Shown: piece after piece, positions 1-64,000 of the stretch
Layout: each line of letters starts with the position of its first letter
How positions within the stretch are numbered: position 1 is the stretch's first letter
Sequence record: OZ335964.1
Direction: 5' to 3' (one strand)
Length of the DNA stretch: 64,000 nucleotides
Source: a phage
Notes under the pieces: model-generated
Told to the model about the DNA's origin: nothing
What the model saw: the letters and a program-made list of their open reading frames with translations, nothing else
Database searches by the model: none
Program-made: the position numbers and the translations under genes

Positions 1-530
1 CCCACATATTCTAGCATCATTTCTCGGATAATGTCAAGTGCTTTTTCATCACCTGATTTTAACTCGAACTCAAGTTCATAATGAGCAGTGTCGCCAATTC
101 CTTCGCCTACTTTGCCATAATAGAAAGTGTCTTTGCACATTTCCACTATACCACAATCCATATCTAGAGTCAATGACTTGCGATATGTCATTACTTGCAT
201 TATTGTAGTGATATAGTCGGAGTTTACCCCTAGACTATCAATAAAATGGACGAACTCATCCCAATTTGAAAATGTAATTTCCTCGCGGTTGAATAGTCCA
301 GATTCATTATCACCAATTTTGACCATGATCTCTGATTTTCTACAGTCAAGTCGTGCATAAATTCCTTTTTGACGTAGAGCATGATCTTCGGTATCATAAT
401 AAAATTCGTGTTTTAGAATGTTATCTCGGTCTAAGAGATTGTACCCGTCATACATTGCCACCCACAAATCACAGATGGTTTCGACGCCAATTTGTGAGTG
501 TGCATAGTATTTTAATTCAAGTTCTTTCAT
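1..530 (-). CDS. CYTH-like (triphosphate tunnel) protein, 5' part only; continues past window start
   Basis: ATG at 528-530 (minus) 10 nt after rnh stop; open frame to position 1 (at least 176 codons); N-terminal MKELELK (ExExK) and later GIGDTAHYELEFELK acidic strand resemble CYTH domains; absent from ORF track because truncated. Confidence 0.4.
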   Translation of the reverse strand, partial: MKELELKYYAHSQIGVETICDLWVAMYDGYNLLDRDNILKHEFYYDTEDHALRQKGIYARLDCRKSEIMVKIGDNESGLFNREEITFSNWDEFVHFIDSLGVNSDYITTIMQVMTYRKSLTLDMDCGIVEMCKDTFYYGKVGEGIGDTAHYELEFELKSGDEKALDIIREMMLEYV

Positions 531-540
531 GTGTCAACCC

Positions 541-1488
541 TTAGAACTCACCAATTTTCTGCAACATTTTAACTAACGCATTTGTTACAAAATAGTTATA
601 AATTTTACCGCGTGGTGCTGGTTTAGATTTTTCCCATGACTCCAGAATCTGGTTCTGAATATCATCTGGGATGTAATCAAAATCAATAAGTTCGCGGTTT
701 TCGTCAAAGCGTCGTGCTTCTTCCTCTGTCATCAAAGACTTTGGATCTTCGGCATCGAAAATTTGCTCTAACCATTTGGTCGCAACTGGTTTAGCTCGCT
801 CCCCTTCCAGTCGAGAGATAATAAAATCACTACGACATTTGACAGAAGCTACACCGTCTTTTGCGTCACCCTTAACACATTTTACCATAAGGTCTTTGTA
901 AGGACTACCATATTTGCATTTCTTCCATGCTTTCTGTACTGGCGCCCACTGTTTCACGTTTTTGTATTTGTGCAACTGTGTGTAGTCACCATCACCGGAG
1001 TTGATCAGCACCTGACGACCTTCTACAGAAAACTTTTTAGTTAACACAGCGATTATATCATCCGCTTCAACTTTGTCAACCTTAATAACGTGATAAGGCA
1101 TGTTCTCTTTAAACTCTTCTGTGATCTTATTGATCGCAGCAAAGATCATCTCCCAATCACGCGGGTCTGCGTCTCGCTTTTCCTTGCGGTTACGCTTGTA
1201 ATAAGGTGCGATATCACGTCGCCAGTAACCTTTGCTTGAATCAAAAGCAAGTACCGTAATCGGGTATTGCTCTTTGAATTTTGTCATATTATAACGCATG
1301 GTGTCAAGAATAAGATGACGGATCATGCCTTCACTAATAGGATCTTCCGGTTTAAAGGTATGCGAGATAGTAGCAATCATAAGCTGCGACATATCAATCA
1401 AATGCACACCTTCCGGCAGTTTATCTTCTGGATCATCGAAGAAATCATTAAGTGTAGCGGTAGTTTTTGTAAACGGGTTATACGTCAT
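541..1488 (-). CDS. rnh: RNase H / 5'-3' flap exonuclease
   Basis: 315-aa ORF with T4 RNase H-like blocks (GYWRRD, VDKVEADD, SGDGDYTQLHKY, PRGKIYNYF C-terminus); divergent from gene 34 as in T4. Confidence 0.85.
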   Translation of the reverse strand: MTYNPFTKTTATLNDFFDDPEDKLPEGVHLIDMSQLMIATISHTFKPEDPISEGMIRHLILDTMRYNMTKFKEQYPITVLAFDSSKGYWRRDIAPYYKRNRKEKRDADPRDWEMIFAAINKITEEFKENMPYHVIKVDKVEADDIIAVLTKKFSVEGRQVLINSGDGDYTQLHKYKNVKQWAPVQKAWKKCKYGSPYKDLMVKCVKGDAKDGVASVKCRSDFIISRLEGERAKPVATKWLEQIFDAEDPKSLMTEEEARRFDENRELIDFDYIPDDIQNQILESWEKSKPAPRGKIYNYFVTNALVKMLQKIGEF

Positions 1489-1490
1489 AA

Positions 1491-1676
1491 TTAAGTTCTC
1501 TCCACTCTCACAACAACAGACTCATCAAACGAGCTAGATACTTCACGATCATACCCGTATTTCTCCATAACTCGCAGAATTGCATTGTTTAATTCGGCAC
1601 GGAAATAATTGTAATCCTTATCTGGGATTCTGTCAACTATCCATTTTGCACCGTCTGACAAATCAACTTTAACCAT
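1491..1676 (-). CDS. hypothetical protein (61 aa)
   Basis: Track ORF immediately upstream of rnh on the same strand; no recognisable motif. Confidence 0.4.
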   Translation of the reverse strand: MVKVDLSDGAKWIVDRIPDKDYNYFRAELNNAILRVMEKYGYDREVSSSFDESVVVRVERT

Positions 1677-1712
1677 AATAACATCCTCTCTTTATTTGTC
1701 AAGCCTTCATTT

Positions 1713-1720
1713 TATAAATA
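1713..1720 (+). promoter_or_regulatory. T4-type late promoter (TATAAATA) for gene 34
   Basis: Exact TATAAATA 29 nt upstream of gene 34 ATG, followed by AGGAG SD. Confidence 0.6.
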
Positions 1721-1748
1721 ATCTCATACTATAACAGGAGATCATATA

Positions 1749-4700
1749 ATGGCAGATTTATTAAATCAACATTTTAAAGCCACATTTGGCTTTGATGCTG
1801 GTAACGAAAAAGTCGTTAATGTAGCACTTGCAGATAAGAACACTCTCACTGATGCCGTTAACGTCGAATTTTTCAATTACCATAACGGTATTACGCAGTA
1901 TGACACAACTCGCGGTTATGATCAATACGGTACTGCAATCTATCAAAACCGTCCTTACTATGCAAAAGAAGATATCGCAAAACCAGCCGGAGAATTTGAT
2001 CCGACTAAATGGCAAGCACTGCGTACTGATCCACGTTGGGATTACATTGCAGCGACGTCCGGCGATACTCCCTTAAAGTCCGGTGATTATATCGCGGCGG
2101 ATTGCCAATTTGCAAACTTGACTTTCTCTATGCCTAACAAACCAGCCGAGGGAGATACTATAACAGTAAAAGATATCGGTGGCAAGTGTGGCGTAAACGA
2201 ATTATCGTTCCTTAGTTCCGGTCATGAGTTCTATCATAACGGAAACGTGTATAATCGCAAGTGGTATTGCACTACCCCTTATTCTATGGTGTATTTCATC
2301 TTTGCTCGTAACCGTTGGCATGTCTATCAGACTGGAACGGAGCCGCGCGGGGTATATGCACAACCAGCGATCGATCCTATCCAGATGCAGAACGGCGATC
2401 AGATATTCCGTCGCAGTGCGTTAGGTGAAATCAGTCTCGTGTTGCCTAAATTCGCTAATAATGGTGATGTGGTTTATACCACGGATCTGGATGGTCTGAC
2501 AGCAACCAACCACGTTACGATCAAGACTCATGAAGGAGCGCCGGATCATTCAATTGGCGCGGCTGGCGTGAAAGAGATTGTTGGTAAACGTAGCGGTCAT
2601 GGTGCATTCATCTTTGATATTGCAGAAAACTTATGGCGTGTCTGGGATGGCGACCAGTCTGTTCGTTTAAATCCGATTGTATCGGATACCCGTTTATCTC
2701 CGAATAGCTATGTTGCTGTATTTGGTGACAAAGATGTTACTCTGACTCTTCCTAGCAATGTAGAAATTGGTGACCGTATTCAGGTATCTATGCAGTATAT
2801 GCACGGAAACCAGAATTGCAAAATCGTAACTGCTGACGCAGATACAAAAATTCTTATGCAAAAGAATATGTTACAATTCCCTAAACGCAGTGAATACCCA
2901 TTCAACGGCGTTAATACATGGGGCGAAGTAACAGAATTATCATTCAATGCAGAGAAAGATTATGTTCCTTATCTGGAGTTCTCTTATACAGAAGGTGATG
3001 ACGGTAAGAAACACTGGTTGATTGCACATGCTCACCCGATGGTTGAACGCGTCGATCCTAAGCGTAAAGCGCGTGTAGGTGTTATTGCACTGGCTACTCA
3101 GGAAGAAACCAATAAAAACCATGAAGATAATCCTAACGATGAAGTAGCAGTTACCCCAAAAATGCTGGCTAACAAAACCGCAACCGAAACACGACGCGGT
3201 ATTGCTCGCATTGCTACTCAGGCGGAAACTCATCAAAATACTGGTTCCAACTTCCTCGATGATGTTATTGTTACGCCTAAAAAGCTGAATAACTGCGTTG
3301 CTACCGAAGAACGACGCGGGGTACTGGAAATCGCTACCCAGAATGAAACTAACGAAGGCTTAGACGATACCCGCGCTATTACTCCTAAGAAATTAGAAGA
3401 ACGTCGCGCTAGCGAAACTCTGGCAGGGATCGCGGAAATTGTAACTAATGGCGGTAAAGCTGCAACCGTTCGCGGTCAAACTGGCACTGGCATTTATGAT
3501 ATTAATGACCATGCTAAGATTGTTACCCCGCATAACCTGAATGAAGTTAAAGCTACCGAAACGTCTCGCGGTGTGGGTTATCTGGCAACTGATGCAGAAG
3601 TGCAAGGAGCAACGGAAACAACGCCACAAGATGCATTATTCATCACTACCCGTACTTTAACTAAGCGCACAGCAACAGAAACACGCACCGGGATCGCGGA
3701 GATTGCAACTCAGGAAGAAACCAACTTAGGGCAAAGTGATAACCATATTGTTACGCCTAAAAAGCTGCATACTCGCCGTGCTACTGAAACACTTCACGGT
3801 TTGGCTGAAATTGCCACACAAGACGAGTTTGACGCAGGACGCGATGATGCTCGCATTTCTACCCCGTTGAAGATTAAAACTTTCTTTGAACGTGCACAAC
3901 GTCTGAAAGTAGATCCGACTCAAGGGCTTAATCTTGAGGGTAATTTGTGGGATGGTATCACGATTCGCGGTTTGGATGCAAATGAAACCACTAAAGGTGT
4001 TGCTAAAGTTGCTACCCAGCAATTAACCGATGAAGGTCAAGATGATACTACCATTATCACGCCGAAAAAGCTACATGCTAAAAAGGCAACAGAAGATAAA
4101 GAAGGTATTATTCGAGTTGCTACAGAAGAAGAGGCTAAAGGTGGTGATTTAGGTAATGTTGCAATCACTCCTAAAACCTTTAAACTGGTTGTTCAGGATG
4201 CAGAAGACTGGAAAGCTACCGAAGGACGACGCGGATTCCTGAAAGTATCAACCAAAGAAAACTGTTTCGTTGGTGACAATTTACAGGGTTCTACTCAAGC
4301 ACTTGAACAATACCAGCATGAAGGGATTGCCGTAACTCCACGCGGTTTAAACTATGCTCTTGATAATTTCTTACCGAAAATGGCAACCGCTCAGAATAGT
4401 TTGAAATTAGGCAACGTAGAGGCCGCTAAATGGGCGCGTAGAGACGTAGATCAGGTTATTGAGTCCAACTATACCTTTAATAAAAAAGTCACTGTAAAAG
4501 GCGAATTAGAGGGATTAAAATCTGGATCGTTTGAAACTCTTTATATAACCAAAAATTCAACAGAAGAGGCGAGTACAGGGAATCTTGTTTTAGGTCTTCG
4601 TGGACAGAATGGTCATACCGGAATTGCACTGCATGGAACAACCGGAGACGTTGAGAACTCATGGGCTATGCTGGTAGGTGGCACTGGAACGAATCAAATC

Positions 4701-5480
4701 ACCAGTCCAACGGCAATTGCTTTTGGTGGAATTAATGATGTTGGTTATATTGACCATTATGCTTTTGCAATTGAACGTAATGGTGATGTTGCAGCATATC
4801 AGGATTTTATCGCAGGTCGTAACCTGATGGCTAAATCAGGTGGTCTTTACATCGGTGATCATGAAAATGCGGCAATGACTTACGCTTCCGGTGTTCTTAA
4901 TATTGGACACGGTAAAGTAAACTTTAAGGCTGGTTATCAGGAATTGACCACAGAGATCGCAGGACAGAAATATCAAATTGTTCATGCAGGAAACGCTGAC
5001 GAAGTTCTTAACCGTCAATTTGTTAAGAATGCTGGTGATACGATGACCGGAAAGCTGATTATGGACAATGCCGCAATTGTTTCTGTTAAACATGAAGCAA
5101 CGGCAGCAACCGCACCAGCCATCGGTAATATCGGCTTCTGGAATATGCGCGTGGCAACACAGAATATTGCAGACACCTACCCAGAAAAGAAAAATGGTAC
5201 ATTGATGCAATGGGGTACTGATGAAAACGGCCTTACCCAAATCTGGTCGCCTGATGGTACTCATAAGCATTATATCCGTTCCGGTACAGATGGTCAATGG
5301 ACCGCATGGGGCGAAATTTACACCAAACAGAACAAGCCTACTGCTCAGGAAATCGGGGCAGTGGTTGCCGAAGGTGGTTTGATGAACTCTATGACGGTGC
5401 GTGACTGGATCAAGGTTGGTAATGTTAAAATCATCGCCAATAATCTGACTCGTACCGTAGATTTTATCTGGGAAGACTAA
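1749..5480 (+). CDS. 34: long tail fibre proximal subunit gp34
   Basis: 1243 aa; N-terminal block and repeated GIAxIATQxETN...TPKKL motifs typical of T4 gp34; late promoter and SD upstream. Confidence 0.85.
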   Translation: MADLLNQHFKATFGFDAGNEKVVNVALADKNTLTDAVNVEFFNYHNGITQYDTTRGYDQYGTAIYQNRPYYAKEDIAKPAGEFDPTKWQALRTDPRWDYIAATSGDTPLKSGDYIAADCQFANLTFSMPNKPAEGDTITVKDIGGKCGVNELSFLSSGHEFYHNGNVYNRKWYCTTPYSMVYFIFARNRWHVYQTGTEPRGVYAQPAIDPIQMQNGDQIFRRSALGEISLVLPKFANNGDVVYTTDLDGLTATNHVTIKTHEGAPDHSIGAAGVKEIVGKRSGHGAFIFDIAENLWRVWDGDQSVRLNPIVSDTRLSPNSYVAVFGDKDVTLTLPSNVEIGDRIQVSMQYMHGNQNCKIVTADADTKILMQKNMLQFPKRSEYPFNGVNTWGEVTELSFNAEKDYVPYLEFSYTEGDDGKKHWLIAHAHPMVERVDPKRKARVGVIALATQEETNKNHEDNPNDEVAVTPKMLANKTATETRRGIARIATQAETHQNTGSNFLDDVIVTPKKLNNCVATEERRGVLEIATQNETNEGLDDTRAITPKKLEERRASETLAGIAEIVTNGGKAATVRGQTGTGIYDINDHAKIVTPHNLNEVKATETSRGVGYLATDAEVQGATETTPQDALFITTRTLTKRTATETRTGIAEIATQEETNLGQSDNHIVTPKKLHTRRATETLHGLAEIATQDEFDAGRDDARISTPLKIKTFFERAQRLKVDPTQGLNLEGNLWDGITIRGLDANETTKGVAKVATQQLTDEGQDDTTIITPKKLHAKKATEDKEGIIRVATEEEAKGGDLGNVAITPKTFKLVVQDAEDWKATEGRRGFLKVSTKENCFVGDNLQGSTQALEQYQHEGIAVTPRGLNYALDNFLPKMATAQNSLKLGNVEAAKWARRDVDQVIESNYTFNKKVTVKGELEGLKSGSFETLYITKNSTEEASTGNLVLGLRGQNGHTGIALHGTTGDVENSWAMLVGGTGTNQITSPTAIAFGGINDVGYIDHYAFAIERNGDVAAYQDFIAGRNLMAKSGGLYIGDHENAAMTYASGVLNIGHGKVNFKAGYQELTTEIAGQKYQIVHAGNADEVLNRQFVKNAGDTMTGKLIMDNAAIVSVKHEATAATAPAIGNIGFWNMRVATQNIADTYPEKKNGTLMQWGTDENGLTQIWSPDGTHKHYIRSGTDGQWTAWGEIYTKQNKPTAQEIGAVVAEGGLMNSMTVRDWIKVGNVKIIANNLTRTVDFIWED

Positions 5481-5486
5481 TTAAAA

Positions 5487-5502
5487 GGGGGCGAAAGCCC
5501 CC
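5487..5502 (+). terminator. GC stem-loop between genes 34 and 35 (possible attenuator)
   Basis: GGGGGCGAAAGCCCCC hairpin; downstream tract only weakly U-rich, gene 35 starts 14 nt later. Confidence 0.35.
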
Positions 5503-5515
5503 CTATGGGGTTATT

Positions 5516-6655
5516 ATGACACAAGAGATAGAATTACGCAATACTGGAATTAAGTTTGCGCATTTCGACGAAGACTCCGCGACATTTACAAGCATTTCAG
5601 AAAACAACTCTGTGATGTATAAGCTGGAAGTGCGCGGATCTAATGCGGATTCTTCCAAACCAGCAAGGATTAGATTTAATGGAGTGGAGATCGTCGGGAC
5701 TGGCTATGAGACTGGCCTAAACTTTAAAGTTCTTACTCCAACTGGACAATTGCACGAAGAAAAGGTATTCTATGGTCGTGGTGCTGTATTGGCAATGCGT
5801 GATTATCTTTCTTTACTGAAAGGGGATTATATTATCGCAATGGCATCACATGGAGAACTATTTGCAGATGTTGTAAGTGATGGCATATTTGCTAAGTTAG
5901 GATCTGTATCATTCCCAAATCACATTTTGTTACAGCAAATGCCTCGTGTGTCCTATGCTGCAATTTATTCTACTAAAATGGGTAAAATTGTGTGCGAAGG
6001 GATGCAAGCAACGCACGGAGAAGGTCAAGATTCGTCTATACAAATTGAGAAAGTTTATGATACTATAGACGATCTTGCAATTACAGGAACACCACAACGA
6101 TTTTTAGATTATCCGGTCGAGTATGTTAGCGAAGATGCCGAACATTTCGAGCTAATACAATGGCCTCATGATGAGATCAGCGCACCACTTGAAGATTTTA
6201 ACATCAAGACAGGTGACAAACTATCAATATCTTTTGAATTGTTCCGTGATAGTGCCGCAGCCGCAGCCAACGTAACAGCGCGATTCTTCCATAACTATTT
6301 TATGGAGGGTCAATATAAAACTGGCGTTCGTTATAATGCCAGCCAGAAAGATCAATGGGAAAAGTTCGAAGCTGTTTATACTGTACCGGAAGGTGTCGAT
6401 AGTGTAGTAACTGGTTGTATCAGATATCCAACCAACTCCAATGAAGGTGTTGTTAAGGTTAGAAACATCCTGATCACTCCTATAAGTGGTGTCGTCAAAA
6501 CTACCGGACCTACTTCCTTTGGTGTTAACGGTATTAGAACAACTCACATTCAGGATAACGGTGATTTTACTAACCCTGTTATGAGTCTTCTTAAACTACC
6601 TAGAGACAATAAACATATCACATCCAACAACTTTAAAGAGTTCGATGTTGATTAA
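5516..6655 (+). CDS. 35: long tail fibre hinge protein gp35 (by synteny and size)
   Basis: 379 aa ORF between 34 and 36; size close to T4 gp35; no motif-level confirmation. Confidence 0.55.
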   Translation: MTQEIELRNTGIKFAHFDEDSATFTSISENNSVMYKLEVRGSNADSSKPARIRFNGVEIVGTGYETGLNFKVLTPTGQLHEEKVFYGRGAVLAMRDYLSLLKGDYIIAMASHGELFADVVSDGIFAKLGSVSFPNHILLQQMPRVSYAAIYSTKMGKIVCEGMQATHGEGQDSSIQIEKVYDTIDDLAITGTPQRFLDYPVEYVSEDAEHFELIQWPHDEISAPLEDFNIKTGDKLSISFELFRDSAAAAANVTARFFHNYFMEGQYKTGVRYNASQKDQWEKFEAVYTVPEGVDSVVTGCIRYPTNSNEGVVKVRNILITPISGVVKTTGPTSFGVNGIRTTHIQDNGDFTNPVMSLLKLPRDNKHITSNNFKEFDVD

Positions 6656-6665
6656 CATTTTTAAC

Positions 6666-6697
6666 AAGCCGATCCTCGTGGTCGGCTTTATTTTTAT
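6666..6697 (+). terminator. rho-independent terminator after gene 35
   Basis: AAGCCGATC..GGTCGGCTT hairpin followed by TTATTTTTATA. Confidence 0.6.
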
Positions 6698-6816
6698 ACA
6701 GTTGGTTAAAACATAACCAAAACGAAGAAAGATCTTTAGAATAATAGAAAATTTGTTTCGGCTAAAAAATAGTCAGTGCCTACGGCACGTCGCGAAGCGA
6801 TATTTTGTTAACATTC

Positions 6817-6824
6817 TATAAATA
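6817..6824 (+). promoter_or_regulatory. T4-type late promoter (TATAAATA) for genes 36-37
   Basis: Exact TATAAATA 34 nt upstream of gene 36 ATG. Confidence 0.55.
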
Positions 6825-6857
6825 CTCGGAACTATAACTAATTTTTGAGGTTACTTT

Positions 6858-8348
6858 ATGGCAGATTTGAAACATGGATCTACTGTAGGTGGATCTCCCA
6901 TTTGGACGCAAGGAAACTTGACGATCCAGCCAGCGGGTGATCAGCTTTTCTACAAAGGTCATAAAATCTATACCGCTTTTGATAAACCTTCGGCTGCCGA
7001 TTTTGATGCTGTTAGTGCATCCGAAGGTGGTACATTTCAGAAACTGGTCCATTTTGAGGAAGGTTTAAGCGTAGGTAGCGCATCGGCGGGTGAAACCAAA
7101 AAGAATGGTATCTTTAAAGGCCAGAGTGATGCTGCTAATTTTGACGGTGTAAGCTGGGGTTTGCATTCATGGAAGTCAATCGGCTTTGTTAATGCCCGTG
7201 ATGGCGTTATCATGGCGTATATTGACACCACAACGGGCGAATTTAAGTCTAAAGGGACTATCGAAGGGACAACCATTAAAGACACAGGTCAACGCGTCTA
7301 TAGCCCTGTTAATAAACCAACGAATAATGATTTAGATTTGGTGTCTCGTCGCGGTGATACCCTCACAGGAACATATAATTTAAACACTGTCACTGTTAAA
7401 CTATCGGTTGATTCGAAATTAATTGCAAGGGAACGTGATTTAATTAATTTTGATGCGACTAAGATCTATTATGGTAACGTTCTTGATACGTTGGTCTTCC
7501 GAAGTAAAGATGAGCCTACCATTTTTGTTAATGGCAAAGAAGGTCGTTTTTATCACACCAACAATAAACCAACTAAAGCCGATGTTGGACTAGGCAATGT
7601 CACCAATGATGCACAGGTTAAACGTGCTGGTGATATTATGGAAGGCAACTTGCAAGCGCCTAGAATGCTGGCGACAAACGATCCTGCTGGTCCTAATGAA
7701 TTGGTTCGTTTGAGCTACTTTGAGAAAAAATCAATGGTAGCAAATCCAACCATCATTGGAAACGTTGATTGGAACACTCTTATTAATCGCGGTATCTATC
7801 GTGTGGAAAATGCTGGATCAGGTACTAATAAACCGTCTGATAGCTATTATAACGGCGTTTTGATGGTATATCGCCCAGAAGATGCGGTCGGTACTCGTCG
7901 AATTGTTCAGGTGTATTATCCTGAATCTATTGACCATCCGATGTGCTGGCGTTCTTGTTCTAATGAATCGTGGACTGCATGGAACTATGTAGATCACCGT
8001 AAATTAGCCGATATTCGCTATGTTAACGTAACTGGCGATACCATGACAGGACCGTTAACTGTTCCGGCTGCAAATGGAGTTAGAACGGCTAAAACTAACT
8101 ATAATGGGGATAATTGCTATGCGGCTTTAAGTGGTGCTGATGGCACTGCTATGATTCACCGTATTAGTGATATTAAAGGGACCGAAAAGCTGGGGATCAC
8201 CCACGACTCAAAGGTCGTGTTTTTCCGTTCTAGAAACAATACTCAAACCGTAGACCGCTATCAGCTTTATCATGAAGGTAATAAACCAACTCCGGCTGAT
8301 GTTGGCGCAGTTCCACTTAATGCGGTGATTGATTTTGGTACTTTCTAA
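6858..8348 (+). CDS. 36: long tail fibre distal hinge subunit gp36
   Basis: 496 aa; N-terminal MADLKHGSTVGGSPIWTQGN block shared by T-even gp36/gp37 N-termini; larger than T4 gp36. Confidence 0.7.
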   Translation: MADLKHGSTVGGSPIWTQGNLTIQPAGDQLFYKGHKIYTAFDKPSAADFDAVSASEGGTFQKLVHFEEGLSVGSASAGETKKNGIFKGQSDAANFDGVSWGLHSWKSIGFVNARDGVIMAYIDTTTGEFKSKGTIEGTTIKDTGQRVYSPVNKPTNNDLDLVSRRGDTLTGTYNLNTVTVKLSVDSKLIARERDLINFDATKIYYGNVLDTLVFRSKDEPTIFVNGKEGRFYHTNNKPTKADVGLGNVTNDAQVKRAGDIMEGNLQAPRMLATNDPAGPNELVRLSYFEKKSMVANPTIIGNVDWNTLINRGIYRVENAGSGTNKPSDSYYNGVLMVYRPEDAVGTRRIVQVYYPESIDHPMCWRSCSNESWTAWNYVDHRKLADIRYVNVTGDTMTGPLTVPAANGVRTAKTNYNGDNCYAALSGADGTAMIHRISDIKGTEKLGITHDSKVVFFRSRNNTQTVDRYQLYHEGNKPTPADVGAVPLNAVIDFGTF

Positions 8349-8352
8349 TTTT

Positions 8353-8380
8353 AGCGGGGATTATCTCCCCGCTTTTCTAA
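8353..8380 (+). terminator. stem-loop / partial terminator after gene 36
   Basis: AGCGGGGATTATCTCCCCGCT hairpin followed by TTTTCT. Confidence 0.5.
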
Positions 8381-8418
8381 ATAATATTATTCTAATAACC
8401 GTTTAAGGATTTTATAAA

Positions 8419-11049
8419 ATGGCAGATTTAAGCAGAATCCAATTTAAACGCACTAGCACTAAAGGCCGTCGACCTGATGCTGGTACGATGAATCCGGGGG
8501 AATTGGCAATCAATCTTGCGGATCAATATCTTCTTACTAAAAATGATTCCGGTGCTATTATCAATTTAAGTTGTCCTCCGGTTTATGACCGTGATGTTAC
8601 AATGGCGGGTAAAGTTAAAGGAAATAATTATATTTTAAGTAAAACCGCTAACTATCTGGAAGATCAGACAGCGCGAGATCTTAACTACTTTGGTGCTTTC
8701 CGTACCAATGGTCTTGATGGTTTTCTCGAACTCACGCTAAACGTTCCTCATTCTTCTGGTGTTCAGCATGGTCGAGGATTTACTTTCCAGTATGGACACA
8801 CAGGAAACCGTGTAGAAACTTATGGTTATAATAAAGAAGGACAAAAAGCATTTAGTTATAAAATGTATCACGAAGGTGATAAACCAACTCCAGGAGAATT
8901 GAACGTCTATAGCAAACAAGAAATTGACCGTATGTTTGTGAAAAACGTTAAAATGTCTGTTCCTTCCGGTGACGCAACTCGTGGTTACTTTAAGATCGCG
9001 ACCGCAATGATTCCGCAGAATGGTCGAATGGCATTTTTACGAATTTACGGCGGAAACGGATATAATGTTAACTCCTACGACCAGGTTGATTTCCTTGAAA
9101 TTGTGATTCGCGGTGGTAATAATAACCCTAAAGGTGTTAGTATTGCTGCATATCGTCGAAATTCTTTGAACGTACATGAGGTATTTGCAATTAATACTTC
9201 CGGTGATAACTATGACATTTATGTTAACTATGGTCGTTACACCGATAACGTTATTGTCGAGTTTGGAAAAACTGTTGATGTTGCATTGACTGTTCATGAT
9301 GTTCCTGAATTTTCTGCGACTAAACCAGCAACCGGAACTAAATTTGATGCTCGTGTTATTACGATGTTCAACACCGAAAACAAAGCCGGAACGTTGATGT
9401 TTGATAATAACTCACAAGCAACCTATGATATTGTGAGCCTTAATAACGTACCAGACAACAATAAAAAATATATGCGTAAATTCCGCAGTCGTGCGGCGGA
9501 AACAATATGGCATGAAACTGTTCAAGGTGATGTGTATCGTTTGGCTACTGGTTCTACCGACCAAAAAGAAGTATTAAAAATTGTTGGTAGTGATGGTTTA
9601 TTTGTCGATAGACTTCATCTGCAAGGCAATAACGCGATTCGTATGTGGCGTCCTACTGGTCGTAGTAACTATTTTGAATATATGGATCAGCGAGATGGTG
9701 CTAATAAGCGTCAAGGTTGGTTTGGCTTTGGTTCTATAGATACTAACGATTTTCAATGGTATAGTGACGAAGGTAAAAACTTTGTTAAGCTAGAAGCAAG
9801 TGGTCAAGTATCTTTAAGTACTGGTGCGACCAAAATTGTATACACTAATGGTCAATATGTAGCTGCCAATTCTGATGCATACCGTATGATCTTTGGTAAT
9901 TACGGTGCATTCTGGCGTAATGACGGCACTAAAGTTTATCTTCTTTCTACGGCTGAAAATGATAAATTTGGTGGCTGGAATACCTACCGACCGTTTATCT
10001 ATAATTTAGTATCTGGAAACGTTGATTTGGGTGGTGATACCACAGCCTCCGCATTGACCTTAGAAGGTGCAAGCAAAACCGCTCGATTTGGTGGTCATGT
10101 TTATACAGGCGGTAACTTACATAATACAGGTCAGTATATAACTATGGAGGCCGGACTTGCTGGTCAATCAATGGATTATATTCGTTTTAACCATTGGGGT
10201 AGTAGCAGCACCGGACGAAATAACATCTTGTATGTTGAAGACAGCAAAGGTCGTCATTTTTCTACCGAACGTTCTTCCACAGGAGCACTTAAAGCTGACT
10301 TTTTAGGTGAACTCGAAGTTGGTGGTAAGCTGACATGGGGTAAGGGTACAGCTAAATCCTCGTTTAACTTACGAGTGTGGGGCAATGATTCCCGTAAACA
10401 AGTGTTTGAATGTGCGGACGAAAGCGGTTGGCATTTCTATACCCAGCGTGCGGGTGGTCCTGGAACTAATGTAATTGAGTTTAACGTAAACGGTAGGATT
10501 ACTGTTCCTGAATTATATGTTGGTACTGCTGCATCAATATCTAAAATCAATGGTGCTTTTGGTGTCGGTACTACTAATGGATTAGGTGGTAGTTCAATTA
10601 CTCTGGGTGATAGTGATACTGGCTTTAAGCAAAATGGCGATGGCAACCTTGATGTTTATGCTAACAACGTTGCAGTAATGCGTTTTACTTCTGGTGCGAT
10701 TACCGCAAACAAACAATTGAACGTATCTGGTCGTGTTAACCCGTCTGATTATGGAAACTTTGATGGTCGTTATATCAAAAAGACCAGAGGATGGACTAGA
10801 ATATGGACGGGTACACTAGGTGGGAATACTCAGACCGGAACATTGCCTCAAGACCTTCGCTACCGTAACGTGTGGATCGTAATGGCTGATGGATTTAAAA
10901 ACTTCTTCCGTTTTGGTGATGACGGTACTTATTATCTGTCTGGTTATGGAGGTTGGATTAAAATGCAACTTCACTCTAGTGGTAAGATCTTTAAAAATAT
11001 TCAAGACCATTATTGCGTTCCTCGCGAAATTTGGGTTGAAAACGAATAA
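8419..11049 (+). CDS. 37: long tail fibre distal subunit gp37 (receptor-binding fibre)
   Basis: 876 aa; conserved N-terminal MADLSRIQFKRTSTKGRRP..GELAINLADQ block; C-terminal ~150 aa divergent, no His-rich T4-type tip. Confidence 0.8.
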   Translation: MADLSRIQFKRTSTKGRRPDAGTMNPGELAINLADQYLLTKNDSGAIINLSCPPVYDRDVTMAGKVKGNNYILSKTANYLEDQTARDLNYFGAFRTNGLDGFLELTLNVPHSSGVQHGRGFTFQYGHTGNRVETYGYNKEGQKAFSYKMYHEGDKPTPGELNVYSKQEIDRMFVKNVKMSVPSGDATRGYFKIATAMIPQNGRMAFLRIYGGNGYNVNSYDQVDFLEIVIRGGNNNPKGVSIAAYRRNSLNVHEVFAINTSGDNYDIYVNYGRYTDNVIVEFGKTVDVALTVHDVPEFSATKPATGTKFDARVITMFNTENKAGTLMFDNNSQATYDIVSLNNVPDNNKKYMRKFRSRAAETIWHETVQGDVYRLATGSTDQKEVLKIVGSDGLFVDRLHLQGNNAIRMWRPTGRSNYFEYMDQRDGANKRQGWFGFGSIDTNDFQWYSDEGKNFVKLEASGQVSLSTGATKIVYTNGQYVAANSDAYRMIFGNYGAFWRNDGTKVYLLSTAENDKFGGWNTYRPFIYNLVSGNVDLGGDTTASALTLEGASKTARFGGHVYTGGNLHNTGQYITMEAGLAGQSMDYIRFNHWGSSSTGRNNILYVEDSKGRHFSTERSSTGALKADFLGELEVGGKLTWGKGTAKSSFNLRVWGNDSRKQVFECADESGWHFYTQRAGGPGTNVIEFNVNGRITVPELYVGTAASISKINGAFGVGTTNGLGGSSITLGDSDTGFKQNGDGNLDVYANNVAVMRFTSGAITANKQLNVSGRVNPSDYGNFDGRYIKKTRGWTRIWTGTLGGNTQTGTLPQDLRYRNVWIVMADGFKNFFRFGDDGTYYLSGYGGWIKMQLHSSGKIFKNIQDHYCVPREIWVENE

Positions 11050-11091
11050 GGAAAACTCCCAGGGAAGGGAAACTACTAAGGAGAAACGGCT

Positions 11092-11331
11092 ATGGTCTAT
11101 AATATCGTCATTGGTGCTTTGTCTAATTTCGGAATGAAATTATTGTCAAAGTTAATTAGTGAAAAGATGCTCACTAAAATTTTCTTCTACTGCGCTCGTC
11201 GTCTTGCGGCGTATACCAATACGCCAATTGATGATCGTTTTGTGGAAGAACTTTATAAGGAGTTTAATAAAGATCAGTCAGAAGATAGCAACGAGCAAAA
11301 TAAAAATAGTGATAGTCAAGTACCTAAATAA
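11092..11331 (+). CDS. hypothetical small protein (79 aa) between gp37 and holin
   Basis: AAGGAG SD 8 nt upstream; hydrophobic/amphipathic N-terminal half, acidic C-terminus; occupies the slot where gp38 sits in T4. Confidence 0.45.
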   Translation: MVYNIVIGALSNFGMKLLSKLISEKMLTKIFFYCARRLAAYTNTPIDDRFVEELYKEFNKDQSEDSNEQNKNSDSQVPK

Positions 11332-11364
11332 GAGTACACTGTCATAGTTATTTTAGGGCATTAT

Positions 11365-12021
11365 ATGCAAGTTTCTGAAAAAGAGAAAGACTTTGCTATC
11401 TCAAATGTCCTGCGCGCTATTTTCACAACTAAAAGCACGGAGTTGCTCGTACTTCGTGTTTTTGCTGCCGTCGTGTTGTCCATATTAGCATTTGTCGTTT
11501 ATAGCAAAAACGAGTTATTTGCCTTGTATAAAGAGACTCGTTATGAGACTTATGCTCACGTTCTCCAGGTAGAGAAAGACCGCAATTTTGATAATGCAGC
11601 ACAGGAGCAGTTACAGATAGTTCATGTGTCGGCTGATGCCGATTTTTCTGCTGTTTTTAGTTTTCGTCCGAAAAACCTAAATTATTTTGTTGATTTGGTG
11701 GCATATGAAGGAAAGCTACCGCATACAATCGATGAAAAAAATTTAGGCGGATTTCCTATCAATAAAACGAGTGAAGAATATCGTAGGCATCTTTTAGGTA
11801 AATCCTATTTTACCGATAAAGATTTCCAGTATATTCCGTCGAGGGAGAAAAAATTAGAGAATATCGATATAGGGTTTATGTATTCTTGTCCTATATTCAA
11901 TCTCGATAATGTCTATTCTGGTAGTATCGCCATTGCATGGAAGAATAAACCGGATATTGACATTGAGAATTTAGATACTCTTTGCAATCAATCTGCCAGA
12001 ATCCTCGGAAGGATTAGATAA
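11365..12021 (+). CDS. t: holin (T4 t-type)
   Basis: 218 aa; single N-proximal TM (LLVLRVFAAVVLSILAFVVY) plus large C-terminal domain; conserved T-holin blocks (LQIVHVSADADFSAVFSFRPKNLNYFVDLVAYEGKLP, ARILGR end). Confidence 0.75.
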   Translation: MQVSEKEKDFAISNVLRAIFTTKSTELLVLRVFAAVVLSILAFVVYSKNELFALYKETRYETYAHVLQVEKDRNFDNAAQEQLQIVHVSADADFSAVFSFRPKNLNYFVDLVAYEGKLPHTIDEKNLGGFPINKTSEEYRRHLLGKSYFTDKDFQYIPSREKKLENIDIGFMYSCPIFNLDNVYSGSIAIAWKNKPDIDIENLDTLCNQSARILGRIR

Positions 12022-12025
12022 CTTA

Positions 12026-12058
12026 AAGGGGAAGCCTTTCGGCCTCCCCTTCTTTTTT
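12026..12058 (+). terminator. rho-independent terminator ending the plus-strand late unit
   Basis: AGGGGAAGCC-TTTC-GGCCTCCCCT hairpin followed by TCTTTTTTAT. Confidence 0.65.
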
Positions 12059-12305
12059 ATTGGCGCATAGAAGCCCCTGAATCACATTTTGACGCTGTAT
12101 GATGAAAACATGTAGCGTACCAGTCATCGGCTTGTTTGTCTTCGTCAGAGAACGCATAGTTTCGTTGTATGCCGTTTTCTACTTTGACCAGTACAATAGC
12201 TGTTTCTGGAAGATCAATCAATCGGACAAAATCACCATCTTCCCACTCTACACGAGCAATATCATAACCCATCTCAAAATAAACAATCGCTTGCTCTAAT
12301 CTCAT
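12057..12305 (-). CDS. hypothetical protein (82 aa), possible DUF2829/Tad2-like fold
   Basis: ATGA overlap with upstream ORF; LEQAIVYFEMGYDIARVEW ... DKQADDWYA pattern loosely resembles DUF2829; unverified. Confidence 0.4.
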   Translation of the reverse strand: MRLEQAIVYFEMGYDIARVEWEDGDFVRLIDLPETAIVLVKVENGIQRNYAFSDEDKQADDWYATCFHHTASKCDSGASMRQ

Positions 12306-12613
12306 TCTGGAAACTTCCCGTAAATGTTTTCTGCCAACATACGCGCATCGCTAATGATATCTTTCATGCTATGACCGTAGTGTTCAGCCATTGAGTTGAC
12401 ACAATCAACAAAGAAATTATAACGTCGACGGTTTAAGATTTCTTCTCTGTTATAGTTTTCATATTTGACGGTCGAGTGTGCTTTCTCTATTGCCTTGATC
12501 GCTATATTGACTTCATTGATAATGGTTTTAGCATTGTATGCGCCACGACGGATCAGGATATTTGTCAATTCTCTTGCAATATCTTGCAATTCTTCATATT
12601 CATGTTCAAACAT
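12302..12613 (-). CDS. hypothetical protein (103 aa)
   Basis: Track ORF 12302..12634 begins at a TTG; first ATG (M8) has GAGAGG SD. Confidence 0.45.
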   Translation of the reverse strand: MFEHEYEELQDIARELTNILIRRGAYNAKTIINEVNIAIKAIEKAHSTVKYENYNREEILNRRRYNFFVDCVNSMAEHYGHSMKDIISDARMLAENIYGKFPE

Positions 12614-12637
12614 AATCAACCTCTCAAAATACAATCC

Positions 12638-12970
12638 TTACAGATGAAAACCTGTTACAATTACCGCATCGATCATACCGCTAGGGATAAACGGTTCACC
12701 CTCTTTTATCTCAACTTTGAATTGATGCCATTTCGCTAATACTTCTTCCGGTACACCCAGAGATTCGGCATCTGCTTTAGTTTCATCCATAATCCAACTA
12801 GGCTGCATGAGAGCATAGTTTACATAGTCCATTTCTGGGGTCATGTCATCAATGTTAATATATTTGCAGTTGACGCGTTTCAGAATTTCAAATTCTTTAT
12901 TGTCAACCTGTACCATGTATAATTCAGTAGTTTCTGGAATCAGTTCCCACACAATCAGTACATTTTTCAT
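12638..12970 (-). CDS. hypothetical protein (110 aa)
   Basis: ATG with GAGGTGA SD; tightly packed in early cluster. Confidence 0.5.
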   Translation of the reverse strand: MKNVLIVWELIPETTELYMVQVDNKEFEILKRVNCKYINIDDMTPEMDYVNYALMQPSWIMDETKADAESLGVPEEVLAKWHQFKVEIKEGEPFIPSGMIDAVIVTGFHL

Positions 12971-12978
12971 AGTTCACC

Positions 12979-13347
12979 TCACTTAACAAAGATTTTCTTT
13001 AATGCTTTCAGGATCGTTGCTTCCGGCGCTTCTTCCGGTGGAGGAAGCAATTCTACCACTTCCTCTTCCAACTCGATATAGTCTACCAGATATTCTACAT
13101 AGAATGCAAGTGCTTCCATGAAATTAAATGCTACATCCGATTCACCACAAGCGCCTACATGCATTGTATAAACATCACTGCGATCAAGTTTGTGGATGCT
13201 CCCCAGATAGTTCCGGTTATACCAGACTTCCCACACTTTCAGCTTTCCAGTTTTGGTTGCTGTTTTATAATCGGTTTCGTAGTGGTGCAATTGACGTTGC
13301 AGATCATTGATAATAACACATTTTTCGTAATTGTTTTGAATTTCCAT
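12979..13347 (-). CDS. hypothetical protein (122 aa), acidic C-terminus
   Basis: ATG with GAGGATT SD. Confidence 0.5.
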   Translation of the reverse strand: MEIQNNYEKCVIINDLQRQLHHYETDYKTATKTGKLKVWEVWYNRNYLGSIHKLDRSDVYTMHVGACGESDVAFNFMEALAFYVEYLVDYIELEEEVVELLPPPEEAPEATILKALKKIFVK

Positions 13348-13357
13348 GATGTAATCC

Positions 13358-13549
13358 TCACTTATCGTTAAGAAGTTCTAAAACTTTCTGTCGTACTTTG
13401 TCAATATTAGTTGATTCAAAAACTGTACGGTATCCCCAGCTTTGACCGTATGAGCGCGAGCAATCCCCATATCCCCATTGTTCAACCTGATAGTATTCAA
13501 GGAATGGATGTTGCCGAACTATGATACCATCACGATTAAAAATTACCAT
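13358..13549 (-). CDS. hypothetical protein (63 aa)
   Basis: ATG with GAGGATT SD. Confidence 0.45.
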   Translation of the reverse strand: MVIFNRDGIIVRQHPFLEYYQVEQWGYGDCSRSYGQSWGYRTVFESTNIDKVRQKVLELLNDK

Positions 13550-13572
13550 AATATAATCCTCAAGTCAACAAC

Positions 13573-13854
13573 TTATTTTCGGTTGTACTTCTGCCACTTT
13601 CGGTAATACTGCTTGTAAACCTGTTTTGCGTTTTCACCATCTTTACTATACATGTTATCTACCATCAAGTCAATAAGACCTTCCGGTGTCTGGTAGTTCC
13701 CCGCTCGAATAAGTTCTTTAATTAAAGTGTCCTGATGATCTTTGTATACTACGTTAATGATGGTCTTTTCTGCTTTCTTCGTCCCGATCATCCGGTGATT
13801 AGCTTTCATCGCATCCCACCAATCTTTTGTGATCTTCATGTTATTGAATTGCAT
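13573..13854 (-). CDS. hypothetical protein (93 aa)
   Basis: ATG with AGAGGT SD. Confidence 0.5.
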   Translation of the reverse strand: MQFNNMKITKDWWDAMKANHRMIGTKKAEKTIINVVYKDHQDTLIKELIRAGNYQTPEGLIDLMVDNMYSKDGENAKQVYKQYYRKWQKYNRK

Positions 13855-13865
13855 AATTTAACCTC

Positions 13866-14624
13866 TTACTTGCACACGTATTGATCTACATCAATTGCGC
13901 CACCGAATGTAGGATGACGTTTTTCAAATCGAATAGTTCCGTCGTTTGGTTCGAAAACGGAGTATTCATATAGATCTTTCTTGCCAACATTCTTATAAAA
14001 CCCGCCTTTAGTCATAACGGTTTCTTGTACGTTTGCTTTGTGTACGTTGTATTCGTCAATGTATACAAAATCAACCATCTTCCCATTTTTAATGGTTACT
14101 TTAAGATCTCCTGGTTGGTTTCCATATTTTGCATACAGTGGAGCTTCTTTAATTTTGGTGGAAATTCCATCTTTCATACTCCACTCATAACGAACGGTGC
14201 ATTGATAGGTAAAAGTTTCGACCTTCGGTTCTTCCACCACTTTTTCTTCCTGTTTCGGTTGTTCTTCGTCAACCTTCACGGAAGTCTCTGAATCGCTTTC
14301 TGACGCGGTTTCTTCTTTAGGTAATACATTCATCAAGTTTTGGATTTGAGCGTTGTATACAGCCTCCAGTGGCTGAATCTGCCCGATATTGATCATTGTA
14401 TCACGAACAGTTTTATTCCAGTTGCGTTGCTCTTGTTTCAGAGACGGATCAATCTTAACAGCCTTAACATATACTTCATGAAGTTTCGAATCCAGTGCGG
14501 AGATTGACTCATTAGCACAAATAAACTTCTCTGATTTGGTAGTGGCTTTAGCGCAATCAAAGGACGCAGCATTAGCACCGAAAGCAGTAGCAGAAAGAAC
14601 GATAGCAGCGATAATGTTTTTCAT
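13866..14624 (-). CDS. secreted LprI-like protein (signal peptide + DUF1311-like domain + Cys-bracketed C-terminal domain)
   Basis: Track ORF 13866..14687 trimmed to M22 with GAGGA SD; MKNIIAAIVLSATAFGANA signal peptide; FDCAKATTKSEKFICANESISALDSKLHEVY..QRNWNK matches DUF1311 pattern; C-terminal domain bracketed by YQC and YVCK cysteines. Confidence 0.6.
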   Translation of the reverse strand: MKNIIAAIVLSATAFGANAASFDCAKATTKSEKFICANESISALDSKLHEVYVKAVKIDPSLKQEQRNWNKTVRDTMINIGQIQPLEAVYNAQIQNLMNVLPKEETASESDSETSVKVDEEQPKQEEKVVEEPKVETFTYQCTVRYEWSMKDGISTKIKEAPLYAKYGNQPGDLKVTIKNGKMVDFVYIDEYNVHKANVQETVMTKGGFYKNVGKKDLYEYSVFEPNDGTIRFEKRHPTFGGAIDVDQYVCK

Positions 14625-14652
14625 AATATATTCCTCAGTGTTTTGTCTTGAT

Positions 14653-14687
14653 GGGAGTATCTTACTACTCCCCTGTTCTGGTGTCAA
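14653..14687 (-). promoter_or_regulatory. early promoter/stem-loop cassette (PeSL-like)
   Basis: Minus strand reads TTGACA-N9-GGGAGTAGTAAGATACTCCC; -10-like TAAGAT inside a 7-bp inverted repeat; upstream of LprI-like gene. Confidence 0.55.
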
Positions 14688-14694
14688 CTACTTT

Positions 14695-14850
14695 TTAAAT
14701 TTCTTCTACAGTAAAGTCTTCAATGTTGTTGTGCTCGGCGAACGTTGCCAGACCAGCATCCCATGCATCATCCTCAGAGAAGAATACACCGTAACGTTCA
14801 TATCCTTTAGCGCCTTCAAATTTAACCATTAATTTATGAGTATGTTTCAT
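14695..14850 (-). CDS. hypothetical small protein (51 aa)
   Basis: Not in ORF track (under 60 aa); ATG with AAGGAG SD; translated by hand as MKHTHKLMVKFEGAKGYERYGVFFSEDDAWDAGLATFAEHNNIEDFTVEEI. Confidence 0.4.
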   Translation of the reverse strand: MKHTHKLMVKFEGAKGYERYGVFFSEDDAWDAGLATFAEHNNIEDFTVEEI

Positions 14851-14882
14851 TTTTGATTCTCCTTCGTTGTCTTGATGAGTTT

Positions 14883-14911
14883 AGTATAGGGGATCGCCGA
14901 TCCCCTGTCAA
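14883..14911 (-). promoter_or_regulatory. early promoter/stem-loop cassette (variant)
   Basis: Minus strand reads TTGACA + 17-nt palindrome GGGGATCGGCGATCCCC + TATACT. Confidence 0.5.
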
Positions 14912-14920
14912 CCGCTATTT

Positions 14921-15133
14921 TTAATTTTTACCCGCTCGTGCATTAATACGCATTTTCTGCATAGCCATGATCTGGGTTATTGCTTCTTCTTTACGTTCTT
15001 GTGTGATAACGTGACCAGATTCCGCAAACTCTCCAGCGACTTCTTCCACGATCTCGCGAATTTGAGAACGTCCAAAGATGCGGTTTCCTTCGTAGCTCAT
15101 AAACTCGGTTACTACTTGCTCGATAGATTTCAT
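14921..15133 (-). CDS. hypothetical protein (70 aa)
   Basis: Track ORF 14921..15178 trimmed to M16, which has AAGGAG SD; the promoter cassette lies inside the track's N-terminal extension. Confidence 0.45.
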   Translation of the reverse strand: MKSIEQVVTEFMSYEGNRIFGRSQIREIVEEVAGEFAESGHVITQERKEEAITQIMAMQKMRINARAGKN

Positions 15134-15156
15134 GTGATTCTCCTTTCGTTTGGTAT

Positions 15157-15191
15157 GGGAGTATGTTACTACTCCCATTTCTTTACGTCAA
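15157..15191 (-). promoter_or_regulatory. early promoter/stem-loop cassette (PeSL-like)
   Basis: TTGACG-N9-GGGAGTAGTAACATACTCCC on minus strand. Confidence 0.55.
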
Positions 15192-15194
15192 CAA

Positions 15195-15356
15195 CTATTT
15201 TAAATTATTTTCGACCTTCATCCATTCCGCGTATTCTTGCGCGGCTACTTTCGGATTTAGTCCGTCTTCGTACATTGCTTCAAGTAATTCTTCGTCGGTG
15301 GGCTTATACCCTAGATAAGCCTCCACCTGATTTTTCCAAATTTTATACCAGTTCAT
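15195..15356 (-). CDS. hypothetical small protein (53 aa)
   Basis: Track ORF trimmed to M24 (MNWYKIWKNQ...) so it does not overlap the upstream gene. Confidence 0.4.
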   Translation of the reverse strand: MNWYKIWKNQVEAYLGYKPTDEELLEAMYEDGLNPKVAAQEYAEWMKVENNLK

Positions 15357-15360
15357 ATTA

Positions 15361-15633
15361 TCACCAGTCAAGAGCGCGTGTCTCTGCGTCTTCCCATGCT
15401 TGGTCCATAACAGCCTTGAAAACATATTCTAAAGTATCATCTTTAGAGAATCCGAAGACCTTAGACGGAATATCTTCAATTGCTACTCCCGCAACTTCTG
15501 CATTACGCGCTTGGCAATAATGCAACTCTAAGTTATCGAGATAGCGACCGCCTAATTTCTCCATATCATCCCAGCATTTCCAGTAACCTACTTTATCTGC
15601 AATTGCCAACACTTTGCTGTTTTTGTTGCTCAT
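15361..15633 (-). CDS. hypothetical protein (90 aa)
   Basis: Track ORF trimmed to M21 with AGGAG SD. Confidence 0.5.
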   Translation of the reverse strand: MSNKNSKVLAIADKVGYWKCWDDMEKLGGRYLDNLELHYCQARNAEVAGVAIEDIPSKVFGFSKDDTLEYVFKAVMDQAWEDAETRALDW

Positions 15634-15658
15634 CTTTGATTCTCCTTTTGTTTGATAT

Positions 15659-15693
15659 GGGAGTATATTACTACTCCCATTATTCACTGTCAA
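15659..15693 (-). promoter_or_regulatory. early promoter/stem-loop cassette (PeSL-like)
   Basis: TTGACA-N9-GGGAGTAGTAATATACTCCC on minus strand. Confidence 0.55.
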
Positions 15694-15699
15694 TAGATT

Positions 15700-15906
15700 T
15701 TATTCGATTATTTCAAATTTTGCTACCGGATCACCGTTTCGTTTGGTTGCAGTAAGTTTCTGTTTGTCAAAGTAAAACCAAATATAGTCACCATGAACTA
15801 CATCAAATGTGTTTCCGCTATTGTCCGTGAATACATCAACATCATAATCACACCCAACACTAAAGCTATAATTGATGTGATCGGTTTCAATGCAACGTAC
15901 TTTCAT
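15700..15906 (-). CDS. hypothetical protein (68 aa)
   Basis: Track ORF trimmed to M25 with AAGGAG SD. Confidence 0.45.
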   Translation of the reverse strand: MKVRCIETDHINYSFSVGCDYDVDVFTDNSGNTFDVVHGDYIWFYFDKQKLTATKRNGDPVAKFEIIE

Positions 15907-15977
15907 TTTTGAATCTCCTTTTTGTTTCACTGTGTGTATTATGCAATGCTGGATTATGGAAGTCAAACAACTTTTCA

Positions 15978-16007
15978 AATAAAAAAGCCGACCACAAGGA
16001 TCGGCTT
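15978..16007 (-). terminator. rho-independent terminator (minus strand)
   Basis: Minus-strand hairpin GCCGATCC-TTGT-GGTCGGC followed by TTTTTTATTTG. Confidence 0.5.
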
Positions 16008-16016
16008 AATAGTCAG

Positions 16017-16412
16017 TTACTTACTAAATTTCTTTTTGGCTTCGTCTACTGCATGAGATGCCAGCACCGCTGCCGCATGTGCACTTTTATCTGTGTTGCA
16101 TAGAACACCCAGATAAACATCACGCCAAAGTTTAATCATCTCGTAGATCATATCAATATCATTTTCTTGTTTGTTGGCGATGCTATTCGTCGTTATCTGG
16201 TAAGGCAACGGTTTGATCTGTACTGGTTCCGCCATCGGGCTAATCGGTTTCGGATCGGTCATAATAGGTGCTGTTGTTGGTGATGTTTTCCATACGTCAT
16301 TATTCCACGGTTTAACGGTTGTACCGTATATTTTATAAGGATTTTTGTCTGGATCAACCATCCATGTATGATGGATACCTAAACCATTTGAAGTGATGCG
16401 TCGTTCAGTCAT
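16017..16412 (-). CDS. hypothetical protein (131 aa)
   Basis: ATG with GAGGGGG SD. Confidence 0.5.
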   Translation of the reverse strand: MTERRITSNGLGIHHTWMVDPDKNPYKIYGTTVKPWNNDVWKTSPTTAPIMTDPKPISPMAEPVQIKPLPYQITTNSIANKQENDIDMIYEMIKLWRDVYLGVLCNTDKSAHAAAVLASHAVDEAKKKFSK

Positions 16413-16611
16413 GTTTTACCCCCTCTGATAATTCTTTCATCAAGCTGTCGATCTTTGCTCTGTGTTCTGGCGTGTTTGTCATCTCTGCTAATTTGCTCAG
16501 AGATTCACCGGTGATCCGGTTGGATTCTTCCAGTGTTTCAACGACAATTGGCACAATCTTTTTATTGTTGTACAGAAATGCAATATAACCGCCTTCTGGA
16601 TATTCTTTCAT
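16405..16611 (-). CDS. hypothetical protein (68 aa)
   Basis: Track ORF starts at TTG; ATG (M3) lies 2 nt after the gp52 stop. Confidence 0.45.
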   Translation of the reverse strand: MKEYPEGGYIAFLYNNKKIVPIVVETLEESNRITGESLSKLAEMTNTPEHRAKIDSLMKELSEGVKHD

Positions 16612-16613
16612 AA

Positions 16614-17978
16614 TCAACCCTTCTTAAGTTCTTTAAGATCTTTCTTATATTCCTTCATTGCGGTCGTCTTTGTCCAATACTCATATTCACTATGATGTTT
16701 ATCGGCATCTTTGACCAGTCGATCATACTCTTCTTGAGTAACGCTATACAATGGCATAGAAACGAGCTTATCGGCATATGGACGCAGTTTTTCATGTTCA
16801 TTGATGGATTGCATTACCTCGGCCTTTTTCTTGCCCTGTAGCTCGATTTCGCCCTTAATTACGCGGTCGATAAATTCGGCTTTAGCCATTGCATAATTGT
16901 ATGCTTCCAGTGTTTCGGCTTGCATCAATTCAATGCGTTTATCGACATACCCTAAGCGGATTTCGACGAATCGACGAATCAGGTCGCTAGCTTTCTCGAA
17001 TACTTCAACTAAACCACGTTCATTAACCACTACGATATTCTGGGCTACTAACTGCGTTAGTTTAAAATCCTTCATGATTTGCTCATGTCGAGCGGATTCA
17101 TCTTCGCTTTTGAAATAATCTCGTTTCAGTGTTACTTCAAATCTGAAACCATCCTTAGAGCAACGGTCATTATACGATACAATCAGATCTTTTTCTTCCA
17201 GTGCATCCAGCACCGCTACATATTCTTCACGGTCGAACTTATAAGGAACTTCCGTTATTGTCAGCTTAGTCTTGCCATTTAATTCATATGTACCCTCAAG
17301 AATCACGCCATCGCGATCATCTCGCGGGATAACTTTACCCGTGAATTTCGGGAATTGAACACTAGGTTCTTTATCCAGTTTTCCGGCAAGTGCTAGCTCT
17401 GTGCATTCAATGAGGCTTTCCAGTGAATGCGGTAAAATGTCAGTTTTATACCCTGTAGCAATACCACTAATACCATTAGCCAATACCATTGGCACAACTG
17501 GCAAGTAGAAGGCTGGCGGGATGTGTTCCAGATCTTCGTGCTTAGGTGCGCAATTCATATCTTTATAGATTTTAAAGAAGTTTTCATGCACACGAGCAAA
17601 GATATAACGTGCCGCACCTGCTTTCTGGACTAAACGCGATCCGAAGTTACCTTGACCGTCAAGCAGTGGAGTATTATTGCTCCATGTATTCGCCATGAGT
17701 GATCCGGCTTCTACGGCATTAGTTTCCCCGTGGTGATAACCCAACTCAGCAACACCAGATCCAATATCTGCCATCTTACGGAATTTCTTACGGTCGCCTT
17801 TACTCTTTTGAAGTGCACATTCCATAACAAAGCGTTGCACTGGTTTAAGCCCATCTACCAATTGAGGAATCCCGCGTTCCTCGGCAGAATAGATCGCATA
17901 TTCCTTAGCTTCATTATGTACAATGCTTTCAAGGCTGCGGTAAGTAAATGTGTTTACAATTTGACTAATTTTATCCAT
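16614..17978 (-). CDS. 52: DNA topoisomerase II medium subunit gp52 (GyrA-like)
   Basis: Conserved blocks KPVQRF, GYHHGE, LLDGQGNFGS, HIPPAFYLP, GIATGY; start set to M6 ATG with GAGGTGA SD (track start is GTG). Confidence 0.85.
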   Translation of the reverse strand: MDKISQIVNTFTYRSLESIVHNEAKEYAIYSAEERGIPQLVDGLKPVQRFVMECALQKSKGDRKKFRKMADIGSGVAELGYHHGETNAVEAGSLMANTWSNNTPLLDGQGNFGSRLVQKAGAARYIFARVHENFFKIYKDMNCAPKHEDLEHIPPAFYLPVVPMVLANGISGIATGYKTDILPHSLESLIECTELALAGKLDKEPSVQFPKFTGKVIPRDDRDGVILEGTYELNGKTKLTITEVPYKFDREEYVAVLDALEEKDLIVSYNDRCSKDGFRFEVTLKRDYFKSEDESARHEQIMKDFKLTQLVAQNIVVVNERGLVEVFEKASDLIRRFVEIRLGYVDKRIELMQAETLEAYNYAMAKAEFIDRVIKGEIELQGKKKAEVMQSINEHEKLRPYADKLVSMPLYSVTQEEYDRLVKDADKHHSEYEYWTKTTAMKEYKKDLKELKKG

Positions 17979-17985
17979 CTTCACC

Positions 17986-18348
17986 TCATACACGCTTACA
18001 AATCACATTCTTTACTTTATCAGATTTATCAGCCCAATCCAATAGCCATTTTAACGGAAGGATTGAAACAATAAACGGGGCAGCAATCAAAGCAAACATG
18101 ATACACCGGATAATCAGGAAAACGCAAGTGACAAAACTAGCGATAGTGATCCCGACAAAACAAAATACCATAGAAAACAGAGTAATGATATAGAAAGGCC
18201 AGAATACCCACTCCCGCATCTTAACGCCTTTGTATTCTCTGAATTGCTTAAAATCTACAAACAACTCTCGGATAGACGCGTACAGGACCGAAAAATCATC
18301 TTTCATTGCTCTGAATGAGCAATCTTCTATTTTAGAATGACCTAACAT
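17986..18348 (-). CDS. hypothetical membrane protein (120 aa, at least 2 TM)
   Basis: Long hydrophobic segments (WVFWPFYIITLFSMVFCFVGITIASFVTCVFLII...). Confidence 0.5.
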   Translation of the reverse strand: MLGHSKIEDCSFRAMKDDFSVLYASIRELFVDFKQFREYKGVKMREWVFWPFYIITLFSMVFCFVGITIASFVTCVFLIIRCIMFALIAAPFIVSILPLKWLLDWADKSDKVKNVICKRV

Positions 18349-18350
18349 TA

Positions 18351-18644
18351 TTAACCGCCTTTCATCATTGATACTGGAATTGTTTTCTGATTTGTGTATA
18401 ATTGGCCTACTTCAATTTTTTCTTGAATCACCACAACGTTACAATATCCACTGTCTTTAAGTTTTCTGATAATGACTCGCTTTTGTTCGTCGGTGATAGG
18501 ATTGACTGTTCTCACCAATTCACCGCAAATAATAGCACCATCTTTACAATTACCAGTAACTTTCATGCTACGACCGTGAACAACAACCACATCACCGTAA
18601 ATCACATTTTCGTCGTCGTATTTGGTAATAACCGTGACCGTCAT
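18351..18644 (-). CDS. hypothetical protein (97 aa)
   Basis: ATG with AGAGGGA SD. Confidence 0.5.
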   Translation of the reverse strand: MTVTVITKYDDENVIYGDVVVVHGRSMKVTGNCKDGAIICGELVRTVNPITDEQKRVIIRKLKDSGYCNVVVIQEKIEVGQLYTNQKTIPVSMMKGG

Positions 18645-18659
18645 AATGTATTCCCTCTA

Positions 18660-18682
18660 AGAAAGGCCGCGCAAAGCGGCCT
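18660..18682 (-). terminator. stem-loop / terminator (minus strand)
   Basis: GGCCGC-TTTGC-GCGGCC hairpin followed by TTTCTTAG on minus strand. Confidence 0.45.
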
Positions 18683-18689
18683 ATGTTGA

Positions 18690-19016
18690 TTATTGTTCTA
18701 CAGTATAACCGTTGTTTTCAAGCCATGCAATAACAATCTTTTCACCAATTTCATCGAGCATTTCATCAGAACCATATTCTTTGATGAAAGTCGATGGATC
18801 ATTATTGCTTACTACGTGCTGGATCACAACATGTTCAGGAATTGCGTCTAGCAGTTCGCTATGATCATACTCATTAACGATATCTTCAACACTAACATTA
18901 TTAACCAAATCAACATCATCCATAGTCACAGTAACGCGACCGGACGGACGCAGTGAATATTGGCTACTTTCAACTTCAACATGTGCACTTTCGCAAGTAA
19001 CTTTCATATCAACCAT
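18690..19016 (-). CDS. hypothetical acidic protein (108 aa)
   Basis: ATG with AGAGGA SD. Confidence 0.5.
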   Translation of the reverse strand: MVDMKVTCESAHVEVESSQYSLRPSGRVTVTMDDVDLVNNVSVEDIVNEYDHSELLDAIPEHVVIQHVVSNNDPSTFIKEYGSDEMLDEIGEKIVIAWLENNGYTVEQ

Positions 19017-19030
19017 AATTAATTCCTCTG

Positions 19031-20023
19031 TTAGTAATGGCTAAAACCTTCGGTTACATCTTCAACCACATAGTAACGATGACAGCGCATTTTGGCATTC
19101 GCATAATCTTTCGGGATACTTACAACGTGACGCGGATCAACTTTACATTTAATGATTCTGCCTCGTCCACCGCCATAGTGCGGAATATAGTGTTTCGCTG
19201 CAACATGGAGGCCATTAGAGCAAGTACGGTCATCATCTGGGTCCACGTCTTTACGCTTCATTTTAACCGTGCGCCCTGGGCTATTATCAAACGTATGCGT
19301 AAAGAAATCTTTATAATCAACATCAACACGTTTCCATGCATAGAAACAACCATCTTCCCCGATCTCAATGTCGTTGTGCTCTAAGAAGTCAAACAGACGA
19401 TCTACGGCCTTACGGCTAGGGTTTTTCTTGCACTTCTCAAAGAAGTTCAGATAGTGCGTATATGGCTTATTCTCTTTAATCGACTCCACAACTCGACGAG
19501 TCAGATTATTATCAAGAACAATATTATGATAATACACAATACCATTTTCGATACGGAAAGCGCCGTGATAATATACTTCAACCGCTTTCTTAATGTCAAT
19601 CAGCGTAATTGCTTTAATGAAATCATTCTGCTTAACTGCTTCCAGTGCTTCATTAAAGTTAACATGTGATGGATCAGCAGTATAAACAATGTCACCACAT
19701 GTAATAGTAATAAACTTAGTTGAGGCTATGGCTACGATTTTTGAGGAAGTAGTCACGGGCTTTTTTGCGCGTTCACCGCCTTTTCCTTTACTGGTTTTAC
19801 GGCGTGCTTTACGTTTTTCTAGTGCCTTGCGACCTTCCGCTACTGCGTCTTTCTGAATCAGTAATACACGGGAGGCAGTGCGACGAGATACACCAAATGC
19901 TGCCGCAAGTGCTTCGCGGGTAGTAAACTTACCTTCGCCCCACTGTTTAGCCAGTTTGATTTGTTTTGCAGAGTCCAGACATTGAACGTTACGGTCAGAG
20001 ACGGTGATTTTTGCTTTAGTCAT
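19031..20023 (-). CDS. rIIB: rIIB protein
   Basis: N-terminal HTH plus conserved C-terminal blocks (NPSRKAVDRLFDFL, FYAWK, FDNSPG, DDDRTCSNGLHV, HVVSIPKDYANAKMR, YVVEDVTE); directly downstream of rIIA; start set to M4 (AGAGGA SD abuts M1). Confidence 0.75.
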   Translation of the reverse strand: MTKAKITVSDRNVQCLDSAKQIKLAKQWGEGKFTTREALAAAFGVSRRTASRVLLIQKDAVAEGRKALEKRKARRKTSKGKGGERAKKPVTTSSKIVAIASTKFITITCGDIVYTADPSHVNFNEALEAVKQNDFIKAITLIDIKKAVEVYYHGAFRIENGIVYYHNIVLDNNLTRRVVESIKENKPYTHYLNFFEKCKKNPSRKAVDRLFDFLEHNDIEIGEDGCFYAWKRVDVDYKDFFTHTFDNSPGRTVKMKRKDVDPDDDRTCSNGLHVAAKHYIPHYGGGRGRIIKCKVDPRHVVSIPKDYANAKMRCHRYYVVEDVTEGFSHY

Positions 20024-20039
20024 AGTATTCATTCCTCTA

Positions 20040-20084
20040 TTAGTGGGCGACTCTCGCCGCCCGATTCACATCATTATACCAGAA
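20040..20084 (-). promoter_or_regulatory. candidate rIIB promoter (extended -10 TGgTATAAT) with stem-loop in the leader
   Basis: Minus strand reads TGGTATAAT just after the mini-ORF stop, then GGGCGGCGAGAGTCGCCC hairpin, then AGAGGA SD. Confidence 0.4.
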
Positions 20085-20216
20085 TTATTTTGCTTCTACA
20101 ACCTTGCGGATTGTGCGGTCTGATACATTATAGATTCGTGCCAGTTCGCCTTTAGTCAAGCCGCGAGCGTATTGTTTACGGATGGTTTCTTTCTGGATAG
20201 CGGTCAGTTTAGTCAT
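20085..20216 (-). CDS. small HTH protein (43 aa) between rIIA and rIIB
   Basis: Not in ORF track; ATG with GAGGTGA SD directly after rIIA stop; MTKLTAIQKETIRKQYARGLTKGELARIYNVSDRTIRKVVEAK is a classic HTH resembling the rIIB N-terminal module. Confidence 0.5.
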   Translation of the reverse strand: MTKLTAIQKETIRKQYARGLTKGELARIYNVSDRTIRKVVEAK

Positions 20217-20227
20217 AATATCACCTC

Positions 20228-22336
20228 TTAAAATTTAACATTCTTAACCAGTTTCATAAAGTCTTGTGCTCGTTTGTCGTTGTGCAGAATACGATACCAG
20301 TTATCTACAATATCATACAGTAACGGGCTATTCTCTTTAAACTTCGCACAAACTGCTTTAATTCGTTCGTTTGCTGCCGTGAATTTTTCATCACAAATCT
20401 TTTTAGTTTCTTCGTCCATAATCCAACGGGTGTGAAGGAGTAACTTGGAAACCACTTTATTATAATGACGACCGTACAGTCTGTCAATAAATTCTGGAAC
20501 ACAGCGTTCTAATTCATCGTCATGATACAACATAGTGATCACACCCAGATATTCGCCATACCCCAGATGATTGGTCTTAACCTTCTTAGCCAGACCAGCC
20601 AGCTTACCGCGAACAAATTCTAGCGCACATTCCAGTTGTTCGTCAACGAGATATTTTTGTGTCTCATTACGGGTAATAATATACTTTGTTACCCCGAAGT
20701 AGTCAAGCGCCGTGTGTAATGTATTTTCATTATAGATCGATTGACGGCTACGGCTTTCGAATGCATCACCCACGCGGAACATGTGCAAGCCTGATAACTC
20801 GCGAATCTCTGCCGCTTTCATGTGATGGCTGGTTTTATGCCAACTGTCACCGATCTTTTCCACAATATACACGTTAGGCAGCTTAGGAGTCGCTTCACGC
20901 TGTACACGTTCTGTCTTCTCCGGCTTAACTGCTTTAGCACGCAGGTCGTCGGCCTCGGATACCTTAATCACGGTCATTTCAGATTCATCATAATACTGTT
21001 TGATGTACTCGAAAGTCTCCATATGTTTTTCGTTGTTCTGACGGAACACCAGTACCTTTTTATTGATGCCGTATTCCTGGACCATGCCGTTAAGAGTCAG
21101 TGCACGCAGTTTCGGTTTATCGGTATCATCAATAAGACATGTAATATCTTCTTTATGCATCCATACAAAATGCGTAATGTTGTATTGACTGCTAACGAAA
21201 GCAGGGCGCAATTTACTGATTGTATGTCGAGTACGATACAGAGTATACACTTGACCTTCTACGTCATTAGGCGAATCTTTACCAGCATTAACAAACTTAT
21301 TATAGATTTCTACCGGATCATCCCATTGTCCGATCTTACCCATCTTGCTAATAATATTGCGTTGAGTCGATGAATACTCGCTCATAAATTGCGCAAGTTT
21401 GCGCTCTGTTTTAATGTTGGCGATCTTTTCTTTAACCTTTTCCAACATCATTTCATTGATTTCTGCAATGCGTTTTTCGATGTTCGCTTTAGTCTCAATT
21501 GACAAGTGAACTTCTTCACGCGATGGCATCAGGTCCAGATCACCCAACTCAAAATTAATGTAAATGGTCTGGTGCTGGCGGTTTACAGCTTCTAACCATG
21601 TTCCGCGAACATATTCATACGGGATCGGATACTGGATCTTACCCATGATTGCATATACCACATAGGAATCGTTATCACGTCCATTACACACATAATAATT
21701 ATCAAAGCTAGGGAAATAATTAATTTCGATGGCATTGATATTAGGTTTGTGTTCCCCAAAATGACGCAGTACAAATTGTGCTTCTCGATGCCATGTCTGA
21801 ATATCTTTTTCCTTCACCGGAATAGTGATTTTCAGACCGTTGTCTTCATAGGTCGGTTCGTCGAAAATCTGCACCATTTTCGGCATAGAGTTTTGCACGA
21901 ATGCAGTAAAGCCATAAGCACGACCATTGTAGTAGTTTACGATTGTAAAGGTGTCGGTGTAGCTATAAGCAGATTTCGCACCTAAACCAAAAGATCCGAT
22001 ATAATCATTAGTCTGGTCTTTGGTTGATTCAAAGTAAACAGTAAACAGTTGTTCTAATTCTTTCTTAGACGGAATACCAGTACCATAATCACGCACAGAA
22101 AAATACGGTTCGATTGCAGTCGGTAAATGAATATCAAACGGACGATCTAAGGTTCCGGCTTCTTTGTGAGTGTCGGTAGCATTACATGAATACTCACGGA
22201 CGCAAGCACGCTCACAATATTGATAAGTGTTCTTAGAAAGCACCATAAAAGCCTTGCTACTTGCTTTCAGTGAAAAATCAACCGCACCGCTCAAGTCACT
22301 GCCAAATACTTCTTCATTATCAATATGCATTTTCAT
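20228..22336 (-). CDS. rIIA: rIIA protein (GHKL ATPase-like N-terminal domain)
   Basis: 702 aa; N-box VREYSCNATD and G1-box VRDYGTGIP of a GHKL fold; GAGGATT SD; adjacent to rIIB. Confidence 0.8.
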   Translation of the reverse strand: MKMHIDNEEVFGSDLSGAVDFSLKASSKAFMVLSKNTYQYCERACVREYSCNATDTHKEAGTLDRPFDIHLPTAIEPYFSVRDYGTGIPSKKELEQLFTVYFESTKDQTNDYIGSFGLGAKSAYSYTDTFTIVNYYNGRAYGFTAFVQNSMPKMVQIFDEPTYEDNGLKITIPVKEKDIQTWHREAQFVLRHFGEHKPNINAIEINYFPSFDNYYVCNGRDNDSYVVYAIMGKIQYPIPYEYVRGTWLEAVNRQHQTIYINFELGDLDLMPSREEVHLSIETKANIEKRIAEINEMMLEKVKEKIANIKTERKLAQFMSEYSSTQRNIISKMGKIGQWDDPVEIYNKFVNAGKDSPNDVEGQVYTLYRTRHTISKLRPAFVSSQYNITHFVWMHKEDITCLIDDTDKPKLRALTLNGMVQEYGINKKVLVFRQNNEKHMETFEYIKQYYDESEMTVIKVSEADDLRAKAVKPEKTERVQREATPKLPNVYIVEKIGDSWHKTSHHMKAAEIRELSGLHMFRVGDAFESRSRQSIYNENTLHTALDYFGVTKYIITRNETQKYLVDEQLECALEFVRGKLAGLAKKVKTNHLGYGEYLGVITMLYHDDELERCVPEFIDRLYGRHYNKVVSKLLLHTRWIMDEETKKICDEKFTAANERIKAVCAKFKENSPLLYDIVDNWYRILHNDKRAQDFMKLVKNVKF

Positions 22337-22350
22337 AATATAATCCTCAC

Positions 22351-22608
22351 TTAATTAAAATCTTCTTTGTCCATCTCTGCGTAGATTGCATCCCACGCCC
22401 ATAAATCAATAAACGCATTATATGTCACGGTGCAATCGTTGTCAATCACTTCTTTCGCATATTTCTTGATGTTTTCGTAGGAAACTTGCGGATTAATTTT
22501 GTTCTTCCGAAGGTGCGCATATTCATACCTCAAACATTTCATAAACAGGTCCATCGATTTCTTTTCTCGATGACACTTGGCGATCATAAAATCAAAACTT
22601 CGACTCAT
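22351..22608 (-). CDS. hypothetical protein (85 aa)
   Basis: ATG with AAGGAG SD. Confidence 0.5.
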   Translation of the reverse strand: MSRSFDFMIAKCHREKKSMDLFMKCLRYEYAHLRKNKINPQVSYENIKKYAKEVIDNDCTVTYNAFIDLWAWDAIYAEMDKEDFN

Positions 22609-22619
22609 TTTTCTACTCC

Positions 22620-22814
22620 TTACACATTTTCAATCACCCATTGCAGATGGGCTTCTTCGGCAACCAGTTCAGCGCGGCTTTTCTCTAAGCACTTGCTGTA
22701 TTCTTTACGTTCCCACTCGGCAATTTCGTTTTTCAGGACTTCTTCATAGTAAGCAATTACTCCTTTCAGGTCTGAAACTTTACGGTTTGCCAATTCGATG
22801 TAATGGTTACGCAT
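22620..22814 (-). CDS. hypothetical protein (64 aa)
   Basis: ATG with AAGGAG SD. Confidence 0.45.
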   Translation of the reverse strand: MRNHYIELANRKVSDLKGVIAYYEEVLKNEIAEWERKEYSKCLEKSRAELVAEEAHLQWVIENV

Positions 22815-23001
22815 TTTGATTCTCCTTTGTTACTAGATAACGAATTTGGTCTTGCATTGCGATCAGTTCCCAGCGTGCTACTTTCATCATGGAAACTGAC
22901 TCTTTGAACATAATATTAGCTTTTTCCTTCTCCCCTGTCAAGTAGATTTCTGCAATTTTTTCACAAAATTTTTGAGTTTCTTCATTCTTAAACGGTTTCA
23001 T
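22807..23001 (-). CDS. hypothetical protein (64 aa)
   Basis: Track ORF starts at TTG; first ATG is M4. Confidence 0.45.
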   Translation of the reverse strand: MKPFKNEETQKFCEKIAEIYLTGEKEKANIMFKESVSMMKVARWELIAMQDQIRYLVTKENQNA

Positions 23002-23025
23002 ATAAGTCAACCTTTTGTTTTCGAT

Positions 23026-23060
23026 GGGGACATTATGATATATCCCCGATCCAGTGACAA
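23026..23060 (-). promoter_or_regulatory. early promoter/stem-loop cassette (variant)
   Basis: Minus strand reads TTGTCA-N7-GGGGATATATCATAATGTCCCC, with CATAAT as -10 inside the palindrome. Confidence 0.4.
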
Positions 23061-23067
23061 CAGATTT

Positions 23068-23367
23068 TTAATCTTTTTTCAGTGCATCCATTACTCGCTC
23101 TGCGATCAGTTCTCGTAAGCACTGATAACCATGATATTTGATGGCAATGTCACGCAGATCATTAACCAGTTCCCGTACTTCATGGTCTTTCAGATCGTCT
23201 CTGTATTTCGATTTAATCGTATCTTTAGGTGGATTGCGGATAACCTGAAAACCTTGTTCTGCAATCACTGCGGCTTCTCGCTGGCGTTCATGCTGTACTG
23301 TATTTTTGATCAGGTCTGCTTCCATGAACTTTGCCATACTCATCATCATGTTATTCTTTTTGCTCAT
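23068..23367 (-). CDS. hypothetical protein (99 aa)
   Basis: Track ORF trimmed to M13 with GAGGA SD. Confidence 0.5.
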   Translation of the reverse strand: MSKKNNMMMSMAKFMEADLIKNTVQHERQREAAVIAEQGFQVIRNPPKDTIKSKYRDDLKDHEVRELVNDLRDIAIKYHGYQCLRELIAERVMDALKKD

Positions 23368-23390
23368 TATTAAATCCTCATAAAAGAAAA

Positions 23391-23429
23391 GGGAGACTCC
23401 CATTATAGAGAATCTCCCTTGTATGTCAA
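23391..23429 (-). promoter_or_regulatory. early promoter/stem-loop cassette (variant)
   Basis: Minus strand reads TTGACA-tacaa-GGGAGATTCTC-TATAAT-GGGAGTCTCCC. Confidence 0.5.
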
Positions 23430-23989
23430 CTAAAATTTAAAGATGCAAACTCCCCGTGATGAATTTTTGCATATTCATCATATGCTCTAGCGGCTTCCTC
23501 CTGAGTAGCAAACGATCCTATGTATTTTCTGTATCCGTTTATCCTTATTTGTGCTTGCCACGGTCTTTTGCTAGATCCTTTGCGATGAGTAACACCATTA
23601 TATATGCTCGTGCACCCGTCCATTTTCTTTTTATTGTACATGTTTTGTTGTTGTGTTGCCTCCCGTAAATTTGGTGGATTGTTGTTTTCTGGATTCCCGT
23701 CTATGTGGTCTATTACCTTAACCTGTGTTCCATATTCAAGAAACCAGACAATTCTATGTACAAGATATGTAGATGTTCTCTTTTTAACCTTATTGTAAAC
23801 ATCTATTGCCAAATGACCGTAATTTAACTTTTTTGTTTTTACTTTATCACCGACTCGGTAGAAATATCCCTCTGGTAGACCATTAAAAGACGGACTATTT
23901 GTTTTGTGATATAGAACACCTTCCGTGTGTTCAAATCTGCGTTTTAATTCCTCTTGAATTTCAGTATTCCAAAATTTCGCACTTTTCAT
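23426..23989 (-). CDS. HNH homing endonuclease (HNH_3 + AP2 domain)
   Basis: IDHIDGNPENNNPPNLREATQQQN HNH motif; C-terminal AP2-like GVTHRKGSSKRPWQAQIRINGYRKYIGSFATQEEAARAYDEYA; ATG 1 nt after the topo II large-subunit stop. Confidence 0.8.
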   Translation of the reverse strand: MKSAKFWNTEIQEELKRRFEHTEGVLYHKTNSPSFNGLPEGYFYRVGDKVKTKKLNYGHLAIDVYNKVKKRTSTYLVHRIVWFLEYGTQVKVIDHIDGNPENNNPPNLREATQQQNMYNKKKMDGCTSIYNGVTHRKGSSKRPWQAQIRINGYRKYIGSFATQEEAARAYDEYAKIHHGEFASLNFS

Positions 23990-23990
23990 A

Positions 23991-25814
23991 TTATGACGCC
24001 ATCCATGCCTTCCTCATGTCTGAATCTTCACTATAGAGCAAATCGAATAGCTCTTTATAGTTTTCCGGTAACGTGATGATTTCCATTACAGGATCGTTGA
24101 TCACGCGATGATAATCTGATTCTGTAAGCGATGCTAACCCTTTGATATATCGAATGTTGTAACCTTTGATATTATCGCGATCGTTCTCGAAATCTTCTAG
24201 GTCATAATACCATCGAACATCATCACCTTTCTTTGGTTCCGCAATGATAATAGGTGTTTTGATAAACCGGATTCGTCCATCTTCGAACAATTCAGGCCAA
24301 CGAGCAAAGAAAGAGATCAGACTAGGTTTAATAGACCCGATGCCGTCAGTATCAGCGTCAGTCATAATCGCAATATTTTTGTATTGCATAACTTCCAGCG
24401 CATCAACACCAAATTGCAAACCAGTGATCGCCATGATGTTAAAAATTTCGGCGTTCTTAACGATCTTTGCCTCCGGTTGTTCCCACGTTGTAAGAGTTTT
24501 GCCTCGCAACGGGAAACCGCCATGTAAATCTTGATCACGTACAGAGATCAGATAGTTGATCGCGGAATCACCTTCCGTCAAAAACAGGGTAGTTTCTGCG
24601 TCAGTTCCAATAAGGTTAGCTTTAACGTGTTTTGCTACCTTAGCCCGTTTTGCTGCCTTTGCTGCCTTAGTCGCTGCCGCTTTATCTGCTGCCTCTTTGC
24701 GTGCCAAAACTACAGCAATAATAGGCATGATAATGTTTTCTTTCTTCGCAATGACTTTAGCCAGTTTTTTAAAATCCAGATCAATGTGTCGCTTGATATC
24801 ACCAGTTGGATTAGTCAAGCGTTCTTTTGTCTGTGAATCAAAACGAAGGTTAGGCAATTCACGAACAATAAGAATACAGGTCAATCCAGACTTAACCGCA
24901 GCTTTAGTAACATCAACCTTATATTCTTTCTTGATTCGTTTTACAATCTCTTCACAAAGATCATCTGTCACGTAGTCTACGTGTGTTCCCCCGTTTTTGG
25001 TAAACAGACCATTAGCAAATGATACTGATTTAAAACCTTCACCTTCAACCGCAGGAACTAGGGCAAGTGAAAAGTTTTTATCTTCAATGACAAACGGATC
25101 ATCATTGTATAGTTTAGCATAATCCTTGAACTTACTAACAATACGTTTACCATTAAACTTAAACGTGATCTTAGGAAAGATTACGCTCAATGATTGCAGA
25201 CGATCATGAACAATATCTAAAACAGAGTTGTCCATCATATAACCTTCGAAGTGGTCGAAGTCTGGGCAAAATGTAACCTTTGTTCCCTTCAATTTTGATG
25301 GTTTTGATGACCATGTGATATTTTCAGCACCGTTTGTGCACTGTACGGTCATTTCTGTTTCGCCGTCACAGGTCACACCAGTAAACCAATCGCTAAAGAA
25401 ATTTGACAACGACGATCCTACGCCGTTCATCCCTTGCGTGAGTCGATTTGTATCATCAAAGTTAGACCCTGCTTTTGTTCGTGTCCAAGCGGCTACAGGT
25501 TGCGGAATCTGCGTGCCCTCTGGGGTAGTAACCATATGTTGAGGAATACCGCGACCATTGTCTGTTACCGTAACAATATTGTTTTGGATATCGACGCTAA
25601 TCACATTGGCAAATTCAAAGTTAGTGCGGATCGCCTCGTCTACAGAGTTGTCGATGATCTCATCAATGATTTTAACCAGTCCAGGAACGTATGAAATTTT
25701 TGTCCACTTACCGAACAGGAAACGTTGATGTTCTTCGTATGTAGTTGACCCTATGTACATCCCAGCACGCTTAAGGACATGTTCACGATCAGATAAAATG
25801 CGGAACTCACTCAT
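23991..25814 (-). CDS. 39: DNA topoisomerase II large subunit (GyrB-like; gp39 and gp60 fused)
   Basis: 607 aa; GHKL N-box IIDNSVDEA, G1 DNGRGIP, C-terminal TOPRIM (LFLTEGDSA, IMTDADTDG); contiguous frame, so no gene-60-type split or bypass. Confidence 0.85.
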   Translation of the reverse strand: MSEFRILSDREHVLKRAGMYIGSTTYEEHQRFLFGKWTKISYVPGLVKIIDEIIDNSVDEAIRTNFEFANVISVDIQNNIVTVTDNGRGIPQHMVTTPEGTQIPQPVAAWTRTKAGSNFDDTNRLTQGMNGVGSSLSNFFSDWFTGVTCDGETEMTVQCTNGAENITWSSKPSKLKGTKVTFCPDFDHFEGYMMDNSVLDIVHDRLQSLSVIFPKITFKFNGKRIVSKFKDYAKLYNDDPFVIEDKNFSLALVPAVEGEGFKSVSFANGLFTKNGGTHVDYVTDDLCEEIVKRIKKEYKVDVTKAAVKSGLTCILIVRELPNLRFDSQTKERLTNPTGDIKRHIDLDFKKLAKVIAKKENIIMPIIAVVLARKEAADKAAATKAAKAAKRAKVAKHVKANLIGTDAETTLFLTEGDSAINYLISVRDQDLHGGFPLRGKTLTTWEQPEAKIVKNAEIFNIMAITGLQFGVDALEVMQYKNIAIMTDADTDGIGSIKPSLISFFARWPELFEDGRIRFIKTPIIIAEPKKGDDVRWYYDLEDFENDRDNIKGYNIRYIKGLASLTESDYHRVINDPVMEIITLPENYKELFDLLYSEDSDMRKAWMAS

Positions 25815-25913
25815 TATTAAACCTCTTCATAACATAACCATAACTTACTGCAACCGCCACAAAGACGGCTGCAACAATCATATTAAAAATTGAGTGATTG
25901 TCAAGTATATGAC

Positions 25914-26087
25914 TCATGACACGCGCACATTTTTATCGTAATACCCGCCATTAATCCCGCGCGGGGCAGTCAATCCCTGTTTGCATTCTTTACCGCATTC
26001 AGGGCATTCTGCCTTTTCACGCTCGGAAATTTTGCGGATTTTCTGAAATTGACCGTGTTCTTCACAAGAATAATCGTATAATGGCAT
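25914..26087 (-). CDS. small zinc-ribbon protein (FmdB-like, 57 aa)
   Basis: Track ORF trimmed to M28; YSCEEHGQF...CPECGK pairs of cysteines. Confidence 0.5.
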   Translation of the reverse strand: MPLYDYSCEEHGQFQKIRKISEREKAECPECGKECKQGLTAPRGINGGYYDKNVRVS

Positions 26088-26088
26088 A

Positions 26089-26757
26089 TTATCCCCTTTG
26101 TTTCTTAACTGAATTTGGATCTGGATTTTCTGGTAGGTCTTCCAGACCCATAGCATAACGTTGTGCATAGATTAGCATAAGAATATCGCGAGCGCAATCA
26201 TGAATTGCATCATGTGCGATAAAACCATCTAGCGTACCCATTGGTAACGGACACTCACACATCCCGCGATGCATCAATGTACGCTCAATGGCGGTGCGAA
26301 CATCTCGGATGTTCCAGAATCGCACAGGTTCAAGATTGAACGTCTCTCGTGTATTGTGTGCATCGCGGATCATATCAACTAGTAACGGAATATCAAACGC
26401 ATTACCGCGTGACCACATTACGGATTTAACCGGATCTATTCCTACGGATTCACAGAATGCGTTAAAACGCGCTAAACCTTCTTTAGTTGATACTTCCGTA
26501 CCATTTGTGATTAATTGCTTTCTCATGCCTTCTGAGGCGGTATTCTTCCACCATTCAACCACACCATGATCAAACACCCTTACACCTTTCTGGGAAGGAA
26601 TATCAAATTTTACCAGAAAGGAGTTGTCAACCAGTTCTTTAAATGTAGGTGGATTGTGCGGATCTTCTTTAAATCCGATTGCCGCCATATTGATCACCGC
26701 CCCATCAGGTGGATAACCTAAACTTTCAAAGTCAATCATTAAATCCACTGGAAGCAT
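26089..26757 (-). CDS. dexA: exonuclease A (DexA, DEDD-type)
   Basis: Track ORF trimmed to M25 (MLPVDLMIDFESLG); DEDD-type exonuclease blocks (IDFE, WWKN, TLDGFIAHDAIHDCARD). Confidence 0.8.
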   Translation of the reverse strand: MLPVDLMIDFESLGYPPDGAVINMAAIGFKEDPHNPPTFKELVDNSFLVKFDIPSQKGVRVFDHGVVEWWKNTASEGMRKQLITNGTEVSTKEGLARFNAFCESVGIDPVKSVMWSRGNAFDIPLLVDMIRDAHNTRETFNLEPVRFWNIRDVRTAIERTLMHRGMCECPLPMGTLDGFIAHDAIHDCARDILMLIYAQRYAMGLEDLPENPDPNSVKKQRG

Positions 26758-26758
26758 T

Positions 26759-27001
26759 TTAAATATCCTCCGCGATGTGCCGGAATAACTCCAGATCATT
26801 TTTATCAAGAATGAAACCGCTACAATCAATAATTCCTTTACCGTAATTATCGGTTAATAGTCGGTCCGTTGCCATGTATGCGCGTACTTTGTTGTTAAAA
26901 TTCATTACATGTTGTGCATAGTCACAATGAATCTTTTGACGGTTCCACGCGACAATTGATTCAAGATGAATTACCTTAGAGATATCGTTAATAACAACCA
27001 T
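26759..27001 (-). CDS. hypothetical protein (80 aa)
   Basis: ATG with GAGGT SD. Confidence 0.5.
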   Translation of the reverse strand: MVVINDISKVIHLESIVAWNRQKIHCDYAQHVMNFNNKVRAYMATDRLLTDNYGKGIIDCSGFILDKNDLELFRHIAEDI

Positions 27002-27002
27002 A

Positions 27003-27170
27003 TCAAAAACCTCGCTTAGTGAAATGTTCGATCATTTTATTGATACATGCAGCTTCACTATCGCCGGACACATTCCAGCCATATAGACCCCATCTAAAAC
27101 ACATGGTAACAGTTCCATTGTGACGGCTTACCGTCACATCATTAAATTCTGGGATACTTCGCATAATCAT
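27003..27170 (-). CDS. hypothetical small protein (55 aa)
   Basis: Not in ORF track; ATG with GAGGAA SD overlapping the dda stop; MIMRSIPEFNDVTVSRHNGTVTMCFRWGLYGWNVSGDSEAACINKMIEHFTKRGF. Confidence 0.4.
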   Translation of the reverse strand: MIMRSIPEFNDVTVSRHNGTVTMCFRWGLYGWNVSGDSEAACINKMIEHFTKRGF

Positions 27171-27180
27171 AATAATTTCC

Positions 27181-28572
27181 TCAAATATAGTCTACTCGAT
27201 ACCGCGCACGGGTAACACCCACATATAATAACTGCATTGCCAATTCAAAGTCAACATTGTCTGTACACATGCAAGGAGTATACAGGAACACGCGGTCTAC
27301 GCTTATCCCTTGTGACTTATGAATGGTGCAAGCTGGTAATGCTTTTACATTCAAGAACATACGTTTCATCGTCCAGAAGGAATCCCAATCTGGTTTAAAT
27401 TTTGGATTCTCTTTCTTCATTTCGCGATATTGTCCGGCGACCGTATTCAGATAGATAGAGAAAATGTTCTTCTGACGTTGTTCTGTCAGAATGTTGATTT
27501 CTACTAAATCCGGTTTATCTGTAGTGATTCCGACTGCATCTAAACCGACTTTCTGATTTAGGATTTCTTTGTCTTCGTCATCATCGACGCTTTCCACTTT
27601 CAGAGTATAGCCTAAAACTGGTTGCGGATCTACCCCTGTGCAACGTAATGTAAATTCGCGCGGGATAACCTCTTTAACTCGGATCATCTCACCATTGTTA
27701 AAAATAACATTGGGAATCTTCTTCCCGCGTTCATCTCGCAGATATTCGATCAACGGTTCCTGAGTAACCAGAATTTCATCTACAATCACTGGTTCATCGG
27801 TGTTATAAACGCGCTTACGCACAATTTCATTGAGTTTTTCGACGCTCTTGTTAGTGTAGGCCAGAATACGGTTTTCCAACAAGTCTTCCGGCGTTTTAAC
27901 AGCTTCAAAATAATGTTTCATGAACTCTGGCAGCGTTGAGCTATGGAATACACCCTCGTTGTCGCACTGCTTTTCGAATACCCATTTACCGTTACGGACA
28001 GCAGTCGCCACATCAATTATTGGCGCATTAGATCGTTTAATCTCTGTAAGTTCTACATTCTGGAACCTTTCATCTGTGAAGAAAGGAGAGATCGACGTTG
28101 CACCGCTCGGATCAACTGGTCGTAACTGGTACAGATCACCCACGGCAATAATAACAATTCGACCGTTGATACTCTTCATGAGAATATCAAATAGTTTCTT
28201 ATCGACCATACTCGCTTCATCAACAATGATGATCTGAACATCATCTAGCTTAGGAGTATCTTTTTGTTCAAATACTTGAGTATCTTCATAGTTGGTTGGA
28301 TTTAGTCGCAGTAGTGCATGTAAAGTAAATGCTTGACGACCTACCGCCTTACTCAAAACTTTTTTAGCCTGGTGGGTAGGCGTTGCCAAAACCACACCAG
28401 TTACACCACGGCGGACCATTTCCTGGACAATGAATTTCATCATTGCGGTTTTACCAGTACCCGCCGCACCACGGACAGTTGTATGCTTCTTTTGTTCAAT
28501 GCGTTTCATTAGAACATCAAAAGCATGTTTTTGTCCGTCTGTCAACATATCGAAAGTTAATACTCTGCTCAT
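27181..28572 (-). CDS. dda: Dda DNA helicase (SF1)
   Basis: Walker A GAAGTGKT, Walker B IIIVDEASM, and C-terminal block LYVGVTRAR. Confidence 0.85.
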   Translation of the reverse strand: MSRVLTFDMLTDGQKHAFDVLMKRIEQKKHTTVRGAAGTGKTAMMKFIVQEMVRRGVTGVVLATPTHQAKKVLSKAVGRQAFTLHALLRLNPTNYEDTQVFEQKDTPKLDDVQIIIVDEASMVDKKLFDILMKSINGRIVIIAVGDLYQLRPVDPSGATSISPFFTDERFQNVELTEIKRSNAPIIDVATAVRNGKWVFEKQCDNEGVFHSSTLPEFMKHYFEAVKTPEDLLENRILAYTNKSVEKLNEIVRKRVYNTDEPVIVDEILVTQEPLIEYLRDERGKKIPNVIFNNGEMIRVKEVIPREFTLRCTGVDPQPVLGYTLKVESVDDDEDKEILNQKVGLDAVGITTDKPDLVEINILTEQRQKNIFSIYLNTVAGQYREMKKENPKFKPDWDSFWTMKRMFLNVKALPACTIHKSQGISVDRVFLYTPCMCTDNVDFELAMQLLYVGVTRARYRVDYI

Positions 28573-28886
28573 TATCCTAAAATCCTCACCTTGCGAACAC
28601 AGATAGTATTGAGTTCTCGCCGTACCCGTTCTTTTTCATATTCAGGAATTTTGTATTCTATACCATCCCGAACAATTTCAGAAGACCGGATTATACCAAA
28701 TTTTCGTTTAGGCACAACCTTGTATTTCGGTTCACCTGCCAATAGACTCTCACAATAATCTATCTGATCACACATTGACGCTAAAGCTGCATCATGTGTT
28801 TCGCAAGTTAGGACGCGACCTTTCGCGTCCACTGAGTATTGAAAGAATCCGTCTTTATCACGATAACATACAGCAAATACATGCAT
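28572..28886 (-). CDS. hypothetical protein (104 aa)
   Basis: TAATG overlap with dda start (translational coupling). Confidence 0.5.
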   Translation of the reverse strand: MHVFAVCYRDKDGFFQYSVDAKGRVLTCETHDAALASMCDQIDYCESLLAGEPKYKVVPKRKFGIIRSSEIVRDGIEYKIPEYEKERVRRELNTICVRKVRILG

Positions 28887-29641
28887 TATAAACCTACCTT
28901 CGCTTTCATCAATTCAATCCACGACGCATCAATCGGAAGCCCGTATTTCACGCGTTCTTTTTGTGCTGGCGTTAAGTTCTCATACTTAGAAAGAGATTCA
29001 ATCAAAACGCTGGTATATTTTAGCACGATTTCGGTATTGTTTGCAATAGCCTTAAGTTTTTCCTCTTTCTTGTTGATTTCGCTAAGGGCTTGCTTGAGAT
29101 CTGCAATTTTCTGATAACGTTCTTCCATACGGAAGAGAGTATTTTTAATCGCTCGCTCGGCTGCCTCTGCTTTCTCCGGTTCGTTGTGCTTTTTGTGGCG
29201 CTCGATTGCTAATTTCTTTTCTTCGATTGCCATTTCCTGATTTTTGATGCGATTCTCGTTAAGTTCGATCCACTCTATGTACTTCGCACGTAGGGCAATT
29301 TCATCATCAGAAAGTTTACCGTTAGTTCCTAGTTCTTGGATCTCTTTAAGAGATTCGATAGTGTGATTACCACGGAAAGAATTGTATTTCAGTTTAACCG
29401 GAATCACATTTCCATCAACATAGCCCAGATTGCAATCAATGCGCTCTAAGGAGAGTCCATCATCACCTTCACCAAACTCCTCACCTGAATATGCGCAATG
29501 AGTCTGGCGATAGATGTTACGCACAGTGACTAAGCTCATAGAGAAGTCTTTGTTACGACGAGAAGCGCCAGCCATGATAGAGTTCAAACGGAAAACAACC
29601 AGCGCCAATTCTTCGTTAGATTTAAAAGCAAACAGTTTCAT
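28886..29641 (-). CDS. hypothetical protein (251 aa) with long coiled-coil and degenerate HNH-like motif
   Basis: AAGGAG SD; CAYSGEEFG...LERIDCNLGYVDGNVIPV..NSFRGN resembles an HNH core lacking the catalytic His; E/K-rich helical C-terminal half. Confidence 0.5.
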   Translation of the reverse strand: MKLFAFKSNEELALVVFRLNSIMAGASRRNKDFSMSLVTVRNIYRQTHCAYSGEEFGEGDDGLSLERIDCNLGYVDGNVIPVKLKYNSFRGNHTIESLKEIQELGTNGKLSDDEIALRAKYIEWIELNENRIKNQEMAIEEKKLAIERHKKHNEPEKAEAAERAIKNTLFRMEERYQKIADLKQALSEINKKEEKLKAIANNTEIVLKYTSVLIESLSKYENLTPAQKERVKYGLPIDASWIELMKAKVGL

Positions 29642-29702
29642 AATTGATTCTCCTTAGTTGGTATGTGTGTATTATTGTCTATCTGGTTTGTGCTGTCAAC
29701 AC

Positions 29703-30206
29703 TTAAATTAAAGAAAATTTGTAAATCTCTATCAGGTCGCCATTGCACGCGTAAACTTCCTCGATCTCATCAAGGATCATGGTCGTCCCTGTCTTGTATA
29801 TGCACTCGCGCTCATCCGCCAACATAGCATACAAAGACAGTCGAGTAGTCGGATTGTCATACTCTTTAGACACCACTCGGTCTATAGCATGTTCGTAATA
29901 ATTCATGCAAGGCTTGGTAGGTTTTATTGCAATAATCTTTCCTGTTGCATAAACATCGGTTGCAAAGTCCTCTGCTGTTGATTGTAGTGGCGTAAAGCTC
30001 ATAGGACGCTCTACAACGAAAGAATCACCTACAATTAAGGTATCCAGCTTACGGCCTTCTCTTTTGCTCACACCGCGATACAAGGCTTCGTGATGCACTA
30101 ACCGTTCAGTCTTTTCAATCAATCCATTAAGGATCGACATATCGATATTTTCTTTAGAGTTCATCACTTCATCAATGATGTTAAGTTCTTCTGGTGTGAA
30201 TTGCAT
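29703..30206 (-). CDS. hypothetical protein; possible ADP-ribosyltransferase (ModA/ModB-like)
   Basis: Y-R-G (R44), S-T near 70-77, E-R-E (132-134) spaced like an R-S-ExE ART triad; sits where modA/modB lie in T4 (upstream of dda); unverified. Confidence 0.35.
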   Translation of the reverse strand: MQFTPEELNIIDEVMNSKENIDMSILNGLIEKTERLVHHEALYRGVSKREGRKLDTLIVGDSFVVERPMSFTPLQSTAEDFATDVYATGKIIAIKPTKPCMNYYEHAIDRVVSKEYDNPTTRLSLYAMLADERECIYKTGTTMILDEIEEVYACNGDLIEIYKFSLI

Positions 30207-30239
30207 AATAAAAAAGCCTCCAATCTTTCGACGGGAGGC
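30207..30239 (-). terminator. rho-independent terminator whose stem supplies the SD of the next gene
   Basis: Minus-strand hairpin GCCTCC..GGAGGC followed by TTTTTTATT then ATG. Confidence 0.45.
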
Positions 30240-30324
30240 ATAATAAAACCATTATAGAGTAGTGTCAATCACAAAGTGTATGTGATCTATAAATAAGTTT
30301 GCTAGAACTAAAGGAGACCACAAA

Positions 30325-31254
30325 ATGAACTATAAACGTATTTATGATAACCTGATTGAACGTGCTAAGACTAGAACTATCGACGGATATACAGAAAAGC
30401 ATCACATCATACCACGTTGTATGAATGGAAGCGATGATGATAGCAATCTAGTTAGACTCACCCCAGAGGAACATTACATTGCTCACCTTCTGTTAGTTAA
30501 GATTTACCCAGATAACAGTAAATTGGTTTATGCTGCAAATATGATGTGCGTTTCTTCTGATTCACATAATGGAGAAAGACAGTCAAATAAACGTCATGGT
30601 TGGTTGCGTAGAAAAATGGCAGAGGCACATAGTAAAAGAATCCGCGATAGAATGGAGAACGATCCTGAATATAGAGCTAAGGTTTCGGAATGGGCTAGAA
30701 AAATGGGTAAAGCCATGAAAGGAGTTAAGCGAGGACCGGAATTTAGCAGAAAGTTGGCAGAAAGAAACAGAAATACCGTGATGAAAGAAGAAACTAAACG
30801 TAAAATCGGGGAAGCCAACAAAGGAAGGAAACGTACAGAAGAATATAAAAGAAAACATAGTGAGCGGTATAAGGGTGAAGGTAATCCGATGTATGGTAAA
30901 CGAGGAAAGGAACATCCGGCATATGGTACTAAACCGTGGAACAACCAAACATCATTTGTTGAGCAGAAAGCATGGTGGCGGTTCGCTGGCATGTTCTATG
31001 ACTGGTATCAGATGGATATTGACCGTGGGAAACATAAACGCCACGGTCATAAAAGAATGCTTGATGAATTGGGTTTTGTTGGTTGGCGAGAAAAAGAGCC
31101 AGCCGCAGCAAGACGATCAATTGAAATGTTTGCTAAAGGCTGGAATCCTTATGAAGACCAAGAATGGTTAGATTATATTAATACCCGCTTTCCAAACGAC
31201 GATAGTTTTCCGCGTTCTTCAACATATACAAAACAAACAAATCCTTTGCAGTAA
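30325..31254 (+). CDS. HNH homing endonuclease with NUMOD3-like repeats (opposite strand)
   Basis: EKHHIIPRCMNGSDDDSNLVRLTPEEHYIAH HNH motif; repeated GxxNxxYGK motifs; AAGGAG SD; only plus-strand gene in the early region. Confidence 0.8.
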   Translation: MNYKRIYDNLIERAKTRTIDGYTEKHHIIPRCMNGSDDDSNLVRLTPEEHYIAHLLLVKIYPDNSKLVYAANMMCVSSDSHNGERQSNKRHGWLRRKMAEAHSKRIRDRMENDPEYRAKVSEWARKMGKAMKGVKRGPEFSRKLAERNRNTVMKEETKRKIGEANKGRKRTEEYKRKHSERYKGEGNPMYGKRGKEHPAYGTKPWNNQTSFVEQKAWWRFAGMFYDWYQMDIDRGKHKRHGHKRMLDELGFVGWREKEPAAARRSIEMFAKGWNPYEDQEWLDYINTRFPNDDSFPRSSTYTKQTNPLQ

Positions 31255-31696
31255 GACCTAATGCTAGGAATTTACACATAATAAAATGGAGTTGGTCCAC
31301 CGCCTCTAGGTATGTTTCGAGACGATCCGCCTCTGGCAAATCACTAAAGAGGCGGTTTCGTGCTTCCATGTGATTTGCTTTCCAGTGTTTCCATACCGCG
31401 CTCGCGTCCTTCCCGTTAGACATTCCACCTAATGCAGTATACAATTCTCGTGTTTCGTCGTCAAGAGCATTATCATTCGCTCGAATAAAATCTAAAATTT
31501 CTCCACACGTTTTCAATTCGTCAATTTTTGCTACCCACGGACGGTCCTTAGACACCTGATCCTGTAACGCTTTTTGCATATTCATCATGTGTTGGAACGG
31601 GTTATCACCGTTGGCGATGATTTCTTTATATTTTTCTTCTGCAAAATTCAGAGTTTCCGCATTTACTAAGTGTGCACAAGAATTAAATTCTGACAT
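31178..31696 (-). CDS. 56: dCTP/dUTP pyrophosphatase gp56 (MazG-type all-alpha NTP-PPase)
   Basis: Track ORF trimmed to M3 with GAGGTGA SD; conserved blocks CAHL, ASAVWKHWKA, YMLKNAENY...GY. Confidence 0.7.
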   Translation of the reverse strand: MSEFNSCAHLVNAETLNFAEEKYKEIIANGDNPFQHMMNMQKALQDQVSKDRPWVAKIDELKTCGEILDFIRANDNALDDETRELYTALGGMSNGKDASAVWKHWKANHMEARNRLFSDLPEADRLETYLEAVDQLHFIMCKFLALGLTAKDLFVLYMLKNAENYRRLESGY

Positions 31697-31710
31697 ATTC
31701 ACCTCATTAA

Positions 31711-32739
31711 TTAAAATTTACAATATTTCATAAACCGCATTTTAGCCATCAGACCTTGTACGGTGTTCTCTTTGATATATTCCATGATCTGGTCGCGTGT
31801 AGCGCCCTCGTCCTGAATCATGGCGTTAACGTCTTTAGAATGCCACGGGCAACGGTCCCACAATACAATCTTTTCCCCTGCATTGATAAACTTTTCCAGT
31901 CGGTGCATTGTATCGGCTGACCGTGGTTCCGCATCAAGTACAAACACTCGCTGGTCTGGGAAAGGTATTTCATCTAATCCCAAAGTACCGCCAGTAATTG
32001 CACACCCGTTATCAATAAACAATGAATCGATCGGACCTTCTAAGAAATACACTGGTTTGCTCGGATCGGCGCGTTCAAGACCATAGACCTTACTCGCTAA
32101 CTCATGAGTTTTAATCGTCATATATTTGGTCTTTCCGTAATCCTTTCTCAATGCTCGCCCCTGAATGGATTCTATCTTGTTCTCACGGTTAAAGATAGGA
32201 ATCACTAAACGCGGTTCAGGTTGTGGATTCTTGAAAGTATCAGCTTTAATGTGATTTGCTACCTTTTGCCATTCTCTCGTGAAATACAGAAGATCCCATT
32301 TATCGTGAGGAATACAGCGATCACTAACATACTTTACTATAGGATGATTAGCCGGAAGAGTATCTAATCTCTCGCAGAAAGGCAATGTTTGCACTTTCTT
32401 AATCTCCGGCTTTTCTACCTTTTTCAGTGGCTTGAACGTGGTGTTCTTGTGGTCGCCTTGTTCCTTCCGTCTCTCCATAAGCCATTCCCTGAATAGGTCC
32501 GGCTTATACTGTTTGAGAAATTCACCTAACGGCTGATTGTAGTTACAGTTGAAACAACCACAACGCAAACTATCCTTATAGGTATAGATACGGAATCGCG
32601 CCATTGTGCTATTCTTTTTGGAATCTCCGCAGATCGGACAACTTGCTACTAACGTAAATGAGTTAGTATGTAACCGCTTGAAATTTCGTTCGCCGTATAA
32701 TGCTTTTTCGGCTATTTCATAATCTGCGTAGTAAATCAT
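31711..32739 (-). CDS. 61: DNA primase gp61
   Basis: Zinc ribbon CPICGDS...CFNCNY; TOPRIM blocks (EGPIDSLF, VLDAEPR); GAGGAT SD. Confidence 0.85.
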   Translation of the reverse strand: MIYYADYEIAEKALYGERNFKRLHTNSFTLVASCPICGDSKKNSTMARFRIYTYKDSLRCGCFNCNYNQPLGEFLKQYKPDLFREWLMERRKEQGDHKNTTFKPLKKVEKPEIKKVQTLPFCERLDTLPANHPIVKYVSDRCIPHDKWDLLYFTREWQKVANHIKADTFKNPQPEPRLVIPIFNRENKIESIQGRALRKDYGKTKYMTIKTHELASKVYGLERADPSKPVYFLEGPIDSLFIDNGCAITGGTLGLDEIPFPDQRVFVLDAEPRSADTMHRLEKFINAGEKIVLWDRCPWHSKDVNAMIQDEGATRDQIMEYIKENTVQGLMAKMRFMKYCKF

Positions 32740-32746
32740 AAGATCC

Positions 32747-33310
32747 TCACTGTATATTTTTACTTCTTTGCTTTCCTATCCAGATCCGTCTAACTGTTTC
32801 CGCATTAACATCATATATTTTTGCGATCTTTGCCGCAGATCCGGTTCCTTTTAGAGTTTTGATTTCTTCAATCTGATCTTTGGTTAATTTAGCCCAATGG
32901 TGTGCATCACCATAACACGAACTCAGACCGTGTGTCAATGCATGAATCTGATTTTCTGATTGTGTAACCCATTCAAGATTATATAGGTCATGGTTTCTTT
33001 TGTTTCCATCGATATGATTAACAAACGGCAAATTGTTTACGTTTGGTATAAACGCTTCTGCTTTTGCTCTGTGTATGTATATCGATAGAGATTTAACCCT
33101 AGACCCTGAACTAGTTTTATTACCGTAAGGATCTCTGATTCTTGCTACGGCGTATCCACCGCTTCTTCCGGCTACAGATTCTCTATAAATCTTTCCTGTT
33201 TTCTTGTTTCTAATGCGTCCATATGAGCTAACCTCGTAGCCTGGCATTTCGACGCCCATATAAACAAGGTCTTTCCATTCTTCTGGATGTTCGTCACAAT
33301 ACCGTTTCAT
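32747..33310 (-). CDS. HNH homing endonuclease (NUMOD4 + HNH_3 + C-terminal HTH)
   Basis: GYEVSSYGRIRN NUMOD4 motif; VNHIDGNKRNHDLYNLEWVTQSEN HNH; C-terminal HTH AAKIAKIYDVNAETVRRI. Confidence 0.8.
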   Translation of the reverse strand: MKRYCDEHPEEWKDLVYMGVEMPGYEVSSYGRIRNKKTGKIYRESVAGRSGGYAVARIRDPYGNKTSSGSRVKSLSIYIHRAKAEAFIPNVNNLPFVNHIDGNKRNHDLYNLEWVTQSENQIHALTHGLSSCYGDAHHWAKLTKDQIEEIKTLKGTGSAAKIAKIYDVNAETVRRIWIGKQRSKNIQ

Positions 33311-33325
33311 GATGTTATTAACCTC

Positions 33326-33529
33326 TTATAGCTCAAATTTCATGAAAGTTCCTACACTTTCATTTTCATTCTCTCCGTTCTCATCTAAGCCAAATTTGTA
33401 GACACTACCATCTGGCGATGTGTAAGAGAATACACGAAAACGGCCTACCGGATCAAGTTCCATGAACTCATATTCTTTTCCGGCTTCAAACAGTGCATAT
33501 GTGCTCTTAAGACATTTCATCGTAATCAT
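33326..33529 (-). CDS. hypothetical protein (67 aa)
   Basis: ATGA overlap with the upstream ORF stop. Confidence 0.45.
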   Translation of the reverse strand: MITMKCLKSTYALFEAGKEYEFMELDPVGRFRVFSYTSPDGSVYKFGLDENGENENESVGTFMKFEL

Positions 33530-33717
33530 TTAAGTGCCACCGACAACAGAATGAGAACTACACCAACATACATTGTGATCTCGGATAACTTTTCTGTTTT
33601 TGTTTTGTGTCCAGATAATCCGAAAACAACAACACCGATAATAGCGGACAGCAAGCCAACGATAAACATGATGATACTAAGCACCGTCTTTCTCCTTCTT
33701 GCGTTTTTCTTTACCAA
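33526..33717 (-). CDS. small membrane protein (63 aa, 2 predicted TM)
   Basis: Basic N-terminus then two hydrophobic helices (LSIIMFIVGLLSAIIGVVVFGL, ITMYVGVVLILLSVAL). Confidence 0.45.
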   Translation of the reverse strand: MVKKNARRRKTVLSIIMFIVGLLSAIIGVVVFGLSGHKTKTEKLSEITMYVGVVLILLSVALK

Positions 33718-33853
33718 CTACACTAGGTCCACGATTGGTAATAGATCCGCTCGTTTCCCCCGCTGCGATCTTCTCAGGATTGCCGCCAGCATCGCCAGCG
33801 GTCATATCTTCTTTGAGTTTATTTTCTTCAACAAACTGTTTAAAGCCAATCAT
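33677..33853 (-). CDS. possible small protein (58 aa); overlaps the membrane-protein ORF
   Basis: Not in ORF track; ATGA overlap with upstream stop; Gly/Lys-rich, low complexity; could be a shadow frame. Confidence 0.25.
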   Translation of the reverse strand: MIGFKQFVEENKLKEDMTAGDAGGNPEKIAAGETSGSITNRGPSVVGKEKRKKEKDGA

Positions 33854-34224
33854 AGAATAATCTCTTTCAGTAAGTCAACAATCTGGTCTTTCGTCAGTTT
33901 ATCCTGATTCTCTACAATCTTGATGACACAAGCGTTAACATCTTTGCGAGTCACGCGGGAGATCGTTTTAATACGATGAAACGGTTCGTAGAAATATACT
34001 GCTTCATTATAGAGCGCAGCAATTTTTCGACGCATTTGATCTTTATCAGCCAGAAAAACAATTGCAGTTTTCGGATCTACGCCAGCCACATCATAAAGTT
34101 CGGCGACTCCCCAGCGTCCTTCCGGTTCAATCATTCCGGCGTGTTTACCGTCGATAAAAATAAGAATATCTCCGTTGAATGCGGTTTTGAATGCTACATC
34201 TTCCGGCGTAATCATATTTTTCAT
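33850..34224 (-). CDS. hypothetical protein (124 aa)
   Basis: ATG with AAGGAG SD. Confidence 0.5.
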   Translation of the reverse strand: MKNMITPEDVAFKTAFNGDILIFIDGKHAGMIEPEGRWGVAELYDVAGVDPKTAIVFLADKDQMRRKIAALYNEAVYFYEPFHRIKTISRVTRKDVNACVIKIVENQDKLTKDQIVDLLKEIIL

Positions 34225-34254
34225 AATATAGTCTCCTTAGAGTTTCATTATAGA

Positions 34255-34890
34255 TCAAGCGAATGTAGAAAGCAAATGTTTTGTTTCTTTCAGTTGTCGT
34301 TCAAGATCTTTGCGTTTCTCTTTAAGTTGCATTTTAGCATTGTTTCGCTGTTTTTCAACATCTTTATCGATGTGCTTAGTCCAATTATCAATATCAGAAT
34401 AAGTTGGCATACCCAATTCTAAGCCTAATGCGGTTGGATACAGGGTAACAGTCCATAAACCGCTAATCTTCTTAAATAGGTCGGGATGTAGTGTACTACC
34501 TACATCTTCCGGTGTCAACTCTTTTTCTTCTTTCAGTGGTGGGATCTCGTCATATGGTTCCAGCGCATTTACTTTAATATCAGATACCTCATCAAAGAAT
34601 CCGCGTACATCCGCAGGAAATACACAGGCAATTTCCCAACCGTGATCACGCAGAGAAGTAATATTTTTCACTCCCCCACCATGCGTGATGATTGATGTGA
34701 CATTGCCATCAAGGTCCACCGAATTTACGAGAAATGGCTTATCGTCTGTCAGATCATTATAAAACTGTGCTTCGGCTGTAGTCATCTCCAGAAACAGATC
34801 TCGGATCGGACGACCATCAGGTGCGTTACCTTCCTTGAGAGTATAAAAGCGACTTACGATCCATTTTGGCGGTAAAGCATTAGCGATCAT
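34255..34890 (-). CDS. hypothetical protein (211 aa)
   Basis: ATG with AGGAG SD; no recognised motif. Confidence 0.55.
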   Translation of the reverse strand: MIANALPPKWIVSRFYTLKEGNAPDGRPIRDLFLEMTTAEAQFYNDLTDDKPFLVNSVDLDGNVTSIITHGGGVKNITSLRDHGWEIACVFPADVRGFFDEVSDIKVNALEPYDEIPPLKEEKELTPEDVGSTLHPDLFKKISGLWTVTLYPTALGLELGMPTYSDIDNWTKHIDKDVEKQRNNAKMQLKEKRKDLERQLKETKHLLSTFA

Positions 34891-34918
34891 GTTATATCTC
34901 CTATCAAATCATTCACCA

Positions 34919-34934
34919 GCGCCCCGTAGGGCGC
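34919..34934 (-). other. intercistronic GC stem-loop downstream of gene 41
   Basis: GCGCCC-CGTA-GGGCGC hairpin between gp41 stop and the next SD. Confidence 0.35.
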
Positions 34935-34940
34935 ATTTTA

Positions 34941-36353
34941 TTAGAAAGTCATGTTATTTGCTAGCTCGTCGAGTTTTTCTCGTTTCTCGGCTTGCTGTGC
35001 GCTTTGTGGTTTAACTTGTGCATTCTCCTGATCTGCGATCTGGTTTGGAACTTCATACCAACGCTGATTTCCTTTTTTCACACCAACGTTAAACCGTGAA
35101 TAGTAGTTCTTATCGCCGTAACGAGACTTGATCTGCTTCATGAGTTGAACGCCCATTTTAGCAAGGTCTTCGGTTTCGATAACACCCAACATAAAATCGG
35201 CTGTAGCCGGAAGACCTGCTGATTCAGCGGTATCACTCATGTTAAGGTCTGACGCATCCCAACCCGCGCGGGTAGTCTGTGCCGCAGTCCAACCAACAAC
35301 ATCCCACTTAACAAAAAAACCTCGCAGTTCTTCCGCAATCGCCTTAACTAGTGTGTAACTATTTTCAGAGTATACACGCAAGCGAGACGATGCGCAAATC
35401 CCCAGATAGTCAACAATCACAACATCAGGTTTAAACTGTTTCTTGAGTCGCAATTCATTCATTAACGCCTCAAAGTGATTGGAGTTCGCGCCACCAGTCG
35501 GATACTGCTTGATCATCAATTTTCCAACCGGACGATCTCCGATCTTCTTATTCTTAACACGCTTCATACGTGCGGAATATTCCGCAAAAGAAACATTACC
35601 ATTATCCAATTCATCTAATGTAATGTCAAGCAAGTTTGCGTCAATACGTTTGGCTACGACATGCTCTGCCATCTCCATTGAGATATACAATACATCATAA
35701 CCACATTCCATATAATCCGCAGCAAGAGAACACAATCCAAGCGATTTACCAACATTTACACCAGCAAGCAACACATTTAGCGTTTTTCTTTCCGCCCCTC
35801 CTTTCGTGATTTTATTCAACATCGGCAGCTTAAACGGGATCTTATTCGCTTTAGTCTGATATAGCAAGAATCGTTTTTCAAAGTCATTAAACCAGTCATG
35901 ACCTACATCAGAATCAAACGTAATGGATAGTGCTTCCTGCATGATCTCAGGAATAGCTCCCTCACCCGGCAATTTCTTATTCTGTTTCTCTTTTGGTAGT
36001 TGTGCGTTCGCTTGAATCTCTAGCGCCCGTGACATTGCATTGTACATAGCGCGGTCGCGGATAAATTTTTCGGTTTCCTTCATTAACCAATCAAGGTCTT
36101 CCGGTGTATTCTCCAGCGAATCGAGAAGAGTTTTAGCCCCTTCATATGTTGTCTGATTGCCTCTCTCCTTGTCTAAAGCAATCTGTAATGCAGTTGGCGT
36201 AGGAATGTTGGAATATTCGTCTACGTGCTTTTTAATCAGCTTATAAATCAGTTTTTCTTCGTCTTCGGTGAAGTAGTCCGCTTTAAGATGAGGCCATACA
36301 TTCGTAAAGAATGCGCCATTGTAAATCAACTGTGAAAAGATAGTTTTAATCAT
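34941..36353 (-). CDS. 41: replicative DNA helicase gp41 (DnaB family)
   Basis: 470 aa; Walker A GVNVGKS and DnaB-like blocks; located between uvsX and primase as in T4. Confidence 0.9.
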   Translation of the reverse strand: MIKTIFSQLIYNGAFFTNVWPHLKADYFTEDEEKLIYKLIKKHVDEYSNIPTPTALQIALDKERGNQTTYEGAKTLLDSLENTPEDLDWLMKETEKFIRDRAMYNAMSRALEIQANAQLPKEKQNKKLPGEGAIPEIMQEALSITFDSDVGHDWFNDFEKRFLLYQTKANKIPFKLPMLNKITKGGAERKTLNVLLAGVNVGKSLGLCSLAADYMECGYDVLYISMEMAEHVVAKRIDANLLDITLDELDNGNVSFAEYSARMKRVKNKKIGDRPVGKLMIKQYPTGGANSNHFEALMNELRLKKQFKPDVVIVDYLGICASSRLRVYSENSYTLVKAIAEELRGFFVKWDVVGWTAAQTTRAGWDASDLNMSDTAESAGLPATADFMLGVIETEDLAKMGVQLMKQIKSRYGDKNYYSRFNVGVKKGNQRWYEVPNQIADQENAQVKPQSAQQAEKREKLDELANNMTF

Positions 36354-36667
36354 ACATAGCCCCCAACTACACGCATAACAAAGGTCTTGAGTTTATACCA
36401 GAAAGTTTCTTTTTTCAACTTTTCTTCTGCTTCTTTGATTTGCGCTGTTAACGCCTTAATGACGTGAGGATATACCACATCACGATCTGACGGCGTGGAG
36501 TAGTCGACCACAATACCTTTAGTGTCTGGATCGTATTCAACATTATGAATATAGACAATATGATGTTCTCCCTCTTCATCAACAATTATCAATTCCTGAA
36601 TAACTGTCTTCATTGCTTCTTGAATCAAGCCGTGTGCTTCTTCTAAACTGGTTGGTTTCTTATCCAT
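36350..36667 (-). CDS. hypothetical protein (105 aa) at the gene-40 position
   Basis: ATGA overlap with gene 41 start; GAGAGG SD; identity with gp40 not verified. Confidence 0.5.
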   Translation of the reverse strand: MDKKPTSLEEAHGLIQEAMKTVIQELIIVDEEGEHHIVYIHNVEYDPDTKGIVVDYSTPSDRDVVYPHVIKALTAQIKEAEEKLKKETFWYKLKTFVMRVVGGYV

Positions 36668-36688
36668 AATATAATCCTCTCTAGATAT

Positions 36689-36710
36689 GAAAAAGGGGCA
36701 CGTAGCCCCT
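36689..36710 (-). terminator. rho-independent terminator after uvsX
   Basis: Minus-strand hairpin AGGGGC-TACGT-GCCCCT followed by TTTTTC. Confidence 0.55.
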
Positions 36711-36722
36711 TTACTACCATTG

Positions 36723-37793
36723 TTATGCTAACATATCTTCGATTTCTTTGTCAACTGCTTCGTCGCTGATCACTTGCCCCAGCTTATAATGATCGTTGAT
36801 TGCTTCGTTAAACTTATCGTTTGTCAGAAGTGGTTTCCAGAACTCAATGCTATTGGTTTCTTTAGCACGGAACTTGCGTTCTTCGGTTTCCATCTCTCCG
36901 GTCTCCGTATTCAGGATTGAACGAGAATACCAGCCGTTTGACGGTTTCACTACCCAACCTAACTCTACAGCCAACTCCAGCAAACCGGAATAAGGATCGA
37001 TGCCACCGCTAAACGTTACGCTAATCGGGAACTTAGATTTTTCTTTAACGGTTCGTGATTTTTCCGCATTCAGGATAAAATCATAGCCAGTAATTTCGGT
37101 TCCTTCTTTCTGCTGACGACGACCAATAATGAAAACTTCATTGGCTGAATACATCGCGCCCGTACCGCCGGACATAACGGTCTTACTAAACATTTCTTGC
37201 GTTTCGTAAGTGTGGTTAATAGCGATGCACGGGATATCATTCATAGTCAGATATGGCGTCACCATACGGAACAAGCCTTTAAGTGCTTTAGCTCGCGTCA
37301 TATCCTGTGCGGATTTCTCATTAATCGCGTCTTCAACTTCTTTTTTACTTGCTAAGTTACCGATTGAGTCAATAAAGATGATCACTTTATCTTCACGGGT
37401 AATTTGCTCAAGCTGGTTCATGATTTCAAATTTAAGTTCTTCGATGTTCTTGATTGGAACATGCACCACGCGATCAGGATCTACACCCATAGATTCAAGA
37501 TAAGCGGATGTAATACCGAACTCAGAATCAAAGAACAAACACGCCGCATCAGGATTCTGTTTCATGTATGCACTAACGCAAGTTAATCCCATGTTTGATT
37601 TAAAGTGCTTAGACGGACCAGCAAAGAAAATCAGACCAGATTGAAAGCCTTTTTTAAGATCACCGGAAAACGCAATATTCAGCATCGGGATCTTAGTGCG
37701 AGTATTTGTTTTTTCGTTAAAGAAGCTGGATTTAGACAGTACCGCAGTAGTTTTCAGGGTAGAGTTCTTTTTCAGTTTTTCCAGTACAGACAT
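36723..37793 (-). CDS. uvsX: UvsX recombinase (RecA-like)
   Basis: 356 aa; Walker A GPSKHFKS and RecA-fold blocks; AGAGGT SD. Confidence 0.9.
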   Translation of the reverse strand: MSVLEKLKKNSTLKTTAVLSKSSFFNEKTNTRTKIPMLNIAFSGDLKKGFQSGLIFFAGPSKHFKSNMGLTCVSAYMKQNPDAACLFFDSEFGITSAYLESMGVDPDRVVHVPIKNIEELKFEIMNQLEQITREDKVIIFIDSIGNLASKKEVEDAINEKSAQDMTRAKALKGLFRMVTPYLTMNDIPCIAINHTYETQEMFSKTVMSGGTGAMYSANEVFIIGRRQQKEGTEITGYDFILNAEKSRTVKEKSKFPISVTFSGGIDPYSGLLELAVELGWVVKPSNGWYSRSILNTETGEMETEERKFRAKETNSIEFWKPLLTNDKFNEAINDHYKLGQVISDEAVDKEIEDMLA

Positions 37794-37804
37794 TATTAAT
37801 ACCT

Positions 37805-37993
37805 CTATTCAGTTAATCCGTAATACTTTAATTGCTTCATTGTTATTCGATCTTTGTAGTGCTCTTGAATTAACTTTTTCATCGCATCAACATCGATCGT
37901 CACAAATACTTCGTTGCTGTGATTTCCGTGAACTTTCTTGAAATGCTCTATGCCTTCCTCACGTTCACGTTTAATCTTTTCAATGTCTCTCAT
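37805..37993 (-). CDS. hypothetical protein (62 aa)
   Basis: Track ORF starts at GTG; first ATG is M14; only gene in the uvsX-43 gap. Confidence 0.4.
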   Translation of the reverse strand: MRDIEKIKREREEGIEHFKKVHGNHSNEVFVTIDVDAMKKLIQEHYKDRITMKQLKYYGLTE

Positions 37994-38054
37994 AGTATAT
38001 TTCTCACGTTGGCGGGTATCGTCACCCAACACCCGCCATTATACACACTTTATC

Positions 38055-39239
38055 TTAAATGTCAAACAGGTCAGTCAGAGAAGCAACTTTTTCATATTGC
38101 AGCTTTGCAGCCGTGGTAATGTTCTCCAGTGGTTTGACGAAAGTCTTATTAAACAACAAAGGCCAGTCTAACCACTTTAACACCTCGCTTTCAATTTCTG
38201 GAGGAATACGAGTACCGGACAACCAACCAAAACAGATTTCTCCAAACGGATTTCGATCTTTAAGCGGTACGATCATAACCTTCTCGCCTTCACGAATCGG
38301 ATCTAGTCCGAATTTTCGAGCATTACGATTATAACACAATACACTCTTAACCGCATACGGACAACCCTTAATCGGATACCCGTTTGAATCGCTGTATTTC
38401 TGTAGGTTGTTTGCAGATGATACCGCAGCAACCTCAAGATAGTCAAGTTTTCTAAACTCTTGCTCAAAAATACCGTAGTATTCCTGTAGCGATTCTTCCC
38501 CTTCCTGCAACATACGGCGAATACATTCTTTCAGTGATTTCTGACATGCTTTAGGGGTGGAGCTACGTTGCGTTTCCAAGCCCATGATTTTTAGCTTAGG
38601 TTCAGCAAAGCGCGTTCCTTCCATATCCCAAACATTAAGAGCATAACGCTTTTTGCCAGTCCAGAATCCACCGATACCCGCAGATTTCAACGGAGGACCA
38701 GCAATTGCCTCACGGTCCATAAACATCAAGTGCTCATAGTTATTCATGTACTCGCATAACTCGCGATATCCCTTGTCGATAATAGGTTCCATCCGATGTT
38801 TACCGAAATTATCAAGGAAGTCAACAAGTTTTTCGGTATCGTCGAAACGGTCTTCCCCGCCAACCTTATCAACAACATTGTTAACCAGCACATAAACGGA
38901 GTCAGTATCACAATAACGAACATATGCAAAATCAGTTGTTCCGCAAAGCTCGTTTAAGTATTCGTTAATCTTACGCTCAATCCATCTAATAGCGACCTGT
39001 CCAAATAGCGTAATCGCACTAGCATTACGCAGATCGTATAGGCGGAAACGTGGATTCCCAAGCGCGCCATAAAGGCTATTAATCAATACCTTACGAGAAA
39101 GCTGGTTTGTATTACATAAAACCGATTCGTTTTGACAATAGGTTAATAACTGCTTTAACTCATCTACAGACATTGACTCGAATTGTTCTAGCTGTTCGTC
39201 GGTGAAGTCTGAACGAACATCAATATTTTTAATATCCAA
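38055..39239 (-). CDS. 43: DNA polymerase gp43, C-terminal fragment (palm motifs B and C, thumb)
   Basis: Contains KILINSLYGALG (motif B) and YCDTDSVYV (motif C); begins at a TTG preceded by strong GGGGGTGA SD; no in-frame ATG nearby. Confidence 0.85.
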   Translation of the reverse strand: MDIKNIDVRSDFTDEQLEQFESMSVDELKQLLTYCQNESVLCNTNQLSRKVLINSLYGALGNPRFRLYDLRNASAITLFGQVAIRWIERKINEYLNELCGTTDFAYVRYCDTDSVYVLVNNVVDKVGGEDRFDDTEKLVDFLDNFGKHRMEPIIDKGYRELCEYMNNYEHLMFMDREAIAGPPLKSAGIGGFWTGKKRYALNVWDMEGTRFAEPKLKIMGLETQRSSTPKACQKSLKECIRRMLQEGEESLQEYYGIFEQEFRKLDYLEVAAVSSANNLQKYSDSNGYPIKGCPYAVKSVLCYNRNARKFGLDPIREGEKVMIVPLKDRNPFGEICFGWLSGTRIPPEIESEVLKWLDWPLLFNKTFVKPLENITTAAKLQYEKVASLTDLFDI

Positions 39240-39816
39240 TATTTCACCCCCATCAACGATTAATGTATAATTGCATATTCGCCATGATATTGTACTATAT
39301 GCCTATTATACGCGTCAATAGCTTCTTCTTCCGAATCAAAGTATCCTATATGATGCGTCTCGTGGTTTACTGTTATTCGAACACGCCATTTATCATAACC
39401 TCTCACCTTTGAGATTCCTTTGTATTTTGAAGTCCTTCCCTCAATAGAAATTGATCCATTGCTATTAATCTGATTTTCGTTATGAGAAGCCGCCCTTAAA
39501 TTTTCAATTCTATTATTGGTTCGAACTCTATCAACATGATCTATTTGAGTTTTTCCATTAATAGGTCTTTCCTTGCTAGGACAATGACCATGAAACATAT
39601 GGTATATCACACGATGAATTTTTCTAGCTTTGCCATCTATCCAAACTTTGCAATATCCTTGCTTGTCAGGAAACCTCCCGATCACCTGACCTTTTTGTGC
39701 TTGACTGCTGGTAGATATCTTTCTAATCAATATTCCATCGTCATATTGAAATAATCTGTGATAGAGTTCATAAAGTCTCTTATCTTCGTCATTGTAATGA
39801 ATAACTTGATACATCA
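39240..39816 (-). mobile_element. HNH endonuclease cassette interrupting gene 43
   Basis: Free-standing HNH ORF lies exactly between the two halves of an otherwise collinear B-family polymerase. Confidence 0.7.
39260..39814 (-). CDS. HNH homing endonuclease (HNH_3 + AP2 domain) inside gene 43
   Basis: QIDHVDRVRTNNRIENLRAASHNEN HNH motif; AP2-like KYKGISKVRGYDKWRVRI; ATG overlaps the stop of the polymerase N-fragment (TGATG). Confidence 0.85.
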   Translation of the reverse strand: MYQVIHYNDEDKRLYELYHRLFQYDDGILIRKISTSSQAQKGQVIGRFPDKQGYCKVWIDGKARKIHRVIYHMFHGHCPSKERPINGKTQIDHVDRVRTNNRIENLRAASHNENQINSNGSISIEGRTSKYKGISKVRGYDKWRVRITVNHETHHIGYFDSEEEAIDAYNRHIVQYHGEYAIIH

Positions 39817-41301
39817 CAACTCACCTCGCTTCTTCAATATTTCTTTTATTCGTTCAGCATTACGGTCACACGCCAACATCATGTTTTTGTACTGCTTACG
39901 CTGATCGAATACTTTCTTGATCTCAATCGGTATAATTCCATGAATATCTTTACGATACATCCAACCGTTAGGAGAACACGAGTATTCATCGCTAGGTCGT
40001 GGTGCTGTCTTATTAACATAATCATCAATTGGCGCGGCTTCAAACGATCCAGCGATTGTTTCCGGCGAAATGTTAACCTGTCGAATAATAGATGGGTACA
40101 GACTTGTTAAGTCAAAGCTCATCATCCAACGGTAAGCATTAGGTACTGGCTCTTTTACGAATGCGCCCGGATAAGTCTGCTTAGGCTGTATCTTATTTTC
40201 CGGTACTACTTTACCCTCAGCTTTCAGAGATCCGAAGATAATAGCATCCCATACTTTCATCGGGTTATAAACATGGTTAAATTTAATCTTTGCATAGAAA
40301 CATAGACTATACACAAGATCGATAAATCCACGCTTTTTATCAATCGCCAGCACACGATCAACGTCGCCGATGTTATAATCGATGTAAAGTTGATGGTTAT
40401 CATCACGCAATTTCTTTAACGGACCATCATAATCAACCTTACCGATTCCTGTCTCATATTCAGCAACATAATCTAATGCATATGTTGGTTGAGTCGTAAA
40501 GCTAAATTTCTTGTATAAGTCAATGTAGTCAAGGCTTTCGATCCCCATGATCGTAAATGCTTCACGCTCGTTGCCAAAATCATCCTGTGAGATTCGGGAT
40601 TTAATCTTACCGCACGGGCTTAGACGGTTAGCGGTTCTACTTCCGAACTTATTACTGATACGTTTAATGATATATGGAATATCGAATGTTTCTGTGTTCC
40701 AGCCAGTGAAACCAACGGGTCGGTTTTCCTCAAAGAATCGGATGTATTCTAACAGCAATTCATCTTCTGTATCATAGACGTTATAAACAACGCGCTCTAC
40801 AATATCAGGTCGAAGAATAGACTTTCTTGCTTCCCAGATTTCACCGTTTTTTCCTTTCAAATCAAACACAAAGAAACGATCATGTACGGAATCATAATGC
40901 GTAATTGCATCGATAGGATATTTCGCTTCTTCTGGTTTAGGAAATTCCGGTGCAGTGACCTCGATATCAACCCATGCTACACGGATTTTATTTCGGTCAT
41001 ATCGAATCTCGCCTTTATATGTATCGGACAGATAGGAGATGATAAAATCATCCATCCCTAGCGCCTCTTGCCCCATTTCCCCCATCTTTTTACGCCATTT
41101 GTTGGCCTCGTTCATAGATGGGAATTTTTTAGCAATGCAAGGCTTGCCATAGATATCTTTATAATTTGTAACCATACCAGGCGCGGCATGATGAAATAAA
41201 GTTGGCGTATATTCAACGTAACGCTCTTGTTCTTGTCCAGCATCATCAATATAACGCTCGTAGATCTTATCACCTACTCGCTCACATGACAGAAAATACA
41301 T
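39814..41301 (-). CDS. 43: DNA polymerase gp43, N-terminal fragment (3'-5' exonuclease + motif A)
   Basis: Exo I AWVDIEVT and polymerase motif A DLTSLYPSII; start set to M11 with GAAGGAG SD (track start is GTG). Confidence 0.85.
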   Translation of the reverse strand: MYFLSCERVGDKIYERYIDDAGQEQERYVEYTPTLFHHAAPGMVTNYKDIYGKPCIAKKFPSMNEANKWRKKMGEMGQEALGMDDFIISYLSDTYKGEIRYDRNKIRVAWVDIEVTAPEFPKPEEAKYPIDAITHYDSVHDRFFVFDLKGKNGEIWEARKSILRPDIVERVVYNVYDTEDELLLEYIRFFEENRPVGFTGWNTETFDIPYIIKRISNKFGSRTANRLSPCGKIKSRISQDDFGNEREAFTIMGIESLDYIDLYKKFSFTTQPTYALDYVAEYETGIGKVDYDGPLKKLRDDNHQLYIDYNIGDVDRVLAIDKKRGFIDLVYSLCFYAKIKFNHVYNPMKVWDAIIFGSLKAEGKVVPENKIQPKQTYPGAFVKEPVPNAYRWMMSFDLTSLYPSIIRQVNISPETIAGSFEAAPIDDYVNKTAPRPSDEYSCSPNGWMYRKDIHGIIPIEIKKVFDQRKQYKNMMLACDRNAERIKEILKKRGEL

Positions 41302-41383
41302 AATATAAACTCCTTCACTTACGAAAGACACTCATTATAGGGGAATCGACTTAGTTTGTCAATACCCCTATCCCATCAGTATC

Positions 41384-41746
41384 TTATCGCCCGATCTGAT
41401 ATTTCTCGATCAGCGTCCACTCTTCTTTCTGTTTAAAAGACAGTACACGGAAATTATTAACTTCTGTAGTTTCAAAATCACTATCAATCAGGGTGCATAG
41501 ATTCCACTGCGCAAGAAGTTTTGCAATATTATTACGGCGCAATTCATCTTCCCACGTCATCTTAACACTACGACCATCTAATTTCAACAACTCCTTGAAA
41601 TGAACGATGTAATAGCGCCCCTTCTTCTGGAGAATATGACAAGACTGATACAGTGTCTTGTCTCGATTGTTGGCAATGCCGCAGCGGGTTAAAGTCTCCT
41701 TAATTTTAAGGAAGTTTTCAGGATTAATCAAATTAATTTCAATCAT
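41384..41746 (-). CDS. regA: RegA translational repressor
   Basis: 120 aa; near-identical blocks to T4 RegA (CHILQKKG, YYIVHFKE, NNFRVISFKQK); AAGGTGG SD. Confidence 0.85.
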   Translation of the reverse strand: MIEINLINPENFLKIKETLTRCGIANNRDKTLYQSCHILQKKGRYYIVHFKELLKLDGRSVKMTWEDELRRNNIAKLLAQWNLCTLIDSDFETTEVNNFRVLSFKQKEEWTLIEKYQIGR

Positions 41747-41747
41747 T

Positions 41748-42326
41748 TTACCACCTTTCTATAATCTTTTTAAGTCGTTTCCTTTCTGTCTGATTCTTAG
41801 TAACACCCGCCAAAAGTTCATCGGTCGCATACGGTTTAATGTGCTTCAATAACTTGTCCATATATCCCTTTTCATTAGCCAAATCGAGATAAAATCGGGC
41901 GTCATCCATATTTACACAATATGCTTTCGCCACTGCCATTAAAACCAATTTTTGGTCTAATTCTTCTGTTAGTTTAGCCCATTTACCGTATCGTTTCCCC
42001 TTAGAAATACTCTGTAAGAGATAATCAAAATGCATTTGATCTGGGAGGCCATGACCGATTAAATTCATCACATACGCGCTATATAGGCAATCTGCGTGCT
42101 GGGAAAGAGCGGTATTAATCCATCTCTGATTGTATGCAGAATTATTCCCAACATTAACGCGCTGTTTATCTAAGGTGATATGATCCATCAGAGCAAATAA
42201 TGCATTGTCGGTTTTCTCGGTGAATGTGTCCGCTAGTTCAGACACTTTTTCCCAATCACGAGAGCGCCATGCAATTTCATGCTCGTTTAATTGTGTATCA
42301 TCTTCACCGAAAAATTGACCTAACAT
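41748..42326 (-). CDS. 62: clamp loader small subunit gp62 (by synteny and size)
   Basis: 192 aa between gp44 and regA; TAATG overlap with the gp44 stop. Confidence 0.65.
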   Translation of the reverse strand: MLGQFFGEDDTQLNEHEIAWRSRDWEKVSELADTFTEKTDNALFALMDHITLDKQRVNVGNNSAYNQRWINTALSQHADCLYSAYVMNLIGHGLPDQMHFDYLLQSISKGKRYGKWAKLTEELDQKLVLMAVAKAYCVNMDDARFYLDLANEKGYMDKLLKHIKPYATDELLAGVTKNQTERKRLKKIIERW

Positions 42327-43300
42327 TATACGAACTCCAATTCAACCATTAATTGCATTAACAAAAAGACAATGTGAATCTCTTTATCAGCCGCGTGCGC
42401 AAACATCTGATTATTTTCACCGATAATCTCGGTCAGTCGGATAATCGACGCTGGCTTAACTTGAGTATACAACTCATTATAAAGTTTCTTGACAAATTGA
42501 GCGTATGTGTTGGTATATCGCGGTGCTAGTTTACGCACATTAGCAAACTGTTTAGTTTTAAGTGCTTCCACCACATCGGTTACTTCGGTATTGCTACTTT
42601 CGATAACCATGCTCAATACGCCAGCATCAATTTTACCATGTTTAGCGTAGCGGTCCAAAAGTTTCATTACGCGCCGGAAGTCTGGGAAGTTCTGCTTAAC
42701 CAGTTCCGCCAATACGCGCATTTCTTCTACTGGCACACCTTCTTTATCAAGAATTGCTTTACACCGGACGATCATTTCTTTCATCATGCGAAGCTGATCA
42801 TCTTTGGTCGGAGATCCAAACGTGATTGGGTCAAATCGAGATCGCAACGCTGGGATAATACCTTCTAGATCATTTGCTGTAATGATGAATGTCACATTGT
42901 TTGAGTATGCCTCAGAGAAACTACGCAAGTGTCTTTGAGCATCAGCCAGCCCCGCTCGGTCATACTCATCGATAATAACAACTTTGCCTTTTTCTCGTTT
43001 TTCTTCATCGAGTGATACACTCTGCGCAAAGCGTGTAATCTCATCGCGGATAAAATCAATCTTACAATCTGCGCCGTTAACAAACAGATAATCAACACCC
43101 ACATCTTCGCAAAGCGCCTTAGCAACGGTTGTTTTACCAGTACCCGGCGATGGGCTATGCAGAATCATTGAAGGGATTCGGCCTTGCTTAACAATCTGCG
43201 CGAAGATCTTTTTATCTGCTTCCGGCAGAATACATTCAGAAATTGATTTCGGACGGTATTTCTGTTCCCACTGAAACTCATTTTCATTAACACTCAGCAT
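42326..43300 (-). CDS. 44: clamp loader large subunit gp44 (AAA+)
   Basis: Walker A SPGTGKTT, Walker B IIDEYD; start set to M6 with GAGAGGTGA SD (324 aa). Confidence 0.85.
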   Translation of the reverse strand: MLSVNENEFQWEQKYRPKSISECILPEADKKIFAQIVKQGRIPSMILHSPSPGTGKTTVAKALCEDVGVDYLFVNGADCKIDFIRDEITRFAQSVSLDEEKREKGKVVIIDEYDRAGLADAQRHLRSFSEAYSNNVTFIITANDLEGIIPALRSRFDPITFGSPTKDDQLRMMKEMIVRCKAILDKEGVPVEEMRVLAELVKQNFPDFRRVMKLLDRYAKHGKIDAGVLSMVIESSNTEVTDVVEALKTKQFANVRKLAPRYTNTYAQFVKKLYNELYTQVKPASIIRLTEIIGENNQMFAHAADKEIHIVFLLMQLMVELEFV

Positions 43301-43333
43301 ATAATCACCTCTCACAAATTACATCATTAAAAC

Positions 43334-43353
43334 GGGGAGTATTTACACTCCCC
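43334..43353 (-). other. intercistronic stem-loop between genes 45 and 44
   Basis: GGGGAGT-GTAAAT-ACTCCCC hairpin just after the gp45 stop; same stem sequence family as the promoter cassettes. Confidence 0.4.
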
Positions 43354-43365
43354 ACAAACATTATA

Positions 43366-44052
43366 TTAGTCGGTGTAGCTGGAGTCAAGGTCACACGCGA
43401 TCATATAAGATACGGTTTCACTTGCCAGCCATACAGCCTTACGGCGAGTGAAGCTCAGTTTGTAATCGCCGAAGTCAGTAGCAACCAGTTTCATGTTATC
43501 TTTACGAATAAAGAAATGGAAGTCTGCGGTTCCGGCATATTCGCCCATATCAAGACAAAACATCTCATTAGGATTATTTTTGTCAATCTCTTCCCAACCT
43601 TTGATCATCAGACGACCATCAATCGGTAGAAACTCAAGTCGATCCACTTTAAGCTGATTGCTCATTTTCATAAGCTGTTTCAGATCGTCGTTGCTCAGTT
43701 CGTAATCTACATCGCTTGCAGGTGGAGTAACTCTGCCTTTCGGTGATACGATAGCGGCAGCACTAGCACCAGGATAATTAATTTTCAGACGATCGTTAGA
43801 CACACGAATGTTACCAGTGCGGTTATCAACCGTAATATCTGCTTCATCACCTACCAGATTCAGAATACCCAGGAAAGAGTTAAGATCATAGATCCCGATT
43901 TCGTGTTCCAGTTCTTGATTCAGAGTCGCTTCACCATATACAACGTTTGTCATGTTTTTGGTGATCAGGACGTTTCCTTTTTTCAGGATGATACCTGGGT
44001 TAATAGCGGAAAAGTTTTTCAGGGTAGCAATGGTTTCTTTAGTCAGTTTCAT
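43366..44052 (-). CDS. 45: sliding clamp gp45
   Basis: 228 aa from the first ATG with AAGGTGA SD (track start is TTG); size and position match T4 gp45. Confidence 0.75.
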   Translation of the reverse strand: MKLTKETIATLKNFSAINPGIILKKGNVLITKNMTNVVYGEATLNQELEHEIGIYDLNSFLGILNLVGDEADITVDNRTGNIRVSNDRLKINYPGASAAAIVSPKGRVTPPASDVDYELSNDDLKQLMKMSNQLKVDRLEFLPIDGRLMIKGWEEIDKNNPNEMFCLDMGEYAGTADFHFFIRKDNMKLVATDFGDYKLSFTRRKAVWLASETVSYMIACDLDSSYTD

Positions 44053-44082
44053 CAAATCACCTTTATCATGTTAATCAATTAA

Positions 44083-44460
44083 TTACGGGTTTACTTCGTG
44101 CTCGTTTTGAATCTTTAGCATTCTTTCGATAAATTTTTTCTCGGCTTCCTTGTCGGAAGAGTGAGTATACTTCAATCCAATGTAAGCTGTCAAGTATTGT
44201 TGCAGAGCATAGACAGTAACAGGATTCTTTGCGGTCTTTTTGCCGTCGAGATATACCAGATCACCACGAACATCAAACGCAAGTTTACGACGAATTACAT
44301 CATCAACAAATTTATCTAGGACAAAATACCACTCAATACATTCTATCCCGTGACGGTAGTTCATTACATCATTATCTTTGATATAGTCAAACGGAATATG
44401 ACATAATTTACGATTTTGTAGGATGAATAGCATTTGTTCTTTTAAGCCCATACGTTTCAT
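44083..44460 (-). CDS. hypothetical protein at the rpbA position (possible RNA polymerase-binding protein)
   Basis: Immediately upstream of gene 45; start placed at M8 after the upstream stop; identity by synteny only. Confidence 0.4.
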   Translation of the reverse strand: MKRMGLKEQMLFILQNRKLCHIPFDYIKDNDVMNYRHGIECIEWYFVLDKFVDDVIRRKLAFDVRGDLVYLDGKKTAKNPVTVYALQQYLTAYIGLKYTHSSDKEAEKKFIERMLKIQNEHEVNP

Positions 44461-44464
44461 TCTA

Positions 44465-44842
44465 TCACTTCCCATCAGCAATTGCGATCAGACGAGTTAC
44501 TACTACGCTAGCGGCTTCAATCAGCAGTTCATCGGTGTCAATCTGATAACCCTTTTCGAGAATATCTTTACCACGAATAGTTTTAGCGCCTTTAGCAATT
44601 GAATCATCGTAATACTTGCGCATTGCCGCGATCCATTCTTTTTGCACCATATCATCAATATGCGCATACAGTTCAAAGCGTGCTTGCTGCGGGATAACCT
44701 TCATTTTAGCTTTCTCACTTTCCGGCATTTGCAGTACCCACGCTTTACGGATCTTGTTCATTGCTCGGTCAAATTCGAGGCTGGTTTTCTTGTTCTGAAT
44801 GTCTGCTACAGTAATTTTAGCCAGGTTTGCGGAAGTAGTCAT
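44465..44842 (-). CDS. hypothetical protein (125 aa)
   Basis: Track ORF starts at TTG; M6 ATG has GGAGA SD. Confidence 0.45.
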   Translation of the reverse strand: MTTSANLAKITVADIQNKKTSLEFDRAMNKIRKAWVLQMPESEKAKMKVIPQQARFELYAHIDDMVQKEWIAAMRKYYDDSIAKGAKTIRGKDILEKGYQIDTDELLIEAASVVVTRLIAIADGK

Positions 44843-44872
44843 AATATTAATCTCCAAAATAAAATCAGTATA

Positions 44873-45103
44873 TCACGTTCTAAAGTTTGTTGCAACCCCA
44901 GCATCAGGGTAATCAAGTTTATCAAAGTTGGGGACCAGCATAAACTCATGATGACGACAAGACAACATTTTTGTTATGTCTTCATCGCTGTATATGCTGT
45001 TTTTCATATCCCCCATACTAACTACATATTCTTCACCGGAATATAGATTGATTAATGTATACAATTCTAACTCCGGCTGCGTTACTCTGTCAAATGTTAA
45101 CAT
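44873..45103 (-). CDS. hypothetical protein (76 aa)
   Basis: Track ORF; weak SD; overlaps the gp46 3' end by 14 nt. Confidence 0.4.
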   Translation of the reverse strand: MLTFDRVTQPELELYTLINLYSGEEYVVSMGDMKNSIYSDEDITKMLSCRHHEFMLVPNFDKLDYPDAGVATNFRT

Positions 45104-46772
45104 TCATTTCAGTGAATCGCCCACGTTTAACCATCTTGAGATGACGGCTAAAATCATCAGGGTTATGGTCACGATGGCTGATAATATACACGTTATCATC
45201 TAACTTGTCAATGATGGAATCAAGTGCTTTTACGCCTTGAACGTCGGTCGCTCCATCATAAATTTCGTCGAGTACCAACAAAGAAATATTAGTACCAGAT
45301 ACCTTACCAGCAACATCACGCCATGTAAAGAGCATCGCAAGATCAATACGTGCTTTTTCGCCTTGACTGAATGATGTATACGAAAACGATTCACGCCCCC
45401 GTGATTTGATTGTTTCGTTAAACTCTTCATCTAGCGTAAAGATATAATCTGCTTCCATGATATCAAGATAATACGCAATCCGATCATTGAAATATGGAAT
45501 ATATTTCTTGACGATAGACGCCTTAACACCGGAATCCTTCAACATTTCTGTTACAAATCCACGATGATATTTTTCAAGAACTAGCTTTGATTTTTCATTA
45601 GTAATCTCTACCAGTTCGTGTTCCAGTTTAGCAAGTTCTTCGGAATTGTCAACCCTTTCTTTTTGTAATTCCTGAATTGCTTTCTGGATCTGTTTAGCAC
45701 GACCTACAGATGCCGTTAAATTCGCTCTCTGTGACTCTATAGCGCGTTTAATTTCCAAGACCTTAGTTTGTGCTGTCTGGAAAGAATTGGCTTTCTCTGC
45801 GTATTCTACGCGTTTCTCGTCAATAAGAGACAGTTTATGTTCCGCTTGTGCTTTTTGTTCGCGTACAGCCTGATCATTACCCTGAATGATCGGTTGTGTG
45901 CACGTCGGGCAGACCCCGCCTTTCTCGTGCATATGGATAACACGATCAAAGTTCTGGATCTGTGCACCAATCTGTGCGATAGCCGTATTAATTTTAGCCA
46001 ATGCCGCGCTAGGATCTTCCGGCATAACAACAGCCAATAGCTCATCGGTCAAGCGCGTTTCTTCGGCTTTGAATGCTTTAGCCGATTCTACCTCTTTATC
46101 ATACATATTCTGCAAACGCTGTAGATTCTCGGCACTCGCCTTGCTAGCGTCTTCTATGTACTTTTTATGAGTGTTGATTTGTTGCTGAACGTGATTAGCT
46201 TTCATTTCCTGCATTTGGATATTCTGGGTAATCTCGCGCACATACGCTTTATTCAGTTTATCCATTTCGCCTAGCGTAGCAATATCAAGCAAATCCTCGA
46301 CCAGTTTACGGCGACCCGCTGCCGGAAGACTCATAAACGGAACATAACCAGCAGTACCTAAAACAACGATCTGTTTAAAGCTGGCTAGGTTCATGCCTAT
46401 GATACCTTCAAAATATTCCTGAAAGTCTTTGGTGCTTGCGCTCTCGTCGATCTTTTGACCGTCGCGATGCACTTCGAATACTTCCGGTTTTTGACCACGT
46501 TTGATATAAAACTCTTTCCCGTCCAGTTCAAACCAGACTTCGACTAACAGTTTCTTTTTGTTGACGCTGTTAATCAATTGGCCTTTCTTGATACTACGAA
46601 ACGGTTTACCGAACAACACAAAGCAAAGAGCCTCGATCATGGTCGATTTACCAGCACCGTTAACACCAGTGATTAGTGTCTTTTTGAATCCGTCTAGCTG
46701 AATCTCAACAGGTTCAGCACCCACGCTCATTATATTTTGATAGCGCAAGGTTTTAAAATTTAACTTTGCCAT
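45090..46772 (-). CDS. 46: recombination endonuclease subunit gp46 (SbcC/Rad50-like ATPase)
   Basis: Walker A GVNGAGKST, long coiled-coil middle, C-terminal Walker B LLVLDE; start set to M6 with GGAGTGG SD (560 aa). Confidence 0.85.
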   Translation of the reverse strand: MAKLNFKTLRYQNIMSVGAEPVEIQLDGFKKTLITGVNGAGKSTMIEALCFVLFGKPFRSIKKGQLINSVNKKKLLVEVWFELDGKEFYIKRGQKPEVFEVHRDGQKIDESASTKDFQEYFEGIIGMNLASFKQIVVLGTAGYVPFMSLPAAGRRKLVEDLLDIATLGEMDKLNKAYVREITQNIQMQEMKANHVQQQINTHKKYIEDASKASAENLQRLQNMYDKEVESAKAFKAEETRLTDELLAVVMPEDPSAALAKINTAIAQIGAQIQNFDRVIHMHEKGGVCPTCTQPIIQGNDQAVREQKAQAEHKLSLIDEKRVEYAEKANSFQTAQTKVLEIKRAIESQRANLTASVGRAKQIQKAIQELQKERVDNSEELAKLEHELVEITNEKSKLVLEKYHRGFVTEMLKDSGVKASIVKKYIPYFNDRIAYYLDIMEADYIFTLDEEFNETIKSRGRESFSYTSFSQGEKARIDLAMLFTWRDVAGKVSGTNISLLVLDEIYDGATDVQGVKALDSIIDKLDDNVYIISHRDHNPDDFSRHLKMVKRGRFTEMNVNI

Positions 46773-47016
46773 TAATCCACTCCGCAATCACACATTCCAT
46801 AATATTAAATGCTAACACATCTTCATCAATGTTGTAAACACTTGCTGCCTTCACTTTAACTAATGTGTCTCTGCGATCTGGCAGCATGATCACATAATCC
46901 AGTGTCGCCGGATCATATGTCATAAAGGGATCAATGTAAATCCCTTTATTCAATGCCAGATATTCGCGAAGACCTTCTATAACCCTGTGTCTAAGGTAGG
47001 TCATCGATAGAATCAT
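46753..47016 (-). CDS. hypothetical protein (87 aa)
   Basis: ATGA overlap with upstream ORF; lies between genes 47 and 46. Confidence 0.45.
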   Translation of the reverse strand: MILSMTYLRHRVIEGLREYLALNKGIYIDPFMTYDPATLDYVIMLPDRRDTLVKVKAASVYNIDEDVLAFNIMECVIAEWINGKVKF

Positions 47017-47609
47017 TTTAGTTTATGTTCCTCTAAAAATTCTTCAATTTCACCTTGCAGGTCTTCCGCTTGTTGTTCCAGAATATCGCGAAATTCACCT
47101 ACAGTCAAGCGATAATCACACTTCACCAGTCGATGTGGGAGAATATACCCTTTATACATCGTCTCTGACGCTTCCAGGAATACCCCACTATGCATGACAG
47201 AGATCCAACCTGTTAGCGTCAATGGAGTATTCGGAAAATAATACTTGCTGGATTGTTTCCACTGGACGAAAGCACCATATACAATCGGATTATATTCACC
47301 AACCACACTCTTAATAATGGCTTCTACTTTGTCTTTTACAAATACGCCAATGTCCATAGTTACCATCAAATCCTGTGGATGAATCACTTTAAGGTAACGA
47401 CGATAACCGTCATCATACCACATCTTAACCACTGGCTGACCCCACATTTTAGCAATACGCGCTTTCAGATAGCCATAGATCGGATTCTTGCAATGTGATT
47501 GTTTTAGTGTGTATGTGTGCACCAATTCAATAAAATGTTCCATTACCAGCGAATCAGAATCAGCCGCGACCATAGTCGTATTCATAATATGTTCCTCGTT
47601 CAATTTCAT
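47013..47609 (-). CDS. hypothetical protein (198 aa)
   Basis: Track ORF; no recognised motif. Confidence 0.5.
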   Translation of the reverse strand: MKLNEEHIMNTTMVAADSDSLVMEHFIELVHTYTLKQSHCKNPIYGYLKARIAKMWGQPVVKMWYDDGYRRYLKVIHPQDLMVTMDIGVFVKDKVEAIIKSVVGEYNPIVYGAFVQWKQSSKYYFPNTPLTLTGWISVMHSGVFLEASETMYKGYILPHRLVKCDYRLTVGEFRDILEQQAEDLQGEIEEFLEEHKLK

Positions 47610-47877
47610 ATTGTTTCAGGTCTTCTAAAAGCTCATCCATTGCTTGTTTCAGCGTATGACGTAGCGTAAAGTAATAGCTTTCATCAAATTCTATTTCTGC
47701 GCGAGGGATAGAGCGAAACTTACACTTAACGGTAGTATCAGTGAGTCGCTTTTCGACCATCATCCGAACTTCTTCATGCTCTTTGGAATACCATACATCA
47801 ACGGAGATCCCCTTACGTCGAGCAAACATAGGCAAAGCTGCATTAAATTCTACTACTTTTTGTGCAAGTGTTTTCAT
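47560..47877 (-). CDS. hypothetical protein (105 aa)
   Basis: Track ORF trimmed to M10. Confidence 0.45.
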   Translation of the reverse strand: MKTLAQKVVEFNAALPMFARRKGISVDVWYSKEHEEVRMMVEKRLTDTTVKCKFRSIPRAEIEFDESYYFTLRHTLKQAMDELLEDLKQYEIERGTYYEYDYGRG

Positions 47878-47878
47878 T

Positions 47879-48124
47879 TTACATACTCCACGATTCACGG
47901 GCAATCACATTCTGGGTAATATCAGCAATCTTACGGGATACGATGTTTGTTAGCCCCTCTTTGGTGATATTTTCACGATCAAATGGGATTTCGTCATGAG
48001 TCCATAACCCAGAGTTAGACCGAAATGATAGCATATACTGACCATCTCGCACAACCTCAAATACATGGATCTTTGTGAACTTCGCTAAACCTTCGTTGAT
48101 TTCTTTCAGTGCATTAGTAATCAT
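47879..48124 (-). CDS. hypothetical protein (81 aa)
   Basis: Track ORF starts at TTG; M5 ATG has GGAGG SD. Confidence 0.45.
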   Translation of the reverse strand: MITNALKEINEGLAKFTKIHVFEVVRDGQYMLSFRSNSGLWTHDEIPFDRENITKEGLTNIVSRKIADITQNVIARESWSM

Positions 48125-48150
48125 AACAACCTCCAATCAATTTTTTAGAG

Positions 48151-48179
48151 AGTATAACGGGGATTTCTCCCCGCGTCAA
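48151..48179 (-). promoter_or_regulatory. early promoter/stem-loop cassette (variant)
   Basis: Minus strand reads TTGACG + CGGGGAGAAATCCCCG hairpin + TATACT, directly after the gp47 stop. Confidence 0.5.
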
Positions 48180-49205
48180 CTAACTTTTTGCGCTATTTAC
48201 TTCGGCTAAAAGTTCATCAGAAATACGCTTGACCGCCGCAAGTTCTTCTGGTTCTAGGTTTTGTTCTTCCAGATATTCATAGACCATCTGAATAGTGCTT
48301 TTAACTTCAATAACACCTGTTTCCTGTGATGCGCTACTCTCCAGCTTATGGACCACTTTTAGCTTGTGCACAACGGCCTCTAACGCGCTTTCTAACTTAG
48401 TTAACCCATTATCAGCGACCGTTGCGATAAGACGCACACTAAGCCCCTTAAAGCGTTCTACATCGATTTTATCATCTGACGGGTAAGTAATACGCACATG
48501 ATAAGTTTTGTCATTCTGAATAAACTCTTTTTTGTGTGTATCGGTATCGAATACCCAAAAACCACGCGGATCGTTTTCGTCACCCGCCGTTAGTGTGTAT
48601 GGTGTACCAATATATGTTACGTTACCGCCATCGCTGATAGTATGAAAGTGACCGGAAAACACTTCACGGTATTTCTTGAGGAAGTCCGCGCTATAACCTT
48701 CGGATTTTAGCCCTTTATAGAAATAGTAACCGGACAATTCCCAATGGCCTACACAATATTCGCTGAATGAGTTTTGAATAAACTCTAAAATCTCTGATTT
48801 ATTGTCATCACAAAACCACGGGAACAGATCAAATGATACACCATCAAAGGTAACTGTTTCCGGCTTATCAATGACCTTAATGCAATCATACTGGCTTAAC
48901 ACTTCACGCGGTGCGTTAGGCTGGATCTTATTGCGCTTAAACATATCATGATTCCCGACCGTGATATAACAAGTAATACCAGCCTCTTCCAGTAACGGGA
49001 TGACCTTAGTACGGTTAAATTTCATGGTTTCATGAGTAATTGCTTTTCGGCAATCAAACCAATCCCCTGTTTGAATCCATGTCTTAATATTATGCTCTTT
49101 GGAGTATTCAACCGCTTTCTTGATGGTATCAAGAATATACTCATGCACCCACGGATCATCGCCACCGATACCAGTATGCAGATCACCTAAAAGCAAAATT
49201 TTCAT
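48180..49205 (-). CDS. 47: recombination endonuclease subunit gp47 (Mre11-like phosphoesterase)
   Basis: Calcineurin-like phosphoesterase motifs LLLGDLH, GNHD, GHWE, GHFH; strong collinearity with T4 gp47. Confidence 0.85.
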   Translation of the reverse strand: MKILLLGDLHTGIGGDDPWVHEYILDTIKKAVEYSKEHNIKTWIQTGDWFDCRKAITHETMKFNRTKVIPLLEEAGITCYITVGNHDMFKRNKIQPNAPREVLSQYDCIKVIDKPETVTFDGVSFDLFPWFCDDNKSEILEFIQNSFSEYCVGHWELSGYYFYKGLKSEGYSADFLKKYREVFSGHFHTISDGGNVTYIGTPYTLTAGDENDPRGFWVFDTDTHKKEFIQNDKTYHVRITYPSDDKIDVERFKGLSVRLIATVADNGLTKLESALEAVVHKLKVVHKLESSASQETGVIEVKSTIQMVYEYLEEQNLEPEELAAVKRISDELLAEVNSAKS

Positions 49206-49255
49206 AGTCTCTTCCTCTCTTCGTTTTCGATGCTCTCACTATATCACAGAAAAAT

Positions 49256-49290
49256 AAAAAGGGAAACCCCTTTCGGAGTCTCCCTTATAA
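49256..49290 (-). terminator. possible terminator (weak stem, strong U-tract)
   Basis: Minus-strand short GC stems followed by TTTTTATTTTT. Confidence 0.35.
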
Positions 49291-49295
49291 AGCCA

Positions 49296-49583
49296 TTACA
49301 GCATACTTAATACCGTTTGCCGTGTACTGACCCACATAGCAGAAAGCAGTTCTGGCGTGTGTGGCTGTTTGTAGATATCACGTAACTTTCCGATAGCGTA
49401 GATATACGCATCACGGTTATCATCGATGATAGCTTGTTCAGCCCACCGCTTAAGGCGTGCAATCTCTCGCGAGTTCTTACGCAAGATCTTTTCCGCTTTC
49501 TTAGCGGCTTTCGCCTCTAGTTCTGCTTGAACTTTGTCTACTTCATTCACTACAATCTGGTCATGTTGTTCATCGTAAGTCAT
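49296..49583 (-). CDS. hypothetical protein (95 aa)
   Basis: ATG with AAGGAA SD. Confidence 0.45.
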   Translation of the reverse strand: MTYDEQHDQIVVNEVDKVQAELEAKAAKKAEKILRKNSREIARLKRWAEQAIIDDNRDAYIYAIGKLRDIYKQPHTPELLSAMWVSTRQTVLSML

Positions 49584-49584
49584 A

Positions 49585-49818
49585 TTATTTTCCTTCTGGG
49601 ATATAGTCGATGATTAAAGAAAATTCATCTTCTGATACATTATAGCTATGTGAGATTGTACCCGTAAAGACCTCAAGATCCGGTGACTTGATATTACACG
49701 GATCGATAATCACCGGAACGCCGCAATCTCTCAAAAATAATTTGGCGAAATACGGCACAAGGTCAGTTTCAAACTCTGCTTCTTCCAGCAAACGGGAAAT
49801 GTTAATTTTCAATCTCAT
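49585..49818 (-). CDS. hypothetical protein (77 aa)
   Basis: Track ORF; overlaps the gp55 3' end by 17 nt. Confidence 0.45.
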
Positions 49819-50335
49819 AAAATTGGTCCAGGCTAGGCAATTCCTCGGTCAATACATCTTCAACCTTTGGCGCTTTCGGTTTATTGACCGATTCCTCGTA
49901 GTTGTTGATTTTATCGTAAATGTCCTGTATGAATGCCTCATCCGCAATCTGGCACATATCAGCGTCGCGTTCGTCATATACATGATGCACAAAATATTTG
50001 TATTTTGCGGCTGTCGCTGTTCTTTCTTTTTTAATGCGCTGCACAAAAGCATTAAAGCACGCTTGCGTAATGTAAGCATGAGGATTTTTATACTTTGTCT
50101 CGTCAAAATTAATCAAACCCTTGACCGCCGCTTCGATTCCGTCGTCGATCATTTCTTCGCGCCATGTTTGACTATAGCCAGAAAAGTTAAAACGCCGTGA
50201 TAGATTTTTAGAGATTTGCATAATTGCTAGACCGATTTGGTCGCTCATTGGCACTTGCCGACCTTCTGCTGCAATTCGTTGTTTCCAACGGCAAATTTCT
50301 TCGTAAAGCTCTTTATTGTTTACATAATCAGACAC
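49802..50335 (-). CDS. 55: late-transcription sigma factor gp55
   Basis: Conserved blocks [50 protein letters not shown]; initiates at GTG with GAGGGTG SD, no in-frame ATG upstream. Confidence 0.8.
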
Positions 50336-50346
50336 TTCGCACCCTC

Positions 50347-50370
50347 GCTATTATTTAGGAAATAACCCTT
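50347..50370 (-). other. stem-loop with GAAA tetraloop in the gene 55 leader
   Basis: Minus-strand AAUAGCCC-GAAA-GGGUUAUU just upstream of the gp55 SD. Confidence 0.3.
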
Positions 50371-50375
50371 TCGGG

Positions 50376-51845
50376 CTATTCCCCATTACCATTATACTTT
50401 CTTTGCTTAGTTATCCACACTCTAACCATTTCTACTGATTCGCCGTCAGACGGATCAAGAGTTTTTCCTTTTTTCTTCATGCGGTACTTAAATCCGTTAA
50501 ATCTTGCATTCTCTTGCTCGTTAAAGTCGAACATCTTTTTAAATGATTTTCGCCCTTTACGCTCACCACATTCTAGCGGAATCATTCGGTCTGTTATTAC
50601 ATTGGCATTAGGTAGAAACGTTTTTAGATAATCCACCAACGCCCAATCAGGAACATATAGATTAACATTCTCCTTGCTCTCGTTGTCTCTCAGGTTACAA
50701 CGCAAACATAATTGAAATGCTGGTTCCAGATAATCAGACACATGACGCGCTTTCAAAAACTCGTTTGTCGGGAGATCACAACTATTAGCAAGACCTTTTA
50801 AAATATCAATCTCCCATCGTTGAGGGTTAAAGCTGAACATCACAGCAACATTTTTATGATGAATGTAAGAGTTAAGACCATAAGATCCGTAAGGTATCCG
50901 CTCACCAATACCATTTGTGCACGCTTCTCGGTCCCGATTCACGGTATAAATGAAGTCATCACCACATTCATTTTTAACCATATCAACAAGACGTTCAAAG
51001 GTATTGTTTGTTTCTGACTGGTGACGCGACCATCGTTCAGAGTCCGTCATAAGGATGATGTTAACTCTATCTGTATTTTTATACTCTTTGAAATATAGTC
51101 TGGATTCTAGCGCACTCGGAACAAAATCGCAATTTGCATAGTATCGTAGATACTTCCCACTATATGTATCAAAGAGATTTGCACATGCTATCGTAACCTT
51201 TTTAAAGTCTCCCCACGTACCGTGTTTGTTATCGTTCAAGAAAACAATTTTCGACCCATTCTTCCGGTGTCCTTCGTTATGTTTTACCATAACGTTGATT
51301 TTCTTCTCTAATAACGCCTCATAAAGCCCTCTAAGCGAAGAATCGATCATATCAGTACCATCCTTCGCACTTTCTATCTTTTCTTTGATAGCGGACTTCT
51401 CAGAGTCTTTTAGAACTAAGTTCTGTAGGCATTCCGATTCGTCGGCGATTGGTTCGCAATGCTTCGTGATAAGTTCAAGATTAGACTTAAACGGATACTC
51501 ATTAAATTCAACCAGTTGAGGAACTTCATCAATGTAAAGAGCATAATCACCAAACATTTTTGAACGTTCCATATTAGATAACGCTGTATGTGTAATGAAT
51601 ATCACATCAGCACCGTCTTTAACTGATTGCATTATCGACGCTTGCACTGTCTTAAGGCTTCTTAGTCGTGTGCTATCAATCAAGACAGCACGACCGCCCA
51701 TTCTTTTAAACTTATTGTAAGATTGTTCACTTAAAACACGAGATGGCGAAGCAATAACCGCTTTTTCTTTTGTCTCTAGGACGTGGGAAAGTATAGCATC
51801 AGTTTTCCCCGCCGCTGGCAATGCGATTAATGTTTCAATCTTCAT
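50376..51845 (-). CDS. P-loop NTPase of unknown function (489 aa)
   Basis: N-terminal Walker A ALPAAGKTDA (residues 9-18) and Walker B ALYIDEV (~110); Cys-rich C-terminal half; no T4 counterpart recognised at this position. Confidence 0.6.
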   Translation of the reverse strand: MKIETLIALPAAGKTDAILSHVLETKEKAVIASPSRVLSEQSYNKFKRMGGRAVLIDSTRLRSLKTVQASIMQSVKDGADVIFITHTALSNMERSKMFGDYALYIDEVPQLVEFNEYPFKSNLELITKHCEPIADESECLQNLVLKDSEKSAIKEKIESAKDGTDMIDSSLRGLYEALLEKKINVMVKHNEGHRKNGSKIVFLNDNKHGTWGDFKKVTIACANLFDTYSGKYLRYYANCDFVPSALESRLYFKEYKNTDRVNIILMTDSERWSRHQSETNNTFERLVDMVKNECGDDFIYTVNRDREACTNGIGERIPYGSYGLNSYIHHKNVAVMFSFNPQRWEIDILKGLANSCDLPTNEFLKARHVSDYLEPAFQLCLRCNLRDNESKENVNLYVPDWALVDYLKTFLPNANVITDRMIPLECGERKGRKSFKKMFDFNEQENARFNGFKYRMKKKGKTLDPSDGESVEMVRVWITKQRKYNGNGE

Positions 51846-52132
51846 TAGAAACCCTTACGTCGTGCTTTCTGGCATTTCTTGATCATTTTATCAGAAATTT
51901 CGCGCTTAGGTGCAATCTCTTTCACACCGAAAGCACTAATGCCAAATTCAGAGAGAATATATTCAACCAACAATTCACGCACACGCGCTTTACCGATATT
52001 CACGCCGTTATTTTTCAGATATGTCTGGCCTTCGACTTGCATCAGATCTAAATCTGCGTCGGTAATATTGATTTCTTCCATGCGCCCAAATCGAGAATAA
52101 ACCATGTGTGCGATTGCATTGTGTACTAACAT
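51845..52132 (-). CDS. hypothetical protein (95 aa)
   Basis: Track ORF starts at TTG; M7 ATG has GAGGAA SD. Confidence 0.45.
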   Translation of the reverse strand: MLVHNAIAHMVYSRFGRMEEINITDADLDLMQVEGQTYLKNNGVNIGKARVRELLVEYILSEFGISAFGVKEIAPKREISDKMIKKCQKARRKGF

Positions 52133-52153
52133 AATATATTCCTCACTCAAGAA

Positions 52154-52312
52154 TTACTTAATGATACTTACTTTACCAGATCCATGACAATGAGCGCAAC
52201 ACCCATCACCACGCAATCCTGTTCCGTTACAGTGTTTACACTTCTTCAACGGTAAAGCCATTATAGCAAATAAAGCAATAATGAATACCGAAACTAAATT
52301 CTCAATAATCAT
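52154..52312 (-). CDS. small membrane-anchored zinc-finger protein (52 aa, 2x CxxCxGxG)
   Basis: Not in ORF track; GAGGG SD; MIIENLVSVFIIALFAIMALPLKKCKHCNGTGLRGDGCCAHCHGSGKVSIIK = TM helix + two DnaJ-type CxxCxGxG repeats. Confidence 0.4.
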   Translation of the reverse strand: MIIENLVSVFIIALFAIMALPLKKCKHCNGTGLRGDGCCAHCHGSGKVSIIK

Positions 52313-52571
52313 AAATCGCCCTCAGTTCTTTATAGCCTCCAATGTGCTCGTTGTCAATGAATATCTGGGGGTATACAAACCGGAGGCTCTTTGAGTTCAG
52401 CCTCCCCGCCAGTTCTTCAATCATATCACGGTCGGGAATAATGTCAACCCCGACCTGCTTGAATACTGGTTTAAGTGTATACGGAATACCCAGATCATCC
52501 AGTAGCTTCATTGCACTAATACAACCATAACAATGATAAGCCTCTTTCGGTATACCGTATATCTCGATCAT
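52302..52571 (-). CDS. nrdH: glutaredoxin-like protein (NrdH-like)
   Basis: 89 aa; CYGC active site and glutaredoxin C-terminal block PQIFIDNEHIGGY. Confidence 0.7.
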   Translation of the reverse strand: MIEIYGIPKEAYHCYGCISAMKLLDDLGIPYTLKPVFKQVGVDIIPDRDMIEELAGRLNSKSLRFVYPQIFIDNEHIGGYKELRAIYDY

Positions 52572-53044
52572 TTCTCAGCCTTTAATCTTTCTAGTTCTTC
52601 TTCCAGTTCCTTGATCCGTTGGTCACGTTCAAAGTCACGCTGTAACTTAGTGGCGAATACTCGTTTAAACTGATTGTAATCATCGATTTTAAACACTTCT
52701 TCTTCGCCATAGCGACGCACAGAAACTTCGTAGTTATTGAAGAATTGTTGCATCATTGCTTCGGATGATAGCTCTGCTGATACCACTTTAAAATATTGAT
52801 CTTCTGTAGGCGAAAACCAATTACAAGCATAAAGATAAACCTTTTCATTGTCTGGACACTGGTAAGCCTTACCATCGATTTCAATCACAGAAACATATTC
52901 AGGTATACTAGATGAATCAATAGCTAAGACTTTAAACGCACGGTCCCCGATAAACTCGGAGATCACACGATTCGCATCACTGGTTGCAAATGCTTTACGC
53001 GCTTGTTCGTTTTTCCACTGATAGGTCATACCAACAACAAACAT
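52568..53044 (-). CDS. paralogous family protein (158 aa), N-terminal beta-domain + helical tail
   Basis: Track ORF trimmed to M9 with GAGGATGG SD; GMTYQWKNEQARKAF...IEIDGKAY domain shared with neighbours. Confidence 0.5.
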   Translation of the reverse strand: MFVVGMTYQWKNEQARKAFATSDANRVISEFIGDRAFKVLAIDSSSIPEYVSVIEIDGKAYQCPDNEKVYLYACNWFSPTEDQYFKVVSAELSSEAMMQQFFNNYEVSVRRYGEEEVFKIDDYNQFKRVFATKLQRDFERDQRIKELEEELERLKAEK

Positions 53045-53045
53045 A

Positions 53046-53870
53046 TTACCATCCTCGCTCTTTACCAATCAAAAATTCAACTTCACGACGTTTAATGTCT
53101 TCTTGAAGGTCTTTAATCTTCTGGCGATCTTGCATGATTTCATCCATCTTGTCAAGTGCCGCAATGAAATCATCGAAACGTTCAAAGGTTTTACCTTCAT
53201 TTGCTTCGCCAAATTTAACCATTGTCAGTCCGTAACGACTACTAAACAGACGTTTCAACTGTCCAACGATCTTAGAATCAGTGGTTATAACTTCCAATTC
53301 TTCTACTTCACGAAAGAATTTTCTATCAGAATCAATAAACCAGCTAGTTCCTTTATGGTCTCTATCTTCGGTTGCGCTCATTAGAGTATGGTCTTTACCA
53401 TCAATTTCAATTACATCAATTTGCCCACATGGACTAACATTTTTAACAGTAAAAGGTCTATAATTTATTGCTCGTGCAATAACATAATTAAGGTTAGATA
53501 CGTTTTCAGCATAATGGCAGAAGTCGGTCATAGCATTCGCATCTTTCCAAGTATAAGTTTTACCAACTTCCCATTTCTGGGGAACTTCTTCAACTTCACG
53601 AAAGAATTTTCGATCGAATGGACTAAAGAAATATGTTGCAGTCCAAATGTCTTTTCCTGTAGCAGTTTTCGCCGTATGATAAACACCGTCTAGCTCTATT
53701 GCATTAATCCAACCGTTACCCTCGATCTCGATGATGGTAAATGGCTTGTCACCAATAGCTGCACTAATATCGCTGTTAAGTGGAGAAAGAACACCTTCTC
53801 CGTTAGTAATAAACTCAGTTTTAGCGTTTTCATCTTTCCAAGTGTAAGTTTTACCAATTTCCCATTTCAT
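53046..53870 (-). CDS. paralogous family protein (274 aa), two tandem domain repeats
   Basis: Two copies of KWE(I/V)GKTYTWKD...IE(L/I)DG...DRKFFREVEE within one ORF; AAGGGGA SD. Confidence 0.55.
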   Translation of the reverse strand: MKWEIGKTYTWKDENAKTEFITNGEGVLSPLNSDISAAIGDKPFTIIEIEGNGWINAIELDGVYHTAKTATGKDIWTATYFFSPFDRKFFREVEEVPQKWEVGKTYTWKDANAMTDFCHYAENVSNLNYVIARAINYRPFTVKNVSPCGQIDVIEIDGKDHTLMSATEDRDHKGTSWFIDSDRKFFREVEELEVITTDSKIVGQLKRLFSSRYGLTMVKFGEANEGKTFERFDDFIAALDKMDEIMQDRQKIKDLQEDIKRREVEFLIGKERGW

Positions 53871-53882
53871 AATATATTCCCC

Positions 53883-54347
53883 TTAACCGATTTTATCAAG
53901 TTCGTTTAATGCTTTCTCTGCTTCCTGTATAGCTTGCACCCTTTCCGGCATTTTGTCAAGAAAATCTTTCAACTCTTCAAAACTGGAGATATGACGCAAG
54001 GCGTTAGCACCGATAGCCGCATGTGATTTGCATTCAAAGCGAATTTTATAATTATCCATCGCCAACTTGAGAAGATCAATTAGTTTAGATTCTTCTGGAA
54101 TACTAATTTCTTCAAATCTGCTACGGTCGTGATCCAGAAACCAACAAGATAGACCTACATCGGTTGAACTCATATAAGTTCCATCATGAAGATATACAGA
54201 TCGCACGTATCCTTTTTTCGCATCAACCGACGCAACTTTAAACGGTAATCGCAGATATTTCAAATAATCAACATCATACCATTTAAAAAATTGGTTTGCA
54301 TCTTTTACATCTTTCCACGCATAGGTCTTACCAACTTCCCATTTCAT
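53883..54347 (-). CDS. paralogous family protein (154 aa)
   Basis: Track ORF trimmed to M6 (MKWEVGKTYAWKD...). Confidence 0.5.
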   Translation of the reverse strand: MKWEVGKTYAWKDVKDANQFFKWYDVDYLKYLRLPFKVASVDAKKGYVRSVYLHDGTYMSSTDVGLSCWFLDHDRSRFEEISIPEESKLIDLLKLAMDNYKIRFECKSHAAIGANALRHISSFEELKDFLDKMPERVQAIQEAEKALNELDKIG

Positions 54348-54351
54348 AATA

Positions 54352-54876
54352 TCATCTCTCATTTTTGATACGTGATTCTAATTGGATCATACGGTCTCGC
54401 GTTTGCTTGTATTCACGGATATTGCCGATCCGGCTAGGCATACCATCAAGCACGCTCTTAATCCCTTCTAGGGTAGTGATTTTAGCAATGCTATTATGTA
54501 ACCCCATCTTATCGATCAACTGAATGTCGTAGGCTTCCATAAGCAGACCCAGACGTTCTAAAGTTAGGTCTTCTTTTTCTTCCGATTCTGGAATCTTAGG
54601 TTCAATAGTAACTTCGGTAAAGAAACGACGCTCACCAGCCCAAAACCACACACCGGAAAAGCCAATAGGGGATTCTTTTAACGTCATAGAGTCGTAACCA
54701 CTGCCGATAATAGTAATTTCTCTAACATCACCATCATCGTCAATGTCTTCTACCCTAAACGGGCGACCAGCCAACAAGTCCACAATACGTCTGTTAATAG
54801 ACGACGAAAATTTAGTCAGTTCGGCTTTCGACGCTTCGCATTCAATCTTGTAAGTTTTACCAACTTCCCATTCCAT
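54352..54876 (-). CDS. paralogous family protein (174 aa)
   Basis: Track ORF starts at GTG; M4 (MEWEVGKTY...) has GAGGTGA SD. Confidence 0.5.
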   Translation of the reverse strand: MEWEVGKTYKIECEASKAELTKFSSSINRRIVDLLAGRPFRVEDIDDDGDVREITIIGSGYDSMTLKESPIGFSGVWFWAGERRFFTEVTIEPKIPESEEKEDLTLERLGLLMEAYDIQLIDKMGLHNSIAKITTLEGIKSVLDGMPSRIGNIREYKQTRDRMIQLESRIKNER

Positions 54877-54886
54877 AATAATCACC

Positions 54887-55390
54887 TCAAATAATTTTCA
54901 CTGGAATACTATTAACAATCTTGTATTGTACTTGATTGTCAGACCCCCGCCACGGCTTCTTCGTTGGCATATCTTTAATATAACGCCCATCGATGAACAT
55001 GTCAACTGATTCTACAATTTTTCTTTGCTCATCATTCAATTGGTCAAGGGTATAACCGGACCATAGCCAAATATCTTTATTTGGCATCCATGATTTTACC
55101 TCATCGATGATCCGCTGTACACCCTTTAAATTGCGTTTATACAGTGGATCACCACCTAAGAATGTTAGCCCCTGAATAAAATCAGGTCTAAGCAGATCCA
55201 GAATCAATCCCATTGTATCATCGGTGAATGGTTCCCCGTTCTTAGGATTGAGTAGGCTAGCATTAAAGCAACCATCACATGCGTGTGAACATCCGGTAAC
55301 GTAAAGGGAGACTCTCACTCCCTCACCGTTAACCATATCACAATCTTTAATATCGGCATAGCGTAGTTTGCCGTATGTATCAGAACTCAT
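54887..55390 (-). CDS. nrdG: anaerobic ribonucleotide reductase activating protein NrdG (radical SAM)
   Basis: CxxxCxxC cluster (GCSHACDGCFN) and glycine-rich SAM region; start set to M3. Confidence 0.85.
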   Translation of the reverse strand: MSSDTYGKLRYADIKDCDMVNGEGVRVSLYVTGCSHACDGCFNASLLNPKNGEPFTDDTMGLILDLLRPDFIQGLTFLGGDPLYKRNLKGVQRIIDEVKSWMPNKDIWLWSGYTLDQLNDEQRKIVESVDMFIDGRYIKDMPTKKPWRGSDNQVQYKIVNSIPVKII

Positions 55391-55532
55391 ATTCAATTAC
55401 CCCGAACTCGTTTACAATCTGCGCTTTATAGTAACCACCGCGAGATGCCAATAGATAAGCTGGGCTTAGGTATTCGCATTCACGGATTTCTACTTGTGCG
55501 TTTTCAGTTTCCCAAATCAGTAAAGTCCACAT
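55380..55532 (-). CDS. hypothetical small protein (50 aa)
   Basis: Track ORF trimmed to M26 with AGGAG SD; lies between the promoter cassette and nrdG. Confidence 0.4.
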   Translation of the reverse strand: MWTLLIWETENAQVEIRECEYLSPAYLLASRGGYYKAQIVNEFGVIEYEF

Positions 55533-55574
55533 ATTTGATTCTCCTGTAAAGTTGTATCTCGTCTTGATGAATAT

Positions 55575-55603
55575 AGTATAGGGGATCTCGCGATCCCCGT
55601 CAA
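55575..55603 (-). promoter_or_regulatory. early promoter/stem-loop cassette (variant)
   Basis: Minus strand reads TTGACG + GGGGATCGCGAGATCCCC palindrome + TATACT. Confidence 0.5.
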
Positions 55604-55607
55604 GCAT

Positions 55608-56135
55608 TTATTTTAAATTTTTTCGAATGTATTCAGACCATTCTCTGCCAGTAAGTTCGGTCCCATTCTGGAAACTGAAATACTCATACGGCATCGAGTC
55701 AAGATAAAACAGGATCATACATCGCGCCATATAATACCAATCACGATTAAAGTAAACTACGTTATCACCAGTACCATCAACCCCTTTATCATAACCATCG
55801 CGGGTACGGGCGACCCATTGAATAGTATCATTTTTCTCACGGATCGTAACAGGTTCCCAATATCCAGCACATCCAGCATGACCACACGAACAAGTAAGGA
55901 AATATTGACCTTTTGCTTTGTTGTCATCCCATTCACGATGGATTGGTTCGATCTCGTGAAACAGTGCTAAGCAATCATGATTATGCAACACTGGCTTACC
56001 ATCAATCAATGCATGGAATGTATACAAACGACCAGTAGACAAATAGCTATCCTCACGCTCAACCAGTTCAATAGCAATCTTTTTAGCTCGTTCTTTGTGT
56101 CGTTGTGCTTTACGCTTACGGTTTAATGATTTCAT
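55608..56135 (-). CDS. hypothetical Cys/His-rich protein (175 aa)
   Basis: Track ORF trimmed to M8 with GAGGTGA SD; HNHDC...CSCGHAGCAGYW cluster. Confidence 0.5.
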   Translation of the reverse strand: MKSLNRKRKAQRHKERAKKIAIELVEREDSYLSTGRLYTFHALIDGKPVLHNHDCLALFHEIEPIHREWDDNKAKGQYFLTCSCGHAGCAGYWEPVTIREKNDTIQWVARTRDGYDKGVDGTGDNVVYFNRDWYYMARCMILFYLDSMPYEYFSFQNGTELTGREWSEYIRKNLK

Positions 56136-56152
56136 ATTCACCTCACACATTA

Positions 56153-56695
56153 TCAAAGGTCGCGATATAGTACATTATGAAAATGAGAACTTGCATTACC
56201 AATATTGTAGATAATAAATTCTTCATCCGGCGCTTGCGCTACAAATTGAGTATGAGCAACCGCCACAACCTTAAAAATACGATCCGTGATCTTGTGTTTA
56301 ATTTCGGCTCCTACTTCCATAGGAACATATTCATGTGTTTCTGTTTCAGTCGCAAAACAGCCATCTTCTTCATAAGCACGAACAAATCGATCGCAATCAG
56401 TACGCTTAACAAATTCAAGAGTATACAATTCTCGTGAATTGTCGGTATAGACCAATACAGAATTATTATGATAGCGAATCACATACAGGTTATTATCATC
56501 GTCAATTACGCAAAAGCTACGGATTCCTTCGCCTATACTCCAGCAGATATTAACCACCGTTCCTCTAATAAAAAAACTTTCCTTTAAATTAAAACTAGTC
56601 AATGTGCTAGCGTGCATTTTAACAACAACACCATCGCCAATTTCCAGTTTACGAAGTTTAACTTCTTTGCTCAGTACACAAAACATCATCATCAT
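56153..56695 (-). CDS. hypothetical protein (180 aa)
   Basis: AGAGGA SD; begins with four ATG codons. Confidence 0.5.
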   Translation of the reverse strand: MMMMFCVLSKEVKLRKLEIGDGVVVKMHASTLTSFNLKESFFIRGTVVNICWSIGEGIRSFCVIDDDNNLYVIRYHNNSVLVYTDNSRELYTLEFVKRTDCDRFVRAYEEDGCFATETETHEYVPMEVGAEIKHKITDRIFKVVAVAHTQFVAQAPDEEFIIYNIGNASSHFHNVLYRDL

Positions 56696-56724
56696 GTTGT
56701 CCTCTCGTTGTTTTCGATGTGAGC

Positions 56725-56752
56725 ATTATACATTAGCTAATCATGTTGTCAA
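56725..56752 (-). promoter_or_regulatory. sigma70-type early promoter (TTGACA-N16-TATAAT)
   Basis: Consensus hexamers on minus strand, just after the nrdD terminator. Confidence 0.5.
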
Positions 56753-56764
56753 CACCCCAAAACG

Positions 56765-56790
56765 AAAAAGCCGACCCTTTCGGATCGGCT
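56765..56790 (-). terminator. rho-independent terminator after nrdD
   Basis: Minus-strand hairpin AGCCGAUCC-GAAA-GGGUCGGCU followed by UUUUUCGUUUU. Confidence 0.6.
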
Positions 56791-56795
56791 AAAAA

Positions 56796-58658
56796 TTACA
56801 TGTGCTTAACGCGGTTTACCATCTCGGAGTGTTTCCCGTGGTTAAATGGACGCAGATCAACAGATCCAAGATATCCACTAACGCGCCGGATAACATTCAT
56901 CTTTTCCAGATTGTCATTGCCGCAATCAGGACAAACAAAACCAGACTCGGTCGCTCTCATTTCCTTAGTAGATCCGCATACATGACATACATCAGAAGGA
57001 GTATTAACACCGAAGTAATGCAATTTATCCATTGCATAGTCTACTACAGTTTCAAGACCTTTCAGGTTGTTTTTCATGTCTGGGAACTCAACATAAGAGA
57101 TCATGCCACCGGACGCCAGCCAGTGATAATCTTTCTCAAAGTCGATTTTCTCAAACGGTGTGACTTTCCGGTCTACGTCAAGATGGAATGAGTTGGTGTA
57201 CCAGTCTTTATCGGTAGCACCCTTAACAATACCAAATTGCTCTCGATCCAGTCGATTAAATCGATAGCAAAGGCTCTCGGCTGGCGTACCGTAAAGACTA
57301 AACCCAAGTCCGGTTTCGTCCTTCCATTTTTCAGTATAATGACGCAAGATCTTAAGAATATGTTTACCGTATCGCTGCGCATCTTCCGAATCAAACGGAT
57401 GAACACCAAACAGGACGCTCAATACCTCATGTAAACCAATATATCCAAGAGAGATACTAGCGCGACCATCTTTCAACACTTCCAAAATTTCATCGTTTTG
57501 ATGAATACGGAAAAATGCACCTTCTGTATACAGCACAGGAGCAACATTGGCTTTAGCCCCTTTTAAAGCGTCTACGCGACTCATCAGCGCATCAAAGCAA
57601 ATAGGCATACGATTAGCTAGCTCTTGTTCGAATAGCTCAATTCTGCGCATTACAGACGCTTTACCAGCACGACGCGCGGCAATAAGAGCAATACGCGGAA
57701 GATTCAGAGTCACAACACCTAAGTTATTACGTCCGTCTAATACTTCTTCGCCTTTCTCATTATGCCACACACCCAGGAAGCTACGACAACCCATCGGGCT
57801 AACCGGAACACTAGATCCAGTGATACTACGGTTATTCTTCGCAGAGATATAATCAGGGTAAAGACGCTTACTAGAACATTCCAATGCAAGTTGCTTAATG
57901 TCGTAGTTCGGATCTTCCGGTTTAAGGTTTAATCCTTCTTCTAAGAACATCACCAGCTTAGGAAACACCGGAGTGATACCATCTTTACCTAAACCTTTAG
58001 TTCGAACGTTCAGGATCGCTTTCTGAATCAGTTTTTCTTCCCAGCTAGTACCCATACCAAAGGTTAAAGTCACAAAAGGCGTTTGACCGTTGGTAGAGAA
58101 CAAAGTGTTGATCTCATATTCCAACGCCTGATATCCGTCTAACGTTTCTTTTTCTGTCTTCTCTTGTGCATAGAGAGTATCAGCTTTGATTCCGTAGGTT
58201 TCGGCATCAGCAAGGTGTTTATGATATGTTTTCTCAACATACGGTGCTAACACCTGATCGATGTTTGCAATTGTGGTCCCGCCATATTGATGACTTGCCA
58301 CCTGTGCGATAATTTGAGCGGTTACAGCACAAGCAACGCCGATTGATTTCGGACTTTCGATTTGTGCACTACCCAATTTAAAACCATTCTCTAACATGTC
58401 TTTGAGATTAACAAGACAGCAGTTAGTAAACGGCATAGCGGGTGCATAATCCATATCATGATAATGAATATCACCGTCTACATGCGCTTTATAGATGTGC
58501 TCAGGTAACACGGTTTTAGCAATCTGTTTAGACACAGCACCAGCAATCAGATCTCGACGTGTCGGGAATGTTCGCGCGTCTTTGTTCGCGTTCTCTTTGC
58601 TTACTTCGTTTTCTTTACCCGTTGCGATCTCTGTAATGTCTTTGATTAGTTTTTCCAT
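56796..58658 (-). CDS. nrdD: anaerobic ribonucleoside-triphosphate reductase NrdD
   Basis: 620 aa; C-terminal glycyl-radical motif RRVSGYLGS and zinc ribbon CHVCGS..CPDCG; contiguous frame, no intron. Confidence 0.9.
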   Translation of the reverse strand: MEKLIKDITEIATGKENEVSKENANKDARTFPTRRDLIAGAVSKQIAKTVLPEHIYKAHVDGDIHYHDMDYAPAMPFTNCCLVNLKDMLENGFKLGSAQIESPKSIGVACAVTAQIIAQVASHQYGGTTIANIDQVLAPYVEKTYHKHLADAETYGIKADTLYAQEKTEKETLDGYQALEYEINTLFSTNGQTPFVTLTFGMGTSWEEKLIQKAILNVRTKGLGKDGITPVFPKLVMFLEEGLNLKPEDPNYDIKQLALECSSKRLYPDYISAKNNRSITGSSVPVSPMGCRSFLGVWHNEKGEEVLDGRNNLGVVTLNLPRIALIAARRAGKASVMRRIELFEQELANRMPICFDALMSRVDALKGAKANVAPVLYTEGAFFRIHQNDEILEVLKDGRASISLGYIGLHEVLSVLFGVHPFDSEDAQRYGKHILKILRHYTEKWKDETGLGFSLYGTPAESLCYRFNRLDREQFGIVKGATDKDWYTNSFHLDVDRKVTPFEKIDFEKDYHWLASGGMISYVEFPDMKNNLKGLETVVDYAMDKLHYFGVNTPSDVCHVCGSTKEMRATESGFVCPDCGNDNLEKMNVIRRVSGYLGSVDLRPFNHGKHSEMVNRVKHM

Positions 58659-58671
58659 TGTATCACCTATG

Positions 58672-58693
58672 AAAAAGCGGGATTTCTCCCGCT
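58672..58693 (-). terminator. stem-loop / terminator just upstream of nrdD
   Basis: Minus-strand hairpin AGCGGGA-GAAA-TCCCGCT followed by TTTTTC, then the nrdD SD. Confidence 0.5.
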
Positions 58694-58702
58694 CGTTGAT
58701 AG

Positions 58703-59197
58703 TTATTTTACCAGTTCTGCTAATTCTTTTTCCGCCGCTTCCAGTTCAGCTTTCAGTTGTTTGATCTCTTGTCGCTTCTTATTAGCGGCTTCCTGCTTAC
58801 TATTTCGGATAACCTGATCTAGATACAACTCCCAATCCTGAATATTTTTGATAATGTAGCCGTCAACGTTCAGAGCTTTAATATTAAGAACTTCTTCCAG
58901 CTTACTTAAAGAACGTTGTGTTTCTGGGAAGAAATAGTCATATTCACCTCGGTCAAACCAGTAGCTTATGCCAGCTTTATCTAAACGACGATGCAATTCA
59001 TAAAAATCTCTACCATCTTCGACGATGAGTTTGTCTACATCGCCATTACAGTTAACAGAGACTTTGAATCTAATATTATCAACCCCACCAAAAACATCAA
59101 TAAGGATAGTTCCGATCGTGTTATCCGCGCTTCCAGTATCCATAAAAGATTCTAGTTTTTCTTGATTAGTAACGTACCAAACATCTTGTTTCCACAT
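58703..59197 (-). CDS. hypothetical protein (164 aa) with coiled-coil C-terminus
   Basis: GAGAGGATTATATT-ATG leader identical to neighbouring paralogs; E/K-rich helical tail. Confidence 0.5.
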   Translation of the reverse strand: MWKQDVWYVTNQEKLESFMDTGSADNTIGTILIDVFGGVDNIRFKVSVNCNGDVDKLIVEDGRDFYELHRRLDKAGISYWFDRGEYDYFFPETQRSLSKLEEVLNIKALNVDGYIIKNIQDWELYLDQVIRNSKQEAANKKRQEIKQLKAELEAAEKELAELVK

Positions 59198-59221
59198 AAT
59201 ATAATCCTCTCGTTGTTAAGT

Positions 59222-59255
59222 GGGAGTATTATAGCATACTCCCTTCGCATGTCAA
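59222..59255 (-). promoter_or_regulatory. early promoter/stem-loop cassette (PeSL-like)
   Basis: Minus strand reads TTGACA-N6-GGGAGTATGCTATAATACTCCC; the -35 overlaps the upstream gene stop. Confidence 0.55.
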
Positions 59256-60430
59256 GCACTAACTTTTTTCTTTACTGCTTTCACCTTCTGGCGAATTGCT
59301 CGAATCTCTTCGATCTCTTTTTCAGTCTCTTTAACAATTTCTTTGCGATTCTGAATATCTGTATCGAGATTATCATCAAGTTTAGGCAGCATGTCAATCA
59401 AGAACTTTTTAAAGTCTTTCAGGTTTCTGATAACAGCACCTTCACCCATTACCGCCACCCCTACACCATCCGGCAGATCGCCAAACAGTTTAACCAGTTC
59501 AGACAGATGATCATGATCTTCTAGTGCTTCTTCCGGTTCAGATGGCAGTTCAACAAAGTTATAACGTTCATCATTGCTGATGATGTGATACCAGCAAAGC
59601 CCGAATGATTTCGGTGTATATTCTACACCATCAATTTCAACCGAGTCAACACTTCCATAATCATCTACTTTAGTTACCTTAAATCCTTGTCCCAGCTTTT
59701 GAACAATTTCAACAACATGACTTGATACAGTTTCAGCGGTAAACCAATATGGCAAATTATGCTGATTTGGCTTGTAGCGTTCACCTACTTTAAATCTCTG
59801 ACCAGCCGCTTGCATAGCATGAAATTGTTGTTTCGTGATTTCCGCGAAGTATTCAAATTCGCTACCATCAAACAAGCAATTCCATTGATCACAAAAACGA
59901 TCCGCCTTGACGGTTTCACCTTTCGCGGTGATCACGGTAGCTGATCCGTGCAATTCTTCTTCAACTAAAAAGCCATATTCGACAAAATCGACAAGTTTCA
60001 TGGCTTCTTTGTGCTCTGGATCATTCTCTCCCCAGAATCGCTTAAATTCTTGCAAACCTTCCGGGGTAAACGAATAACATTTACCTTTTTCAAAGTAAGT
60101 CGGCATTGCATCCTCTTTCTTGTTCATAGCTTCGTATGCCTCTTTTGAGATACGTTTAAAGTATTTGCGCTCATTGTGCATAATCATAGTAGCCCAATAA
60201 TAAACGATATCCTCAGCGGAATAAACTACATCTCCAGCTTCAATAGTAATAACATGACCGTGGTCATCTTTTTCTAATACTTTAAAGCCCTTTTCTACGA
60301 TTTCAGCAACCCGAATATGACCACGGCGCGAAGCATCGGTCAGAATAATTGAATAGCGAGAAAAGTCTAGAAACTCATCTTTACCGCCTTCACGGAATGC
60401 ATAGTAATGACCTTCAAAGAATTTAGCCAT
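59252..60430 (-). CDS. paralogous family protein (392 aa), three tandem domain repeats
   Basis: Three copies of the G..Y.F...GF.V...D..G.V domain, with NERKYFKRIS shared with the next paralog; helical tail. Confidence 0.55.
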   Translation of the reverse strand: MAKFFEGHYYAFREGGKDEFLDFSRYSIILTDASRRGHIRVAEIVEKGFKVLEKDDHGHVITIEAGDVVYSAEDIVYYWATMIMHNERKYFKRISKEAYEAMNKKEDAMPTYFEKGKCYSFTPEGLQEFKRFWGENDPEHKEAMKLVDFVEYGFLVEEELHGSATVITAKGETVKADRFCDQWNCLFDGSEFEYFAEITKQQFHAMQAAGQRFKVGERYKPNQHNLPYWFTAETVSSHVVEIVQKLGQGFKVTKVDDYGSVDSVEIDGVEYTPKSFGLCWYHIISNDERYNFVELPSEPEEALEDHDHLSELVKLFGDLPDGVGVAVMGEGAVIRNLKDFKKFLIDMLPKLDDNLDTDIQNRKEIVKETEKEIEEIRAIRQKVKAVKKKVSA

Positions 60431-60454
60431 AATATAATCCTCTCGTTGTTTAGA

Positions 60455-60490
60455 CGGGAGTATCTTACTACTCCCGTTTCATCATGTCAA
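60455..60490 (-). promoter_or_regulatory. early promoter/stem-loop cassette (PeSL-like)
   Basis: Minus strand reads TTGACA-N9-(C)GGGAGTAGTAAGATACTCCC(G). Confidence 0.55.
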
Positions 60491-61053
60491 GCGTTAAATG
60501 ACTTTTGGATCTCTTTCAGTTCAGCTACTTTATCGGCGCTGAATTTAGCGTAGGTATCATGTCGAATAATTTCACTTTCAAGAAAGGTTTCCAGCCGAGA
60601 TCTATTTTCAATAAGGAACTCTTTCAGGTCTTCCGCGTTCTTGATAAAGATTTTATTGTCGGTAATGTCATCTTCAATCGCAAAGGAGATAGAGCGAACT
60701 TTACCAAACAAGTTAATCAGATCTTCCAGAGATTCTTCTTTCTTAACTGGTTTCATTTCTTCAAACTGCTTTTTAGTGATGCGTTTAAAGTATTTGCGCT
60801 CGTTTGCAGCAATCAGAACAGATGCACCTTCATACTCATGAGTTTCTACCAGATACACACGACCCATCGCATCAACAGTGAGAACTTTAAAGCCGTTACA
60901 AAGCACGTCATACAAGAACTTATTATGTTGCGGACATCGTTTGATAAATTCCTCTGCGGACTCAGCATTACGGAAAGTGTAATAACGACCTCGTTCAAAA
61001 ACAGCATCAGTTGAAGACTTAGCCGGATACAATTTATACGTTTTCTGTACCAT
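60487..61053 (-). CDS. paralogous family protein (188 aa)
   Basis: Track ORF trimmed to M7 with GAGGATT SD; NERKYFKRITK block shared with the three-repeat paralog. Confidence 0.5.
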   Translation of the reverse strand: MVQKTYKLYPAKSSTDAVFERGRYYTFRNAESAEEFIKRCPQHNKFLYDVLCNGFKVLTVDAMGRVYLVETHEYEGASVLIAANERKYFKRITKKQFEEMKPVKKEESLEDLINLFGKVRSISFAIEDDITDNKIFIKNAEDLKEFLIENRSRLETFLESEIIRHDTYAKFSADKVAELKEIQKSFNA

Positions 61054-61067
61054 AATATAATCCTCTA

Positions 61068-61340
61068 TCATTTCACTAATTGAACAGCACGAAACAGAAT
61101 GCGGTCACACGGAAGAAGCATAAATTCCCAACGCGGATCAAAGTCTTTAGCGGTATATGTTTTCCCATCAACCGAGATTTCACTTACATAACCAATAGGT
61201 GACACTTTAAGAATAGTAAATCCATTCTTGATGACTTCGTAGGTATCTTTCAATCCTTCGTAGTCATCCTCTAGGAAGTCTTTACGTGCTTGCTCAGATT
61301 TAAAAACATAGGCCACACCGGATTTAAACATCTTACGCAT
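61068..61340 (-). CDS. paralogous family protein (90 aa), single domain
   Basis: EQARKDF ... FTILKV..YVSEISVDGKTY matches the family core; AAGGAG SD. Confidence 0.5.
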   Translation of the reverse strand: MRKMFKSGVAYVFKSEQARKDFLEDDYEGLKDTYEVIKNGFTILKVSPIGYVSEISVDGKTYTAKDFDPRWEFMLLPCDRILFRAVQLVK

Positions 61341-61365
61341 TGTTGATTCTCCTTCTTGATTAGAT

Positions 61366-61400
61366 GGGAGTATTTTACTACTCCCATTTCATGCTGTCAA
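61366..61400 (-). promoter_or_regulatory. early promoter/stem-loop cassette (PeSL-like)
   Basis: Minus strand reads TTGACA-N9-GGGAGTAGTAAAATACTCCC. Confidence 0.55.
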
Positions 61401-61403
61401 CTA

Positions 61404-61877
61404 CTATCTTAATCTTTGTATAAATTGTTTCTTATACTTCTTCGTGATCTCTTCTCTTGTATCCGCGTCACAATAATCGAAACCTTCTGCGTCCATAATA
61501 GCAACCATCTCCGCGCGTGTCAAGCGTGAAAATCGTTTTACTTTATCAACAGCATATTGAGGATGTAAATGATTGTTGGTGTAGTCTCCTTTGATGTAAT
61601 TAACATAGTTTGTAGCCCAAACAACGAAATCAGCACCTAAAGCACCAACACCAAACCGTTTAAAGTCTCCGGTCAACGATCCTTCTAGGCGGTTGCAACA
61701 CGAATGAAGCAATCCCCTTACGCGGCCTTGCCCTTTCCCATCTAGATCGTGGTCGTGGTCAAGATGGTTTTTGCTCATATCCTCAAAAAGTGGCAATTGA
61801 CAAAGGGGGCAAATGCCCCCCTGTTTTTCGAATAGTTCTTGTTTGTACTCTTTAGCACTCTTAGCAGTCAGTAACAT
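61404..61877 (-). CDS. 49: endonuclease VII (Holliday junction resolvase, gp49-like)
   Basis: Track ORF trimmed to M6 with GGAGGGTGA SD; zinc-binding CPLCQ and HLDHDHDLDG..GRVRGLLH core. Confidence 0.75.
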   Translation of the reverse strand: MLLTAKSAKEYKQELFEKQGGICPLCQLPLFEDMSKNHLDHDHDLDGKGQGRVRGLLHSCCNRLEGSLTGDFKRFGVGALGADFVVWATNYVNYIKGDYTNNHLHPQYAVDKVKRFSRLTRAEMVAIMDAEGFDYCDADTREEITKKYKKQFIQRLR

Positions 61878-61901
61878 AAATTCACCCTCCAAAGAAGGTA
61901 T

Positions 61902-62183
61902 TTAACCATTAATCTTGTTTTTGACTACAAAGGATCGGAACTCATCAAAGCCACCAATATAATCACCATTATAGAAAATCTGCGGCATGGTGGCAATAAC
62001 TTCTACCCCTGCGCGATCCTGAATATCGGCAATGATAGAATCAATCTTTACAGGGCGACCGTTTTCGTCAACACCATCATTAACCGGAATGTAGATGTAA
62101 GGGATCTTACGCGATTCACAAAGGCGCTTTGCATTCTGGCAATACTTACAGTTGTAACCTTCAAAACCAAAAATTTCTACCAT
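61902..62183 (-). CDS. nrdC: glutaredoxin/thioredoxin NrdC
   Basis: Track ORF trimmed to M5; CKYC active site and MPQIFYNGDYIGGFDEF C-terminal block. Confidence 0.7.
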   Translation of the reverse strand: MVEIFGFEGYNCKYCQNAKRLCESRKIPYIYIPVNDGVDENGRPVKIDSIIADIQDRAGVEVIATMPQIFYNGDYIGGFDEFRSFVVKNKING

Positions 62184-62191
62184 ATTATACC

Positions 62192-63004
62192 TCAATCTAC
62201 GTTAGTTACATAAACTTCTTGTGTATCAGAAGACTTGCCTCCTGAACGATCTAGGCAATAGGTCTTATTCAACAGGACGCAGTTTAGATCATTCCTCTTG
62301 ATAAAGTCAAGAAGATGATCATTTACCTTTCCCTTATGATGCGTGACATTACTGATACCAAACTGAAAACCACGCACCATAATAGATTCCACCCACTGAT
62401 AGAATTTAATCTCTTCCTCGTCACTCCAGAACTTATTATATTCCGCAGAAGTGATAAGGTACGGCGGGTCCAAATAAACGAAATCGCCTGGCAAGATCTC
62501 GATCTCGTCATATCGTCCAGAAGTAAAATTGATTCGACCGTCTTTGTTTTCTTCTTTAAAATTCAGGACACGCTCTACCGCGTTTTCGTTAAAAGTCCGG
62601 CGACCAAAATTAGCATTAAATTCGCCCTTCCGGTTATGTCGGTTAATGTTGCTAAAACTATGCTGAATCAACACAAACAGCGATAGCGGATCTGGATTCT
62701 CGTTATACTTCTTACGGAATGTCATGTAAGCGTCTTTATCTTCGCGAGACAAACCATTCTCGGCAATAATCCGCTTGATCGTAGAAACCGGATCAGGACA
62801 CTCGTCAATGGCCTTGTAAGCGTCAATTAAACGATGGTCGTAGTCATTAGCCAGCACATCACCTTCGACGTACAGAGACACGCTCAAGCCACCACAAAAG
62901 GCATCGACAAAGCGGTTATAGTGCTTAGGGAAATACTTACTAACACCAGGCAATAACTTTTCCTTATTGCCCGTATAGGGAATTAAACCTAATGCTTTCT
63001 TCAT
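62192..63004 (-). CDS. dam: DNA adenine methyltransferase (Dam-like, N6-A MTase)
   Basis: SAM motif FVDAFCGGLSV and catalytic DPPY (VYLDPPYL); 270 aa. Confidence 0.85.
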   Translation of the reverse strand: MKKALGLIPYTGNKEKLLPGVSKYFPKHYNRFVDAFCGGLSVSLYVEGDVLANDYDHRLIDAYKAIDECPDPVSTIKRIIAENGLSREDKDAYMTFRKKYNENPDPLSLFVLIQHSFSNINRHNRKGEFNANFGRRTFNENAVERVLNFKEENKDGRINFTSGRYDEIEILPGDFVYLDPPYLITSAEYNKFWSDEEEIKFYQWVESIMVRGFQFGISNVTHHKGKVNDHLLDFIKRNDLNCVLLNKTYCLDRSGGKSSDTQEVYVTNVD

Positions 63005-63435
63005 TATCCCTTCCTCAAATACGTTCGCTCAATCTCTACCAGTTCGAAAAATTCTTGCCAACCGCAAGGAAAATTGCAGTTTCCAAAATGATCCTCTTTG
63101 TAAAGTTCTTTACCGGATGGCAGCTTAATATCTGTTACGCTGTAGTATCCGCAACAATCGCAATCACCCTCTGTATATTCTGTTTTAGTCGGAATATCCA
63201 TCATTGCCAGATACAAAGGTACATCGTCTTGCTCAAAGTTCATGTAACCTTCATGGTCAAACGAAACAAAATTGTCATCACCGCCGAAAGGGATATAATG
63301 GTCATAATCGGTTACAGGTTGACCGTGTAATTCCCATTCTACAATTTTAACATTACCGCTAAAATTGATACCCATAATTTCAACAAGAAAATGAGTATCG
63401 TCAATGTAAATCTTACTAGGAGTTGGATAAACCAT
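63004..63435 (-). CDS. hypothetical Cys-rich protein (143 aa)
   Basis: GAGGATT SD; EGDCDCCGYY ... GNCNFPCGW cysteine clusters. Confidence 0.5.
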   Translation of the reverse strand: MVYPTPSKIYIDDTHFLVEIMGINFSGNVKIVEWELHGQPVTDYDHYIPFGGDDNFVSFDHEGYMNFEQDDVPLYLAMMDIPTKTEYTEGDCDCCGYYSVTDIKLPSGKELYKEDHFGNCNFPCGWQEFFELVEIERTYLRKG

Positions 63436-63445
63436 TATATAATCC

Positions 63446-63739
63446 TCATATCTCAGAGAATAGAATCTCTGTTAATCGCACTGACTGCTCTCTGAATGTT
63501 AGCGTATACTCGAAAGGAAAGTCAACACCTAATTTCAGAAGAGAATAGCCTACCGCCTCTTTATGCTTATCTGTTAGGGCAATCCTAACCAATTCCCGTT
63601 GAATCTCTTTAGGCGGTGAATGGATAGTAACACGGGTATCATGTAATGTCCAGTCACCATTTCGAATTAAGATTAACGGTTTATCATCATTGAAGATCAC
63701 CGACCCCTTTCCGGTCGGTGAGTGTTTTATACTAATCAT
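63446..63739 (-). CDS. hypothetical protein (97 aa)
   Basis: Track ORF starts at TTG; ATG is M2. Confidence 0.45.
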   Translation of the reverse strand: MISIKHSPTGKGSVIFNDDKPLILIRNGDWTLHDTRVTIHSPPKEIQRELVRIALTDKHKEAVGYSLLKLGVDFPFEYTLTFREQSVRLTEILFSEI

Positions 63740-63953
63740 CAAATTCTAAGAAATATTCTGGAACGATATAACCGTTAAAGTCATTGCACTTATAAAAATG
63801 TGGTGCATTTAATGCTGGATGAGCATTAGTAAAGAGTTTACCCTCTAGAAACAGAATGTAATTAATAGGTCTAATACCGACAGAATCAGGATCTAATCCC
63901 TTTTCTCTCAGTTCAGCCAGCGTTAAAACTCGTCCAGATCGTAACTTAGCCAT
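63732..63953 (-). CDS. hypothetical protein (73 aa)
   Basis: Track ORF; the stop of a further upstream minus-strand gene lies at about 63957, suggesting continued tight packing to the window end. Confidence 0.45.
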   Translation of the reverse strand: MAKLRSGRVLTLAELREKGLDPDSVGIRPINYILFLEGKLFTNAHPALNAPHFYKCNDFNGYIVPEYFLEFDD

Positions 63954-64000
63954 GATTTACCCCAAATTCATCAAGATTGTGTCGCAGCATTTCAGAGTAT

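What the first reader, a model, noticed from the sequence alone, without database searches (positions are those of the whole stretch)
46753..48179. Four-gene insertion between recombination genes 47 and 46
gp47 (48180-49205) and gp46 (45090-46772) are adjacent in T4 as I recall it, but here they are separated by four ORFs of 81-198 aa with no recognisable motifs, the first driven by its own promoter cassette. Because gp46/gp47 is the phage Mre11-Rad50 analogue, modulators of end-processing or anti-nuclease factors are plausible cargo.
Basis: partly seen in the sequence, partly recalled or inferred. Interest (0 to 1): 0.5.

Follow-up and report, generated by a model that had tools for sequence, protein, structure and literature searches.

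The report
Early orphan-gene cassette between genes 47/46
Between the two subunits of the phage's Mre11/Rad50-type nuclease lies a promoter-headed block of four small genes of unknown function; it is real and conserved in all RB49-like coliphages, but it is an ordinary example of the variable "orphan gene" slots already described in T4-type phages.

Summary
On the minus strand, gene 47 (48180-49205) and gene 46 (45090-46772) are separated by a sigma70-type promoter with a G/C hairpin in its spacer (48151-48179) and four tightly packed ORFs: D (81 aa), C (105 aa), B (190 aa, not 198) and A (87 aa). The window is a Krischvirus (RB49-like phage). All four ORFs are present once in all 59 Krischvirus genomes held and are under purifying selection (dN/dS 0.06-0.24).

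Across T4-type phages this slot holds about 0 to 1.4 kb of unrelated cargo. The promoter cassette matches the published PeSL (promoter-early stem-loop) elements that head orphan genes in RB49.

Two diverged metagenomic relatives keep the same order of genes in the slot. Their versions of C and B are 37-49% identical to those here. D is replaced or unrecognisable. A is absent in one relative and only weakly similar in the other.

No sequence family, defence model or solved structure matches any of the four proteins. ORF C gives a confident alpha-beta3-alpha model with only fold-level likeness to type III secretion chaperones. There is no evidence for or against a role in end-processing. Verdict: a real cassette of an already known kind, function unknown, low to moderate interest.

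The parts
48180..49205 (-). Gene 47 (SbcD/Mre11-like nuclease subunit), upstream boundary of the slot
   Evidence: Pfam Metallophos E 2e-10; phrog_100 E 2e-124. Annotated gp47 in RB49.
48151..48179 (-). PeSL-type early promoter: -35 TTGACG (48179-48174), 17-nt spacer holding the hairpin GCGGGGA-GAAA-TCCCCGT (about 48174-48157), -10 TATACT (48156-48151)
   Evidence: Conserved in 8 loci, with a compensatory C-G to G-C change of the outer stem pair in L016. Same architecture at 14883-14911 and 55575-55603. Matches the PeSL description in PMC2839356. Annotated as a promoter in phage GEC-3S.
48130..48134 (-). Shine-Dalgarno GGAGG of ORF D, 5 nt before its ATG
   Evidence: Read directly from the sequence.
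47879..48124 (-). ORF D, 81 aa (= RB49ORF038c); the most replaceable member
   Evidence: phrog_15867, unknown function. dN/dS 0.24. Two allele classes: 13 of 59 records are only 60-80% identical. Positional counterparts in L016 and L023 show no significant similarity to it.
47560..47877 (-). ORF C, 105 aa (= RB49ORF037c); predicted alpha-beta3-alpha protein with an invariant, low-confidence C-terminal tail YDYGRG
47013..47585 (-). ORF B, 190 aa (= RB49ORF036c; 198 aa if read from the ATG at 47609). It has two domains: a variable N-terminal half and a near-invariant C-terminal half with the motif G-x-FLEAS-x-T-x-Y-x-G-x-ILP-x-R and an acidic terminal helix. Its start overlaps the end of ORF C by 26 nt.
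   Evidence: phrog_16328. dN/dS 0.35 (residues 1-95) against 0.04 (residues 96-190). An exhaustive HMMER search finds only two distant relatives, P0012 and P0013. It is split into two ORFs at the domain boundary in L023. The AF2 single-sequence model was unusable, pLDDT 39.
46753..47016 (-). ORF A, 87 aa (= RB49ORF035c). Its ATG overlaps the stop of ORF B (ATGA), and its last 20 nt overlap the start of gene 46 and carry that gene's Shine-Dalgarno (GGAG).
   Evidence: phrog_14972. dN/dS 0.06. Absent in L016. A partial copy in L023 is weakly related: 24-27% identity, and E 0.006 against phrog_14972. Junctions.
45090..46772 (-). Gene 46 (SbcC/Rad50-like ATPase subunit), downstream boundary. No terminator-like site lies between the promoter and the start of this gene.
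   Evidence: Pfam AAA_23/SMC_N; phrog_77 E 2e-179. Terminator scan.

Best explanation
The region is a lineage-specific cassette of early accessory ('orphan') genes. It is headed by a PeSL (promoter-early stem-loop) element and sits in a slot between genes 47 and 46 that varies across T4-type phages.

Shown here:
- A near-consensus sigma70 promoter with a G/C hairpin in its spacer follows the stop codon of gene 47.
- Four real protein-coding genes follow it with no gaps. D and C are 1 nt apart, C and B overlap by 26 nt, B and A share an ATGA, and A overlaps gene 46 by 20 nt.
- No terminator-like site lies between the promoter and the start of gene 46.

Inferred:
- Right after infection, host RNA polymerase starts at the PeSL and makes one D-C-B-A-46 messenger.
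- The hairpin attenuates read-through from gene 47, so the cassette promoter also supplies early expression of gene 46.
- The close packing couples translation of successive genes.
- The products are small, soluble, mildly acidic cytoplasmic proteins with no detectable enzyme signature.

C and B form the persistent core of the cassette: they are co-conserved and overlapping in three lineages. C is predicted as a small alpha-beta3-alpha protein with a fold-level likeness to type III secretion chaperones, plus an invariant C-terminal tail under protein-level constraint. This points to a protein-binding adaptor. B has a variable N-terminal domain and an invariant C-terminal domain, which may carry specificity and activity respectively.

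I think the most likely role is a non-essential host-directed one (host take-over or counter-defence by protein-protein binding), rather than a dedicated subunit of the gp46/gp47 nuclease. Diversity inside the cassette arises by recombinational allele and module replacement, as described for PeSL cassettes.
For: Identity of the window and of the ORFs.

Promoter and hairpin. The element is conserved, with a compensatory stem change. Two sister copies lie elsewhere in the window, and all 27 strong sigma70-type sites are on the coding strand. The PeSL definition and its experimentally shown promoter and terminator activity in RB49/phi1 are in PMC2839356. Novel ORFs of RB49 are typically early, co-directional and compositionally like their flanks (PMC1524935).

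Coding and purifying selection.

Fixed in the genus.

Same gene order in diverged lineages, where the flanking gp47 and gp46 are 81-89% identical but the cargo only 24-49%.

Mosaic alleles inside the cassette (D: 13 of 59 records at 60-80% identity; C of phage Brandy at 84.5%), although in the two such loci examined (Brandy, Makalu_003) genes 47 and 46 are 96-98% identical at the nucleotide level.

The slot varies across T4-type phages and holds unrelated cargo.

ORF C model and fold matches. The constraint lies on the tail of C and not on the overlapping start of B.

No composition anomaly. No flanking repeats. No RNA family or tRNA.
Against: Nothing measures function. Transcription from this particular promoter was not tested, and its hairpin did not meet the terminator scan's T-run criterion.

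The translational coupling of ORF A to gene 46 and the genus-wide fixation are also what a true gp46/47 accessory factor would show.

Arbiol et al. used g46 as a control 'lacking flanking PeSL motifs'. Only one PeSL bounds the block here, so mobility of this cassette as a unit is not shown.
Confidence: 0.6

Rival explanations
1. One reading: the four proteins are lineage-specific partners or modulators of the gp46/gp47 (Rad50/Mre11-like) nuclease, or they protect phage DNA ends from host nucleases. They sit between the two subunit genes so that they are made together with them.
Against: The same slot is empty in Karamvirus AS6 and Aeromonas phage 31. In T4, KP15, Ac42 and the Acinetobacter phages it holds unrelated ORFs, a homing endonuclease or a phosphoesterase. 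The nuclease therefore needs no such partner, and the slot is not functionally dedicated. The L016 lineage, with 88-89% identical gp46/gp47, lacks ORF A and has an unrelated gene in place of D. The cargo has diverged or been replaced far more than the nuclease genes. In T4-type phages, orphan ORFs are inserted wherever early promoters lie between conserved genes (PMC1524935). The DR_1245 and PprA matches rank below generic chaperone-fold matches.
Confidence: 0.12
2. ORF C and ORF B form a self-contained two-protein unit: a chaperone-like or antidote-like small protein (C) that binds and controls a potentially harmful effector (B). D and A would be unrelated passengers.
For: C and B are the only pair kept in all three lineages, always adjacent, with the start of B inside the conserved tail of C. 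C has a secretion-chaperone-like fold. B has a highly conserved C-terminal domain with an invariant motif. Nolan et al. note that regions of novel ORFs were under-represented in plasmid libraries and suggest that some are deleterious to the host in high-copy plasmids (PMC1524935).
Against: No similarity to any toxin, antitoxin or effector family. The chaperone likeness is only at fold level and partial. Co-conservation and overlap are also expected for any two co-functioning genes.
Confidence: 0.15
3. The block is a recently acquired selfish or mobile insertion, such as a homing cassette or a transposed module.
For: Homing endonuclease genes do occupy this slot or the neighbouring one in some relatives (EP01 and phi5; RB49ORF040c). 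PeSL elements can mediate excision as mini-circles (PMC2839356).
Against: No nuclease, integrase or transposase domain. No flanking direct or inverted repeats. G+C content equals that of the flanks. The block is present in every Krischvirus and in diverged sister lineages. Only one PeSL bounds it.
Confidence: 0.03
4. Some of the ORFs are not genes but chance reading frames in a long leader of gene 46.
For: The proteins are small and have no database family of known function.
Against: dN/dS is 0.06-0.24 with pS of 0.07-0.23. All frames are intact in 8 loci, and the only length differences are two in-frame insertions or deletions and one 3'-terminal 1-nt indel. Shine-Dalgarno sites or coupled starts are present. 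Protein-level homologues at 24-49% identity exist in diverged lineages. ORF C folds confidently in AF2.
Confidence: 0.02

Closest known systems
PeSL (promoter-early stem-loop) plus ORFan cassettes of RB49/phi1-type phages (Arbiol et al. 2010, PMC2839356; Comeau et al. 2014, PMC4122927)
   Same: [quoted passage not shown] It starts at the stop codon of the upstream gene and is followed by a Shine-Dalgarno site and the start of an orphan ORF. The element is repeated in the genome, and the same phage genus is concerned.
   Different: The cassette lies inside the conserved replication/recombination module rather than in a large hyperplastic region. Only one PeSL bounds four genes, so simple PeSL x PeSL excision of the block is not evident. 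The block is fixed in the genus rather than differing between close relatives.
T4 genes 46.1 (Pfam DUF5487) and 46.2 (Pfam T4_Y03C), the small ORFs between genes 47 and 46 of T4
   Same: Same genomic slot and orientation, tight packing with genes 47 and 46, small soluble proteins of unknown function.
   Different: No sequence similarity to any of the four ORFs. The T4 proteins are strongly acidic (pI 4.2-4.4), against pI 5.2-6.2 here. T4 has two genes (443 nt), against four genes plus a promoter (1.4 kb) here. No dedicated promoter is annotated in front of T4 46.2 in the record used.
Class I type III secretion chaperones (ExsC, SycN, CesT family) and YbjN-like proteins: closest fold to ORF C
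   Different: Sequence identity of 12-13% and no Pfam match. ORF C lacks the beta4-beta5-alpha3 half of the chaperone fold. No Foldseek support. A lytic coliphage has no secretion-system context. This is a likeness of fold only, not membership.
'Novel ORFs' of T4-like genomes (Nolan et al. 2006, PMC1524935)
   Same: Clustered between conserved genes, co-directional with them, preceded by early promoters, G+C like the rest of the genome, no database matches. RB49 was counted with 151 such ORFs.
   Different: None in kind; this is one such cluster. What is added here: the gene order persists in diverged lineages, the C-B pair is the stable core, B has two domains, and there is a confident fold for C.

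Membership tests
PeSL (promoter-early stem-loop) element | Sigma70-like -35 and -10 hexamers with about 17-nt spacing | tested here: met
   TTGACG-17-TATACT, 10 of 12 matches to consensus. -35 and -10 are conserved in 8 loci.
PeSL (promoter-early stem-loop) element | Stable stem-loop, often polyG...polyC, within or next to the promoter (here between -35 and -10) | tested here: met
   7-bp stem GCGGGGA/TCCCCGT with a GAAA loop. The 76-nt context folds at -20.5 kcal/mol, z = -2.8. L016 carries a compensatory change in the stem.
PeSL (promoter-early stem-loop) element | Stop codon of the upstream gene in an AT-rich stretch just 5' of the -35; Shine-Dalgarno and start of a downstream ORFan at the 3' end | tested here: met
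   ...GCAAAAAGTTAG|TTGACG: the TAG of gene 47 abuts the -35. GGAGG lies 5 nt before the ATG of ORF D.
PeSL (promoter-early stem-loop) element | Repeated at other intergenic sites of the same genome | tested here: met
   Same architecture at 14883-14911 (GGGGATCGGCGATCCCC) and 55575-55603 (GGGGATCGCGAGATCCCC).
PeSL (promoter-early stem-loop) element | Promoter and terminator/attenuator activity in vivo; recombination between copies | not testable with these tools
   Shown for other PeSLs of RB49/phi1 in PMC2839356, not for this copy. The hairpin's T-tail (TTATACTC) fell short of the terminator scan's criterion.
T4 gp46.1 (DUF5487) / gp46.2 (T4_Y03C) | Match to the Pfam model above the gathering score | tested here: not met
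   The T4 proteins hit their models at E 4e-49 and 6e-42. None of ORFs A-D does. Pairwise BLASTP E > 7. They belong to different PHROGs.
Class I type III secretion chaperone / YbjN-like fold (ORF C) | Complete alpha-beta3-alpha-beta2-alpha fold | tested here: inconclusive
Class I type III secretion chaperone / YbjN-like fold (ORF C) | Sequence-family membership (Pfam CesT/YbjN-type models) | tested here: not met
   No Pfam or NCBIfam hit. Profile search against PDB: best E 0.37.
Class I type III secretion chaperone / YbjN-like fold (ORF C) | Homodimer that binds an extended segment of a partner protein | not testable with these tools
   No complex prediction or experiment was available.
Accessory factor of an Mre11/Rad50-type nuclease | Physical or genetic interaction with gp46/gp47 | not testable with these tools
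   Only positional linkage is seen. The slot's cargo is unrelated or absent in other T4-type phages.
Anti-CRISPR AcrIIC3 (ORF C) | Significant sequence similarity | tested here: not met
   Single-sequence phmmer gives E 0.026 over 37 residues. The hit disappears when the family profile is used.
Homing endonuclease / mobile cassette | Nuclease domain (HNH, GIY-YIG, LAGLIDADG) or flanking repeats | tested here: not met
   No such domain. No flanking repeats.
Known defence-system proteins (PADLOC-DB) | Match to a PADLOC model | tested here: not met
   0 families at E <= 1 for all four ORFs. PADLOC holds defence models, not counter-defence models, so counter-defence is not excluded.

The most novel reading that the evidence does not exclude
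The C-B pair, possibly with D and A, would be a previously unrecognised kind of early phage effector module. A chaperone-fold adaptor with an invariant YDYGRG tail would present or regulate a two-domain protein. That protein's fast-changing N-terminal domain would track a variable host target, for example a host nuclease or a DNA-end-sensing defence system that interferes with recombination-dependent replication. This would make the placement between the two nuclease subunit genes functionally meaningful.
Probability: 0.08. Interest if true: 0.6.

Novelty: already known. Interest (0 to 1): 0.22.

Why it matters
As it stands, the finding matters little. It is one more cluster of orphan early genes in a T4-type phage. 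It has been annotated as hypothetical proteins since the RB49 genome was released, and it is headed by a regulatory cassette described in 2010.

It is useful as a clean, small test case. Four genes are fixed across a whole genus of therapeutic-candidate coliphages, yet they are replaced or highly diverged in sister lineages. The conserved C-B pair and a confident model for C make deletion and pull-down experiments easy to design.

If the proteins turned out to act on DNA-end processing or on a host defence, this would link an 'orphan slot' to the recombination machinery it interrupts.

Tried and rejected
1. Homology of A-D to T4 46.1/46.2, KP15_49 or Ac42p104. BLASTP with word size 2 gave nothing below E 0.05 in a nine-sequence database, and all fall in different PHROGs or in none. 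Rejected.

2. The four ORFs as diverged tandem paralogues. I noticed a similar helix-strands-helix pattern by eye. hhalign between the family alignments gave probabilities of 0.1-1.1%. Rejected at the sequence level.

3. ORF C as a relative of AcrIIC3 (E 0.026). The hit is lost with the family profile. Rejected as chance.

4. Wider homologue searches:
   - The word-indexed search of 5.8 billion proteins for B, A and C found only close relatives of 83% identity or more.
   - The exhaustive HMMER search for B added just two metagenomic relatives.
   - Alignment-driven scans of metagenome and viral contigs added nothing new.
   - tblastn with the diverged homologues found only Krischvirus.

5. 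Structure of ORF B. The single-sequence AF2 model had pLDDT 39 and was unusable. The afdb50 fold library was unavailable.

6. Sequence search of all four ORFs and of the B and C profiles against PDB: nothing significant.

7. Rfam and tRNA scans of the region: nothing.

8. Flanking repeats that would mark a mobile element: none beyond chance-level short matches.

9. Literature. No paper in the held library names these ORFs or their accession numbers. Searches for T4 46.1/46.2 and for Krischvirus anti-defence were uninformative. Desplats et al. 2002 (PMC135041) is not held.
Full report
**What the window is.** The 1.8-kb stretch around the finding is 96-97% identical at the nucleotide level to 59 phage records. 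All are RB49-like coliphages of the genus Krischvirus, family Straboviridae. In RB49 the four ORFs are annotated as the hypothetical proteins RB49ORF038c, 037c, 036c and 035c, lying between genes 47 and 46.

**Check of the observation.** All genes of the region are on the minus strand.
- Gene 47 (48180-49205) has a Metallophos domain and matches the SbcD-like PHROG. Gene 46 (45090-46772) has SMC_N/AAA_23 domains and matches the SbcC-like PHROG.
- The ORFs between them are D (47879-48124, 81 aa), C (47560-47877, 105 aa), B (47013-47609, 198 aa from the first ATG) and A (46753-47016, 87 aa).
- B more probably starts at 47585 (190 aa). That ATG has a GAGG 8 nt upstream. The PHROG profile begins there. 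The distant homologues begin M-N/T-x-T-M.
- Packing is tight. D and C are 1 nt apart. C and B overlap by 26 nt. B and A share an ATGA. A overlaps gene 46 by 20 nt and contains that gene's GGAG.

**The promoter cassette.**
- Directly after the TAG of gene 47 lies TTGACG, a 17-nt spacer, then TATACT (48179-48151). A GGAGG lies 5 nt before the ATG of D.
- The spacer forms a 7-bp G/C stem with a GAAA loop. The 76-nt context folds at -20.5 kcal/mol, z = -2.8, and none of 200 shuffles folds as well.
- The element is conserved in eight related loci. In the most divergent of them the outer stem pair has changed from C-G to G-C, a compensatory change.
- Two more sites in the window have the same architecture, at 14883-14911 and 55575-55603. 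All 27 strong sigma70-type sites of the window lie on the coding strand.

**The ORFs are genes.**
- In eight Krischvirus loci all four frames are intact. The only length differences are a 4-codon deletion in B of RB49 and GEC-3S, a 2-codon insertion in C of Brandy, and the 1-nt 3'-terminal indel in D of this window.
- The Nei-Gojobori dN/dS values are 0.24 (D), 0.18 (C), 0.24 (B) and 0.06 (A), against 0.03 for genes 47 and 46.
- B falls into two parts. Residues 1-95 give dN/dS 0.35, and residues 96-190 give 0.04.
- tblastn finds each of the four proteins exactly once in each of the 59 Krischvirus records and in no other phage record.

In T4 itself genes 47 and 46 are separated by 46.2 (87 aa, Pfam T4_Y03C) and 46.1 (68 aa, DUF5487). 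Annotated regions of other genera show:
- no ORF in the slot in Karamvirus AS6 and in Aeromonas phage 31, where genes 47 and 46 overlap by 4 nt;
- one ORF in Slopekvirus KP15 (101 aa) and one in Acinetobacter phage Ac42 (73 aa).

I then ran a tblastn with gp47 and gp46 joined head to tail and subtracted the query span from the hit span. This is my own arithmetic on the coordinates, good to roughly +/-60 nt. The extra DNA between the two genes is:
- about 5 nt in several Klebsiella phages;
- about 17-60 nt in a Morganella phage and an Aeromonas phage;
- about 250-285 nt in SP18-type, KP15-type and Cronobacter phages;
- about 450-480 nt in T4-type phages;
- 590-980 nt in Acinetobacter phages, where a phosphoesterase gene is annotated;
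- about 780 nt in Enterobacter phage phi5, with an HNH endonuclease;
- about 1320 nt in Escherichia phage EP01, with a homing endonuclease;
- 1410 nt in Krischvirus.

The junction is therefore a recurrently used insertion slot, and Krischvirus carries the largest load in this sample. The occupants in different genera are unrelated by BLASTP, and the T4, KP15 and Krischvirus occupants fall in different PHROGs, all of unknown function (Ac42's ORF matches none).

**What the promoter cassette is.** It fits the PeSL (promoter-early stem-loop) elements described for RB49 and phi1 by Arbiol et al. (PMC2839356).
- They begin at the stop codon of the upstream gene and end with the Shine-Dalgarno and start codon of an orphan ORF.
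- About 50 copies occur per genome.
- Promoter and terminator activities were shown with reporter constructs.
- They are proposed to mediate modular shuffling by recombination.
- Those authors note that a few PeSLs lie inside the conserved replication module, almost always next to genes of unknown function. This is such a case.

Nolan et al. (PMC1524935) counted 151 'novel ORFs' in RB49. They describe the same properties seen here: co-directional with the flanks, preceded by early promoters, no compositional anomaly. The G+C profile here is flat across the block. There are no flanking repeats. No RNA family or tRNA is present.

**How old and how stable the block is.** The exhaustive HMMER search with ORF B over 1.84 billion representative proteins found only two relatives outside the genus, P0012 and P0013. 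Both lie on short metagenomic contigs with the same context.
- L016. Its gp47 is 89% and its gp46 88% identical to those of the window. It reads: gene 47, a PeSL (TTGACA-CGGGGGATAGTTCCCCC-TATAAT), an 84-aa ORF unrelated to D, a 107-aa homologue of C (49% identical) and a 176-aa homologue of B (37%). There is no ORF A; a second promoter-like site with a hairpin stands in its place. Gene 46 follows.
- L023. Its gp47 C-terminus is 81% identical. It reads: gene 47, a PeSL almost identical to the one in the window, a 94-aa ORF with no detectable similarity to D, and a 105-aa homologue of C (46%). B is split at its domain boundary into 86-aa and 99-aa ORFs. A truncated ORF follows that is 24-27% identical to A and hits the A PHROG at E 0.006.

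So the order D-C-B-A predates the genus, and C and B are the stable core. The cargo differs far more between lineages than the flanking nuclease genes do.

Within-genus dN/dS is low, so steady fast evolution explains this poorly. Replacement of alleles by recombination fits better. Mosaicism is visible inside the genus:
- D is only 60-80% identical in 13 of 59 genomes, and in the two such loci examined (Brandy, Makalu_003) genes 47 and 46 are 96-98% identical at the nucleotide level.
- C of phage Brandy is 84.5% identical.

**What the proteins might do.**
- None of the four has a significant Pfam, NCBIfam or PADLOC match.
- Sequence and profile searches of PDB gave nothing. A marginal hit of C to AcrIIC3 vanished with the family profile.
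- The proteins have pI 5.2-6.2, and none has the strongly positive GRAVY of the membrane protein T4 gp47.1 (-0.69 to +0.22 against +1.73).
- The four families are not detectable paralogues of each other.
- AlphaFold2 failed on B (pLDDT 39).
- It gave a confident model for C (pLDDT 80.9, pTM 0.70). The model has helix 4-14, strands 24-31, 36-44 and 50-58, a long helix 68-94 and a low-confidence tail.
- Foldseek found nothing significant in PDB or among viral models.
- This is a fold-level likeness to small protein-binding adaptors, no more.
- The tail of C (Y-E/D-Y-D-Y-G-R-G) is invariant in all three lineages. Its G-R-G codons differ at third positions (GGT CGC GGC, GGA AGA GGT, GGA CGA GGT). 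These changes are silent in C but alter the overlapping N-terminus of B. The constraint is therefore on C's protein tail, as expected for a short binding motif.
- B has an invariant C-terminal motif, G-x-FLEAS-x-T-x-Y-x-G-x-ILP-x-R, followed by an acidic helix.

**Most likely mechanism.**
- Shown: a conserved sigma70 promoter with an embedded hairpin; four coupled genes under purifying selection; no terminator-like site before the start of gene 46.
- Inferred: early transcription by host polymerase of one D-C-B-A-46 messenger, with the hairpin damping read-through from gene 47. The cassette promoter would then also feed gene 46.
- Inferred with less confidence: C and B work together, with C as a binding adaptor. 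The set would be non-essential, host-directed early proteins rather than parts of the nuclease.

It is weakened by the empty or unrelated slots in other genera and by the loss of ORF A in a lineage with nearly the same nuclease.

**Novelty and score.**
- The arrangement is annotated in 59 public genomes. Its kind, a PeSL-headed orphan cassette in a variable slot of a T4-type genome, has been described since 2006-2010.
- New here are the persistence of the gene order in diverged lineages, the C-B core, the two-domain nature of B and a usable model of C.
- None of this reveals a function.
- I rate the finding as already known in kind, with low to moderate interest.

Noticed in passing
window 49206-49295; L001 6611-7165; L015 2052-2606: RB49 and one metagenomic relative carry an HNH/AP2-type endonuclease gene (184 aa) between a-gt.4 and gene 47. 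The window lacks it and has only an intergenic terminator (12-bp stem, 49259-49286). This is a presence/absence polymorphism of a homing-type gene next to the slot.
   Followed up: partly
window 47879-47900: A 1-nt indel near the 3' end gives ORF D of this window the ending ...ARESWSM (81 aa). Seven of the eight aligned Krischvirus loci end ...ARGS-x-x-SV-R/L (83 aa), six with the coordinates of a 4-nt overlap with the start of ORF C (Brandy's C gene has extra 5' codons). Contigs L014 and L015 also have an 81-aa ORF D.
   Followed up: partly
L016 1800-1880: In the sister lineage that lacks ORF A, gene 46 is preceded by a second TTGACA promoter-like site and an ATCCCC...GGGGAT hairpin. This suggests module loss or exchange at a PeSL-like site.
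   Followed up: partly
L023 864-1413: The ORF B homologue is split into two overlapping ORFs (86 + 99 aa) exactly at the boundary between the variable N-terminal and conserved C-terminal domains. It could be a genuine split or an assembly frameshift.
   Followed up: no
window 14883-14911 and 55575-55603 (minus strand): Two further PeSL-type promoters with a GGGGAT...ATCCCC hairpin between -35 and -10. All 27 strong sigma70-type sites in the 64-kb window are on the minus strand.
   Followed up: partly
window 44083-44481 (minus strand): A 132-aa ORF between gene 45 and rpbA (equivalent to RB49ORF031c). In T4 these two genes are direct neighbours, so this is another small lineage-specific insert in the replication module.
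   Followed up: no
window 50376-51845 (minus strand): A 489-aa ORF upstream of gene 55 (equivalent to RB49ORF044c), with only a faint DEAD-helicase hit in precomputed Pfam data. It is a large conserved gene of unknown function.
   Followed up: no
protein P0003: One ORF B homologue is recorded at NCBI as a hypothetical protein of Escherichia coli (H1Y97_004329). This is most likely a phage contig inside a bacterial assembly.
   Followed up: no

What the first reader, a model, noticed from the sequence alone, without database searches (positions are those of the whole stretch)
50376..51845. Unassigned P-loop NTPase upstream of gene 55
This 489-aa protein has a Walker A motif (ALPAAGKTDA) at residues 9-18 and Walker B (ALYIDEV) about 100 residues later, followed by a Cys-rich C-terminal half. 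I could not match it to any T4 core protein (not Dda, UvsW, gp41, gp44 or a terminase by motif order), and nothing equivalent sits between 47 and 55 in T4 as I recall it. It could be an accessory ATPase or helicase-like factor.
Basis: partly seen in the sequence, partly recalled or inferred. Interest (0 to 1): 0.55.

Follow-up and report, generated by a model that had tools for sequence, protein, structure and literature searches.

The report
Uncharacterised XPD/DinG-like helicase in T4-like phage
The flagged gene is a real, conserved but never-studied helicase-type motor protein of RB49-like and many other non-T-even T4-like phages; it is folded most like XPD/DinG DNA helicases but has no iron-sulfur cluster, T4 itself lacks it, and its relatives are core genes of small integrase-bearing bacterial islands.

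Summary

By sequence only the first RecA domain is recognisable, as generic DEAD-like, so membership in the DinG family is structural and not established.

The gene sits in a conserved slot, 55.2 - helicase - 55, across divergent Straboviridae. T4 has the unrelated 55.1 there. Dda and gp41 are present elsewhere in the window, so this is an additional helicase.

An exhaustive search finds about 1,360 related clusters. In 11 of the 12 bacterial loci informative for gene neighbourhood, the relative lies beside a tyrosine integrase, often with a resolvase and defence cargo. Some relatives end in a true HTH domain.

The function is untested. I infer an ATP-driven accessory DNA helicase or translocase. 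Interest is moderate.

The parts
50376..51845 (-). Whole gene: 489-aa SF2 helicase-like protein (orthologue of RB49ORF044c / RB49p044; PHROG 2467)
   Evidence: ORF; phrog_2467 2.7e-175 over full length; 99-100% identical in Krischvirus genomes; RB49 annotation
51795..51824 (-). Motif I / Walker A, ALPAAGKTDA (residues 8-17)
   Evidence: P10 G13 K14 T15 invariant; K14 invariant in 77 distant relatives
51720..51761 (-). Motif Ia, AVIASPSRVLSEQS (residues 29-42), resembling the PTRELA-Q motif of DEAD-like helicases
   Evidence: S33 L38 S42 invariant; aligned to motif Ia of RhlE, PriA and Mss116
51579..51611 (-). Motif Ib-like strand, ADVIFITHTAL (residues 79-89); compare E. coli DinG AEVVVANHALV
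   Evidence: V81 F83 T85 H86 L89 invariant; DinG sequence read. This is a direct visual comparison, not a statistically scored one.
51513..51542 (-). Motif II / Walker B, ALYIDEVPQL (residues 102-111); DEVP rather than DEAD or DEAH
   Evidence: D106 E107 invariant in both alignments
51201..51515 (-). About 105-aa insertion (residues 111-215) between motifs II and III: strands plus a helical hairpin (H147-162, H166-179). This is the position of the Arch domain in XPD/DinG.
51174..51200 (-). Motif III-like strand, KVTIACANL (residues 216-224)
   Evidence: T218 and N223 nearly invariant; strand E216-221 in the model
50814..50900 (-). Motifs V/Va, RIPYGSYGLNSY...NVAVMFSFNPQRW (residues 316-344)
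   Evidence: Y319 G323 N325 N340 W344 invariant; G323 N325 invariant in the superfamily
50688..50732 (-). Motif VI, YLEPAFQLCLRCNLR (residues 372-386), carrying the arginine fingers
   Evidence: Q378 R382 R386 invariant in 77 distant relatives
50604..50666 (-). Post-motif-VI strand, VNLYVPDWALVDYLKTFLPNA (residues 394-414); compare DinG VVIYDKRLL...LLDALP
   Evidence: L396 V398 D400 invariant; V398 and D400 at 90% or more in the superfamily; DinG sequence (visual comparison)
50379..50573 (-). Basic helical C-terminal tail (residues 425-489; 17 K+R against 10 D+E). Bacterial relatives have a true HTH at this position.
   Evidence: tails of relatives; HTH_23 in 10/77, HTH_28 in 6/77, HTH_29 in 6/77 relatives. 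Homology of the phage tail to those HTHs is not significant (hhalign probability 0.6%).
51845..52150 (-). Upstream neighbour: orthologue of T4 gp55.2 (DUF7570). Its stop codon overlaps the helicase start (TAATG).
   Evidence: 42% identity to T4 gp55.2, E=9e-20; Pfam DUF7570 1.4e-28; overlap read; T4 gp55.2 is an inhibitor of host topoisomerase I (PMC4396842)
49802..50335 (-). Downstream neighbour: gene 55, late sigma factor
   Evidence: phrog_234 4.8e-63; RB49 annotation

Best explanation
The ORF encodes an active superfamily-2 nucleic-acid motor whose architecture is closest to the XPD/DinG (Rad3-like) DNA helicases. It has RecA domain 1, an Arch-like insertion between motifs II and III, RecA domain 2, no Fe-S domain, and a basic helical tail. 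Shown: the gene is real, under purifying selection, and carries every ATPase and arginine-finger residue. The fold is a two-RecA SF2 helicase with XPD/DinG as nearest solved neighbours. The gene is in the leftward gene block with no late-promoter consensus nearby. It is additional to Dda and gp41. It is syntenic (55.2 - helicase - 55) across distant Straboviridae and absent from T4. Inferred: it binds ssDNA across the two RecA domains and uses ATP to translocate, probably 5'->3' as XPD/DinG enzymes do. In this way it would unwind or remodel DNA (forks, R-loops or protein-DNA blocks) as an accessory factor in phage replication and recombination, with the basic tail providing extra DNA contact. 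Its relatives are core genes of integrase-bearing mobile islands and of other phages, and some carry C-terminal HTH domains, which points to a general role in the DNA metabolism of mobile elements.
Against: No biochemical or genetic data exist for any member. Sequence profiles do not place the protein in the DinG family. No DEAD_2 or Helicase_C_2 Pfam family appears among the listed hits. hhalign against E. coli DinG gives only 8.6-27% probability, against 85-93% for the DEAD-box protein RhlE over RecA1. PDB profile hits are generic RecA1 domains (PriA, Mss116, reverse gyrase, Mfd). Foldseek TM-scores to XPD/DinG are moderate (0.42-0.50). I could not obtain residue-level structural alignments of the insertion to the Arch domain. 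Polarity and substrate (DNA versus RNA) are inferred only. The Fe-S or pseudo-Fe-S wedge that XPD/DinG enzymes use for strand separation is absent.
Confidence: 0.55

Rival explanations
1. It is a DEAD-box-like RNA helicase or RNA chaperone that remodels phage or host RNA, for example early transcripts, the degradosome or ribosomes.
For: The only significant sequence-family signals are DEAD-like: Pfam DEAD at 27.3 bits, hhalign to E. coli RhlE at 85-93% probability over RecA1, and PDB profile hits to Mss116, DDX42, DDX52 and Dbp5.
Against: There is no room for a Q motif, since the P-loop strand starts at residue 2. Motif II is DEVP, motif III is TIACAN rather than SAT, and motif VI is QLCLRCNLR rather than HRIGRxGR. 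Pfam Helicase_C hits only 2 of 77 members, at 0.025. A 105-aa insertion separates motifs II and III. The nearest structures are DNA helicases. Relatives carry dsDNA-type HTH tails and sit in integrative DNA elements.
Confidence: 0.12
2. It is a site-specific replication-initiator helicase, like the origin-binding SF2 helicase UL9. It would recognise a DNA site through its C-terminal tail and open the duplex to start replication of the phage, or of an excised island in the bacterial relatives.
For: Relatives have C-terminal HTH_23, HTH_28, HTH_29 or HTH_7 domains. In the islands it is the only large conserved gene besides the recombinases. Two relatives give weak Herpes_ori_bp hits (0.0014).
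Against: The tail of the T4-like clade is not detectably an HTH (hhalign probability 0.6%). No iteron arrays were found next to the gene in two islands or in the window. From background knowledge, T4-type phages initiate replication from R-loops and recombination intermediates and are not known to need such a protein, and T4 does without this gene.
Confidence: 0.15
3. It is a non-unwinding dsDNA translocase or remodeller, or a counter-defence factor. It might strip or outrun host nucleases or defence helicases, compensating for the lack of T-even-type cytosine modification in these lineages.
Against: There is no match to PADLOC models. No Snf2-specific insertions or motifs were found. The link to DNA modification status is only a loose correlation and was not tested genome by genome.
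Confidence: 0.1
4. It works together with the translationally coupled gp55.2, which in T4 inhibits host topoisomerase I, as a helicase-topoisomerase machine analogous to reverse gyrase or RecQ-Topo III that acts on DNA supercoiling.
For: The start codon overlaps the stop of the 55.2 orthologue (TAATG). The 55.2 - helicase adjacency is conserved in RB49, RB43, PM2 and VmeM-32, and phiAS5 has a small unnamed ORF in that position whose identity was not checked. T4 gp55.2 targets TopA (PMC4396842). The reverse-gyrase helicase domain is among the RecA1 profile hits at 2e-5.
Against: The two genes are separable: T4 has 55.2 without the helicase, and phage 44RR has the helicase behind an unrelated ORF. 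The reverse-gyrase hit is no better than other generic SF2 hits. No interaction evidence exists.
Confidence: 0.05
5. It is simply a strongly diverged copy of a known T4 helicase (UvsW, Dda or gp41) or of the terminase.
Against: Dda and gp41 orthologues are elsewhere in the window. UvsW ranks far below XPD/DinG. There is no tblastn hit in T4-type genomes. T4 has the unrelated 55.1 at the locus.
Confidence: 0.02

Closest known systems
XPD/DinG (Rad3-like) SF2 DNA helicases, especially the Fe-S-less forms: CasDinG, the ExoDinG of Staphylococcus aureus, the DinG of Finegoldia magna, and the three-domain 'sDinG' of cyanobacteria (review PMC11981726)
   Different: There is no Fe-S or pseudo-Fe-S domain; only about 36 residues with no conserved Cys lie between motifs Ia and Ib. 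Motif II is DEVP rather than DEAH. DEAD_2 and Helicase_C_2 Pfam families are not among the listed hits, and hhalign to E. coli DinG is non-significant. The insertion is small (~105 aa). sDinG is reported to lack ATP-binding residues, whereas this family keeps them all. The protein is phage- and island-encoded and has a basic or HTH C-terminal tail.
DEAD-box / generic DExD/H RecA1 domains (E. coli RhlE, Mss116, PriA, Mfd, reverse-gyrase helicase module)
   Same: The first ~115 residues align significantly, covering motifs I, Ia, GG, Ib and II.
T4 UvsW, Dda and gp41 (the known T4 helicases)
   Same: They are phage-encoded helicases from the same replication and recombination gene neighbourhood, and UvsW is also SF2.
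Hna and other defence-associated DinG-like helicase-nucleases
   Different: Hna has a C-terminal PD-(D/E)XK nuclease domain, which this protein lacks. There is no PADLOC match.

Membership tests
Superfamily 2 helicases/translocases | Walker A (GxGKT) and Walker B (DExx) in RecA domain 1 | tested here: met
   AAGKT at residues 11-15 and DEV at 106-108; invariant in alignments A1 and A2
Superfamily 2 helicases/translocases | Two tandem RecA-like domains, with a motif VI arginine finger in the second | tested here: met
Superfamily 2 helicases/translocases | Pfam DEAD (PF00270) at or above the gathering score | tested here: met
   27.3 bits against a cutoff of 26 (marginal) on residues 11-130; 58 of 77 relatives hit DEAD
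Superfamily 2 helicases/translocases | Pfam Helicase_C (PF00271) on the second domain | tested here: not met
   No hit for the window protein; only 2 of 77 relatives, best E 0.025
XPD/DinG-like helicases | Fe-S (4-Cys) or pseudo-Fe-S domain inserted in motor domain 1 (definition from PMC11981726) | tested here: not met
   Only about 36 residues lie between motifs Ia and Ib. No conserved Cys occurs there; the only clade-invariant Cys are C130 and C380, and none is invariant in the superfamily.
XPD/DinG-like helicases | Arch domain inserted in motor domain 1 between motifs II and III | tested here: inconclusive
   A ~105-aa insertion sits at exactly this position, and XPD/DinG align over 60-100 more residues than generic SF2 helicases. 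The tools gave no residue-level superposition of the insertion on an Arch domain.
XPD/DinG-like helicases | Nearest structural neighbours are XPD/DinG members | tested here: met
XPD/DinG-like helicases | Sequence-profile membership (Pfam DEAD_2 / Helicase_C_2, or a significant profile alignment to DinG) | tested here: not met
   Neither family is among the hits for the window protein or the 25 families listed for 77 relatives. hhalign A2 versus E. coli DinG gives 8.6% probability. Sub-domain runs give 0.2-27%. No XPD/DinG chain appears among the 60 best PDB profile hits shown.
XPD/DinG-like helicases | 5'->3' ssDNA translocation and unwinding | not testable with these tools
   Requires biochemistry
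DEAD-box RNA helicases | Q motif upstream of motif I; motif II D-E-A-D; motif III S-A-T; motif VI HRxGRxGR | tested here: not met
   Only 7 residues precede the P-loop. The motifs are DEVP, TIACAN and QLCLRCNLR.
Known T4 helicases (Dda, gp41, UvsW) | Orthology to the T4 protein | tested here: not met
Origin-binding SF2 initiator helicases (UL9-like) | C-terminal sequence-specific DNA-binding domain and cognate repeated sites | tested here: inconclusive
   HTH_23/28/29/7 domains occur in the tails of bacterial relatives. The window protein's tail is not significantly similar. No iterons were found in two islands or in the window.

The most novel reading that the evidence does not exclude
This family (PHROG 2467 and about 1,360 related clusters) would be the signature replication or mobilisation helicase of a so-far undescribed class of small phage-related integrative islands. 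Their layout is tyrosine integrase - small ORFs or a KilA-N/ANT protein - helicase with a C-terminal HTH - variable defence cargo - serine resolvase. The copy fixed at the 55.2-55 locus of non-T-even T4-like phages would be its phage counterpart. It might act as a site-directed initiator or restart helicase, or together with gp55.2 on host topoisomerase I. In either case it would be a new class of Fe-S-less, Arch-bearing helicase with a function not covered by T4 biology.
Probability: 0.12. Interest if true: 0.7.

Novelty: new variant of a known kind. Interest (0 to 1): 0.4.

Why it matters
T4 is the reference for phage DNA replication and recombination, yet many of its relatives carry a fourth helicase at a fixed, ancient locus. 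These include RB49-, RB43-, 44RR-, Aeh1- and PM2-like phages and a Vibrio strabovirus. T4 lacks the gene and nobody has studied it. Knowing what it does would show which DNA transaction T4 solves differently. The same motor is a core gene of integrase-bearing islands that ferry defence systems (Pycsar, TIR, type I R-M) in Pseudomonas and metagenomes, so its function bears on how such islands replicate or move. Structurally it would extend the XPD/DinG-like architecture to a minimal, Fe-S-free, catalytically intact form.

Tried and rejected
- The single-sequence phmmer search against PDB found nothing. The A1 profile gave only a 0.74 E-value hit to a DEAD protein.
- NCBIfam gave no hit. PADLOC gave only a spurious 0.0088 hit.
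- I tested whether the gene replaces Dda as a 5'-3' accessory helicase. This is rejected because a Dda orthologue is present at 27181-28572.
- I tested for sequence-level DinG membership with hhalign against E. coli DinG, both whole and by sub-domain. The results were not significant, and the RecA1 domain aligns better to the DEAD-box protein RhlE.
- I tested whether the phage tail is homologous to the HTH tails of bacterial relatives. The alignment register is the same but the probability is only 0.6%.
- I searched for iterons or origin-like repeats next to the gene in two islands and in the window. Only short two-copy matches turned up.
- I checked for a late promoter (TATAAATA) near the gene and found none.
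- Base composition shows no sign of recent horizontal acquisition (GC 0.39 versus 0.40 for the window).
- The upstream ORF in phage 44RR is not a 55.2 homologue, so the 55.2-helicase pairing is not universal.
- T4 gp55.1 is unrelated to the helicase.
- The search for related loci failed with the broad alignments and with the single protein P0096 before succeeding with A4.
- Literature searches for locus tags, PHROG id and island type returned nothing beyond the 2006 table entry.

Full report
**1. Observation**

The ORF listing and translation show a 489-codon ORF at 50376-51845 on the minus strand. Walker A (ALPAAGKTDA) is at residues 8-17 and Walker B (ALYIDEV) at 102-108.

The window is an RB49-like coliphage (Krischvirus). 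The 10 kb around the ORF is 97-98% identical to RB49, phi1, JSE and others, and the protein is 99-100% identical to their 'hypothetical protein'. It is RB49ORF044c / RB49p044 and is called 'putative helicase' in phage W115.

The gene order on the minus strand is nrdG ... nrdH - 52-aa ORF - 55.2 orthologue (51845-52150) - this ORF - gene 55 (49802-50335) - a-gt.5 - a-gt.4 - gene 47 (48180-49205). It lies between 55.2 and 55, not between 47 and 55.

The 'Cys-rich' remark does not hold up. The protein has 10 Cys (2.0% versus 1.0% elsewhere in the window). Only C130 and C380 are conserved within the T4-like clade, and none across the wider family.

**2. Conservation**

PHROG 2467 ('unknown function') matches end to end at 2.7e-175. 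tblastn finds the gene in 244 phage records: Krischvirus, RB43-like phages, Aeromonas 44RR/25/phiAS4/phiAS5/Aeh1-like phages, and Proteus, Serratia, Cronobacter, Erwinia, Yersinia, Klebsiella and Enterobacter phages. No T4-type phage is among them.

The locus is syntenic in very divergent straboviruses. The order nrdG - nrdH - 55.2 - helicase - 55 - (a-gt.4) - 47 - 46 holds in RB49, Proteus PM2, Aeromonas phiAS5 and Vibrio VmeM-32. RB43 keeps 55.2 - helicase in front of a rearranged neighbour. T4 has the unrelated 87-aa 55.1 in this slot.

The upstream ORF is 42% identical to T4 gp55.2 (E 9e-20), which was shown experimentally to inhibit E. coli topoisomerase I (PMC4396842). Its stop codon overlaps the helicase start (TAATG). 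The pairing is not universal, because 44RR has an unrelated ORF upstream.

There is no late-promoter consensus near the gene and its base composition matches its neighbours. It therefore looks like a long-resident gene that is not driven by a late promoter. I infer it is ancestral at this locus and was lost or replaced in the T-even lineage.

**3. Motifs**

A 29-sequence alignment of the T4-like clade (31-99% identity) and a 77-sequence alignment reaching about 20% identity show a full SF2 motif set:
- Motif I: PAAGKT.
- Motif Ia: IAS-SR-LS-QS.
- A GG doublet.
- Motif Ib: VIFITH-AL.
- Motif II: LYIDEVP.
- A motif III-like strand: VTIA-AN.
- Motifs V/Va: PY--HGLN-Y ... NVAV-FS-NP.
- Motif VI: EP-FQLC-R--IR.
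- A following strand: NL-VPD.

K14, D106, E107, G323, N325, Q378, R382 and R386 are invariant in all 77 sequences. This argues for a catalytically active ATPase.

**4. Fold**

AlphaFold2 with alignment A1 gives pLDDT 87.5 and pTM 0.77.

Foldseek independently puts ten XPD/DinG/CasDinG entries on top (E 4e-11 to 6e-8; TM 0.42-0.50).

The secondary-structure map shows about 105 residues (111-215; strands plus a helical hairpin) between motif II and the motif III-like strand. E. coli DinG has its Arch insertion between DEGHH and IIVTSATL, the same position. By contrast, only about 36 residues without conserved Cys separate motifs Ia and Ib, so there is no Fe-S or pseudo-Fe-S domain.

A recent review defines DinG-like proteins by MD1, MD2, Fe-S/pFe-S and Arch domains and 5'-3' translocation. 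It describes Fe-S-less subgroups, including a three-domain 'sDinG' that lacks ATP-binding residues (PMC11981726). The present family has the three-domain layout but intact catalytic residues.

**5. Limits of the DinG assignment**

Sequence methods recognise only RecA1, and as a generic or DEAD-like domain:
- Pfam DEAD scores 27.3 bits against a cutoff of 26.
- The PDB profile search hits PriA, Mss116, reverse gyrase, DDX proteins and Mfd over positions ~10-115.
- hhalign gives 85-93% probability to E. coli RhlE but 8.6-27% to E. coli DinG, and nothing for the insertion or RecA2.
- DEAD_2 and Helicase_C_2 do not appear.

By eye, motif Ib (ADVIFITHTAL versus AEVVVANHALV) and the motif VI region (FQLCLRCNLR...VNLYVPD...LP versus QQVGRLIRS...VVIYDKR...LP) resemble DinG. 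That comparison is not a statistical test.

I therefore describe the protein as XPD/DinG-like in architecture and do not claim it as a family member. DEAD-box membership fails on the Q, SAT and HRIGRxGR motifs.

**6. Wider family and context**

An exhaustive HMM search of 1.84 billion cluster representatives finds 1,361 relatives at E<=1e-3 and 799 at E<=1e-10. Many are about 480-550 aa, and many are about 750-890 aa with an unannotated C-terminal extension.

BFVD structural relatives include proteins of Agrobacterium phage Atu_ph07, Ralstonia phiRSL1, Fusobacterium Fnu1, Pseudoalteromonas H101 and a Sulfolobus fusellovirus.

The ~480-aa bacterial relatives end in recognisable HTH domains: HTH_23 in 10 of 77, HTH_28 in 6 and HTH_29 in 6.

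Their genomic context is consistent. Of 12 bacterial loci informative for gene neighbourhood, 11 have a tyrosine integrase next to the helicase (the twelfth, L017, has only a resolvase); in 6 of 7 Pseudomonas genomes it lies 0.3-1.5 kb upstream on the same strand. A serine resolvase often follows downstream. The cargo in between varies and includes Pycsar (AGS_C + PycTM), a TIR protein, a type I R-M system and a KilA-N/ANT antirepressor. Two islands sit at the same chromosomal site, between recD and a LysR gene.

One 835-aa relative lies in a phage-like contig. The island protein matches phrog_2467 at 2.5e-48.

The motor is therefore a core gene of small phage-related integrative elements as well as of phages, which points to DNA rather than RNA as the substrate.

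**7. Mechanism**

*Shown:* a conserved, intact SF2 ATPase with XPD/DinG-like three-domain architecture and a basic helical tail (17 K+R in 65 residues). It sits in the replication and recombination gene neighbourhood and is additional to Dda and gp41.

*Inferred:* it binds ssDNA across the two RecA domains and translocates with ATP, probably 5'->3' as XPD/DinG enzymes do. The small Arch-like insertion would cover the DNA path and the tail would add DNA affinity; in relatives the tail may add site specificity. Its role would be as an accessory helicase or translocase at forks, R-loops or recombination intermediates of the phage.

Confidence is about 0.55 for 'active DNA-dependent SF2 motor of XPD/DinG-like build' and lower for polarity and for the exact process.

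The rivals are:
- a DEAD-like RNA helicase (0.12);
- an origin-specific initiator (0.15);
- a dsDNA translocase or counter-defence factor (0.10);
- a helicase-topoisomerase partnership with gp55.2 (0.05);
- a diverged known T4 helicase (0.02, essentially refuted).

**8. Novelty and verdict**

The ORF has been in databases since RB49 was sequenced. A weak DEAD-helicase match (E 0.069) was tabulated in 2006 (PMC1524935). No paper found in the library mentions it otherwise.

New here are:
- the structural placement next to XPD/DinG without an Fe-S domain;
- the invariant catalytic set across a very large family;
- the conserved 55.2 - helicase - 55 synteny with loss in T4;
- the link to integrase/resolvase islands carrying defence cargo.

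This is a new variant of a known kind (an SF2 helicase), of moderate interest. It is a good candidate for experiment but not a surprise to specialists.

Noticed in passing
window 38055-41331 (minus strand); insertion ORF at 39260-39817: DNA polymerase gene 43 is split into an N-terminal ORF (39814-41331, 505 aa) and a C-terminal ORF (38055-39239, 394 aa). A 185-aa HNH + AP2-type homing-endonuclease ORF lies between them. All 64 Krischvirus records in the phage collection lack this ~570-bp insertion, and the flanks are only ~87% identical compared with ~98% elsewhere, which resembles a co-conversion tract.
   Followed up: partly
window 49205-49296 versus L001 (RB49) 3211-3765: RB49 carries an HNH/AP2 endonuclease gene (RB49p040) between gene 47 and a-gt.4. 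This window has only a ~90-bp gap there. The endonuclease inside gene 43 of the window is 34% identical to RB49p040.
   Followed up: partly
window 52568-54885 (minus strand): Four adjacent ORFs (52568-53068, 53046-53870, 53883-54362, 54352-54885) form a tandem paralogue array. Each copy starts with a W-E/K-V/I-GKTY-x-WKD motif, and the 274-aa ORF contains two copies. The two tested (52568-53068 and 53046-53870) have no Pfam match.
   Followed up: no
window 52154-52312 (minus strand): A 52-aa ORF between nrdH and 55.2 has a hydrophobic N-terminus and a CxxC...CxxC pattern, suggesting a membrane-anchored zinc ribbon. It is annotated 'putative membrane protein' in phage W115.
   Followed up: no
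L006 4461-13344; L008 106-7150; L012; L015; L017; L020-L026: Bacterial relatives of the helicase lie in small integrative islands, in Pseudomonas genomes and in metagenomes. The layout is tyrosine integrase - small ORFs or KilA-N/ANT - helicase with a C-terminal HTH - variable cargo (Pycsar, TIR, type I R-M) - serine resolvase. Two of the islands are inserted at the same recD/LysR site. I found no description of this island type.
   Followed up: partly
window 50336-50378 (minus strand, between the helicase stop and the gene 55 GTG start): The 40-nt spacer contains a small CCCGAAAGGG hairpin (GAAA tetraloop) immediately after the helicase stop codon. Gene 55 starts with GTG.
   Followed up: no
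proteins P0074, P0076, P0081 and others (750-890 aa relatives): Many relatives carry a ~350-aa C-terminal extension with no Pfam match. It matches only PHROG 31024 ('unknown function').
   Followed up: no

What the first reader, a model, noticed from the sequence alone, without database searches (positions are those of the whole stretch)
52568..61340. Expanded paralogous gene family flanking nrdG/nrdD
At least seven ORFs (52568-53044, 53046-53870, 53883-54347, 54352-54876, 59252-60430, 60487-61053, 61068-61340) share a ~90-aa N-terminal domain. Two motif variants occur: (M)KWE(V/I)GKTYxWKD...IE(I/L)DG and G..Y.F...GF.VL.VD..G.V...NERKYFKRI. The domain is present in 1, 2 or 3 tandem copies per protein, and most proteins end in an E/K-rich coiled-coil tail. 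Several share an identical leader (GAGAGGATTATATT-ATG) and their own promoter cassette. This looks like a rapidly diversifying phage accessory family (host takeover or anti-defence) of unknown function; I cannot assign it to any named family.
Basis: seen in the sequence. Interest (0 to 1): 0.75.

Follow-up and report, generated by a model that had tools for sequence, protein, structure and literature searches.

The report
Expanded GoF-like barrel protein family
An RB49-like T4-type coliphage carries nine early genes (twelve domain copies) of the recently described GoF/Frd.2/MotB.1 family of small beta-barrel proteins. This is a real, unusually large and mosaic expansion of a known family whose normal function is still unknown.

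Summary
The window is a Krischvirus (RB49-like, 96% nucleotide identity). All seven listed ORFs share a ~90-aa N-terminal domain present in 1, 2 or 3 tandem copies. Two further members were missed: 58703-59197 and 34255-34890 (RB49 'Dc2'). That gives nine genes and twelve domain copies, with none elsewhere in the RB49 genome.

The 'identical leader' is the phage's generic ribosome-binding region. The promoter cassettes are the known PeSL elements.

New here:
- the size of the expansion;
- helical, mostly coiled-coil tails;
- a 96-codon repeat-number polymorphism in gene B;
- sharp mosaicism, in which five barrel segments exist as deep alleles (30-67% nucleotide identity) next to 97-100% identical tails.

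Function remains unknown. I infer multivalent early host-takeover adaptors acting on mRNA-metabolism machinery.

The parts
52568..53044 (-). Gene A (158 aa): one GoF-like barrel (aa 1-92) plus a helical, E/K-rich tail
   Evidence: BLASTP to B at 5e-10. Family-HMM score of 95 bits (own training sequence) and 78 bits. Matches phrog_5347. Corresponds to RB49p048.
53046..53870 (-). Gene B (274 aa): two tandem barrels (B1 at nt 53580-53870; B2 at nt 53292-53579) plus a tail (53046-53291)
   Evidence: Two HMM domains of 97 and 101 bits. B2 is hypervariable between phages while B1 and the tail are 96-97% conserved. Phage E26 carries a 178-aa one-barrel form.
53298..53327 (.). 30-nt direct repeat (partner at 53586-53615; 93% identical; 288 nt = 96 codons apart) encoding DRKFFREVEE at the end of each B barrel
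   Evidence: Found by the repeat finder, family D2. The spacing equals the 274 vs 178 aa length difference between B here and B in phage E26, so it is the likely substrate for unequal recombination. This last step is an inference.
53883..54347 (-). Gene C (154 aa): one barrel (aa 1-88) plus a tail
   Evidence: HMM score 93 bits. BLASTP to D at 3e-13. Among ten phages the barrel is 71.5% identical on average while the tail is 99.7% identical.
54352..54876 (-). Gene D (174 aa): one barrel (aa 1-93), a disordered linker (aa 94-102) and a helical tail ending in a long helix (aa 146-173)
58703..59197 (-).
   Evidence: Iterated family HMM, trained without X, gives E 1.1e-6; the RB49 ortholog gives 1.5e-8. 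hhalign of X orthologs against the repeat profile: 81.7% probability, E 1e-5, full-length. After its own ortholog, Foldseek on the X model next hits a family member from phage PM2 and the B ortholog of phage 011D4, at E 2-5e-3. The X model is low-confidence (pLDDT 65).
59252..60430 (-). Gene E (392 aa; RB49 'frd.2'): three tandem barrels (nt 60128-60430, 59816-60106, 59525-59800) plus a tail (59252-59524)
   Evidence: Three HMM domains of 96, 89 and 96 bits. Matches phrog_8944 'goF mRNA metabolism modulator' at 7e-213. Conserved at 93-96% among Krischviruses.
60487..61053 (-). Gene F (188 aa): a 16-aa basic leader, one barrel (aa 17-100; pI 8.6) and a tail
   Evidence: HMM score 88 bits. BLASTP to E at 2e-8 over the barrel and 8e-8 over the tail. 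pI values.
61068..61340 (-). Gene G (90 aa): barrel only, no tail
   Evidence: HMM score 100 bits. Matches phrog_16115. pI 7.8.
34255..34890 (-). Gene H (211 aa; RB49 'Dc2'): a member outside the reported range, immediately downstream of helicase gene 41, with a barrel (aa 8-110) and a K/E-rich tail
   Evidence: Unit HMM E 2e-7; iterated HMM E 9e-16. Named Dc2 in RB49 and ECD7.
61366..61400 (-). PeSL early-promoter/stem-loop cassette upstream of G (and F)
   Evidence: TTGACA-N17-TAAAAT with the GGGAGTA/TACTCCC stem around the -10 box. The element class is described in PMC2839356.
60456..60490 (-). PeSL cassette upstream of E
   Evidence: The 78-nt cassette plus leader is 73% identical to the one upstream of G.
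59222..59255 (-). PeSL cassette upstream of X (and nrdD)
   Evidence: Perfect TTGACA-16-TATAAT, 12 of 12 matches, with the same stem.
56725..56790 (-). Terminator-like hairpin (56769-56790) followed by a perfect sigma-70 promoter (56725-56752) just after nrdD. This is the likely start of the transcript that runs through nrdG into D-C-B-A.
   Evidence: Found by scan_promoters_terminators. That this unit reaches genes A-D is inferred from tight gene spacing and the absence of another cassette.

Best explanation
SHOWN. The region holds a lineage-specific expansion of the GoF/Frd.2/MotB.1 family of T4-type phage early proteins. There are nine genes and twelve copies of a ~90-aa N-terminal SH3-like ('LSm-like') small beta-barrel. 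Each gene except G also has a linker and a helical C-terminal tail that ends in an E/K-rich helix. Eight genes flank nrdD/nrdG and one follows gene 41. Three are preceded by sigma-70-type PeSL promoter cassettes.

The positions conserved across the family are almost all core hydrophobics and glycines: F/W2, G5, Y8, F19, F39, V41, G48, V50, I53, F81. The only well-conserved polar positions are N27 and E77.

Among Krischviruses, five barrel-coding segments occur as 2-3 deep alleles that are swapped as modules, while the adjoining tails stay 92-99.7% identical at the amino-acid level.

INFERRED (about 0.3 for the specific mechanism). The proteins are abundant early host-takeover adaptors.
- The barrel is a scaffold whose variable surface recognises a host or phage component of mRNA metabolism. 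This is more likely a protein partner (RNA polymerase, Rho, degradosome or ribosome-associated) than RNA itself for the acidic majority. RNA is a possible ligand for the few neutral or basic barrels (F, G, C).
- The coiled-coil tail and the tandem barrels make the binding multivalent.
- The net effect would be altered stability or read-through of particular transcripts, as seen for the T4 GoF(D25Y) mutant.
- Barrel allele swapping reflects selection for different target variants across hosts.
For: Family identity:
- Repeat profile vs T4 GoF: 38 bits, E 8.5e-11, covering residues 4-92. Vs Frd.2: 20.8 bits, E 2e-5.
- Iterated profile vs MotB.1: E 2.6e-6, with MotB.1 not in the training set.
- PHROG links to goF families.

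Fold:
- AF2 barrel pLDDT 77-92.

Distribution:
- Only 87 hits among 1.84 billion representative proteins. About 70 are small proteins with the domain at the N-terminus.
- 70 BFVD matches at E<=1e-3; the 50 listed are phage proteins, nearly all from T4-like phages.

Early expression: PeSL promoters. GoF is an abundant early protein, about 20,000 per cell.

Link to mRNA: GoF(D25Y) stabilises gene 41 5'UTR reporter RNA.

Scaffold with a variable surface: conservation table. Barrels are mostly acidic, pI 4.5-5.1.

Specificity module: barrel vs tail divergence and step-like identity profiles.

Suppressor positions: T4 goF suppressor sites D25 and G84 fall in variable columns. An aromatic residue next to or at the D25 column, and K/R at the G84 column, are the natural state in about half of the window's barrels.
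Against: - No experiment bears on any of these nine proteins.
[quoted passage not shown] The family's normal activity is therefore unknown, and the mRNA link rests on one gain-of-function mutant.
- GoF pull-downs recovered mainly GoF itself, not a partner.
- Coiled-coil oligomerisation is inferred from composition and predicted helices only. AF3 gave no confident homomultimers for the T4 proteins.
- The neighbouring unrelated ORFs 55608-56135 and 56153-56689 are also hypervariable, so barrel variability may partly reflect the plastic region rather than target-driven selection.
- The phages compared were chosen because megablast fragmented at this locus, which inflates mean divergence.
Confidence: 0.5

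Rival explanations
1. The proteins are true Hfq/Sm-like RNA chaperones. The barrels would assemble, helped by tandem fusion and coiled-coil tails, into ring-like oligomers that bind phage or host RNAs directly and protect them from decay.
For: - Kim et al. place Hfq among the structural relatives and show that GoF(D25Y) stabilises RNA independently of Hfq.
- Tandem barrels and oligomerising tails could mimic a multimeric Sm ring.
- Barrels F (pI 8.6) and G (pI 7.8) are not acidic.
- Basic residues at the column of the G84R suppressor are common.
Against: - Nine of twelve barrels are acidic, with net charge -3 to -9.
- Wild-type GoF does not stabilise the reporter RNA.
- AF3 gave no confident hexamers for the T4 proteins.
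- There is no conserved basic or aromatic ligand-binding position across the family.
Confidence: 0.15
2. The proteins are anti-defence or host-factor inhibitors unrelated to mRNA metabolism. Each barrel allele would neutralise a different host protein, for example a nuclease or a defence sensor, in the manner of a decoy or plug.
For: - Deep allelic polymorphism confined to the presumed binding module, with alleles shuffled among phages.
- Location in a hyperplastic region with PeSL cassettes.
- Acidic surfaces, as in many DNA-mimic or inhibitor proteins (general knowledge).
- Dispensability in laboratory strains.
Against: - No link to any known anti-defence protein or defence system; the only PADLOC hit is an insignificant 15.8-bit match.
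- The only genetics in the family (goF suppressors of rho alleles) points to transcripts.
- E, F and G barrels are conserved rather than diversifying.
- Unrelated neighbouring ORFs are equally variable.
Confidence: 0.2
3. The proteins are accessory factors of the anaerobic ribonucleotide reductase, because eight of the nine genes flank nrdD/nrdG.
For: The arrangement around nrdG and nrdD is conserved in all 59 Krischvirus records. D-C-B-A appear to be co-transcribed with nrdG.
Against: - T4 homologues sit elsewhere: goF near gene 39, frd.2 near gene 32, motB.1 near motB.
- One member follows gene 41.
- Arbiol et al. list nrdD among the genes associated with PeSLs and with high plasticity.
- The barrels are hypervariable while NrdD and NrdG are 99% conserved.
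Confidence: 0.03
4. The shared motifs are chance or compositional similarity among unrelated small ORFs.
For: Individual pairwise identities are low (15-35%). The profile also picks up a dozen giant repeat proteins in the large database.
Against: - Pairwise bit scores of 42-53, with full-length collinear alignments.
- Apart from the members themselves, the best six-frame ORF in the window scores E 0.17.
- A common predicted fold.
- The giant hits are partial matches to Cna-B/VCBS-type strand repeats.
Confidence: 0.01

Closest known systems
T4 GoF (ComC-alpha), 141 aa
   Same: The N-terminal barrel is homologous: 38 bits to the window profile over residues 4-92. Both are early genes, acidic proteins, and built as barrel plus linker plus small C-terminal domain. 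Both are restricted to T4-like phages.
   Different: GoF has a single barrel, a short beta-alpha C-terminal domain and no coiled coil. It sits next to gene 39/cef, a position that is empty in RB49. GoF lacks the aromatic residue next to or at column 23 and the basic residues at columns 78/79 that many window barrels have. Its suppressor mutations D25Y and G84R introduce exactly those residue types.
T4 Frd.2 (Pfam PF03197 FRD2) and T4 MotB.1
   Same: Barrel homology is detected by profile: Frd.2 at 20.8 bits rising to 47.9 bits after iteration, and MotB.1 at E 2.6e-6 after iteration. RB49's annotators named gene E 'frd.2'.
   Different: Window proteins do not reach the Pfam FRD2 threshold: the best is 17.5 bits against a cutoff of 29. 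RB49 has no family member at the T4 frd.2 or motB.1 positions. The tails differ.
Two-barrel goF genes of Karamvirus-like phages (e.g. Edwardsiella phage PEi20 goF)
   Same: Tandem duplication of the barrel within one protein (P0095-type representatives).
   Different: Those genes sit at the T4 goF-syntenic site and keep a GoF-like C-terminal domain (..RLxAIxxL..FK). The window proteins have coiled-coil tails, up to three barrels, and form a nine-gene array.
Hfq / Sm (LSm) proteins
   Same: Small bent five-stranded beta-barrel topology, according to PMC12152347.
   Different: No Sm1/Sm2 sequence motifs and no Pfam match. Two helices are inserted between strands 1 and 2. Most barrels are acidic. 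No ring assembly has been shown.
FeoA / SH3-like domains (CATH 2.30.30.90), Tudor and KOW domains
PeSL (promoter-early stem-loop) cassettes of RB49/phi1
   Same: The three cassettes upstream of G, E and X have the -35 and -10 boxes, a G/C stem overlapping the -10 box, a Shine-Dalgarno sequence and a start codon, as described for PeSLs.
   Different: None found; these are ordinary members of the class. Their possible role in duplicating the family is my inference.

Membership tests
GoF/Frd.2/MotB.1 'LSm-like fold' family (Kim et al. 2025, PMC12152347) | [quoted passage not shown] | tested here: met
   Window repeat profile vs GoF: 38 bits, E 8.5e-11. Vs Frd.2: 20.8 bits, E 2e-5. Iterated profile vs MotB.1: E 2.6e-6. 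All alignments are full-length.
GoF/Frd.2/MotB.1 'LSm-like fold' family (Kim et al. 2025, PMC12152347) | Predicted bent antiparallel beta-sheet / SH3-like barrel whose closest PDB relatives are FeoA-type SH3 domains | tested here: met
GoF/Frd.2/MotB.1 'LSm-like fold' family (Kim et al. 2025, PMC12152347) | Barrel joined by a flexible linker to a variable C-terminal domain | tested here: met
   D has pLDDT below 50 at residues 94-102, followed by helices. X has pLDDT below 50 at residues 92-111, followed by a 45-residue helix. G is a barrel-only exception.
GoF/Frd.2/MotB.1 'LSm-like fold' family (Kim et al. 2025, PMC12152347) | Early (sigma-70-dependent) expression | tested here: inconclusive
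   Consensus sigma-70 PeSL promoters lie upstream of G, E and X, and after nrdD. No transcript data were available.
GoF/Frd.2/MotB.1 'LSm-like fold' family (Kim et al. 2025, PMC12152347) | Restricted to T4-like phages | tested here: met
   About 70 true hits among 1.84 billion representatives, all small proteins of the same architecture. BFVD matches come from T4-like phages of many enterobacterial and Aeromonas hosts. A few structural matches are to phAPEC8-type phages; I classify those from my own knowledge.
GoF/Frd.2/MotB.1 'LSm-like fold' family (Kim et al. 2025, PMC12152347) | Post-transcriptional effect on mRNA level (known only for GoF D25Y) | not testable with these tools
   Needs a reporter or RNA-decay assay.
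Pfam PF03197 (FRD2) | Score at or above the gathering threshold of 29 bits | tested here: not met
   The best window protein (E) scores 17.5 bits, E 0.007. T4 Frd.2 scores 133 bits. T4 GoF and MotB.1 have no Pfam family either.
Hfq / Sm (LSm proper) | Sm1/Sm2 sequence motifs, i.e. a match to the Pfam LSM or Hfq models | tested here: not met
Hfq / Sm (LSm proper) | Hexameric or heptameric ring assembly | not testable with these tools
   Only monomer prediction was available. AF3 multimers of the T4 proteins were not confident.
FeoA (SH3-like, iron transport) | Sequence membership in FeoA and an association with feoB or metal regulation | tested here: not met
PeSL regulatory cassettes (Arbiol et al. 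2010) | Sigma-70 -35/-10 boxes plus an adjacent or overlapping G/C stem-loop, a Shine-Dalgarno sequence and a start codon, repeated in hyperplastic regions of RB49-type genomes | tested here: met
   Six cassettes of the form TTGACA-N8-9-GGGAGTA..TAnnATACTCCC were found, three of them in the family region.

The most novel reading that the evidence does not exclude
The Krischvirus array would be a modular 'specificity panel'. A constant oligomerising tail would carry interchangeable SH3-like barrels, each allele tuned to a different variant of a host RNA-metabolism or defence protein. The barrels would be swapped between co-circulating phages by recombination at conserved domain edges. This would be a domain-level counterpart of receptor-binding-protein cassette exchange, but for intracellular host takeover.

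As a corollary, some natural barrels already carry an aromatic residue and/or K/R at the T4 goF suppressor positions: C, D, B2, E1 and E2 (aromatic), and D, B1, B2, E1 and F (basic). These would have, as their normal function, the mRNA-stabilising activity that T4 GoF acquires only by mutation.
Probability: 0.15. Interest if true: 0.7.

Novelty: new variant of a known kind. Interest (0 to 1): 0.4.

Why it matters
What GoF does has been an open question since goF (comC-alpha) mutations were isolated as suppressors of E. coli rho alleles. The only molecular handle is one gain-of-function mutant.

This phage lineage devotes nine genes (1,805 codons, about 5.4 kb) to the family. It offers twelve natural barrel variants, including tandem and tail-less forms. 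It also offers deep allele pairs that differ only in the barrel. That is a ready-made comparative panel for finding the ligand and for testing whether the barrel sets specificity.

The step-like mosaicism also gives a clean example of domain-level module exchange inside small phage accessory genes. Even so, the family, the fold and the promoter cassettes are already published, so the result refines existing knowledge rather than adding a new kind of system.

Tried and rejected
- Curated libraries gave no significant match for any of the nine proteins: Pfam, NCBIfam, PADLOC. The only family-relevant weak hit was FRD2 at 17.5 bits.
- A PDB sequence-profile search gave only chance hits, with E>=0.008 to EF-hand proteins.
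- The word-indexed homologue searches returned only close Krischvirus orthologues. They were used for alignments, not for reach.
- Twelve giant proteins in the exhaustive search (for example 797, 4074 and 5094 aa) were rejected as spurious. They gave short partial matches repeated many times. The two I inspected (P0079, 797 aa; P0132, 466 aa) are Cna-B-like and VCBS-like strand repeats.
- A profile of the A-F tails does not detect the tails of X or H. I therefore claim similar architecture for those tails, not homology.
- Gene conversion between paralogues as the source of barrel alleles was rejected. Alleles at one locus are closer to each other (44-80%) than to other loci, with the partial exception of B2, whose rarer allele is as close to B1 (43%) as to the other B2 allele (44%).
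- Positive selection as the sole cause of divergence was rejected: dN/dS is 0.25-0.45 and dS is raised 5-10-fold.
- Further copies elsewhere in the genome: none in RB49 50-143 kb. Two partial hits at E 0.008 and 0.04 were not counted.
- tblastn searches for the metagenomic three-barrel (P0084) and two-barrel (P0086) representatives in GenBank phages found nothing.
- The 'identical leader' was rejected as a family mark.

Full report
**Identity of the window.** The 8.8-kb region is 96% identical at the nucleotide level to Escherichia phage RB49 and matches 59 Krischvirus records. All genes discussed lie on the minus strand. RefSeq calls two of them 'goF mRNA metabolism modulator', and the original annotators called one of them 'frd.2'.

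**Checking the observation.**
- All-vs-all BLASTP connects the seven proteins through collinear alignments of 42-53 bits, for example C-D 3e-13, B-C 2e-11, A-B 5e-10 and E-F 2e-8.
- I cut the proteins into ten ~90-aa units and built a profile. The units score 88-101 bits, but these are the profile's own training sequences. Among the 631 six-frame ORFs of the window, the best unrelated ORF has E 0.17.
- The numbers of units per protein (1, 2, 3) and both motif variants are as described.
- The alignment has invariant Y, F and F, and near-invariant G, F and G.
- The similarity is visible in DNA as well. There are four copies of the 69-nt domain start at 67-77% identity, and a 30-nt repeat at 93% identity.

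**Two members were missed.**
- ORF 34255-34890 (211 aa, RB49 'Dc2', directly downstream of helicase gene 41) scores E 2e-7 with the first profile and 9e-16 with an iterated one.
- ORF 58703-59197 (X, 164 aa) lies between nrdD and gene E and carries the same leader and promoter cassette.
  - It scores only E 0.23 with the first profile. With the family-wide profile, which was trained without it, it scores E 1.1e-6, and its RB49 orthologue scores 1.5e-8.
  - hhalign of an X-orthologue alignment against the repeat alignment gives 81.7% probability (E 1e-5) over the whole domain.
  - A low-confidence AF2 model of X (pLDDT 65) has the same order of elements: beta, two helices, beta, beta.
  - After its own orthologue, the next Foldseek hits in BFVD are a family member from phage PM2 and the B orthologue of phage 011D4 (E 2-5e-3).
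- Scanning the remaining 93 kb of RB49 finds no further copy.
- The total is nine genes and twelve domain copies, all inside this window.

**Leader and promoters.**
- The 'identical leader' AGAGGATTATATTATG is exact upstream of E, F and X, but also upstream of an unrelated gene at 36665. Twelve sites match it with at most two mismatches, against 0.07 expected by chance. It is the phage's general ribosome-binding region.
- The promoter cassettes upstream of G, E and X have the form TTGACA, spacer, GGGAGTA..TAnnATACTCCC. Three more lie at 14.6-15.7 kb.
- They fit the PeSL elements described for RB49 and phi1. PeSLs are strong sigma-70 early promoters fused to a stem-loop, enriched in hyperplastic regions, and explicitly associated with nrdD.
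- A terminator-like hairpin followed by a perfect consensus promoter sits just after nrdD. It probably starts the transcript that continues through nrdG into D-C-B-A. That last step is an inference.

**What the family is.**
- PHROGs links all members to each other and to three 'goF mRNA metabolism modulator' families.
- The window profile matches the N-terminal domain of T4 GoF (38 bits, E 8.5e-11, residues 4-92) and of T4 Frd.2 (20.8 bits, E 2e-5). After one iteration it matches T4 MotB.1 (E 2.6e-6), which was not in the training set.
- Kim et al. 2025 (PMC12152347) united exactly these three proteins as a Tevenvirinae family with an N-terminal 'LSm-like' five-stranded barrel, a linker and variable C-terminal domains.
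- My AF2 model of D agrees. It has a confident barrel (pLDDT 77-92), a disordered linker at residues 94-102, and a helical tail ending in a 28-residue helix.
- There are no Pfam, NCBIfam or PADLOC matches. Pfam FRD2 covers only Frd.2-type proteins.

**Distribution.**
- An exhaustive profile search of 1.84 billion representative proteins finds only 87 hits. About 70 are small proteins (76-392 aa) with the domain at the N-terminus. A dozen are giant proteins matched by short partial stretches repeated many times; the two I inspected are strand-repeat proteins.
- The true hits fall into three tail types:
  - coiled-coil tails like those here;
  - an alpha/beta tail ending '..VEIYS..';
  - a GoF-like beta-alpha tail.
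- Two-barrel and three-barrel proteins occur in other lineages too. Two-barrel genes are annotated as goF at the T4-syntenic position in PEi20 and Karamvirus-like phages.
- BFVD structural matches come from T4-like phages of many hosts.
- Tandem barrels are therefore not unique to this phage. A nine-gene array is far above T4's three single-barrel genes. [quoted passage not shown]

**Is it 'rapidly diversifying'?** I compared the locus in the window and nine other Krischviruses. The nine were chosen because megablast fragmented there, so mean divergence is biased upward.
- NrdD, NrdG and NrdH are 98.7-99.5% identical, with dS 0.07-0.09.
- The barrels of A, B2, C, D and X average 71-79% identity (minimum 38-56%), with dS 0.44-0.73 and dN/dS 0.25-0.45.
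- The tails of these same genes are 92-99.7% identical.
- The barrels of E, F and G are conserved at 90-96%.
- Nucleotide identity along the genes behaves as a step function: 30-67% across the barrel, then 97-100% from the linker onward. In B the pattern is 97-100% (B1), 27-57% (B2), 97-100% (tail).
- Each variable barrel falls into two or three deep allele classes. The classes are distributed incongruently among phages. They are generally closer to the other allele at the same locus than to paralogues.
- I read this as module replacement by recombination among old alleles under purifying selection. It is neither runaway point mutation nor intragenomic gene conversion.
- The neighbouring unrelated ORFs 55608-56135 and 56153-56689 are also variable, so part of the signal belongs to the plastic region as a whole.
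- Repeat number also varies. Phage E26 has a 178-aa, one-barrel B. The 96-codon difference equals the spacing of the 30-nt direct repeat that encodes DRKFFREVEE at the end of each B barrel.
- A metagenomic protein, P0043, is a chimera of a D-type barrel start and a B-type tail.

**Clues to mechanism.**
- Over 93 barrel instances, the conserved columns are almost all hydrophobic or glycine. The only well-conserved polar positions are N27 and E77. This is what one expects of a scaffold with a variable surface.
- Nine of the twelve barrels are acidic (pI 4.5-5.9). C, G and F are neutral to basic.
- The two T4 goF suppressor sites, D25 and G84, fall in variable columns next to conserved core residues.
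- An aromatic residue next to or at the D25 column is the natural state in five of eleven aligned window barrels. A lysine or arginine at the G84 column is likewise natural in five of eleven. Nine of eleven have arginine one position earlier.
- Published data for the T4 proteins:
  - GoF is abundant and early. GoF and MotB.1 run as monomer and dimer.
  - The genes are dispensable in the laboratory.
  - Only the D25Y mutant stabilises a gene-41 leader reporter RNA, and it does so independently of Hfq.
  - A CRISPRi-ART screen scored T4 frd.2 as the only fitness gene of unknown function in T4 (PMC11879866).

**Best reading.**
- Identity, at about 0.9 confidence: an expanded, architecturally elaborated branch of the GoF/Frd.2/MotB.1 family.
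- Mechanism, at about 0.3 and inferred: abundant early adaptors. The barrel surface would bind a component of host or phage mRNA metabolism, more probably a protein for the acidic majority. The coiled-coil tails and tandem barrels would provide multivalency. Barrel allele exchange would track target variation.
- Rivals:
  - direct Hfq-like RNA chaperones (0.15);
  - anti-defence inhibitors unrelated to RNA (0.2);
  - accessory factors of the anaerobic reductase (0.03);
  - chance similarity (0.01).

**Novelty.**
- Already published: the genes, the family, the fold and the promoter cassettes.
- Not found in the searchable literature: that seven further RB49-type 'hypothetical proteins' belong to the family; the size of the array; the coiled-coil tail type; the repeat-number polymorphism and its likely cause; and the domain-sharp allelic mosaicism.
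- I rate this a new variant of a known kind, of moderate interest. Its main value is as a natural variant panel for solving the long-standing GoF question.

Noticed in passing
window 32747-33310 (-): A 187-aa ORF with an HNH-like motif (..HIDGNKRNH..NLEWVTQSEN..) lies between primase gene 61 and a 67-aa ORF. RB49 has no gene at this position, so this looks like an extra homing-endonuclease-type insertion in this phage.
   Followed up: partly
window 55608-56135 and 56153-56689 (-): The two unrelated ORFs between nrdG and nrdD are also hypervariable among Krischviruses. Mean amino-acid identity is 75.7% and 89.1%, and dS is 0.82 and 0.30, against 99% identity for NrdD and NrdG.
   Followed up: partly
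window 14653-14687, 15157-15191, 15659-15693 (-): Three more PeSL promoter/stem-loop cassettes with the same GGGAGTA..TACTCCC stem occur about 500 bp apart, each in front of a small ORF.
   Followed up: no
L010 (phage JSE) 4544-7166: In phage JSE, nrdD is split in two by an inserted homing endonuclease gene. The window's nrdD is intact.
   Followed up: no
window 34255-34890 (-), next to gene 41 (34941-36353): The family member Dc2 lies immediately downstream of helicase gene 41. In T4, the gene 41 mRNA is the transcript whose level is changed by GoF(D25Y). This may be coincidence.
   Followed up: no
protein P0043 (metagenomic, 154 aa) vs window genes D and B: P0043 is a chimera. The first ~45 residues match the D barrel, and the rest matches the end of a B-type barrel plus the B tail. 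This is evidence of recombination between paralogues in a related phage.
   Followed up: partly
window 56725-56790 (-): A strong terminator-like hairpin (9-bp stem, T-run) is followed directly by a perfect TTGACA-16-TATAAT promoter just after the nrdD stop codon. This looks like a PeSL of the 'stem upstream of the -35 box' type.
   Followed up: no
BFVD matches K7QK92 (phAPEC8) and A0A494RBB4 (vB_EcoM-Ro121lw): Structural matches at E 4e-6 to 7e-6 to proteins of phAPEC8-type myoviruses suggest the barrel family may extend beyond Straboviridae. The classification of these phages rests on my own knowledge.
   Followed up: no
literature: T4 frd.2: T4 frd.2 was the only 'Fit' gene of unknown function in a T4 CRISPRi-ART screen (PMC11879866). 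In contrast, an frd.2 amber mutant plated normally in PMC12152347. The discrepancy is unresolved.
   Followed up: no
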